From a virus (taxonomy: Duplodnaviria > Caudoviricetes): 35,459 nucleotides of DNA. Location of the stretch: the IMG/VR virus record IMGVR_UViG_3300024255_000080, positions 1-35,459 of that record. One strand, written 5' to 3'. This document shows, one piece after another, positions 1 through 35,459 of the stretch. Below the pieces are notes generated by a model that saw nothing but the letters and a program-made list of their open reading frames with translations, was not told the origin of the DNA and searched no databases. The first letter of the stretch is position 1; every line of letters begins with the position of its first letter. A program made the position numbers and the translations under genes.

Positions 1-3000
1 AATCCTAATTGTTGTTTAGCTTTAACATTATTAATATTAATAAAGTTTGCACCAAATGCACCAACTGATCTAAATGATTTACCAGATACAAACGTAGATG
101 TAATTGGCATTGTGTGGGTTGCACCGTTTACAAGTGCTTGTAATGAAGCCTTTTGTGTTGCTTCTGAATAAGGAAGCATAACTTGATTAACCTCATCAGT
201 TAACCAACCTGCGTATAGATTTTCTAAATCTGGATGATCCTTATGCATATAAAGACCCGTGTTGTATGCTGCTGCACCTATTGTTCCAACAGAACATACA
301 TCTACCATATTTGCACCAAAGTCCATATTTAGGTTTGACACTCCTTGTGCTACGCCGAATGTACCGGTCCAAATAAAGTCGTTTGATGTACCGTCACCTG
401 TTGGGTTTTCTAGAATTATATTACTAGAGCCACTTTCAAATGTAGCATAACTTAATGTATATTCGTAATTAGTTAAACTTGCAGGAGCTCCATCTATTAA
501 TGATTCAGTCACATAAAGAGGATTATGATTTGCGACATCCATATATCTGTTGTATATGAATTGTCCTCTTCTTTGTGCAGATTGATACGGAGCAGACAAT
601 AATAAATCTTCTACATTAGCAATCGCAGATGGAGAAACATTTTGATATTGTATTGGAGCTAAATCATATTTACCTTGAGATGTATAATACGTATCAGATG
701 CAATTTTAGTATCAATGCTTGCTGTTTCTTGATCATTTAACTGAACACCAAATCCGTTACTGTGTTCTGTAGAACCTGAACCTGATGATTTGTAAACTGG
801 CTTACTTCTATCTCCAGTTAATCTTGCAACTAATTCTAATTGTGTTGCTTTAGTATTTTCTAATAATAATTTGAATGTCTTAGTAACAATGTGTCCTTTC
901 TTAACTGTAAGTTCTGCAACTTCGTCAACATAATAACCAGCAAATATTTGGTTAACCGTATTGTTTTGTATAACAGATACTGTACCGTCTTCTGATCTTA
1001 ATGTAACTACTAATTCACCAACTTCAGCCTCGATACCTTCTTTAAGTGCAGCTATTTGAGATTCTAAAGCAATTAGCTTGTCGAATACTGAGATAGGTTT
1101 TTGTTCTGCTGATAAGAAACCAGATGCTATTGATGCTGCGTTGTGAGCATAAAACTTTTCGTTAGCGACAAAGCTCTCATCAACGTGTGTAAATACACCT
1201 TTAGAAGTTAATTCTTCAGATATTTTAACTGCAGCTACTTCCGCTAAGTTTTTCTGGACTAGTCCATCTAAATCAGTTGTGTCAATCTCAGCCTCTGGAA
1301 AATCAATAGTAATTGGTGCTGACCACTCAGAATATATTGGGTTTGCAGGATAACCTGCTTCAGAAATAGATCTTACTCTAATTTCAACTAATTCGTTTTG
1401 ATTAATTGCAATATCTAATTGATTGAAATTAATTTCCTGTGCATCTTCTACTAAAGATTCTTTCCACTCAAACTTTCCTATTCTAGGTGTTGTTGAAAGA
1501 TTTCTGTTAGCTTGTGATAAGCTAAGGCTAGCAGGTGTGCTTGTAACTACTCTTCCTCTTGGCCTAACTTTAGTTTTAATTTCATTCCAGTTTGAGAATA
1601 CTGCAGTTTTCTCTCTAGTACCATCAGTGAATGGTAACTGAGAAACTTCTCCTGATTTACCATTTGTCGATAAGTATCTATATTGTACTGAGAATTGTAC
1701 CACGCTTTGCGGAACTGTATCTGCAACCTTTTTAGGTCTAGGCACAGCCCAAAAACCTCTAACTCTAAATTTAGGTGTGATGTTCGTAGCATTAGTACTA
1801 GAAGATAATGATTGAATTTGATTTACCAAACTATTATAAAGTTTAGTTTCACTTGCTCTTTCTTCTATTAATGCATTAAGCTCACTCTTGTCTTTGTCTC
1901 TTTGAACTTCAGATTCATATTTCTTAGTTGAAATCTCACTTCTTTTCTTAGAAATAGTATCGTCTAATTTCTTAATTGTTTCTTCAACTGAAGTTTTATC
2001 TGCCGAGAACTTTTTAATCTTATCAGATGCGTCATTCTTAGTCAGGTGTCTGTTAATTTGTACAACCTTAAAGTTACTGTTGTCCAAGACTGGAGCATCA
2101 GGAGTCACACCTATGGTTGCAGGTGGGATAGCATCGTCTTTAAGTGCTTTAATATATTGACCGAAATCTGCAACGTTTTCCTTGTAATAATCATCTAATC
2201 TAATAAATGTCCCATCTTCTTGAAGAAGAGTTAATTCATTAGTATATAGACCAATACCCGGTGACCATTTTTCTGCCAACATGTTTGAATCTGGATCAAT
2301 AGCTTTAATAAATACTAAAACTCTTTCATTGAATCCACAGTTAACCTGTACAGATAATCCACCTTTAACATATTTGTAAATAGATAGTGCATCAACACCT
2401 ATTCTAAGTGCTCCGTAACCTTCTATTATTTCTAATTCTAATTGTCTTTCAGATCCATCTATTTTTGAAATCTTATATCTAGTGTTCTTCCCACTATTGT
2501 TAAGCATTAGCTCATCGCCCACTTTAAGTATTTCAGTATCATCTGCATCTTTAGCATTGTCAGAGTATGTTAATTTATCAACAGTTACTAACCTAACCGA
2601 TTTCTTTTTAGTAACACCATCGACAATAACATCCTTTTTCAACGTAACTATATCAGTAATTTCAAACTTACCACCGTATTGACTATTTCTAAAAGGTAAA
2701 TCTCTAACCTCTTCGTCAACAACATATGTTAAATTATTATTTACAACGTCTTTGATGACAGTATAATAATCAAGCTCTTCTTTGTTTTTAAAGTTTTCTT
2801 TAAAAAATTCTACAGTAGTGTCGTTAGTAGAATCAAAAATAATTCTTTTAATTAACACACGTTCAGTATCATCTGCAACTTGTCCAGAAACATCTAAAGA
2901 CGTTGTCAATAGTGGATTTAAGAAATCTTCAAAGAAATAATTACTTTTAGTAGCAAAACGTTCAGGTCTAATTACATTTGTAATGTCGTTAGCTGGTGTT

Positions 3001-3302
3001 TTTAATGCTGAGGTAATAATTTTTTGATAACTTCCATCAGCTAACTTAATTTTAGTATTGCCGTTTCCTAAACCTGTAAGCGCCTTTAAGTTTGTGTCTA
3101 GTCTATCTAGCTCACGTTTCATATAACCGAACGCAGGTACATAAACTGTAGTAGTTGTACCATCTGGTGCCAAGATTTCCAAAGGAATATCTTTCTTTTC
3201 AGTGGTTACAGCTTCGTTAACTCTTTCGTATACCTTTAAAGAGTTAGCATTGATTTCAAGAAGCTTCTTGAGCGTGTTAGAAAGTGAGTTGTTAGTATTC
3301 AT
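1..3302 (-). CDS. Large putative virion structural protein (>1100 aa, runs off the left edge), with a coiled coil and an FN3-like module
   Basis: Not in the ORF track. ATG at 3302, 1 nt after the upstream gene's TAA. Manual translation is open to position 1: MNTNNSLSNTLKKLLEINANSLKVYERV..., coiled coil KTSVEETIKKLDDTISKKRSE..., FN3-like strand VEIRVRSISEAGYPANPIYSEWS, ending ...NNVKAKQQLG. Lies at the distal end of the baseplate operon. Confidence 0.8.
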   Translation of the reverse strand, partial: MNTNNSLSNTLKKLLEINANSLKVYERVNEAVTTEKKDIPLEILAPDGTTTTVYVPAFGYMKRELDRLDTNLKALTGLGNGNTKIKLADGSYQKIITSALKTPANDITNVIRPERFATKSNYFFEDFLNPLLTTSLDVSGQVADDTERVLIKRIIFDSTNDTTVEFFKENFKNKEELDYYTVIKDVVNNNLTYVVDEEVRDLPFRNSQYGGKFEITDIVTLKKDVIVDGVTKKKSVRLVTVDKLTYSDNAKDADDTEILKVGDELMLNNSGKNTRYKISKIDGSERQLELEIIEGYGALRIGVDALSIYKYVKGGLSVQVNCGFNERVLVFIKAIDPDSNMLAEKWSPGIGLYTNELTLLQEDGTFIRLDDYYKENVADFGQYIKALKDDAIPPATIGVTPDAPVLDNSNFKVVQINRHLTKNDASDKIKKFSADKTSVEETIKKLDDTISKKRSEISTKKYESEVQRDKDKSELNALIEERASETKLYNSLVNQIQSLSSSTNATNITPKFRVRGFWAVPRPKKVADTVPQSVVQFSVQYRYLSTNGKSGEVSQLPFTDGTREKTAVFSNWNEIKTKVRPRGRVVTSTPASLSLSQANRNLSTTPRIGKFEWKESLVEDAQEINFNQLDIAINQNELVEIRVRSISEAGYPANPIYSEWSAPITIDFPEAEIDTTDLDGLVQKNLAEVAAVKISEELTSKGVFTHVDESFVANEKFYAHNAASIASGFLSAEQKPISVFDKLIALESQIAALKEGIEAEVGELVVTLRSEDGTVSVIQNNTVNQIFAGYYVDEVAELTVKKGHIVTKTFKLLLENTKATQLELVARLTGDRSKPVYKSSGSGSTEHSNGFGVQLNDQETASIDTKIASDTYYTSQGKYDLAPIQYQNVSPSAIANVEDLLLSAPYQSAQRRGQFIYNRYMDVANHNPLYVTESLIDGAPASLTNYEYTLSYATFESGSSNIILENPTGDGTSNDFIWTGTFGVAQGVSNLNMDFGANMVDVCSVGTIGAAAYNTGLYMHKDHPDLENLYAGWLTDEVNQVMLPYSEATQKASLQALVNGATHTMPITSTFVSGKSFRSVGAFGANFININNVKAKQQLG

Positions 3303-3303
3303 A

Positions 3304-5241
3304 TTATCTTAAAATATCTGCTTCAAAGAGATAGGCGGTAGGATCTACACATACTATCTCAATATATGGTTTATTTGTTAAAAGTTGACTAACATCTATT
3401 TCAGCAACTAATTTATCAAATCTATTAACTTTATCAGAATAGATTTTAATACTGTTACCTTGCATGTCTATTGTATCAAATACTATCTTAAGCGTTTGAC
3501 CAGCTTTCCATGAAATAGAACTGTCGTCAATGTATATATTCAGATCATTATTTGGATCCGATGATAACAAGCCGTTTAAGCTTAGTCTATTAGTATATTC
3601 TTGTAATTTTGTCCAGATCGCAAATTTATCAGCACCTTGGCCATTGACGTTTGCATCGAACTGTTCAGTGGTGGACAATTTAGCAGCTAAAGCTTCTGCA
3701 GACATGTTGTATATCCAAGCTTCACCTAAAGAGTAACCGTATACTGTGTTATTGATTTTTATTTTGTTCTCAATTGTTTTATCAACGGCAGTACCTTTAC
3801 CATTAAATATAACATCAGTATTATATTGTAATTCTACTGGGACTGTACCGTCGATTAATCTATTGATTTTATCGTGTGCCTTAGTTATTAATTGTAATAA
3901 AGATTTTGAATCTTGCAGCTGAATAGACGCATTTTCAAAGTCAGTCTCTACAGCAGCTATTCTATTAATAATATCTTCACTATCATTAGACATTAAAACT
4001 AATGATTCTAAATCGTATAATCTAGTGTTAATACCTAAGTATCTTGTATTTGCTTCTAAAAGTAATTGTGTTGCGTTTTCAAGCGCAGTTGTTGTGTCCA
4101 TGAATAAATCCATAGAGAATGTTGTAAAATCATTTATAGAAGTTTCAACACCTACGTTGTCAAGAGAAGAATTAAATTTTAAGTTTAGCTTTAATGAATA
4201 TGCGTTACCGTTAAGTCCAGTAACTTCATTTGGTTTATACTTAATTTGTTCATGTATTTTTGAACCAGGTCCTGGAGAATCTGTAATATCATCTAGTATT
4301 AAGATGCCGTATAAATTAGTTGCTCTATTTGCAGGCACTGATTCACTGTAAAGATCATAATAAACTAATATAGCGTTAAATCTAAATTCTTGACCTTTTT
4401 TAGAAAATTCTAAAATAGAAGTAGTGTCTGGGTCTTGTTCTATTGCAGCATAGCTTCCGGCAGCAAATTCAATTTGTACTGAATTAGTTGCATTGGTTTG
4501 AATGTCATAATACGGTCCGCTTTCTGCATTGTATTCATCGACAATTGAATCTATATTAATATTAGGATCTGGGTGTACTTGACCTGCTCTTCCTTTAATG
4601 TAATCATCTGCATATAATTTAGTAGCAGTTGTATTATAATTAGTTGGTCTAAATAAAACAGTCGGTGTGTAACCTACTGATGTCGGAACATTAACGTAAA
4701 CTTCATGATAAGTATTATCAGAATAAGTCACATCGTTCTCTGCGTCAATAGTTCCTAGATATTTCACTAGTCTTTCGTAATTTGCACCACCTAAAATAGC
4801 GTTATCGTTTTCTGCATATAAACCATTAATACTCTCATTAGAGTCTGTTGGTCTAAAATCTACAGCACCTAATTTTGACATCCATTTAAAGAATACCTTT
4901 TCAGCATCTGATTGCAAAATGATTGGATCATAGTCATCATCTCTTAATAGAATTTCTTCTAGGTTAAGAGCGTAATTCTGAAAAGTTTGCGCGAAATCTA
5001 CATTTGGCATCCCTGCAACATAAGATTGACCTGAGGCTTGTTTTAAACCAAGTTCAAAATCAATCGTGTTAGAGCCTGTAACAGATTGCGTAAAATCTGG
5101 TAGATCAAGTAATGCATACTTGCTAAATTCAAATTTTAGATCAGGATTGTTAAAGGCCCTAGTTATGTCTCTTGCAGCCGATGCGAATGCATACATTGTG
5201 CCGCCTTGCGGCTGTGGTATTCTAACTAAAGGAGTCGCCAT
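3304..5241 (-). CDS. Putative virion structural protein (645 aa, acidic, central coiled coil; baseplate/tail-associated)
   Basis: Long ORF in the structural operon; heptad segment TTTALENATQLLLEANTRYLGINTRLYDLESL...IINRIAAVETDFENA; beta-rich C-terminus. Function inferred from context only. Confidence 0.6.
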   Translation of the reverse strand: MATPLVRIPQPQGGTMYAFASAARDITRAFNNPDLKFEFSKYALLDLPDFTQSVTGSNTIDFELGLKQASGQSYVAGMPNVDFAQTFQNYALNLEEILLRDDDYDPIILQSDAEKVFFKWMSKLGAVDFRPTDSNESINGLYAENDNAILGGANYERLVKYLGTIDAENDVTYSDNTYHEVYVNVPTSVGYTPTVLFRPTNYNTTATKLYADDYIKGRAGQVHPDPNINIDSIVDEYNAESGPYYDIQTNATNSVQIEFAAGSYAAIEQDPDTTSILEFSKKGQEFRFNAILVYYDLYSESVPANRATNLYGILILDDITDSPGPGSKIHEQIKYKPNEVTGLNGNAYSLKLNLKFNSSLDNVGVETSINDFTTFSMDLFMDTTTALENATQLLLEANTRYLGINTRLYDLESLVLMSNDSEDIINRIAAVETDFENASIQLQDSKSLLQLITKAHDKINRLIDGTVPVELQYNTDVIFNGKGTAVDKTIENKIKINNTVYGYSLGEAWIYNMSAEALAAKLSTTEQFDANVNGQGADKFAIWTKLQEYTNRLSLNGLLSSDPNNDLNIYIDDSSISWKAGQTLKIVFDTIDMQGNSIKIYSDKVNRFDKLVAEIDVSQLLTNKPYIEIVCVDPTAYLFEADILR

Positions 5242-5262
5242 TTATTTTATTAATTTTGTTTA

Positions 5263-5823
5263 TTAAGCAATAGTTGCTTTATGTGAGCTAACTACGTACC
5301 AGATATTTCCAAAACATCTTAATGTAATTGTTGAGTTAAGTCCGTCGAGTGCGATTGAAGTTGCAGCTATATCAACACCTGCAGCTACTAAAAGAGTAGA
5401 TGCCGCTGTAGCTATAATCATAACTTCGTGACCGTCTACTGCAGCTGGCAATGTAAAATCAGCATCCACGAAGTATGTTGATTTTTCAAGCGTTGTTGGT
5501 GCAGCGATTGTCGTAGCAGTTGCAGCTGAACCTACAACACCGCTAAATATCACCTTGCCTGCGGCTGTGATAGCATTGTTGAATGTAAAGTCTGTTCCTA
5601 CTGTTCCGCCATTTTGGTTAACTTGTAATAACGTTAAGTTGTTTTGCAAAACTGTAATAGCTGAAGTAGTAATGTTAGTTACTCCACTTAAAACCGATGT
5701 TGTCGGATTTAATAGAGCAGTTACACTAGCTAACTCATCGTTTAATAACTCAAAGTTATTATTAATAGTTGGTCTCGATGATGATACCGAGTCAGTTCCT
5801 AAGATTTCTGTAATGTTTGCCAT
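5263..5823 (-). CDS. Small baseplate/tail-fibre connector-like protein (gp9/gp10-type N-terminal coil, short beta domain)
   Basis: N-terminal GTDSVSSSRPTINNNFELL resembles the D-x-L-R...IN-x-NF trimeric coil of T4 gp9/gp10; T/A/V-rich body; C-terminal FTLPAAVDG...ITLRCFGNIWYVV typical of fibre/connector beta domains. Confidence 0.5.
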   Translation of the reverse strand: MANITEILGTDSVSSSRPTINNNFELLNDELASVTALLNPTTSVLSGVTNITTSAITVLQNNLTLLQVNQNGGTVGTDFTFNNAITAAGKVIFSGVVGSAATATTIAAPTTLEKSTYFVDADFTLPAAVDGHEVMIIATAASTLLVAAGVDIAATSIALDGLNSTITLRCFGNIWYVVSSHKATIA

Positions 5824-5832
5824 TTTATTTGT

Positions 5833-8583
5833 TTATTTTACTTTTAGCATGTTTCGTTTTACAACGTTTTTGTTTCCATGTGTGTCTTCCGCTTCGAGCG
5901 ATATGGAGTAATATCCAGGTTGCTTGAATATGTAAGTCAGCCACATATTATTATAGTATATATCAGTGATTTCTGGATTACTTATATTCTGAATAGTCCA
6001 TTTTGCATTCTTTGCTCCAGGGAACTTAGAAATATCAGTAGAAATAGTTACGTGCGTAGATCTTTCAACCTCAGCATAATCCTTAAATACTCTAGTGTCG
6101 TCCCATGTTGGATTATAGTGTACTACGTGATTTTCACCACTAACACTAGATGTGCTTGATAAATTATTAGTTTTTACTTGCACATCTTCAAAATCATAAG
6201 TATATGAATACTCTTCGCCTGTTGCTAAAATAAATCTAAATATATCGTTTGCCAATGGATCAACTCCATCAACGTCTTCAAATACTGGATTGTAATTAAA
6301 TTTACTTATAACAAAATCAGTACTATTATTTAGTTCTTCAGCTATTGCATTCCATGCGAATAAATCAGAAGTACTAGAGGGTGTTGGAGATAATATTTCA
6401 TGTGCTCCTTCAAATAATTGACCGTTTCTATCAACATGTGAAACCTTTAATATTTCACCTTGAGATATGTCGTTTATTTTAAAGCTTGCAGATAAATCTG
6501 TTCCAACTCTCATTGCTTCCCACCATAAATGCTCAGTATCTCTCCACCTAAATGTAGATTCGTCATATGTGTATGGTCCAGTATTTTCACTAAAACCTAT
6601 TTCTGAATAAACATCTACAAATCTTTGCACTGTTGAGAATCTAATACCTTGATCATCTTCTCTGTGTACATAGTTTGCTCTATCTAGTGTTAAGTATAGC
6701 GTGGCTATATCATCTTCAACTTTTGTTAAGTTGTCTTGAGGGAAATCCCAATAACCACCTGACTTAGACCAATCTAATTTCTTAGAATCCCAATCTGTTT
6801 GTTCTTTCCACTTGTATATGCCATATAATTCTAACTCTTTCAACCTAATATTAATCAAATCGTCCATTCTAAAATGTGATCTATGTCCAAAAAGATCATA
6901 TGTTCTCATTTCAACAGAATATTGTCCAACAAATGGTAATGTTATTGGAAATACTAAGAAGTTGTCTATTGGACCTCTAAATGTCTGATCATATCCTTGA
7001 TCTTTATTAGTTATAATCCATTCTATTTCATAAACCCATCTTTTCCACCAATTGTCCCAAGTAACTTTAAGATTTTCGTTAGCATCGACTGCATCATCCC
7101 ATGTAAACTTAGCTTCAGACCAAATATCATCGAATGTTAATGTGCCATCTAAAGTAATAGGAGCACCGATAGGAATATTTTGATTATATGAATCTAACTG
7201 TGTATCATAGTAATTATGATAAAACTTAGAATGTGCTTCTATTAAATCTTCTCTTTCATTTTGTTGAAGAGTATCTTCTTTTCCGTATTCTAAATTTAAT
7301 AATGTATTATAGTTAGAAGTATCATCGTTTTGATCTAAGTGACTCTTAAGAACCATTGATGTATCTTCTATAAATATTGGCCTTCCTTTTGGATGAGCTT
7401 CAAATTTTATATCATGTCCTTCTGAAAAGAAACTAACTCCGTTTTGAATATTCCAAACGTTTAAGTTTTTTTGAGCAAAGTAATCAGCCTCACCTGTAAT
7501 GTCAATAATCTTAGCATTTAACGGTAAGAAATCTTTTTGTAATCTGTTTTTAAGTCCGTATAATTTTATTAAAACTTCTTCGGGTGTAAAATCAAATACT
7601 TCTTGTACATTAGGAATATCCCATTGATCAAATGTGCCTGTAGGTTCGTTAATTCTATAAACTAAACTAAATCTGCTAGTTTTCTTAATTGTACTACTAG
7701 GAACATTAAACTTTAATCTTTTACGAATCATTTCACCACGCTTAGATGCGTTAGGCACTGGAACTGCATACATTTTACCGAAGCTTTCTGCTGATTTATC
7801 AACATTAAGCCAGTATTCCTTTAGAGTGATTCTGTCATAGCCAAAGAAATCTATAGCATTCAATATAGCTTTGTAAGTTCCTACGAATGGCTTGATGTTA
7901 TGTAACTCTAGGAGTAGTTCTTTACGCTTCTTATTAAGTAGTTTAAAATCTGGAGACATTTCACTAATGTCATGTGTTTTAAACAACATAAAATCACCAA
8001 TATCTAATGTTGCACCAAGGTTAGAAAGTAAAGTACTAAGCCTTTCGTCTTCTTCAATAACCTCACCATATATTTTTATCTCTGCAATTTTTGTTTCTAC
8101 ACCTGCAACAGATTGATACATGTGTAATATTCTACTGTGTGGCCCTGCTATTTTAGAACTTAAAGCTAAGTTCACTTGTAGTGCAACTTGATTTGCAACA
8201 GATAATTCTTTTATACCACTTACATCGGTTGAGTCTATTATTGAGTTATCCTCTGCTTCAAATTCAACAAACTCTTTATTATCTACTAGAATTTTACCTT
8301 CAGATAATTTAGTACTGTACATTATAATGTCATCAGACATTCCTAAAGTGTCTTTCTGCCATTTAAAAATAAACTTGGTAGCGGCTGCATTTTCTGCAAC
8401 TGGTGTATTAGCTACTAGATCACCTAAGTGTTTACATTCTTCTAATACAAAAAGGTTGACAGTTTCATATAACTGCACAGAAACTTCATCTAAGTAGAGA
8501 GTACCCTTCCAGATACCTTCTGCATTTTGAAGTAAATTTAGATCATTGTCTAAGCCGTTAAAAAATCTTAAATTATTATACAT
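5833..8583 (-). CDS. Baseplate wedge protein, gp7-like, with PKD/Ig-like modules (916 aa)
   Basis: Follows the gp6-like gene; KELLLELHNIKPFVGTYKAILNAIDFFGY resembles the gp7/gpI 'KGT..I...F' motif; PKD-like strands LPFVGQYSVEMRTYDLFG and YIFKQPGYYSISLEAEDTHGN; Trp-rich repeats (FTWDD, VTWDNWW, TDWDS, FRWRD). Confidence 0.55.
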   Translation of the reverse strand: MYNNLRFFNGLDNDLNLLQNAEGIWKGTLYLDEVSVQLYETVNLFVLEECKHLGDLVANTPVAENAAATKFIFKWQKDTLGMSDDIIMYSTKLSEGKILVDNKEFVEFEAEDNSIIDSTDVSGIKELSVANQVALQVNLALSSKIAGPHSRILHMYQSVAGVETKIAEIKIYGEVIEEDERLSTLLSNLGATLDIGDFMLFKTHDISEMSPDFKLLNKKRKELLLELHNIKPFVGTYKAILNAIDFFGYDRITLKEYWLNVDKSAESFGKMYAVPVPNASKRGEMIRKRLKFNVPSSTIKKTSRFSLVYRINEPTGTFDQWDIPNVQEVFDFTPEEVLIKLYGLKNRLQKDFLPLNAKIIDITGEADYFAQKNLNVWNIQNGVSFFSEGHDIKFEAHPKGRPIFIEDTSMVLKSHLDQNDDTSNYNTLLNLEYGKEDTLQQNEREDLIEAHSKFYHNYYDTQLDSYNQNIPIGAPITLDGTLTFDDIWSEAKFTWDDAVDANENLKVTWDNWWKRWVYEIEWIITNKDQGYDQTFRGPIDNFLVFPITLPFVGQYSVEMRTYDLFGHRSHFRMDDLINIRLKELELYGIYKWKEQTDWDSKKLDWSKSGGYWDFPQDNLTKVEDDIATLYLTLDRANYVHREDDQGIRFSTVQRFVDVYSEIGFSENTGPYTYDESTFRWRDTEHLWWEAMRVGTDLSASFKINDISQGEILKVSHVDRNGQLFEGAHEILSPTPSSTSDLFAWNAIAEELNNSTDFVISKFNYNPVFEDVDGVDPLANDIFRFILATGEEYSYTYDFEDVQVKTNNLSSTSSVSGENHVVHYNPTWDDTRVFKDYAEVERSTHVTISTDISKFPGAKNAKWTIQNISNPEITDIYYNNMWLTYIFKQPGYYSISLEAEDTHGNKNVVKRNMLKVK

Positions 8584-8855
8584 TATCTAATATGTTTGTC
8601 TCCTTTTTTAACTGTGTAGTTTTTATATCCCTTGAGCGTTCTAACACCCTTGATCATTACAAAAAAACCATCATCTAAGAATATTAAAAAATCACGTAGT
8701 ATTCTATTTCTAATAATATGCTTAGATAACATTTTATTTAAGAAACTTTCACTCATATATTGGTTACCAACATTTAGTCTACTATCATGTCTTTCCTTGG
8801 AAACATCATAGATCTTTGAAGGATCATATTTTAGTAAGTCTTTAAATAAATTCAT
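8583..8855 (-). CDS. Hypothetical basic protein (90 aa), probably baseplate-associated
   Basis: Between gp6-like and gp7-like genes; its stop overlaps the next start (TAATG); A-rich leader. Confidence 0.6.
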   Translation of the reverse strand: MNLFKDLLKYDPSKIYDVSKERHDSRLNVGNQYMSESFLNKMLSKHIIRNRILRDFLIFLDDGFFVMIKGVRTLKGYKNYTVKKGDKHIR

Positions 8856-8865
8856 GTTATTTTAT

Positions 8866-10698
8866 TTATTTCTTTAGTGCTTTTCTATCACCTGCTTGTA
8901 GTCTAGTATATATTGTCCTAGGAACCGGGTCTCCATCAAAGTTTATACTTAATGCAGCTTCTGCATTGATTAAAACATCATCAACAATCTCGTCGCCGTC
9001 TCTGTCTTGCCATCCGCCTCTAAATACTGCAACTTCTTCTTTCTCCATAATAATATCACCCCATCTGTCTAATCCGACTACAGTTTCAGGTATAATGGTA
9101 TTTTCATCAACTGTTACTGTGCTAACTTCTTCTATTCTTTTAAAGAACACATATTTTTGTTTTCCGTTTCCAACGTTTTCTAAAGTTACTGGATCTTGTG
9201 GTACAACTGATACTGTTTTAGATTCAAAATAACCCAATCTTCTAGCTGTCTCTTCAGTTTCAGATATGAATTTAACGTTAACTGCGTCAATACCTTCTAT
9301 TTCTTCTAAGATATAAATAATATCAGATTTAGGCAACTTATCTCTTCTTGTTACATTTAATAAGTACTCATCTATTTTAGATCTAATATCAATAGATAAT
9401 TCATCTTTTGTAAATCCTTCGAAATACCTAATGTTTACATCCATGCTATATTTTCTAATCTTAGGCTTAACAAAAACTACTTCGGTCGTTACCATTTGTT
9501 GACCACTGTCTTGTAATACTTTACGCATTTTTTCATACTCTTGATCATCGAAAAACATTTCTTCTTGAGGTATAGAAAAATAATCTTGGTTTTTGGCTAG
9601 TTTCTTTCTAACATCTGGAACTGCAAAAATATAAATTACATTATCGTCATCTAAATATTGATCATCAGTAGTGTTATATGCATCTAAATAAGAGAATATA
9701 CCATATCTAGATAAGAAGTATTCATAATTGTCAGGTGTTGCTAAAACAAATGACTTACTAGCAAGTGGAGTCATGATCTTAGTAAACTGAGTAGATTCTC
9801 TATCTGTTCCCATTTTTGGAGATGATGTAACTGTAATATCTAAGAAATTATTTAGGTCATGTTGAGTGCCTAAAGAATCTACGCCTTGTGCTTGCCACTT
9901 TAATGTTAAATCATTAGAATCATCTAAGTTTCCTTTTTTACCATCATGAGTAACGTACTCTAGTTCAATTTTAGAACCTTGTTGAGGTGCCATACCAAAC
10001 GCTGTGTTTCCAAAATAAATATCTAATCCACCTGAAATACCAGTTTTAATGAGGTACCCTTTTTCATCTCTTTGTAAATCATAAAGAGATTCTTGCTTTG
10101 TCCATAATTCACCGTTAACACTAACGCTTATTTTACTATGATCAGTTAATCCTTTTGTCTGTGCGTTGAACGATTGTAATGGTTGACCGTCACCTGTGAA
10201 CGTTTGTGTTTCAAATTTACCCTGTATAATTGCAGTGTTAATTATTTTATTGTTACTTTTTTCTAATCTAAATCTATCCTTACTTGTTAATAAAGTGTAA
10301 GTTAATCCATTAAGATCAAACTTTAATTCAGCTCTATTCTCTATTGTAATTCCACCACCTGATATTTTATCAAAATCTACACCTGGTTTCCATCTAAATT
10401 CTATTTCACCAGTTGCTGCGAATCCTCTAGTGGCATCGTGACCAGTAAGTCTACTCATACCGTATATTGATTCAGGGTGTTGGGCAGTATATATGTTCTG
10501 TTCAACCAATGCATCTTCAAGATAAAATAATATTAATTCTTGAATCTCTGTTATTACACCAATAATTTGAGCAAATGGCGATGCTTCAGTAAATAATGTA
10601 CCTGCTCTTCCATAAACCCTAGAAATATAAACCCTAGCATCATCACTGACCTGCTTTGCGGTTGCTCTTAGTGTACTTATAAATTTTAATTCTGCCAT
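8866..10698 (-). CDS. Baseplate wedge subunit, T4 gp6-like / baseplate J family
   Basis: 610 aa directly after the gp25-like gene; motifs EQNIYTAQ...SIYG, AIIQG, DIYFGNTAFGMAP, and GTDRES...LATPDNYE matching the gp6 GxDxES...AVTxxDYE signature. Confidence 0.8.
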   Translation of the reverse strand: MAELKFISTLRATAKQVSDDARVYISRVYGRAGTLFTEASPFAQIIGVITEIQELILFYLEDALVEQNIYTAQHPESIYGMSRLTGHDATRGFAATGEIEFRWKPGVDFDKISGGGITIENRAELKFDLNGLTYTLLTSKDRFRLEKSNNKIINTAIIQGKFETQTFTGDGQPLQSFNAQTKGLTDHSKISVSVNGELWTKQESLYDLQRDEKGYLIKTGISGGLDIYFGNTAFGMAPQQGSKIELEYVTHDGKKGNLDDSNDLTLKWQAQGVDSLGTQHDLNNFLDITVTSSPKMGTDRESTQFTKIMTPLASKSFVLATPDNYEYFLSRYGIFSYLDAYNTTDDQYLDDDNVIYIFAVPDVRKKLAKNQDYFSIPQEEMFFDDQEYEKMRKVLQDSGQQMVTTEVVFVKPKIRKYSMDVNIRYFEGFTKDELSIDIRSKIDEYLLNVTRRDKLPKSDIIYILEEIEGIDAVNVKFISETEETARRLGYFESKTVSVVPQDPVTLENVGNGKQKYVFFKRIEEVSTVTVDENTIIPETVVGLDRWGDIIMEKEEVAVFRGGWQDRDGDEIVDDVLINAEAALSINFDGDPVPRTIYTRLQAGDRKALKK

Positions 10699-10699
10699 T

Positions 10700-11056
10700 T
10701 TATCTAATGTTTAATTGTACGAGATATTTGCTGTCTACTGTTATATCAATATATGCAATATCTCTAACGTTACCTTTAAGGAAGTTAACCTTAGTTGAAA
10801 CGCTGTATTTTTGTGCTAAAGGGCAATAATATTTAATTTGCGTGTCTAACACGTCCTTTAATTGACCTTCATTATATCCTAAAGAATATATGTAACTTTC
10901 TAGATCACATCCAAACCCAGGTGATCCTAAAACATCAGCCTTTCCAGTAAATAAAACAGTCTCGATCTGTTGAACGAGTTGCTCTATCTCACCGTTAGTT
11001 TGGACTTGTGTATCGTTCCAATTTGGGTCTCCTAAAGTTTTTATATAAAAATCCAT
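10700..11056 (-). CDS. Baseplate wedge / sheath initiator, gp25 (GPW) family
   Basis: 118 aa; LVQQIETVLFTGKADVLGSPGFGCDLESYIY matches the gp25 pattern I.Q.I..IL.T..GER...P.FG..L...LF; adjacent to gp6-like gene. Confidence 0.85.
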   Translation of the reverse strand: MDFYIKTLGDPNWNDTQVQTNGEIEQLVQQIETVLFTGKADVLGSPGFGCDLESYIYSLGYNEGQLKDVLDTQIKYYCPLAQKYSVSTKVNFLKGNVRDIAYIDITVDSKYLVQLNIR

Positions 11057-11057
11057 T

Positions 11058-11069
11058 TATATATGTATC
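11058..11069 (-). promoter_or_regulatory. GATACATA(TATA) variant motif, 5 nt before the gp25-like ATG
   Basis: gaGATACATAtataaATG in a 21-nt intergenic gap. Confidence 0.45.
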
Positions 11070-11077
11070 TCAATTTT

Positions 11078-11920
11078 TTAACTATGGAACATGAAGTCTA
11101 CACCTTCATCTCCTTTGATTTCTTCTTCTATTGCTTCTAATTCACTATCACCCATATCTTTAATAGCACTATAATCAAATTCAACATTACCAGGTAATGC
11201 AAATTTAAAGATGCCTAACTTAGCACCTAATGATTGTTTTATTTTAGCACTAACATATCTAAAGAATATTTCATCGTCATACAGGGCACAGTCTGGAATA
11301 GTCTCATACAATTCTAATATAACATCACCCTTAGGTGTATCACCCATAATCTTTAATTCACCAGTATTTCTCTGATATTGATAAGAAATAGGATTTTCTA
11401 GAATCTGTCTAGACATATCGGCCAACGAAGCATTTAATACATAGTACTGTAATTCTTCTGCAGCTTCAGCTGGACCTGATCCATTGTACATATTTCTAAA
11501 TAACATTCTTTCTAATGCAAAATCTGCACCGGGCTGGAATCTAAGATCCATTCCAGATCCAACTGAATTCCATCCAGATGTTAAATCATATACGCCATAT
11601 ACTGAAAATACTCCACCGCCACCATCAGTTGCTGGTCCAGGTAAATTAAGAACCCTATTCTCTACAAAATAAGGTGAATTAAAAGTCTCAAAGGGAATAT
11701 GATAATAGTTTTCTCTAACAGAGTCTTCGTACTTTTTATACATCCATTTTTTAGACCTTTTAATTATGTTAATAACTTCTTTTTGTGGCAGGTTCACAGG
11801 TAACATACATGCTCCTGTAATTTCATCTGCGATTTCTTCTAAAAAAGAGTTTAGGCAGTTTGTTCCAAAATCCCTAGGTGTTATTAAATTACTATTGCTT
11901 CCGCTTCTAATTTCACTCAT
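11078..11920 (-). CDS. Neck / head-completion protein, T4 gp13-like
   Basis: C-terminal LYDDEIFFRYVSAKIKQSLGAKLGIFKFALPGNVEFDYSAIKDMGDSELEAIEEEI matches the gp13 pattern YND.W...YA.A.IK...G..L.KF...LPGGV..NG..I...A..E...LEEEL; size 280 aa fits. Confidence 0.75.
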   Translation of the reverse strand: MSEIRSGSNSNLITPRDFGTNCLNSFLEEIADEITGACMLPVNLPQKEVINIIKRSKKWMYKKYEDSVRENYYHIPFETFNSPYFVENRVLNLPGPATDGGGGVFSVYGVYDLTSGWNSVGSGMDLRFQPGADFALERMLFRNMYNGSGPAEAAEELQYYVLNASLADMSRQILENPISYQYQRNTGELKIMGDTPKGDVILELYETIPDCALYDDEIFFRYVSAKIKQSLGAKLGIFKFALPGNVEFDYSAIKDMGDSELEAIEEEIKGDEGVDFMFHS

Positions 11921-11923
11921 TTC

Positions 11924-13234
11924 TTAATTTATTTTTTTACTAACTACAACTTCAGTAGTATCTCCTATTCTAGCATCTTTTCCTAAGAAGCCTTCTCTGT
12001 ATATACCACCGATAGTTCTACCTTTAAATACGCCATCACGGCCAAATATAAAACAATTAGTAGCAGTAGCACTACCATGTACATAGCATGATTCTACTTT
12101 ACTGTCTTTTATTTCTGTACTACTGTAAATATTACATCTTTTAAGCATAGATCCTTCTACGTTGCAATTATACATTGCAGAGTTTTCTACATTACCTCTA
12201 ATTTCACAATCTATAAATTCATATCCATCTAAAATGAATACAGCCGGAAAGACTCCGTCCTTTATTTGAAGTGTACCATAATCAGAATCATAATTTATAA
12301 TTCCTCTTTCCATAGTACCGTTTGCTATTAAATCAATTACCCTATCCTTTATTCTAGGCCATTGAACCTTAACAACCTGCTCGTTGTCTTGTAAATCAAC
12401 TAGTACGTGAATATTAGGGAAATGTTTGTTTAATTTAGTATGGTCCTTTAGAGACTCTATAAGTGGTTTATTCTTATTAAGAATTCTTTTAAGTTCTACT
12501 CTATTCTGTATTGTAAACCTAGGATCATTACATGATTTCCACATTTGCATAATAAACCTTTCACACAAATACAATATTTCTTCTTTGCTTTTGTGATAGT
12601 CTTCTCCACCAATATATCTAAACTCTAAGTAATTTTTCTGCGCCTTTTCAAAGTTTATACCATAGTACTTAGAATTAGCAAACGTAAAATTCATTGGTGA
12701 AATATGATCTTCATCAAAGTAATATGCTTCTCTTGCTGGCATAACCCATTTTATACTTTTAGCATATGTTGAACCTTCTCGAGAAGGGAAGAAATTATAA
12801 ACTTGTTGCTCATCAAACTCTAAAATAAATTTAAGAATGTTCATTTTAGAAACCATTAACGAATCTTCTAAGTAGTCAGTTTGAAATGACATATTTAAGT
12901 GAATACTAGCACGATCGTTAGTATATCCGTTTTTATCAATCCAATCCAACATTTTAATAATAATTACCCTAGCATTTCTGTAAGGAATTGGACCGGTTAC
13001 CAGTTCTATAAGTCCTTTACCACCTGACATATCAGGTTCCATTTTAAAGACCTTATCGTCTGGTACGAAATCTGAATGTGACTTTTCTTCTAGTTGAATT
13101 TTTCTATTCAATAGATTAGAAAGAGACTTTTGGGTCTCTTCAAGCCCTATATTGGAATAGAACTCAAACTCCACGCCTATTTGCGCGGAGTTCAAGATCT
13201 GTTCTTTTGTAGATTTTATATTAAGTTTCTGCAT
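11924..13234 (-). CDS. Putative amidoligase (COOH-NH2 ligase, Amidoligase_2-type) with a C-terminal beta-helix-like repeat domain
   Basis: Ordered motifs IGVEFEF, EPDMSGG, IELVTGP, ASIHLNMS, KYYGINF, YLEFRY follow the GxExE...D.S...ElvSP...g.HvH...Y..lN...iEFR signature. Last ~100 aa are short Cys/Ser/Asn repeats (NCNVEGSMLKRCNIYSSTEIKDSKVESCYV). Confidence 0.75.
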   Translation of the reverse strand: MQKLNIKSTKEQILNSAQIGVEFEFYSNIGLEETQKSLSNLLNRKIQLEEKSHSDFVPDDKVFKMEPDMSGGKGLIELVTGPIPYRNARVIIIKMLDWIDKNGYTNDRASIHLNMSFQTDYLEDSLMVSKMNILKFILEFDEQQVYNFFPSREGSTYAKSIKWVMPAREAYYFDEDHISPMNFTFANSKYYGINFEKAQKNYLEFRYIGGEDYHKSKEEILYLCERFIMQMWKSCNDPRFTIQNRVELKRILNKNKPLIESLKDHTKLNKHFPNIHVLVDLQDNEQVVKVQWPRIKDRVIDLIANGTMERGIINYDSDYGTLQIKDGVFPAVFILDGYEFIDCEIRGNVENSAMYNCNVEGSMLKRCNIYSSTEIKDSKVESCYVHGSATATNCFIFGRDGVFKGRTIGGIYREGFLGKDARIGDTTEVVVSKKIN

Positions 13235-13259
13235 CTAGAGTATGATATTACCGTTTGAT

Positions 13260-13267
13260 TATATATC
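13260..13267 (-). promoter_or_regulatory. GATATATA putative late promoter for the amidoligase
   Basis: Intergenic, 25 nt before ATG 13234. Confidence 0.6.
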
Positions 13268-13282
13268 ACACTCCCGTTAAAC

Positions 13283-14581
13283 TTATTGTGGTAGCTTAAG
13301 AAATACTTTCATTGAGTCGACATCTATCCTTGTAATCTGTACAGTGATCTCATCTCCTGGTTTAAATACTGACATAGTATCTTCACCTATTTCACTTATA
13401 TGTAGTAATCCTGTTACTCCATCTTCTATTGTAATAAATAAACCGTAGTCCTTTTTAGTTTTAACTTTAGCAACAACATTTGAAGGAATTTGGTATCTAG
13501 ATTGAATATCTACCCATGGATTAGTTTCTACATTTGCTTTTTGAGTTAGTGTTATTTTCTTCTCACTTACAATATCTTTAACTTTAAAAGTAATAGCATC
13601 TCCAGGTTTAATTTCTCTAGCCTTAAACTTAACTAATGTTTCTTCGTCTAAATCGTTATTGTGAATCATTCCAGTTAAACACATACCGAATTCAACAAAT
13701 ACACCGTATTTAGCAGTTCCAGTAACATGTCCCGTTTTCTCATTATCAATAGTTTCTTTTAATTCTTCTATTTTACTAGGAATTAACGCTTGTAAATATT
13801 TTCTATGTGATACTACTAATGTACCTCTATCTGGTGAGAAACTTACAGGAACGACATACAATTCAGTTCCTATAATAGAACTAAAATCATGTAGTTTATT
13901 AATACCCGCTAATGATCCAGGCATAAAGCAATCAATTCCTTGAACGTTTACTATGTAACCTCCATTCTCAATCATATTTACAACTGTACCTACCCAAGCG
14001 GTATCGCCTTTTTCAACACCATCTCTAAGATCCATGAATGTTTTTTGTTTAACACCACCGCTGATGCTTCCAATAACATGTGATCCTGGTTGATATGTTG
14101 TAATTAACACCGATGTGGTTTCACCTGGTCTCAGGGCTTGAACCGATTCAGGTTCTTTTTCAAACTTAATATAAACAGATTCCCTATATCCTACATCTAC
14201 GGTGATCCAATCTGAAGTCACAGCATATACTGTACCATCATAAATTGCACCTTCATGTAATTCAGGTAACATGTTAACGCTAGACTCATACTTCTCCATT
14301 TTATCATATAGCTCTTGCGCATATAATTCTCTAGAGTAAACTTTGTCTCCGTTCCTGGTTTTAATATGTTTGTTTGGTTTTCTGAGTCTAGTTACACAAG
14401 TAGCTTCATATTCATCCCACATGAATTCTCCTTCTGCATTATACCACTGATCATTGGTATCTTCTAATTCCTCTGTCTTAGTTGTTGATTCTACTACTGC
14501 TTCAGTATTCGATTGTACTGTCTTTGTTGCTAGATCAACCGTAGTTTCGCCGATTCTAGCTCTTTTTGATTTGTTTGTCAT
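13283..14581 (-). CDS. rpsA: Phage-encoded ribosomal protein bS1 homologue (four S1/OB domains, N-terminal extension)
   Basis: Four S1 repeats in RpsA order: D1 GAIYDGTVYAVTSDWITVDVGYRE; D2 GGYIVNVQGIDCFMPGS...LVVSHRK; D3 GHVTGTAKYGVFVEFG..LTGMIH; linker NPW; D4 KVKTKKDYGLFITIEDGVTGLLHISEI...FKPGDEITVQITRID. Confidence 0.88.
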   Translation of the reverse strand: MTNKSKRARIGETTVDLATKTVQSNTEAVVESTTKTEELEDTNDQWYNAEGEFMWDEYEATCVTRLRKPNKHIKTRNGDKVYSRELYAQELYDKMEKYESSVNMLPELHEGAIYDGTVYAVTSDWITVDVGYRESVYIKFEKEPESVQALRPGETTSVLITTYQPGSHVIGSISGGVKQKTFMDLRDGVEKGDTAWVGTVVNMIENGGYIVNVQGIDCFMPGSLAGINKLHDFSSIIGTELYVVPVSFSPDRGTLVVSHRKYLQALIPSKIEELKETIDNEKTGHVTGTAKYGVFVEFGMCLTGMIHNNDLDEETLVKFKAREIKPGDAITFKVKDIVSEKKITLTQKANVETNPWVDIQSRYQIPSNVVAKVKTKKDYGLFITIEDGVTGLLHISEIGEDTMSVFKPGDEITVQITRIDVDSMKVFLKLPQ

Positions 14582-14607
14582 TTTTTTATATTAAGAGTGT
14601 AACATAT

Positions 14608-14615
14608 TATATATC
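14608..14615 (-). promoter_or_regulatory. GATATATA putative late promoter for the bS1 homologue
   Basis: Intergenic, 26 nt before ATG 14581. Confidence 0.6.
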
Positions 14616-14625
14616 CTTCCATTTT

Positions 14626-16539
14626 TTAGAACACGACAGGTACAAAACCTACCATCGGGACAGGTCCAGCAGGTGTCGGAATTCCACCTAAATAAAGTAA
14701 TTTGAATTCTAATAAGTGCATAGCATAAGTAGCAGCTAATGCAGTAGCAACTACAGTTGCTGGTGGTTTTGTTGGTGGAATCATAAATGATTTACCAGAG
14801 TTCCAAGCTCTTCTCAAGTTATTAGCTAATCTCGTTTTACCACCGTAATAAATTGGCACATAAATACCAGTAAGTGGTGGGGGAATTAATGCAGGTGGCA
14901 TAGATGTTGTTGGTGTAAATGGTTTTACAATACATGCATACCAATATGCAATAGTAATGGCTGCCATTTCTTCATATGGATCTCCACCTGGCCAAGTATA
15001 TGCAATTTCTGCACCATCTTCTAGCTCATCACATTCTTCTGCTGCTTCTTTTGATTTCTTAGCTTGATCATATTGAAATTTAAAAACAGTTCCACCATCT
15101 TTAGGATTTAATGCTAAAAATTGAGTTAACGCAGCTTTAGCATCGGCAGAGTTTGGACTAATACTTGTAATACCGGCTGGTATTTTAGTCCAGTGTCTTT
15201 CATATTCATTCTTCACATATTGATTTTCAACATATTGATCTGATTTGTCATACCATAAAATACGACCTGAATCGCTTAAAATAATATCGGCAGCTTCGCC
15301 TTCATCTAAATTATCGTTTTGGTTATTGTTAGTATAACTTTGAACGTTATCTATTGTATCATTATCATATGAAAAGAAAGCAACCACATGATCTGTTAAT
15401 ATTCTAGGTCTTTTACTTTCGTATTGTGGCAAATCTCTTTCTCTATCAAAAGAAGTTTGACATTTATATTGATTCAATGGACAAAGTACATCTTCACTAA
15501 GATCTGGTTTAGGCATTGGAGTTGGAGCCATTCTACCTTTAGATACTCTTTTATATAAATCATTTTCAATGTATACGTATGCATCTTTATTTCCAGATGC
15601 AGCAACTGAAACCTGGTATACTGGAAATGCAACGTCTATTGCTTCTTTAAATAATCTGGAAACTCCATCTACTATTGTTTTCCAATTATTATAGCCTGCA
15701 TTTTCAAATCCAATCCTAGTTTTAGTAGAGACATTAACGTATGGAAATCTACTCTTCCACTGTGAGCTAGCATAATAATAATCATTAGTGTTGAAATTTT
15801 CATATTTATCTTTCCCTAAACTAGTGGCCCATCTAATATAATTAAACCTTCTATTAACTGTACTACTCCAAGTTCCTGTAGTACTGAGCGAATCGAATTG
15901 TTGTAATAGTCTATTAGTAAACAAATCAATAATATCACTTGTAGATTCTTTACCATCTAAACAATGAAACTGAAAAAACTTAAACTTATGTAAATCATAA
16001 AAGTCATCGTCTTTAGCTTCCTCAATAAATTTGTCAAATTTCTTTTGAATTTTCTTTTCTTCTTCTATTGGGTCTGGAGGTACTATTGGTTCGGGACAAA
16101 GATCAGCATAATCAGGGTGAGACTCTTTTCCCATTTCAGTTATGTTACCATCTTCGTCCTTTTGATCCATCAGTGGTATATCACCTTCTCTTAATAATCT
16201 TTCAAATACTAAACCATAACCTTCAGTTAATGCTAATTCTGCCCCAGGATTATTAGTATGTGTTGCTCCAACTGGAGTCATTGCTTTACCTTTAACTGCA
16301 TCTAAATAATCTTGTGCAATAGCTTTACCAAAATCATATCTACCGCTTAGTGGATTTGGATCAACAGCATTTATATATGGTCCTGGACCTTTAATAAATG
16401 CAGCGTTTAAACTATTTCCTACTTCAGTAGAAAACTCGGGCATATCATACGATAATCCAGCTCCACCTGGTTTTGTAAACTGGTGGCTTGAAATTGTATT
16501 AGCCGCTGCGCTGATAAATGATGGCCAAATTACGGGCAT
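14626..16539 (-). CDS. Hypothetical structural protein (637 aa), Pro/Ala-rich termini, downstream of the spike gene
   Basis: Starts 2 nt after the gp5-like stop; hydrophobic Pro-rich ends (PPALIPPP, GGIPTPAGPVPMVGFV) around a polar middle region. Confidence 0.55.
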   Translation of the reverse strand: MPVIWPSFISAAANTISSHQFTKPGGAGLSYDMPEFSTEVGNSLNAAFIKGPGPYINAVDPNPLSGRYDFGKAIAQDYLDAVKGKAMTPVGATHTNNPGAELALTEGYGLVFERLLREGDIPLMDQKDEDGNITEMGKESHPDYADLCPEPIVPPDPIEEEKKIQKKFDKFIEEAKDDDFYDLHKFKFFQFHCLDGKESTSDIIDLFTNRLLQQFDSLSTTGTWSSTVNRRFNYIRWATSLGKDKYENFNTNDYYYASSQWKSRFPYVNVSTKTRIGFENAGYNNWKTIVDGVSRLFKEAIDVAFPVYQVSVAASGNKDAYVYIENDLYKRVSKGRMAPTPMPKPDLSEDVLCPLNQYKCQTSFDRERDLPQYESKRPRILTDHVVAFFSYDNDTIDNVQSYTNNNQNDNLDEGEAADIILSDSGRILWYDKSDQYVENQYVKNEYERHWTKIPAGITSISPNSADAKAALTQFLALNPKDGGTVFKFQYDQAKKSKEAAEECDELEDGAEIAYTWPGGDPYEEMAAITIAYWYACIVKPFTPTTSMPPALIPPPLTGIYVPIYYGGKTRLANNLRRAWNSGKSFMIPPTKPPATVVATALAATYAMHLLEFKLLYLGGIPTPAGPVPMVGFVPVVF

Positions 16540-16541
16540 AA

Positions 16542-17258
16542 TTATTTACCTTTTTGTTGATAGTTAATATGAGTACTTGATAATTGACCAACAACAACTG
16601 GTGTCGGTGGCATTGGAGGACCGGATGGTCCAACTCCAGTTGGATGAATATGTGCATTATAATCGTCTAACCACATTTGTAACCAATCTTGTAGAGATTG
16701 ACCTCTTACTGCTGGCTCTGTCTCATCTGCTCCAGGTTCACCTTCATTTGAAACAAATATATCACCACAGTCTAAGAACATCTTCGCATCCGTGCTTATC
16801 TTAATGAATCCCTCTTCGTCTATTTGTATCATTGGTCTTTCTTTTGCACCACTACCTCGAGTGATAACTAAACCATCTTCAGGAGAATGATAGATTCTTA
16901 CATTACGTTCAGCATCATATACTAAACTAATAACGTCGTGTGGAGCATCTGATGCCTCTAAAATGTCTGTCTTTAAGTCTGGGTTTTGATCTATTTGAAA
17001 CCAATATTCTGGGTGGTAAATGTTCCCGTTATCAAATCTAACAGCAACTATATCTCCAACTCTAGGTACTGAATGTGCACCTACTTGGTCTCTATTCATA
17101 GGAGTTGCCCATGGAATAGCTTCATCTGTTAATGAATCAAATTTACCATAAACTTTTACTCTACATCTTCCTTGTAATAATGGATCTTCGTTGACAATTA
17201 CCTCACCGAGCCAGTGAGTTTCTCTAATATTGTCTTTATATAATTCTTTATCATTCAT
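16542..17258 (-). CDS. Central baseplate spike, gp5/gpV-like (OB fold, short beta-helix, HxH tip); no lysozyme domain
   Basis: EDPLLQGRCRVKV...IPWATP...VPRVGDIVAVRFDNGNIYHP is the gp5/gpV OB-fold signature; C-terminal YNAHIHPTGVGPSGPP is the HxH metal-binding apex of P2 gpV-type spikes. Confidence 0.85.
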   Translation of the reverse strand: MNDKELYKDNIRETHWLGEVIVNEDPLLQGRCRVKVYGKFDSLTDEAIPWATPMNRDQVGAHSVPRVGDIVAVRFDNGNIYHPEYWFQIDQNPDLKTDILEASDAPHDVISLVYDAERNVRIYHSPEDGLVITRGSGAKERPMIQIDEEGFIKISTDAKMFLDCGDIFVSNEGEPGADETEPAVRGQSLQDWLQMWLDDYNAHIHPTGVGPSGPPMPPTPVVVGQLSSTHINYQQKGK

Positions 17259-18618
17259 GAACGTTATCGTTTAAGTTACCGTCTGGTGATGAATCAACAC
17301 CTGTGTTTGGACCACCATAAACATTATCATTAATAGGATTAGTTTTCTCTGCAGGAATTGGATCGTAAACTTTTTGGTTTATATTACCGTCTGGCGTTGA
17401 ATCTAACGCAAAGTTATCAGTAGGATGTATATTACCAGGTTGAATACCTCCAGGCGCACCGCTGCTATTGTTATTAGTAAATAATTGTCCAGCTAAATTA
17501 GCTATGGCATTTACACTTCCAGAAGAAATCGCATCTTGTATATTACTTAATGTGTTTGCACCGTGTACGTTTCCTAATAATAGACTAGCTGTTAAATTAT
17601 CAATTGCTTGATCCGCTAAACTTGCTAAAGGACCACTCAGTCCTGTTCTACTATGACCATACACATTTGCTAATCCATTAGGTTCTTGAGAAAATGCACC
17701 TTTAAAACTGTCTACTTTAGCCATTACGCCATCTTTAATAGATTTAAGCTTATCGGCAGCCGCATCTTTAACTGATTGTAGAGGATCAAATGGTCCAAAA
17801 TCGTATGGGTTAGGATTTCCAACAACACCTAAGCCTTCAGTTGCTTCAACGTTATTAGGATATTTTGCACCTAACTGCGAAACTTGCTGCCATTTAATTG
17901 CTATTTTAGGTTTTCTTGCTTCAGGGTTTTTAGTAATATCTGCATATACGGTAGCTATAGAATCAATATCGAATTCACAAAAATCAAATTGCAATTTAAT
18001 AAATGGCTTTGCCACTAAATTTAATTGCTGATGTAATGTTTTAGGTTCTTGTTGTTCAGGATGTGCCGGTCCGCTTGGCTTATAAGAACTGTTTAAATCT
18101 CTGGCATGAGTATCTTGTTGGAATTGTCTAATTTCAGTAATGTATATTCCCATTCTAAAATGCCTTAGATTAAATGGAATTATTTCAATCCATCTATTAA
18201 AATCAAATACAGATTTTTTATATAAATCCATCAAAGATATTGCAGTTAAATCAACATTTTCTTCTAAGCATTCTATTTCTAATTTAGGATCTTTTGCACC
18301 CCAATATGGTTCTGCTAATTTTTCATATATTTGTGATTGCTCTAGGCCAGAAATAGTTTGCCAAAACCATGGCATCTCTGTGTTAATTTTCATCAACAGC
18401 TTTTTAAAAGCATTTAAGTTGTCTGCTAAACCCTTACCGTATTCTCCGCCTACGGTTTCTAATAAATATTTTTCAGCAGCACCATTAAATAAAGGTGAAC
18501 CAGCATCTTGCCAGAAAAACATGATTAACCAACTCAAATAAGTTGGATCCTCATTGATTGTTCTAAGTCTAGTTCCCTTTCTGAACTCATTACTATGTTT
18601 AAATAAATCTTGCTGCAT
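17251..18618 (-). CDS. Putative tail-tube initiator / tube-like protein (gp54-like) with a repetitive C-terminal extension
   Basis: Between hub and spike genes; WFWQTISGLE...LEIECLE...LMDLYKKSVFD...IKLQFDFCEF is consistent with a tail-tube fold; low-complexity N/D/G/P tail. The family call relies mostly on context. Confidence 0.45.
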   Translation of the reverse strand: MQQDLFKHSNEFRKGTRLRTINEDPTYLSWLIMFFWQDAGSPLFNGAAEKYLLETVGGEYGKGLADNLNAFKKLLMKINTEMPWFWQTISGLEQSQIYEKLAEPYWGAKDPKLEIECLEENVDLTAISLMDLYKKSVFDFNRWIEIIPFNLRHFRMGIYITEIRQFQQDTHARDLNSSYKPSGPAHPEQQEPKTLHQQLNLVAKPFIKLQFDFCEFDIDSIATVYADITKNPEARKPKIAIKWQQVSQLGAKYPNNVEATEGLGVVGNPNPYDFGPFDPLQSVKDAAADKLKSIKDGVMAKVDSFKGAFSQEPNGLANVYGHSRTGLSGPLASLADQAIDNLTASLLLGNVHGANTLSNIQDAISSGSVNAIANLAGQLFTNNNSSGAPGGIQPGNIHPTDNFALDSTPDGNINQKVYDPIPAEKTNPINDNVYGGPNTGVDSSPDGNLNDNVHE

Positions 18619-18622
18619 ATCC

Positions 18623-18630
18623 TATATATT
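18623..18630 (-). promoter_or_regulatory. AATATATA variant late-promoter motif, 4 nt before ATG 18618
   Basis: gAATATATAggatATG in an 18-nt intergenic gap. Confidence 0.5.
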
Positions 18631-18636
18631 CGATTT

Positions 18637-20142
18637 CTATTCCTTTAAATCTGCCACCTTAGTTGGCCACTCTCTTCTAATTAGAGTAACTTCTTGAGAT
18701 AAACCAGTTTCAATGTCATAGTTTATGTTTATGTTTTCTATTATATAGAATCCTGTTAAAAACCTATCTACTACCTGTGAATTAGATTCTTCATCGACTC
18801 CAGATCTTTCGCCGCTATCAGGCACTATTGCTTGTTCAGTAAAACCTGCTTCGTCTTGTTTAGCTTGTGCTTCTTCAGCTGCTTTAATTTTTACACCATC
18901 ATAGTGATACATTAACAATGGAATTTTTTGAAACTTATATATTGCAGGATTAAAACTACTTAAAGTAACTTTTACCTTCATTTTCTGAGTTTCCATTTCA
19001 TTTTGTTTTTGGAACAACTTAGAGTAAATAGCATTTTTATGTGTATTACCTAAACCATCGTCACCTGCATTTTGTCTACCCATGTATTTGAACTTAACGT
19101 TTTGTTGATAGCGTTCTTCTGTTCTTTTACCTTTAAGTGGTTCTTCAATGTCTCTAAGATTTGTTGAAGATAATGGTTCTATATCAAATTGCTGTAATCT
19201 ATCAGAATCACTATTATTGTCATAGATCATTATATTTCTTTTGTTACCAGCTTTTAAACTTATTTTACTAGAATTATTGATAAGCTCAACTTTATCGGCA
19301 TAATTATTCATACCTTGTACCTCACGATTATTAGTAAGCATTAATGGCATTTCAATATCGTCAGGATCTTCACCATCTCCATTACCTTCTTCACCCATAG
19401 ATTGTGCAGATGAAGCCAAAGCTACTTGTAAATCATTTATATCTGGGTTAGAAGAATTAAAAATCTTATTTACTTCAACGTAATTCAAATAATAATATTG
19501 ATCTATGTAAAATTTTGTAAAAGATTCCTCATCAATATAAGCGTCTTTTGCGATTGATTTAATAAACTCTAAATAAGTTTCATATGCTTGTATTCTGGAT
19601 TGACTATCATCGGTTGCGTCAATATTAGTTGCAAGTCCAATTTCAAGTTCTCGAGCTACTAATTCAAGATGATCTAAAGAACCTGCAGCATCTAAAGTTT
19701 GACAATTTTCTGCAAATAGTTTAGGTATTTTAGCAATTCCTGACATATTGATCGTTGCTGGCTCGCCATCAACTTCTCTTTCGTTTGTTATCTCTGTAAT
19801 ATCAAAGTCCATATGAATAGACTTAAACGTTTCTTGATTTTTAGAATTTATTAATAAAACAAATGTATCACCGTCTCTTGGATAGTGATCAACATCAAAT
19901 GCTTGTTTATTATCAACAACACTAATATTACATTTAGGTACTATGCCTGATAAATCTAAATCCACGCTTTGTATATTGTCTCTACCAAAAACGTATTTGT
20001 TTACAGATATGAACGGCTCAATATTACCAGTTTGTTTAGTTTGTTTATCACCTCCATTTTCTTCACCAGCAGCATACATTTCTATTTCTGAAGGCATTAA
20101 TGCTGGTTCTACTACTGCTAAAATATTATGTTCTAAATCCAT
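18637..20142 (-). CDS. Baseplate hub protein, gp27 / late-control-D-like
   Basis: 501 aa; FYIDQYYYLNY core and C-terminal DRFLTGFYIIENININYD...QEVTLIRR match the hub-family LSG.Y.I..I.H...T.L.L.R motif; upstream of the spike gene. Confidence 0.7.
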   Translation of the reverse strand: MDLEHNILAVVEPALMPSEIEMYAAGEENGGDKQTKQTGNIEPFISVNKYVFGRDNIQSVDLDLSGIVPKCNISVVDNKQAFDVDHYPRDGDTFVLLINSKNQETFKSIHMDFDITEITNEREVDGEPATINMSGIAKIPKLFAENCQTLDAAGSLDHLELVARELEIGLATNIDATDDSQSRIQAYETYLEFIKSIAKDAYIDEESFTKFYIDQYYYLNYVEVNKIFNSSNPDINDLQVALASSAQSMGEEGNGDGEDPDDIEMPLMLTNNREVQGMNNYADKVELINNSSKISLKAGNKRNIMIYDNNSDSDRLQQFDIEPLSSTNLRDIEEPLKGKRTEERYQQNVKFKYMGRQNAGDDGLGNTHKNAIYSKLFQKQNEMETQKMKVKVTLSSFNPAIYKFQKIPLLMYHYDGVKIKAAEEAQAKQDEAGFTEQAIVPDSGERSGVDEESNSQVVDRFLTGFYIIENININYDIETGLSQEVTLIRREWPTKVADLKE

Positions 20143-20160
20143 CTATTAATTGTAATTAAC

Positions 20161-21012
20161 TTATTTTGCACAAGGACTATCATCGCTTGGCGGAGTATTC
20201 TGATCTGAACCAGATTCATTATCACCTCCATTGTTATTATCGCCAGTGCCGTCTGCGCTATCGCTTTTTCCACCAGTGTCCTCATTTGATTGGCCATTTG
20301 CTCCGCTATTAGAACCTCCTTTACCAGAACCTCCTTCCAACGCTTTATCCGCTTGTGTATCTGTAAAACCGCTTTCATCACCATTATTGGTTCCATCACC
20401 TGTTGTTCCATCATTATTGTCTCCGTTGCCTTGTTGTGCAAGTATTGCATCTCTTTTACTTTGGGCATTTTCAGCATTTTGTGAAGCAATAACCTCAGCT
20501 GTAATGGATTCTGTAACAGGATCTGTTTGAACCTGTGCACCCATTCTAACTTGATTACCATTGAATTCGTAATTTTTTCTACCAACTGGAATTACGTTAG
20601 GTGGCAAAAGAGTTTCTTTGTTGTATTTCTTTTTAAGTGCTTCTATTCTTCTTTGATCTTTCTCACTCAGTCTCTTAGTGTCTACAAATTGTCTTTTAAC
20701 AATATTATCTTCAATAGACATTGGTCTTTCTAATCTATAGTATGCAGTATCGGGTGAAGGTACTAATATAACTTCACCTGGCATTATACTAAATGGATCC
20801 GAAATCCTGTTGAATTTTAAGATCATGTCAGTTTTAGTATGATCACCGTAATACTTTAGCGCAATTAAATCAGGTCTAACTTTATCATCTTCAGTAACAA
20901 CGTGTTCAGCTATGATTTCAGCATTCGCTTTGTTTCTAAACATCATGGTTGGCTGAGTCATGACTAGTTTGACTGTATTGTAAGTTTTATTTAATAGTGT
21001 TTTAAAATCCAT
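20161..21012 (-). CDS. Baseplate wedge protein, gp53-like (LysM-type) with a disordered G/D/N/S tail
   Basis: HVVTEDDKVRPDLIALKYYGDHTKTDMILKFNRISDPFSIMPGEVILVP is the gp53/LysM RPD.IA...YG......I...N.I.DP signature. Confidence 0.85.
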   Translation of the reverse strand: MDFKTLLNKTYNTVKLVMTQPTMMFRNKANAEIIAEHVVTEDDKVRPDLIALKYYGDHTKTDMILKFNRISDPFSIMPGEVILVPSPDTAYYRLERPMSIEDNIVKRQFVDTKRLSEKDQRRIEALKKKYNKETLLPPNVIPVGRKNYEFNGNQVRMGAQVQTDPVTESITAEVIASQNAENAQSKRDAILAQQGNGDNNDGTTGDGTNNGDESGFTDTQADKALEGGSGKGGSNSGANGQSNEDTGGKSDSADGTGDNNNGGDNESGSDQNTPPSDDSPCAK

Positions 21013-21026
21013 AGTATATTGTAATT

Positions 21027-22862
21027 TTATCCAGCGTTAAGATCTGAAACTCTCTTAAGGAATGCCTTAGTAACGTGAGCAGCGGTGTTGTCTTTATTAC
21101 CATACGCACTTGTATCAAACATTTGATTAACATCGATTGATCCTTCAACGTCTGGTTGTAAGTAAGATCTACCTCTACCTGCATTAAACATTGATTCTAT
21201 TTCACTTTTATCTCTAGGTCGACCGGGCTTCATTTGCACAGTCAGCTTTAATTTACTAGGAAAACCTTCATATCCTAATGGTCCATCAAATTCTATTTTA
21301 CTTTCCATCATTGCTAAGTTTCCACAAACAATCATTGGATTCATAGGATTACCTATAGTAACATGCCATTGGCCAGTTGGGTCACCAGTTAAGAAAGCTG
21401 CAACAGTTGAAGCACCTTGTGGACTATTCATCATTTTCATTAAACCACCACCTACAATATTATCTAAAATCTTAGAGTCACCCAATGCATTTAAACCTTT
21501 ACCATTAGCAACACCTTTCACTGCATTACCAAGATCACCCATTGCAAATGCTGCTCCACCTTTTATCTGAGTAGCAACTGAACCTAAAAAGCCTTTATAA
21601 TCACCACTTTTAAGTTTAGCTATATCACCAAATGGTTTACCAACACTACCACTACCTAAACCTCTAGTAGCACCACCCCAGAAAGGAGCGTTGTTATATG
21701 TTAATGCGAGTATGTTAGATAATGTGTCCATGAATGCAACCTTAGGACTCGTATCTGCGAAACCTTTAAGATCATAATGAAAATTAAGTTCAAATGATTG
21801 ATCAAATTCTAAACCTTGTTGTTTAGTTAATACTTTTTTAATTACATTTAAAGGACCAAATACTTTGTTAGGATATGTTTCACTAGTTGGATCCCAACCA
21901 GCACCTTTATCTTTTATTCTAATAGCTTGTTCAGGACTAACGTTATTTGCACCTGCGTTCACTGCACTCAATAATGGACTTCCATCAATCATTGCACCTA
22001 GTTTACCTTTTTTACCAGCACTTGCTGTAATTTTTTGAATTTCTGATTCTACTTCTTTCCAATTGAATTTAGTTCCAAACTTAAGAATGTTTTTCATTTC
22101 ATTTCCTAAAGAAGGCGACATCCATGTTATGGCTCTAGCAAGGTCTGGCATTGAACCGTCGACTGGTTTACCATCTTTACCAGGAATATTCATATTCTTA
22201 AGATCATCTTGAACAGGGTATGGAAATCTTCTTAGAGTAATTAAATAATCGTTCGATATTTTACCATAATGTTCTGCTTGTATAAAATCATTATAACTAT
22301 ATGTGTATGCAATAGAAGGATGTTCCTTAGATTCATTTACGATATTACTAGCAGTTGGATTATATGCTTCTTTTAAATTGTGATGGAATACAGCGTGATT
22401 ATAAGAGTCTTTACCACTTGCCATATCATCTTTAGAAGAATCTGAACGGTTTTTATATTTGTGTAAAGACCACGCATTCATTTTAGAATTAAGTCCTGCA
22501 CCCGCAGATACAGTTTGACCTGCATCCTCTATTTTGTCTCCACCCGTTCCACTAACTGTTTTACCAACAGTGTATTTTCTGGAGTCAACATCATTTACAC
22601 CATACATGCTATTAGCACCTGGTGGTGTATCTTGTGCACCTGAATCTATTGTTGTATTACCTTGTGAATCTGGTTTAACTTCTGGCTTTGGAGTAATAGG
22701 ATAACCTAAAACTGGATGGTACACATATGTGAATTCTCCAGTATCTGCATTTTCGACAATAGTGAACTTAGGTGTTTCGAATTCATCGCCGTTAGCCCAA
22801 GCTAATGTAACGTAAGCGTCAGTTGCCCCAGGTCCGACATATGTAAAATTTGAATCTGCCAT
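21027..22862 (-). CDS. Baseplate-tail tube junction protein, gp48-like (611 aa)
   Basis: First gene of the baseplate operon, before gp53-like; C-terminal FELNFHYDLK...WHVTIGNPMNPMIVCGNLAM...IEFDGPLGYEGFPSKLKLTVQMKPGRPRD fits a tube-cap fold; Gly/Ala-rich inserts. Confidence 0.55.
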   Translation of the reverse strand: MADSNFTYVGPGATDAYVTLAWANGDEFETPKFTIVENADTGEFTYVYHPVLGYPITPKPEVKPDSQGNTTIDSGAQDTPPGANSMYGVNDVDSRKYTVGKTVSGTGGDKIEDAGQTVSAGAGLNSKMNAWSLHKYKNRSDSSKDDMASGKDSYNHAVFHHNLKEAYNPTASNIVNESKEHPSIAYTYSYNDFIQAEHYGKISNDYLITLRRFPYPVQDDLKNMNIPGKDGKPVDGSMPDLARAITWMSPSLGNEMKNILKFGTKFNWKEVESEIQKITASAGKKGKLGAMIDGSPLLSAVNAGANNVSPEQAIRIKDKGAGWDPTSETYPNKVFGPLNVIKKVLTKQQGLEFDQSFELNFHYDLKGFADTSPKVAFMDTLSNILALTYNNAPFWGGATRGLGSGSVGKPFGDIAKLKSGDYKGFLGSVATQIKGGAAFAMGDLGNAVKGVANGKGLNALGDSKILDNIVGGGLMKMMNSPQGASTVAAFLTGDPTGQWHVTIGNPMNPMIVCGNLAMMESKIEFDGPLGYEGFPSKLKLTVQMKPGRPRDKSEIESMFNAGRGRSYLQPDVEGSIDVNQMFDTSAYGNKDNTAAHVTKAFLKRVSDLNAG

Positions 22863-22881
22863 CTATAATGTTGTGTTTATT

Positions 22882-22935
22882 TATATATCTTAACAATTAT
22901 ATTACATTAATATAATTATCTGTAAGGTATATATC
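22882..22935 (-). promoter_or_regulatory. Two tandem GATATATA motifs (22928-22935 and 22882-22889) at the head of the baseplate operon
   Basis: AT-rich ~70-nt gap at the boundary between hypothetical genes and structural genes. Confidence 0.65.
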
Positions 22936-23533
22936 AAACCCATTCTACATCGTCCATTTCAGAAGATTCTGGACGATATAGGAGATCAACACTCCAGTTT
23001 GGATCAGAAGGTAAACGATTACCTAAGAATTTTTTAAGTGATGCAACAAATTCACCTTGAGAATTATAGAAGAATTCACCCGAACTATATGTTGCCCTGT
23101 TAGAAAGCTCATACAGCTCCTTCATACACATTTCTATTTGAAACGTTTGTATATTATTAAATAGTTTAATCTGTTCACTGCGCGTCTTAGTACAGAACAC
23201 GGAGTCTACTGTGATTAAGTAGTTCTTCCATTTATCACCATTGAATAAATTATCCTCTATTTCTTTAACTGTACTGTAACCTGCTCTTTTGACATTTATC
23301 TTAGTGTCCTTTCCTTCAAAGTTTTTAATAAACCTTCCACCAAAAATATTCTTCTTTAAGAAGTATGCGTTATCATAAAACTTTTTAATTCTTATTTGAT
23401 ACTGAGGATTGGTATCGTCAAACTTTACGTCATAGATAGTTGCCCTAACTGGAATAAGTACGTTAGGTTGTTGAGTAGTGGAGATTAATGCTTGGACTTG
23501 TTCTCCTTTTGAAAATAGTTTGTGTTTAATCAT
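22934..23533 (-). CDS. Hypothetical protein (199 aa)
   Basis: Overlaps the upstream ORF stop by 8 nt; N-terminal FSKGEQVQALI...ATIYDV...YQIRI may be SH3/KOW-like (weak). Confidence 0.65.
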   Translation of the reverse strand: MIKHKLFSKGEQVQALISTTQQPNVLIPVRATIYDVKFDDTNPQYQIRIKKFYDNAYFLKKNIFGGRFIKNFEGKDTKINVKRAGYSTVKEIEDNLFNGDKWKNYLITVDSVFCTKTRSEQIKLFNNIQTFQIEMCMKELYELSNRATYSSGEFFYNSQGEFVASLKKFLGNRLPSDPNWSVDLLYRPESSEMDDVEWV

Positions 23534-23930
23534 TATCTATAAACTTAACATTATCAAATCTACTGAGGACACCTCTTTTAGGGTAATCACATCTATTGAT
23601 AATAGTTAAGTCTAAGCTAATATCACGATCTTGAACAAGATCTTCTATAAAGTCTTTAAAACCTAAAACACTTCTAGTGTCAAGTTCTTTAAACATATAC
23701 GCAATTGAAATCTCTTCAACTTCACTAGAATCTGTGATTAGTTTTTGTAACATCTTTCTAATATAAAGTGCTACAATGATATGTGACGGTTCTGATCCAT
23801 ATGGATCACTCTTAATCAAACGATTAAAAATATCAAAATATGATACTGCGAGATCATAATCTCTAGATTTCGCTAATTTTTCAAATTCTGTTTTAGTTTT
23901 GCACCAGACGCCGTCTATCTTTAAAGTCAT
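23526..23930 (-). CDS. Hypothetical protein (134 aa)
   Basis: Coupled to the upstream gene by TAATG overlap; no motif recognised. Confidence 0.65.
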   Translation of the reverse strand: MTLKIDGVWCKTKTEFEKLAKSRDYDLAVSYFDIFNRLIKSDPYGSEPSHIIVALYIRKMLQKLITDSSEVEEISIAYMFKELDTRSVLGFKDFIEDLVQDRDISLDLTIINRCDYPKRGVLSRFDNVKFIDND

Positions 23931-24250
23931 TATTGTATTTGTGATCTATAATACTTAAGCTGCATCTCAAGTTCTTTGACCTTTAGTTTTAGTTCTTTTT
24001 GATTAGGAGTGTATTTTACGCCCCATTCTGTTTTTATAACCATCTCATTAGCATCTAATTGCGTTCCAGTTGACATGCCTAAATCCATAACTAATTCCTT
24101 AAGAAATTTAACTTGATTTGTTCTTGTCTTAGAACCTTCAAATTCATATACAGTTCTAGATGTGTACTCTTCTCCTCCTCCATTGACATTATCATCAAAT
24201 ACAAATTTGATTAATCCATTGTCCGCAGGTTCTATACTAATTGTAATCAT
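23930..24250 (-). CDS. Hypothetical protein (106 aa) with C-terminal coiled coil
   Basis: MITISIEPADNGLI start; ELKLKVKELEMQLKYY coil; tight packing with neighbours. Confidence 0.65.
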   Translation of the reverse strand: MITISIEPADNGLIKFVFDDNVNGGGEEYTSRTVYEFEGSKTRTNQVKFLKELVMDLGMSTGTQLDANEMVIKTEWGVKYTPNQKELKLKVKELEMQLKYYRSQIQ

Positions 24251-24258
24251 TCAGTAGA

Positions 24259-24651
24259 TTATTTTGTTCTGTTAGCCCTTAGTTCTTTAACTTGTGCTAA
24301 CAATTGCTTTCTTTTTTTCTTATCTTCTCGATAAGTCTCTTTATCTTTAATTGCACTAAGAGCCCACGCTTCTTCTAATAATTCCATTTCAGCGGCATCA
24401 TAACCTTGTTCTTTCCATGAGATTTTAGCTACGTCTAACGCTGCTTCTAATCTAGTAGCATTTAGTTCTTCGATTCTAGCAGTGTTTTCTGCATGTAGTT
24501 TCTTACCATATGCTATGTTTTCTGATCTTACTTTAGATCTTACTTCACCAAAATACGGCATTTTAGAAAGTGCTTTAATAATACCTTGTTGTTTTAAGTA
24601 AGCTCTTCGTTGTCTACGATTCGGTGCTGTTTGATTTTGTTGTTGTTCCAT
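24259..24651 (-). CDS. Hypothetical basic helical protein (130 aa) with NRRQRR motif
   Basis: PNRRQRRAY Arg-rich motif at the N-terminus; K/R-rich C-terminus. Confidence 0.65.
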   Translation of the reverse strand: MEQQQNQTAPNRRQRRAYLKQQGIIKALSKMPYFGEVRSKVRSENIAYGKKLHAENTARIEELNATRLEAALDVAKISWKEQGYDAAEMELLEEAWALSAIKDKETYREDKKKRKQLLAQVKELRANRTK

Positions 24652-25195
24652 TGTAATAGTTTTTAATGAATGATTCTATTTGTTCTTTTAGTTGCTCTCT
24701 TAAATTATCTATCTGACTTTCTACGAGCAGTCCAATTTGATTATTAAGATCTTTTTTAGTAATGTCCATCTGATCTTTAAATAGATCATAAACTTCTTTT
24801 GAAGGAATGTTAACTTTAACTGGCATTTGTGCATGATTTTTAGCACTCATTTTTCTGAGCATTTCCATCATTACATTAATTTCAGCGGGTTGAGTTTCTT
24901 GTACTGTACTTTTAATTACCTTAACATCAGTTTTGGTATTGACATTAGGTTTTCTTAAAGTAGATGCTGCAGGATTTAGATCTAGTGCCAACATGTTAGC
25001 ATCTTCTTCGCTTTTAGCCTGAAATAACATTTCACTTAACAAGTTACGTGCACACCTAGAGCCATCAGTGAAAGCAATAAAATTTGCATCTGATTTAGTT
25101 AGGTCTTCAGTAACTATATTACCTGCCCTTTCTGTTTTACTCCAAACAAAAATCTTTGCCGGAACTTCCTTAATTTCTTTTTGTTCTACACTCAT
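24614..25195 (-). CDS. Hypothetical protein (~193 aa) with C-terminal coiled coil
   Basis: Track start 25270 overlaps the upstream ORF; ATG at 25195 (MSVEQKEIKE) with an A-rich leader is more plausible. Confidence 0.6.
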   Translation of the reverse strand: MSVEQKEIKEVPAKIFVWSKTERAGNIVTEDLTKSDANFIAFTDGSRCARNLLSEMLFQAKSEEDANMLALDLNPAASTLRKPNVNTKTDVKVIKSTVQETQPAEINVMMEMLRKMSAKNHAQMPVKVNIPSKEVYDLFKDQMDITKKDLNNQIGLLVESQIDNLREQLKEQIESFIKNYYNGTTTKSNSTES

Positions 25196-25223
25196 ATCTT
25201 CTTTAATTTTAAGCGGTTTACGC

Positions 25224-25445
25224 CTATTTCGTAGAGCCTGATATATTGTTGTTAACAGTTCTACTATCATTATACTCTTGTTTTATAAATTGTTTAATAA
25301 AATCAATTGAACCTTCAGGCCCGATGATTGCATCTCTCTTTTGAAAGGGTACACACCATCTCTCTATAAATTTCTGATTTCCATTTTTAATTAAGAATTC
25401 TTTTAATTCCTCTACTTCCGGTAAATACATTTTGTTAAATCCCAT
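25224..25445 (-). CDS. Hypothetical protein (73 aa)
   Basis: Starts 3 nt after the oxygenase stop (TAAAAAATG); MGFNKMYLP start; fills the gap in the operon. Confidence 0.6.
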   Translation of the reverse strand: MGFNKMYLPEVEELKEFLIKNGNQKFIERWCVPFQKRDAIIGPEGSIDFIKQFIKQEYNDSRTVNNNISGSTK

Positions 25446-25448
25446 TTT

Positions 25449-26030
25449 TTAGTTTTCTGTGTCAAAGAAGAATGTCTGAAACAATCTTCCGTTATTAATA
25501 TCTGTTCCAAAATAATCTAGAGAGGTGTGAAACAAATCACCTTGATAAATGACTAATCTATTGTATACGTTTCCAATAAAATCTACCATTTCCCATTTAG
25601 TCATGTCTCTCGAGTCTCTATATAGTACATCTGTCAACTCAACATCTATTTCTCCATTAGAAAGTCTAGGTATCTTATATAGACCAGTTGCTTTATGTTT
25701 AAAAATTCCAGTTCCACCAGTAAGTGGTGCATTTGGTGTTAAATATAAAACTCCAGCCCATTTGTTGTTTTCATCTGCATGCATCCAACTTCTGTCTTCT
25801 TGTGTAGTGTACTGAAATGCTCCAGTATATTCTTCAGTTACCCATGTTATTTTACCATGAAGTGGTACCATGTGATCAGATATGTATTGTTTGATACTAT
25901 CATTTAGAAAGGGAAGTGTTCGGTTTCCGGGGAAATTACCACTAATTGAATAGTCTTGTTCTAGTGCAAAATCTCTAACTTCTTCAGGATTCTCGTAAAA
26001 ATCATCTATTATTATTGAAGTATATGCCAT
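25449..26030 (-). CDS. 2-oxoglutarate/Fe(II)-dependent oxygenase (DUF6445-like)
   Basis: IIIDDFYENPEEVR, FPGNRT, HxD triad motif WMHAD, WAGVLYL, GGT, YNRLVIY...FH (distal His), RLFQTFFF (2OG-binding Arg). Confidence 0.85.
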   Translation of the reverse strand: MAYTSIIIDDFYENPEEVRDFALEQDYSISGNFPGNRTLPFLNDSIKQYISDHMVPLHGKITWVTEEYTGAFQYTTQEDRSWMHADENNKWAGVLYLTPNAPLTGGTGIFKHKATGLYKIPRLSNGEIDVELTDVLYRDSRDMTKWEMVDFIGNVYNRLVIYQGDLFHTSLDYFGTDINNGRLFQTFFFDTEN

Positions 26031-27760
26031 TATTTTATAGTTTTAAGCCTTTCTAAAAAGGATGGAGGGAAGAATCCCTTCTTATTTATCAGGTTTTTAA
26101 AGCTAGCATCCAGGATATATGTAATAGCCCAATCACTCTCACTTCTTACTGATCTACCGACACCTTGCATAATACTAATACCAGTTTTCCAATCATACCA
26201 CTCATTTGAAGTATTTAATTTGGCTTTAATAAGCGGTTCGTTTAGATTAGGATATGGTACTTTAAAGAAGATTTGAAAACGACTAATATCATCCTTAAGA
26301 TCTAGACCTTCTAATAATGATGGTCCCATTAACACTGCGTCTTTTTTCTTTTTAAACAACTCAATCATCCCTGCTTTCTCTCTAGAATTTTCATAATCCA
26401 TTAATCTAAAATTATGCTTAGTGTTTTGTTTAATGTAATTAGTAAATTCATAGGATCCAGTGTGTATGATACCGCGCTGTCCCTTGTGTTTATCAATAAT
26501 TTGATCTAAGATAGCAACCACATGTGGTAAGCTTTTAACCTTCTCTCTATATGTGAGCTTGTGTCTGTTTACAAAAACAACTGGAGATTTATCGTAATTA
26601 AATACATTATCTAATCTAATAAATTGTGCGTTCTTAATTCCCATTATTTTAACAAAAGATCTAGGATCACCAATAGTGGCACTCATAAATACTTTAAATC
26701 CTGATTGCTCATGTAGATACTTGTTAATCATAAGCGCCTCTTCTACACATTTGAATGTAGATTCTTCTTCTCTTTGGTCTAATACCATTTTATCCACGCC
26801 TACCAGTTTTATTAAAGCAACATAATCGTTTATTTTACAATGTGTGTCCTTTAATCTATCAAATACACCAAATGCTTTTTGCCAATCTCTAGGAAGAGTC
26901 TGACTTTTATATCTAAGCTTAGCTGCTTTATTACCTTCGTTTCTGATTTTGCCATATACTTTAAGAATGCTATCAAATTCTTGTAACGCTTCGAAAACAG
27001 TAGACTTATCGCCTTTCATTAAATCATTAATAAGACTTGTTAGTTTACCACGAGTATATGCACTGCTACCAAATCCTTGTTTATTAGAAAATCTAGTAGC
27101 TTCTAATATTTTATCTACTAATGAAGGATCAACTCTAGGGCTAAAATGACTTTGAACTATTTCATCTATTTTATGTGCTTCGTCAAAAAACACAAAATCT
27201 CTTTTTTCAAATGGAACTGGTCTATCATCTAGTTTCATTTTAGCATCAACATAATTTCTTTGAATTAACCAGAATGCATAATTTAATAAAGCGATAGGTT
27301 GCTCAATGGCTCTAGATCTATTTTGTAAATATTCACAAGAACTGTAACATGATAATTCTTTAGCAGCTTCATATCCCATGCCTTTTAGTTTACAATCTCC
27401 TAATGAGAATGGCAAACCATTGACACTGCATTCATAATTGTCTACACCTCTAATAGATGGCCAATTTAATTTAAGTCTCATAAAATCAGATTCGTACTGG
27501 TCTTGTAGTGTCAAATCACTGGTTACTAAGTAACCTCTTTTACCATGTTCTTTTAGAATATATGATGTCCACATTGCAATTAAAGATTTTCCACTCCCTG
27601 TCGGTGCGTCAATTACGACAGTAGAATCCGGATCTTTTTTGTAAGCTTCACATATTTTAGTAATGATCTCTCTTTGATTCTTTCTGAATTCAAATCCCTT
27701 GCCAAAAACACTAGTCTCTAGTGCGCCATCAATAATTTGATCTATAGATCGTTCCAGCAT
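26030..27760 (-). CDS. DinG/YoaA/XPD-family SF2 DNA helicase with probable Fe-S cluster
   Basis: Q motif FRKNQ, Walker A APTGSGKS, four Cys (NYEC...GDC...SC...CEY), DEAH, MSAT, EGLD, KVPYP, QGVGRSVRSESD, YILD. Confidence 0.92.
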   Translation of the reverse strand: MLERSIDQIIDGALETSVFGKGFEFRKNQREIITKICEAYKKDPDSTVVIDAPTGSGKSLIAMWTSYILKEHGKRGYLVTSDLTLQDQYESDFMRLKLNWPSIRGVDNYECSVNGLPFSLGDCKLKGMGYEAAKELSCYSSCEYLQNRSRAIEQPIALLNYAFWLIQRNYVDAKMKLDDRPVPFEKRDFVFFDEAHKIDEIVQSHFSPRVDPSLVDKILEATRFSNKQGFGSSAYTRGKLTSLINDLMKGDKSTVFEALQEFDSILKVYGKIRNEGNKAAKLRYKSQTLPRDWQKAFGVFDRLKDTHCKINDYVALIKLVGVDKMVLDQREEESTFKCVEEALMINKYLHEQSGFKVFMSATIGDPRSFVKIMGIKNAQFIRLDNVFNYDKSPVVFVNRHKLTYREKVKSLPHVVAILDQIIDKHKGQRGIIHTGSYEFTNYIKQNTKHNFRLMDYENSREKAGMIELFKKKKDAVLMGPSLLEGLDLKDDISRFQIFFKVPYPNLNEPLIKAKLNTSNEWYDWKTGISIMQGVGRSVRSESDWAITYILDASFKNLINKKGFFPPSFLERLKTIK

Positions 27761-28248
27761 ATAACTTCTTTTACTTCGATACCTGCTTTCTTTAAAAGCT
27801 CAACGCCTGCCATATCTCTATAGTCCTCTGAGAAAAATACTCGCTTAATACCTGATTGAATAATTAATTTTGCGCAGTCAAAGCATGGACATGTAGTAGT
27901 ATAAAGATCTGCGCCCTCAGAAGAGAGCGTTGATTTACTAATTTTTGCCAAAGCATTTGATTCTGCATGTAAAACTTCTCTTTTAGTTACCTCTTTAGAA
28001 CAGCATCCATCTTTACAGTCATATCCCTTCTCCATTAGAATTAACATATGGTCAGGATTATCGACACTTCGTGTTTGTGTTTCTTCACACTTGTTATCGA
28101 AATTGTATGGTGTACCGTTATATCCTGTGGATATGATCTGTGTATCTTTTACAATAACACAACCTACGCGTCTTCTTTCGGCATAGGATAGTTTGGCTAT
28201 TTGGTAAGCCATCTGCATGTATATTAAATCTACTGGTATTCTAGGCAT
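27742..28248 (-). CDS. dCMP deaminase (ComEB/DCTD family)
   Basis: RRRVGCVIV, STGYNG, HAESNA, PCFDCAKLIIQSGI. Start moved to ATG 28248 (MPRIP) because the track start at 28284 lies within a terminator hairpin. Confidence 0.92.
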   Translation of the reverse strand: MPRIPVDLIYMQMAYQIAKLSYAERRRVGCVIVKDTQIISTGYNGTPYNFDNKCEETQTRSVDNPDHMLILMEKGYDCKDGCCSKEVTKREVLHAESNALAKISKSTLSSEGADLYTTTCPCFDCAKLIIQSGIKRVFFSEDYRDMAGVELLKKAGIEVKEVICWNDL

Positions 28249-28261
28249 ATCTCGTTTAAAT

Positions 28262-28290
28262 AAAAAAGTCCATGTATTATACACGGACTT
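28262..28290 (-). terminator. Intrinsic terminator after the head-protein cluster
   Basis: Minus strand AAGTCCGTGTA-TAA-TACATGGACTT-TTTT: 11-bp stem with one G-U pair followed by a U run, ~40 nt downstream of the 28332 stop. Confidence 0.75.
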
Positions 28291-28331
28291 CTTAAAAAGT
28301 TTAATTAAAATATGATTGGAATTATACTTCC

Positions 28332-28898
28332 TTATTCACCTTCTTCTTCAGCTGCTCCTCTTGGATCACCTGTGAAAGCTTCTCTACATTGATCAATTTT
28401 GTTAACATAAGCTTCACTCATTTCGCTCATCATAGCTTCGTAAGTTTCGTTAGACATTTCTTGATCTTCATTAAGTGCTGTATATGCTTCTTCTAAAGCT
28501 TGAGCTGCTAATGTTGCAACTAGTGCAGCATTTTCTTTCATGTAAGTTGATAGAGTATGATCTTCATAATCATCACCTGTATATTCGCATGCTTCCATAA
28601 CAACGCTCTTATAGGTTTTAACCATTTGTTCAGCAACTTTCAACGCTGCTTCTTCAGGTTCTTCAGTTCCTTGCTCTTCTTCGTCCTCTTCAACCTCTTC
28701 AGTTTCTTCGACGTCGTCAGCATCTGCAACTTCGTCTTCTCTGTCTTCTTCTTCTTCTACTTCTTGATCGTTAAAATTTTCAACGTCATCAGTTTCTCCT
28801 TCTGGTGCTGGATAACCTTCTGGATTGTCGTGTTCTCCTACATCAGATCCCTTTAGGTTCTTGCTGTACTCTTCGAACGATAATATTTGTTTTGCCAT
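28332..28898 (-). CDS. Highly acidic protein (188 aa), putative prohead core / internal head protein
   Basis: N-terminal KQILSFEEY resembles T4-like core/internal-protein leaders; long E/D tract; [VL]-x-E sites (VVME-A, ALNE-D); GATATATA motif upstream. Confidence 0.6.
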   Translation of the reverse strand: MAKQILSFEEYSKNLKGSDVGEHDNPEGYPAPEGETDDVENFNDQEVEEEEDREDEVADADDVEETEEVEEDEEEQGTEEPEEAALKVAEQMVKTYKSVVMEACEYTGDDYEDHTLSTYMKENAALVATLAAQALEEAYTALNEDQEMSNETYEAMMSEMSEAYVNKIDQCREAFTGDPRGAAEEEGE

Positions 28899-28924
28899 AA
28901 TATTTTATTATTGTTTTCTTTTAT

Positions 28925-28932
28925 TATATATC
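28925..28932 (-). promoter_or_regulatory. GATATATA putative late promoter for 28332..28898
   Basis: Intergenic, 26 nt before the ATG. Confidence 0.6.
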
Positions 28933-28941
28933 ACGTTTAAT

Positions 28942-31722
28942 TTATAAAGTCGTAATCTTCTGTTTTTTCATCCAAGATTCTAATTCACTAACTGCTCTGT
29001 CAAATATCCTACTTCTACCATAGTCCATTCCAAATGCATTGAAATATTCTTTCATTTCATAGTATGCTGGTTCAATTTCTTCGTCATTTGCAACTTTATC
29101 TGAAATTCCCATAGAAACTGAGTATGCATAATATGCAGCTCTTTCCGACATAGTGTCTGTCATTTGAGTGTAAAATGTACTACCATAAAATGTACCAACA
29201 ATATCTCCGAACTGATCTTTCATTTCCATCCATGATTTGCCTTCTAATCCAATCCATAATTTAGCTTGAACTGATTTAGTTGCTTTTCTAATAAAACCTT
29301 CCTTTGCCATGTCTTTTGAAATATCAATGATTTTTTTAGGAATAGGTAAGTTACCATGTTCTTTTTCCCAGTCACTAATATCTTTGTCATTTATAAAAGA
29401 TTCATGTAAGTGTTTTACAAACTTTAAGTTCTTTCTAGATTCAACATATTTTTCTGGATCATTTTGCATTACGTTCTTTTCCAAGAATGCAGCATTAACG
29501 TCAAATGATTTATCTATTTTCGCTATTAATTTAGCCATATTGCCAAGAGAAATACCAGCTTCTTTCATTGCATCTTTGATTTTAATAGTACCATCAACAA
29601 CACGCTGAGCATATCCTTTTGGTGAGAATTTACTTTCGTTCATTCCTAATAATCTTTCTCTTTCTTGTTCTAATGCTTGAAGTGTTTCATTATCTAAAGG
29701 TTCACCATCTCCACCTACTTCATCTTCAATTTGTTGGTCGATAACTTTAATAGCTTTTTTGATAGCAGATTTAGACATACCTTCAGTAACTACAGATTCA
29801 AAGTCACTCTTATTTTTATTATAGTATTTTTGAGTAGCCATTGGAAGTTTAAATATAGAAGTACCATCTTTAAGAGCTCTTTCAATTTGCTTGATCATTC
29901 TATCTTCAGAAGCTTCAGTAACTAATGATTCATCAAGAGCTATAGATTTATCAACTATATTAAAATCAACCGTATCATGAATACTAGTCTTTTTCTTTCC
30001 TTCTTTGCCTTTCTTTATTTCAACATAAGCATCTTGGCCTCCAACTTGACCTTCAACTCTTTTGTAGAAATAACCATATTGAGTTTGAATATACTCACCT
30101 GGTTGAATTTTACTTTGTTTAGCATATATGCCTTCAGTAAGAGGTTTAATATACCTCATTTGTTTTGACTCTTTCATGTTGTCTATTTCTTTTGATTTTT
30201 TCATTGCCCAATCGACACCTTCATCTCCACCCCAGATTAACCAAGAAACATAACCTTTATCTTTCCAAGGTGTTGCTTTTAATTCTGGTTTAATTGATGA
30301 ATTTTTTCTATGTCTATTAAACGATGCCATTCTCTTTACAGTGTCAGCTGAGATCTTTTCACCTTTAGCTAATTGATTTGCACGTGTCCAACCGACTGCA
30401 GTACCTGCATCTACTTCGTCTCTTCCGTGTTCGTCTCTCCAATCAAGTGCTTTCTTAGCATTTTTCTTGGCAGCGGCAGGATAATCGTTGTAAGTATCTT
30501 CCTCGTTTATCATTGATTCTCCTAAAGATGGTGCGTTATCTGTTCCACATTTATGACAAGTATACATGTCATCTCCGCCATCCTGCTTTAACCAAGTCCA
30601 TGAGCAATTGCCACATGTTATATTGTTAGGCGATTCAGATTCTTTCGACGGCTTTGAATGTTTGAATTTACCCAATTTATCGCTTAATCCAATTTCTGAT
30701 TCTACACCTTCTTTAAGTCCTTTGTCATGACCACCATCTCTAACTTCTTTAGCAACATCTTTGTCTGCTCCACCCCATGTACCGTCGCCTTTAGTTAAGA
30801 ATGCATTTACTCGTGCATATCCCCATTGTTGTTCAGTTGCACCTGGTCTGTGGCCAGTTTTCCATGCAGCCATACCTCTTCGCATTATAATTCTAATTAA
30901 AGCAATCGGTACACCCGTTTCTTCAGCTTTAGTCTTAAGCGCTGTTTCTATTTTAGCATCTGATATTTTACCTCTGTCACCTTCGGCTTTATCTTCATTA
31001 ACTACTGATTCGTCTTTTTTATCACCATATAGCTCATGATATTTCTTTACATGTTTAGATGTTTTGACTTCACCTTTATCTTTGGCTTCTTTATCGCCTG
31101 GTAATTCTTTATAAGCATCTGGATCATCATCTTCCATTTCAGCTTGCTTTTTCATTTTAACAGCTTTCTTCTCTTCTTCGTCACCACCTAAACCTCTCAT
31201 ATATGGATCTGGTCCTGGTTTTGCATCTGCCTCAGCAACTGCAAATTGACTGTCAGTATATAGTGCTTCTAACCATTCTAAGAATTCAGGTGTTTTCTTC
31301 ATTACCTTTTTGTGACCGTATTCTTTAAAGAATTCTTTTTGAAAAGAGTCAAAGTTTTTGTGGTTACTAATCATATGGTGTATATCAGACATTACACCTT
31401 CGAGTATTGTGATAGGTCTATTTTCCATCTCTTCTATATCTATGTCTTTAGTTGTTTTTTCTTTTTTCTTGGCAGTGTCTATTTTACCTTTAAGAATTTC
31501 GGCTTGTTTTTGTAACATTAGTTTTTCAGCCTCGCTTTCAGATTGTCTAAGTTGAATTTTAGCTAAAGAAGCTTGCATTTTTCCAGAAGGTTCTTCAGAA
31601 TCTGCCAGTTCTTTGGCTTTATTAATAGCATCCTCTTTTTTAGAAACCAGTTTACCAATCTTTTTATTGATTTGCTTAACTTTGCTTTTTACGCTAGGTG
31701 CCTTTTCTTTAATGTATCTCAT
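28942..31722 (-). CDS. 926-aa mosaic protein, putative capsid-packaged polyprotein (DUF5824-like domain, Zn ribbon, other small modules)
   Basis: RRGMAAWKTGHRPGATEQQWGYARVNAF (DUF5824-like), CGNC...CHKC Zn ribbon, and DYP...GWTRANQLA...WLIWGG module, separated by ESVVNE/ESMINE/ESLVTE/ESVVTE linkers. Confidence 0.7.
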   Translation of the reverse strand: MRYIKEKAPSVKSKVKQINKKIGKLVSKKEDAINKAKELADSEEPSGKMQASLAKIQLRQSESEAEKLMLQKQAEILKGKIDTAKKKEKTTKDIDIEEMENRPITILEGVMSDIHHMISNHKNFDSFQKEFFKEYGHKKVMKKTPEFLEWLEALYTDSQFAVAEADAKPGPDPYMRGLGGDEEEKKAVKMKKQAEMEDDDPDAYKELPGDKEAKDKGEVKTSKHVKKYHELYGDKKDESVVNEDKAEGDRGKISDAKIETALKTKAEETGVPIALIRIIMRRGMAAWKTGHRPGATEQQWGYARVNAFLTKGDGTWGGADKDVAKEVRDGGHDKGLKEGVESEIGLSDKLGKFKHSKPSKESESPNNITCGNCSWTWLKQDGGDDMYTCHKCGTDNAPSLGESMINEEDTYNDYPAAAKKNAKKALDWRDEHGRDEVDAGTAVGWTRANQLAKGEKISADTVKRMASFNRHRKNSSIKPELKATPWKDKGYVSWLIWGGDEGVDWAMKKSKEIDNMKESKQMRYIKPLTEGIYAKQSKIQPGEYIQTQYGYFYKRVEGQVGGQDAYVEIKKGKEGKKKTSIHDTVDFNIVDKSIALDESLVTEASEDRMIKQIERALKDGTSIFKLPMATQKYYNKNKSDFESVVTEGMSKSAIKKAIKVIDQQIEDEVGGDGEPLDNETLQALEQERERLLGMNESKFSPKGYAQRVVDGTIKIKDAMKEAGISLGNMAKLIAKIDKSFDVNAAFLEKNVMQNDPEKYVESRKNLKFVKHLHESFINDKDISDWEKEHGNLPIPKKIIDISKDMAKEGFIRKATKSVQAKLWIGLEGKSWMEMKDQFGDIVGTFYGSTFYTQMTDTMSERAAYYAYSVSMGISDKVANDEEIEPAYYEMKEYFNAFGMDYGRSRIFDRAVSELESWMKKQKITTL

Positions 31723-32432
31723 GTTAAAATTTTGGGATTCCCCCTATTTTTGCGGCTCTTTTTCTCCAAAGATCTAATACTTCTACATATTCTTTTTTGT
31801 CAATTACACCACTTTCTAATTGAGTATCTAAGTATCTGTTAACTGCATCACTCATCGGCTCTTTTCTTTTTTTAGCCTCAAATCTAAGTCCTTGTAAATT
31901 TGCATCAACTTCCTTAGGTAACATTAAATAATGTGCATAAGGTAAAAGTTTCATATTAATAAGACTTCTCATTTCACTATCGTCTTCAATTGGTTTACCA
32001 TATCTATAGTTACCTGTATCTACACCGTCCTGTGTAATGTGTTCCATTTCATGGCGAATAACATCTGCTAAATGAAAATAAACAGTTGACCATTCCCCTG
32101 GAATCCAATCTGGATTAATACCGAAATCAATAATAATATATGGAGTTTGAAAATCACCTTCATCATCCTCGTCTCGGCCATCTGCACCAGTCGATGGCAA
32201 AACCTCAAAACCTTTAAACTTTTTATCAACATGGAGAGTAGCTTCAAAATCAAATTCTAAATTAACTCTTCCGCGTTCTTCTATTTGATCACCATAATTA
32301 ATGACAGCATTGCCACTTTTATACGTGTCTACCCATTTTCTAAATGTCAGTTTAGTTAGCTTAGATGCAAGTCCATCATATCTAGATCTGCCTTCTCCTA
32401 TAAAACCCTCATAAGCTTTAATGTATCTCATG
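31707..32432 (-). repeat. 17-bp exact direct repeat CATGAGATACATTAAAG at the starts of two adjacent genes (31707-31723 and 32416-32432)
   Basis: Both encode MRYIK; a third, degenerate copy (ATGAGGTATATTAAA, MRYIK) begins at 30159 inside the 926-aa ORF. Confidence 0.85.
31724..32431 (-). CDS. HExxH zincin-like metallopeptidase with a capsid-targeting-like leader (235 aa)
   Basis: DVIRHEMEHITQ plus downstream YLMLPKEVDA (third-ligand Glu); N-terminus MRYIKAYEGFIGE resembles the T4 internal-protein targeting leader MKTYQEFIAE. Confidence 0.7.
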   Translation of the reverse strand: MRYIKAYEGFIGEGRSRYDGLASKLTKLTFRKWVDTYKSGNAVINYGDQIEERGRVNLEFDFEATLHVDKKFKGFEVLPSTGADGRDEDDEGDFQTPYIIIDFGINPDWIPGEWSTVYFHLADVIRHEMEHITQDGVDTGNYRYGKPIEDDSEMRSLINMKLLPYAHYLMLPKEVDANLQGLRFEAKKRKEPMSDAVNRYLDTQLESGVIDKKEYVEVLDLWRKRAAKIGGIPKF

Positions 32433-32435
32433 GTT

Positions 32436-32443
32436 TATATATC
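32436..32443 (-). promoter_or_regulatory. GATATATA putative late promoter, 4 nt before ATG 32431
   Basis: Immediately after a terminator: GATATATAaaccATG. Confidence 0.65.
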
Positions 32444-32445
32444 AC

Positions 32446-32475
32446 AAAAAAAAGGGAAGCTATTCGCTTCCCTTT
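32446..32475 (-). terminator. Intrinsic terminator
   Basis: Minus strand AAAGGGAAGC-GAATA-GCTTCCCTTT then TTTTT: perfect 10-bp stem with an 8-U run, 30 nt after the 32505 stop. Confidence 0.9.
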
Positions 32476-32504
32476 GACCCCAACATATATTATGCCTAAA
32501 TAAT

Positions 32505-32750
32505 CTAACTGTTGACGGAGCCTGAATCAGCCAATGCTGTACCATCGTCAGTTGTTGTGAAAATCTCGTTTAATGTTTCTAGACAATCGTCTGCGTCTGC
32601 ATACGACCTTACTAATTTATCCATTTCTTCTAGAATCTGTGGGTGTTCACCGATTCCTGCTGAGTTTTTCATGTAAACTTCTAATGTTGCAAGAGCTTCT
32701 AACTTCTGCGCTTCATATTTCAATCTTAGCGCCTCTACCTTTAAATTCAT
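32505..32750 (-). CDS. Conserved small phage protein (81 aa, GIGEH motif)
   Basis: LEVYMKNSAGIGEHPQILEEMDKL helical hairpin of a type common in T4-like marine phages; function unknown. Confidence 0.7.
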   Translation of the reverse strand: MNLKVEALRLKYEAQKLEALATLEVYMKNSAGIGEHPQILEEMDKLVRSYADADDCLETLNEIFTTTDDGTALADSGSVNS

Positions 32751-32754
32751 AAAT

Positions 32755-32961
32755 CTAATTTTTTTTGTTTTTTAATTCATCGATTATCATTTGCAATCCT
32801 CTGAATAAAATAGCAGGAACAGCAAATGTCCAAAACTGGTCTGTGTTTATTTTGAATAATGCTACAAGCCAAAATATATTTGACTGAACTCCCATTTGAT
32901 TATTTAACATATAAGTTAAGAATGTACCGAAATGACGGAGTAATTTGTTTAGGTGTTTCAT
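32755..32961 (-). CDS. Small putative membrane protein (68 aa)
   Basis: Hydrophobic/aromatic segments with basic termini; in operon context. Confidence 0.55.
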   Translation of the reverse strand: MKHLNKLLRHFGTFLTYMLNNQMGVQSNIFWLVALFKINTDQFWTFAVPAILFRGLQMIIDELKNKKN

Positions 32962-32980
32962 AAGTGTAATTTTATAAGGG

Positions 32981-33910
32981 TTATACTAGTTGATGTTGAA
33001 ATTGTTTCACATATTTTTGAAGTGCCAATTCTTTAGCCTTAGCTTCTAATTCAATATCTAAATCTAGACCATATGTTTCAATATACTCATAGATATAATC
33101 TGAGTGTGCACGTTTATTTGTTTGTGTTTCATCTTCATGTAATTGTTGACAGGAAGAAAAATGTACTAATTGTTTAATATCTTTTGGCCATGTAGTTGAT
33201 GCCAGTTTAAGTGCTTCTTCCTGAGTCAATTCTCCAGGATGACACCAATGATGGTGATAATCAAATGTAATAGGAATACCTATTTTATTGTGTATGCCTA
33301 CATATAGATCTTCGGTAGTATATTGACTTTCTTTGTCATCGTTTTCTACAACGAGTCTCTTACGCACACCTGCATCTAATAAATAAAAGTTATCTACAAA
33401 CCTTTGCATTGCCTCGTCTTTACCACCCTGTGTAGTATTGACATGGATATTGATAGGTGCAGAATGATCACGTGGTAAACCAAGTAGATCCATGATCTCG
33501 CCGTGTTTATTAAGATCAATGATACATTTGTCAACTACTCGCTGAGTAAGTGATGCTAAAACATCGAATGGGCCGGGGTGAAATGTTAATCTTTGACCGT
33601 TATCCATTGCTATTTTACCAGCACCTTTAAGTGTATTAGCAATCTTAGTATAATCTGGTAAATCAGACAATTCATACTCGCTCATCCATGGAAACATGTC
33701 AGAGCTGATACGGAACAACTTGATACCATTGCGATTATTCCAATTAACAATCTTAACTAAGTCTTTGGCATTAAGTAATGCTAATTCAGATGCGTATACA
33801 ATGCCCTTTTCTGCAAACGTACGCTTGATCATACCTCTGTTTGTGGTAATCTTATCTGATTTCTGTAACGTGGTATTGATACAACAGTACCCGTAATTAC
33901 TTTTTGTCAT
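32981..33910 (-). CDS. uvsE: UV-damage endonuclease UvsE/UVDE
   Basis: YGYCCIN, LFRISSDMFP, RLTFHPGPF, INIHV, RLVVENDD, ITFDYHHH, VHFS, AHSDY, ELEAKAKELA. True start is probably ATG 33910 (MTKSNYGY); the track's extra 44 aa overlap the upstream ORF. Confidence 0.95.
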   Translation of the reverse strand: MTKSNYGYCCINTTLQKSDKITTNRGMIKRTFAEKGIVYASELALLNAKDLVKIVNWNNRNGIKLFRISSDMFPWMSEYELSDLPDYTKIANTLKGAGKIAMDNGQRLTFHPGPFDVLASLTQRVVDKCIIDLNKHGEIMDLLGLPRDHSAPINIHVNTTQGGKDEAMQRFVDNFYLLDAGVRKRLVVENDDKESQYTTEDLYVGIHNKIGIPITFDYHHHWCHPGELTQEEALKLASTTWPKDIKQLVHFSSCQQLHEDETQTNKRAHSDYIYEYIETYGLDLDIELEAKAKELALQKYVKQFQHQLV

Positions 33911-34115
33911 TTCCAAATATAGTTTTAATAAAGTTAATAATAAAGAGTATGGCATACACTGGCCAAATAATTGTAACACCAATTCTCTGTGTGTGATTAA
34001 ACCTAAGCGATTCGTCTTTGATTCCTGAAACCAATAGATCATACGCTAAGTTAAATATTATACCACACATCACGTATAGTGTAATAATGTTTAGGAGTGT
34101 CATATCTGCTAGCAT
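33897..34115 (-). CDS. Small membrane protein with two predicted TM helices (72 aa)
   Basis: LLNIITLYVMCGIIFNLAY and IGVTIIWPVYAILFIINFI hydrophobic stretches. Confidence 0.7.
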   Translation of the reverse strand: MLADMTLLNIITLYVMCGIIFNLAYDLLVSGIKDESLRFNHTQRIGVTIIWPVYAILFIINFIKTIFGNDKK

Positions 34116-34137
34116 GTATATTGTATATTGTTTTTTG

Positions 34138-34731
34138 CTATTGTTTCAATTGATCCCAATTTAAAAAGTCCTGCCATTTGTTTTCTTTTATTAGTTTAAC
34201 CCAGAGTTTAGCATATTTTCTTTCTTTAGGTTTTAATATATGTCGAGGTTGTTCAGGTATTAATCGAGGTTGTTTATCTGCACTGAATGTTCGGTCCAAT
34301 GCAATTGATTTAATATGAAAGTAAAGTTCTCTAGTCGTACCATCAAACTCTTCCATTTCTTTTTCAATAAGAGAGTGTTCTAGATCAAACTCCTCTGCGA
34401 GTTTATTTCTAATTTCACGTAACAATAAATCTTCCGCCTTTAGGTGTGCAGACATGATTTTATCTTTACGCTTATTCATTTGTTTTCTAGAATCTCTGAT
34501 AGCCTCTTCTAATGTATCTTCTTTGAGCCATGGTGATTCTTCAGTAATTCTTTTAATTTCAGCTTTGTGGATTGCATCTTCTAAATGAACTTCTCTGCCT
34601 AAATTATTAAACTCATACTCACCAAATTCTATTCTCTGTAAAAATTCACTAGCGCCTTTATATAGATAATTCTTAGGTAGTTTTACACCACCGTGAAATC
34701 TACGCCACCATGTAAACATTCTACTACTCAT
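34138..34731 (-). CDS. Hypothetical protein (197 aa)
   Basis: FTWWRRF N-terminus, charged helices; TAATG coupling with the upstream gene. Confidence 0.7.
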   Translation of the reverse strand: MSSRMFTWWRRFHGGVKLPKNYLYKGASEFLQRIEFGEYEFNNLGREVHLEDAIHKAEIKRITEESPWLKEDTLEEAIRDSRKQMNKRKDKIMSAHLKAEDLLLREIRNKLAEEFDLEHSLIEKEMEEFDGTTRELYFHIKSIALDRTFSADKQPRLIPEQPRHILKPKERKYAKLWVKLIKENKWQDFLNWDQLKQ

Positions 34732-35015
34732 TAACTTAGTTTCTGTAAAAGATTATCGATGTCATCTTTACCAGTCCATCCAGCAACTTCGTCATTAGTG
34801 TCTAAAAACTTATCAGTGACAAAACTTCCTTCCTCAGAATTCTCCCATATAGCAACTTCGAATGAACTGAATTTACTAGAACTACTTAAGTCCTCGCGTG
34901 GAGTACTGTAAACAAACTTACCAGCTTGAATACTTACTGTAACATCTTTAAATTTTACAGTAGCTCCGATGCCACCATGATGTTGCTTCTTAAATTTTAA
35001 ATCTTTGAATTTCAT
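34731..35015 (-). CDS. Hypothetical phage protein (94 aa)
   Basis: MKFKDLKF...SIQAG...YSTPR...FEVAI...DEVAGW pattern typical of small phage proteins. Confidence 0.7.
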   Translation of the reverse strand: MKFKDLKFKKQHHGGIGATVKFKDVTVSIQAGKFVYSTPREDLSSSSKFSSFEVAIWENSEEGSFVTDKFLDTNDEVAGWTGKDDIDNLLQKLS

Positions 35016-35026
35016 ATTGTTTTATT

Positions 35027-35459
35027 TTAAAAATTACCAGGTGCAACTTGCATACAAGTTAAACCCATATCTCTCCACATATCAACTACCTTTTGTCTGT
35101 CATCAAATACACAAACTACATCGTCAATATGACCTTGTGTTGGAAATAAGTCGTTAAACCATTTCTTCTTAAGATCGTCATCCGGCATAAACTTAAAGTC
35201 GCTGCTAGTCGGTCTCATCTTCAATACATTAAATGGTACATCAAACTTTTTTAACCAAGCTTTAGTAGCGTCTTTAGTAGCTTTAGATCTTCCACTAAAA
35301 ATAACAATCATGTGGCCAGCTGCATCTAGCATTTGAGCCATTTTAATTACAGCATCGTGTGGTTGGTCAAGATCAATGTTCTTAGGATCAAAGAAAGTGT
35401 CCCAATCCATTTTACCATTGTCCTTTATAGAAATAGCTCTTCGCTTATCGATGAGAGCT
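35027..35459 (-). CDS. HAD-family phosphatase, T4 PseT (polynucleotide kinase) 3'-phosphatase-like; 5' end outside the window
   Basis: FSGR, LKMRP..D..PDD..KK, VFDDRQKVVDMWR..GL.C.QVA.G.F. The frame stays open from 35410 to the right edge (ALIDKRRAISIKDNGKMDWD), so the DxDGT motif is expected upstream. Confidence 0.85.
   Translation of the reverse strand, partial: ALIDKRRAISIKDNGKMDWDTFFDPKNIDLDQPHDAVIKMAQMLDAAGHMIVIFSGRSKATKDATKAWLKKFDVPFNVLKMRPTSSDFKFMPDDDLKKKWFNDLFPTQGHIDDVVCVFDDRQKVVDMWRDMGLTCMQVAPGNF

What the first reader, a model, noticed from the sequence alone, without database searches (positions are those of the whole stretch)
13283..14615. Four-domain ribosomal protein bS1 homologue inside the baseplate operon, behind a late-type promoter
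Seen: a 432-aa ORF with four collinear S1 domains, lying between spike-region and neck genes with its own GATATATA motif. Established: bS1 D1-D2 anchor to the 30S subunit, D3 onward bind mRNA leaders, Gram-negative bS1 usually has six domains, and S1 homologues have been reported in some huge phages. Inference: this copy keeps the anchor, lacks D5-D6, has a shortened D3/D4 (no SW motif after HISE) and is expressed late or even packaged. It could replace host bS1 and alter which mRNAs are translated. The placement among virion genes is the unusual part.
Basis: partly seen in the sequence, partly recalled or inferred. Interest (0 to 1): 0.85.

Follow-up and report, generated by a model that had tools for sequence, protein, structure and literature searches.

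The report
Remodelled phage ribosomal protein S1
A large uncultured marine phage carries, among its tail genes and behind a motif that also precedes capsid-assembly and tail genes in a relative, a conserved four-domain copy of ribosomal protein S1 that likely docks on the ribosome of a probable Flavobacteria-type host to help late phage messages get translated; such genes were reported in 2020, but this one has a phage-specific insert and probably lacks S1's usual third domain.

Summary
The 432-aa ORF (13283-14581, minus strand) is a four-domain bS1 homologue. It is under purifying selection (dN/dS about 0.09), and the two genes downstream are the same in 80 of 80 related viral loci. Its GATATATAA motif is kept in 33 of 33 distinct upstream regions and precedes portal, protease, sheath and tube genes in a relative, so late expression is likely. 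It keeps the Bacteroidia-type F-x-W docking helix, and all 8 relatives checked whose contigs reach over 30 kb upstream also carry bS21. Two corrections. 'Lacks D5-D6' is doubtful: domain 3 has D4/D5 loop lengths and profile scores, suggesting D1-D2-D4/5-D4/5, an order not reported for cellular bS1, though a tree test does not reject D3. Placement among virion genes is clade-specific and does not imply packaging. Ribosome binding is inferred, not shown; the complex prediction could not be run. 'Possible rpS1' genes of huge phages are in print since 2020, and this scan found the family before on other DNA (13 windows, 12 genomes). Verdict: new variant of a known kind, interest 0.42.

The parts
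13283..14581 (-). Phage bS1 homologue, 432 aa
   Evidence: dN/dS 0.08-0.095 in 5 pairs
14607..14615 (-). GATATATAA motif, likely late promoter of the S1 gene
   Evidence: (33 of 33 distinct upstream regions)
14405..14431 (-). Residues 51-59, G-x-F-x-W helix; counterpart of the Bacteroidia bS1 segment that contacts uS8
   Evidence: G51, F53, W55 invariant in 59 of 59; G-x-F-x-W in 120 of 120 homologues; aligned to F. johnsoniae-type FLANFNWHNF
14327..14401 (-). Residues 61-85, phage-specific basic insert (8 K/R, 2 D/E; 85% column conservation), also in Lak phage S1
14282..14326 (-). Residues 86-100, helix equivalent to the uS2-binding N-terminal helix of E. coli bS1 (Y87, A88, Q89, Y92 invariant)
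   Evidence: role from PMC10123108
14054..14263 (-). S1 domain 1 (D1 type; R133 at the E. coli K43 position)
   Evidence: best profile D1 in 59 of 59; R133 in 59 of 59
13796..14008 (-). S1 domain 2 (D2 type)
   Evidence: best profile D2 in 59 of 59
13538..13753 (-). S1 domain 3, with D4/D5-type loop lengths; RNA-face Y292, F295, H307, K342 conserved
   Evidence: tree test inconclusive
13289..13498 (-). S1 domain 4, D4/D5 type, long loop 5 residues shorter; Y379, F382, H394, K425 invariant
13259..13267 (-). Second copy of the motif, in front of the next gene
   Evidence: 31 of 31
11924..13234 (-). Constant downstream neighbour, Amidoligase_2-like N-terminal domain
   Evidence: PF12224 E 2.2e-05, 24.9 bits over cut-off 22; 80 of 80 loci
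11078..11920 (-). Head-tail adaptor (neck) gene
   Evidence: phrog_211 E 4.9e-11
16542..17258 (-). gp5/VgrG-type OB-domain baseplate gene, two genes upstream
   Evidence: PF04717 E 3.4e-07; phrog_430

Best explanation
The gene encodes a conserved four-domain bS1 homologue that is likely made late in infection, is predicted to dock on the 30S subunit of a probable Flavobacteriia host through its two N-terminal helices and D1-D2, and would then use its two RNA-binding domains to deliver SD-less phage messages for initiation. Shown: homology, conserved docking and RNA-face residues, purifying selection, the promoter motif, rarity of SD sequences, and linkage with phage bS21. Inferred: late timing, the host, ribosome binding, exchange with the loosely bound host bS1, and joint action with phage bS21. 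Whether it favours phage mRNA or only tops up S1 activity is open.
For: The collinear bS1 match and top Foldseek hits are ribosome-bound bS1. Domains 1 and 2 classify as D1 and D2 in 59 of 59; these are the ribosome-anchoring types (PMC3858243; PMC2760812). A phi-[DN]-W motif before D1 is in 25 of 30 class-Bacteroidia bS1 and 0 of 32 other bS1; its phage counterpart is in 120 of 120 close homologues; in F. johnsoniae this segment contacts uS8 (PMC13000457). Residues matching E. coli Y205/F208/H219/R254, needed for RNA binding (PMC4176380), are conserved in both C-terminal domains. The motif precedes portal, head protease, head closure, sheath and tube genes and 0 of 10 scanned replication and recombination genes in relative G071, which encodes a gp55-like late sigma. 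SD-like words: 1 of 33 window genes, 5 of 141 and 4 of 221 in relatives, against 11 expected by shuffling in the latter; F. johnsoniae bS1 raises initiation on an SD-less mRNA about 2-fold (PMC9976891). bS21 is in 8 of 13 related contigs, 24-30 kb upstream; the 5 without it end 15-27 kb upstream. Its best PDB match is the bS21 of 7jil, the F. johnsoniae ribosome, and bS21 loss destabilises the bS1 N-terminus there. Contigs of 4 of 4 RNA runs (3 studies) cover parts of the gene.
Against: No binding or translation assay exists. The protein is far from cellular bS1 (22-30% identity to annotated rpsA genes) and under all rpsA cut-offs. The D1-D2 tree puts the phage proteins on a long branch outside Bacteroidota, and AU tests neither favour nor reject a Bacteroidia sister position (p 0.10), so a Bacteroidia donor rests on one motif. 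If D3 is missing, the protein lacks the domain type whose further loss is lethal in E. coli deletion series. The conserved W of the long loop is lost in both RNA domains. Only 23 of 87 short distant representatives show an F-x-W-like motif. The motif also precedes a ribonucleotide reductase small-subunit gene, so it is not strictly structural. RNA contigs show neither timing, strand nor level. bS21 was not found in LR756500 or Lak-B1, which carry the S1.
Confidence: 0.58

Rival explanations
1. Ribosome-bound blocker. It would occupy the bS1 site with an intact anchor but altered RNA domains, shutting out host bS1 and so damping host mRNA translation, trans-translation or a bS1-dependent defence, rather than promoting initiation.
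For: The anchor types are kept while the third domain looks unlike D3 and the loop W is lost. E. coli bS1 truncations lacking D3-D6 still bind ribosomes yet are lethal (PMC3858243).
Against: The RNA-face residues are almost invariant in both C-terminal domains, which are as conserved as D2 (0.84 against 0.88); a mere plug would not need that. Phage messages are SD-poor and would need S1 activity.
Confidence: 0.15
2. Extraribosomal RNA chaperone or cofactor. It would bind late phage RNAs or a phage enzyme off the ribosome, as host bS1 does for T4 RegB and Q-beta replicase.
For: bS1 moonlights in phage cycles (PMC13157829 passage). D1-D2 also mediate the Q-beta contacts. The phage-specific basic insert and invariant R7/R9 have no host counterpart in the alignment. 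Al-Shayeb et al. left 'on or off the ribosome' open.
Against: It keeps the Bacteroidia-specific F-x-W segment, whose described role is contact with uS8. It is linked with bS21 in close relatives.
Confidence: 0.19
3. Virion component, or packaged protein injected to act early.
For: Fixed position between spike-region and neck genes and a late-type motif. Packaging was proposed, untested, for phage bS21 (PMC9723584).
Against: It has its own promoter motif. In 6 of 7 large phage records the S1 gene has none of these structural neighbours within 12 kb; Lak-B1 neighbours include Thg1 and DnaB. Its immediate neighbour is enzyme-like. No structural-protein family matches it.
Confidence: 0.07
4. Host contamination, misassembly or a decaying gene.
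For: One copy lies in a Flavobacteriaceae MAG; a published phage bS1 case has been challenged as a cellular fragment (PMC13623518).
Against: 80 viral loci share the synteny; dN/dS is about 0.09; the MAG has its own full-length rpsA on another contig; the nearest Atlas clusters are 100% viral.
Confidence: 0.01

Closest known systems
'Possible rpS1' genes of huge phages (Al-Shayeb et al. 2020, PMC7162821; passages read)
   Same: Multi-S1-domain gene in a large phage with few SD sequences, proposed to act in initiation. The 462-kb record LR756500.1 has a homologue (35.6% identity) in the same gene order: upstream block, S1, amidoligase-like, neck.
   Different: That paper could not confirm 'true' rpS1. 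The passages I read give no domain typing, anchor, promoter or synteny; searches of its 10 readable supplements for S1 terms found nothing and 2 zip files were too large to read.
Ribosomal protein bS1 (RpsA) of class Bacteroidia, e.g. F. johnsoniae (PMC13000457, PMC9976891; passages read)
   Same: F-x-W segment before the uS2 helix, D1 and D2 types in order, PW linker before the last domain, RNA-face residues.
   Different: Four domains, not six; about 25-residue basic insert between the two docking helices; third domain with D4/D5 loop lengths; loop W lost; 25-27% identity.
Four-domain cellular bS1 of Bacillota and Actinomycetota (Salah et al. 2009, PMC2760812; sections 12-13 read)
   Same: Four S1 domains, about 400 aa.
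   Different: Those arise by C-terminal loss and keep the order 1-2-3-4/5 (control L096 types as D1-D2-D3-D4). The phage protein types as 1-2-4/5-4/5.
bS21-encoding Bacteroidetes phages (Chen et al. 2022, PMC9723584; parts 1-3 of 6 read)
   Same: Large AT-rich myovirus, probable Flavobacteriia host, ribosomal initiation protein near virion genes, late expression proposed.
   Different: Those are freshwater phages with bS21 beside terminase and capsid genes, and are stated to lack other ribosomal protein genes. Here bS21 lies beside DnaJ- and PhoH-like genes, and a bS1 is present as well.
S1 of Prevotella Lak megaphages (MK250015-MK250029)
   Same: About 29% identity; shares the F-x-W segment, the basic insert and the D4/5-type third domain.
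   Different: No fourth S1 domain detected; not among virion genes; no bS21 found in Lak-B1.

Membership tests
bS1/RpsA | Tandem S1/OB domains collinear with bS1, better than with PNPase, CvfD, GSP13 or RNase R | tested here: met
bS1/RpsA | First two domains of D1 and D2 type | tested here: met
   59 of 59 each
bS1/RpsA | Third domain of D3 type | tested here: inconclusive
   Against: loop spacing 16, where host D3 is 15 in 67 of 67 and D4/D5 are 16 in 67 of 67; D4+D5 profile best in 59 of 59. But p-AU 0.36 for grouping with D3, and 37 of 100 simulated diverged D3 are mistyped.
bS1/RpsA | Curated equivalog cut-off (TIGR00717, PRK06299, PRK06676) | tested here: not met
   158 of 577, 166 of 524, 133 of 368 bits. 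Caveat: 0 of 31 Bacteroidia rpsA reach the TIGR00717 cut-off either, and most models span six domains.
bS1/RpsA | N-terminal uS2-binding helix and K43-equivalent | tested here: met
   By sequence only: Y87/A88/Q89/Y92 invariant, helix 88-101 predicted, R133 for K43
bS1/RpsA | RNA-face residues Y205/F208/H219/R254 | tested here: met
   residues from PMC4176380
bS1/RpsA | Binds the 30S subunit and promotes initiation | not testable with these tools
   Needs bench work; the complex-prediction queue was full
Bacteroidia-type bS1 | phi-[DN]-W segment before the uS2 helix | tested here: met
Bacteroidia-type bS1 | Phylogenetic placement with Bacteroidia bS1 | tested here: inconclusive
   The free tree places the phage clade outside; the constraint is not rejected, p-AU 0.10
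T4-type late-promoter gene | Motif upstream of virion genes plus a gp55-like sigma in the genome | tested here: met
   In relative G071; the window's own record is only 35 kb
T4-type late-promoter gene | Transcript starts at the motif late in infection | not testable with these tools
   Only RNA contigs were available
Virion structural protein | Similarity to a structural family, or presence in virions | tested here: not met

The most novel reading that the evidence does not exclude
These phages encode a distinct, widespread S1 family (about 90 short clusters at 50% identity) with an architecture not reported in cells: host-type anchor, basic insert, D1-D2, no D3 and two D4/5-type RNA domains. 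With a phage bS21 it rebuilds the Bacteroidia 30S platform late in infection into a ribosome that prefers phage leaders.
Probability: 0.22. Interest if true: 0.8.

Novelty: new variant of a known kind. Interest (0 to 1): 0.42.

Why it matters
bS1 decides which SD-less messages initiate, and Bacteroidia rely on SD-less initiation. A phage clade that keeps both bS1 and bS21 gives a direct test of the long-proposed ribosome takeover, using the existing F. johnsoniae in vitro system. If the third domain is truly not D3, the protein is also a natural test of whether D3 is needed for bS1 function. The mere existence of phage S1 genes is not new.

Tried and rejected
Complex prediction with host uS2 (alignment A2 with residues 43-195): never run because the queue was full; no verdict. 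Domain trees (84 columns): the phage third domains form a very long branch; the careful search did not finish, and none of 5 constrained placements was rejected by AU. D1-D2 tree (188 columns, fast search): donor unresolved; the constrained phage-monophyly tree was rejected although the free tree shows that clade, so these fast searches are unreliable. Sigma-70 scan: 9 sites against 14.7 expected, none before the gene. Bacteroidota -7 box (consensus recalled): 2 of 45 upstream regions. A hairpin at 13163-13196 as terminator: strong in close relatives only (z -4 to -7), weak in many others; rejected as a general feature. Genome collection: 1 hit, a phage-like contig in a MAG. The N-terminal piece (residues 43-195) alone gives no significant PDB sequence match. 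The bS1 of MW495066 types as cellular D1-D2-D3 and was set aside. Supplements: no S1 terms in Chen 2022 file 2 (the PDF was not searched) or in Al-Shayeb's readable files. RNA depth was not used to rank genes.

Full report
Observation. The ORF at 13283-14581 (minus strand, 432 aa) is real. It lies in a one-strand block of a phage record of 35,459 bases, estimated 13% complete. Residues 100-430 match a 557-aa bS1 collinearly (E 5.6e-43). Twelve rpsA-type NCBIfam models rank above CvfD, GSP13 and PNPase, all under their cut-offs. The AF2 model has four beta-rich domains (pLDDT 70.4, pTM 0.41, so the domain arrangement is uncertain), and its best PDB matches are ribosome-bound bS1. Upstream lie a gp5/VgrG-type OB gene and an unannotated 637-aa gene; downstream lie an Amidoligase_2-like gene, a head-tail adaptor and baseplate wedge genes.

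Spread and conservation. The viral scan confirmed 101 relatives and kept 80. In 80 of 80 the next two recognised genes are the amidoligase-like and neck genes; in 75 of 80 the previous recognised gene is the 637-aa gene, and in the other 5 no upstream window gene is on the locus. Extra ORFs are inserted upstream in some loci, and the promoter motif stays with the S1 gene. dN/dS is 0.08-0.095 in 5 close pairs. A profile search returned 87 proteins of 330-480 aa among the best 150 clusters at 50% identity. These are unlabelled, but the nearest Atlas clusters are 100% viral. Of 7 large phage records examined (of 40 hits), LR756500.1 has the same gene order and the other 6 showed none of the window's neighbours within 12 kb. 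The place among virion genes is therefore clade-specific.

Promoter. GATATATA occurs 7 times in the window, all on the coding strand, 5 of them within 60 nt of a start. It is in 33 of 33 distinct S1 upstream regions and 31 of 31 of the next gene, but 0 of 32 and 0 of 33 for the two upstream genes. In the 150-kb relative G071, 23 of 141 genes have it, among them portal, head protease, head closure, sheath, tube and a fibre-like gene. None of 10 scanned replication and recombination genes has it, though several may be internal to operons; a ribonucleotide reductase small subunit and a RimK-like gene do. A gp55-like late sigma is present. The likeness to the T4 late promoter TATAAATA is recalled. 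Late expression is likely, not shown. Contigs of 4 of 4 marine RNA runs (3 studies; 4 laid of 13 listed) cover parts of the gene but show no timing or strand.

Docking parts. G51, F53 and W55 are invariant in the 59-sequence alignment, and G-x-F-x-W is in 120 of 120 close homologues. A matching phi-[DN]-W lies before D1 in 25 of 30 class-Bacteroidia bS1 and 0 of 32 others. In F. johnsoniae that segment contacts uS8, and loss of bS21 destabilises it (PMC13000457, passages). The uS2 helix is present with Y87 and Y92, and R133 replaces K43 (roles from PMC10123108, passages). Between the two helices the phage has a conserved basic insert of about 25 residues, shared with Lak phage S1. A D1-D2 tree does not resolve the donor.

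Domain identity. Domains 1 and 2 type as D1 and D2 in 59 of 59. Domain 3 types as D5 (58) or D4 (1) against all-bacteria profiles, with mean scores D3 19, D4 32 and D5 36 bits. The strand-2-to-His spacing is 15 in 67 of 67 host D3 and 16 in 67 of 67 host D4 and D5; the phage has 16, and its His-to-GD loop is 19 like D4/D5, not 18. A D4+D5 profile beats D3+D4 in 59 of 59 under six settings. In a held-out set the domain after D2 typed as D3 in 43 of 47 long proteins (2 others, 2 unassigned). Among 96 short proteins it typed as D4/D5 in 66, D3 in 3, D6 in 3, and 24 were unassigned. Against this: all phage copies share one ancestor, so these counts are one event; identities to D3, D4 and D5 differ little (22, 23, 26%); 37 of 100 simulated diverged D3 were mistyped, though with small mean margins; LR756500 has the short spacing; and AU does not reject grouping with D3 (p 0.36). 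I put about 65% on a non-D3 origin. Salah et al. (PMC2760812, abstract and sections 12-13) found that short cellular S1 proteins lose C-terminal domains and keep the order; Duval et al. (PMC3858243, sections 11 and 16) found D1-D3 to be the viable minimum. Residues matching E. coli Y205, F208, H219 and R254 (PMC4176380, passage) are conserved in both phage RNA domains, while the loop W is lost.

Partner gene and host. bS21 was found in 8 of 13 related contigs, 24-30 kb upstream of S1. All 8 that reach over 30 kb upstream have it; the 5 without end 15-27 kb upstream. It was not found in LR756500 or Lak-B1. The window ends before that position. One copy matches best the bS21 of PDB 7jil, the F. 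johnsoniae ribosome. SD-like words are rare (1 of 33, 5 of 141, 4 of 221). A Flavobacteriia host is probable, not shown.

Mechanism. Most likely the protein is made late, exchanges with the loosely bound host bS1 (PMC9976891, passages) on the 30S platform beside a phage bS21, and delivers SD-less late messages (0.58). The rivals are an off-ribosome chaperone or cofactor (0.19), a ribosome-bound blocker (0.15), a virion part (0.07) and an artefact (0.01). Binding is untested; the complex prediction could not be run because the queue was full.

Novelty. Phage bS1 was noted in viral metagenomes before 2019 (PMC6375957, passages), and 'possible rpS1' of huge phages in 2020 (PMC7162821, passages). 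UniProt already names such phage proteins '30S ribosomal protein S1'. This scan has look-alikes in 13 windows of 12 genomes; 8 notes were shown and all read it as a known kind. Five searches on phage S1 found no paper that types the domains, describes the insert, or reports bS1 with bS21 in this clade; subscription papers and some supplements were out of reach. Verdict: new variant of a known kind, interest 0.42.

Noticed in passing
window 11924-13234 (-): Amidoligase_2-like gene with its own motif, fixed next to the S1 gene in 80 of 80 loci and one gene away in LR756500; target unknown.
   Followed up: partly
L177:10600-11550 (G071): Motif-led ATP-grasp gene matching phrog_2599 (ribosomal protein S6 glutaminyl transferase, E 8e-09); with bS1 and bS21 it could be a third product aimed at the 30S platform, but the Pfam hits are generic ATP-grasp.
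   Followed up: partly
window 14599-14606 (-): The 8 bases after the S1 promoter motif (TATGTTAC) are kept in 41 of 45 relatives, unlike those after the next gene's motif; possibly a leader or start-site element.
   Followed up: partly
window 14555-14566 (-), residues 6-9: K6-R7-x-R9 stretch (R7 and R9 invariant) at the otherwise low-confidence N-terminus; no role known.
   Followed up: no
L177-L181 (G071): Many genes begin with a shared MKHIKLFEEF-like peptide, several behind the motif; the S1 protein lacks it.
   Followed up: no
L083:11493-11882, L084:11400-11810, L086:11061-11477: In three megaphage records the gene just before S1 encodes a small UvrB/UvrC-motif protein.
   Followed up: partly
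L087, L088 (Lak phages): Lak S1 shares the insert and anchor, but no fourth S1 domain was detected; a Thg1 gene follows in Lak-B1.
   Followed up: partly
L090 (PAUJ01000008.1): A 67%-identical copy on a contig of a Flavobacteriaceae MAG that has its own rpsA elsewhere; probably a binned phage contig.
   Followed up: partly
window 13163-13196 (-): 14-pair hairpin near the start of the amidoligase-like gene, strong only in close relatives.
   Followed up: yes
L059, L061, L069 upstream of S1: Inserted ORFs of 422-700 aa, and small ones in other loci, between the 637-aa gene and S1: an insertion hotspot.
   Followed up: no
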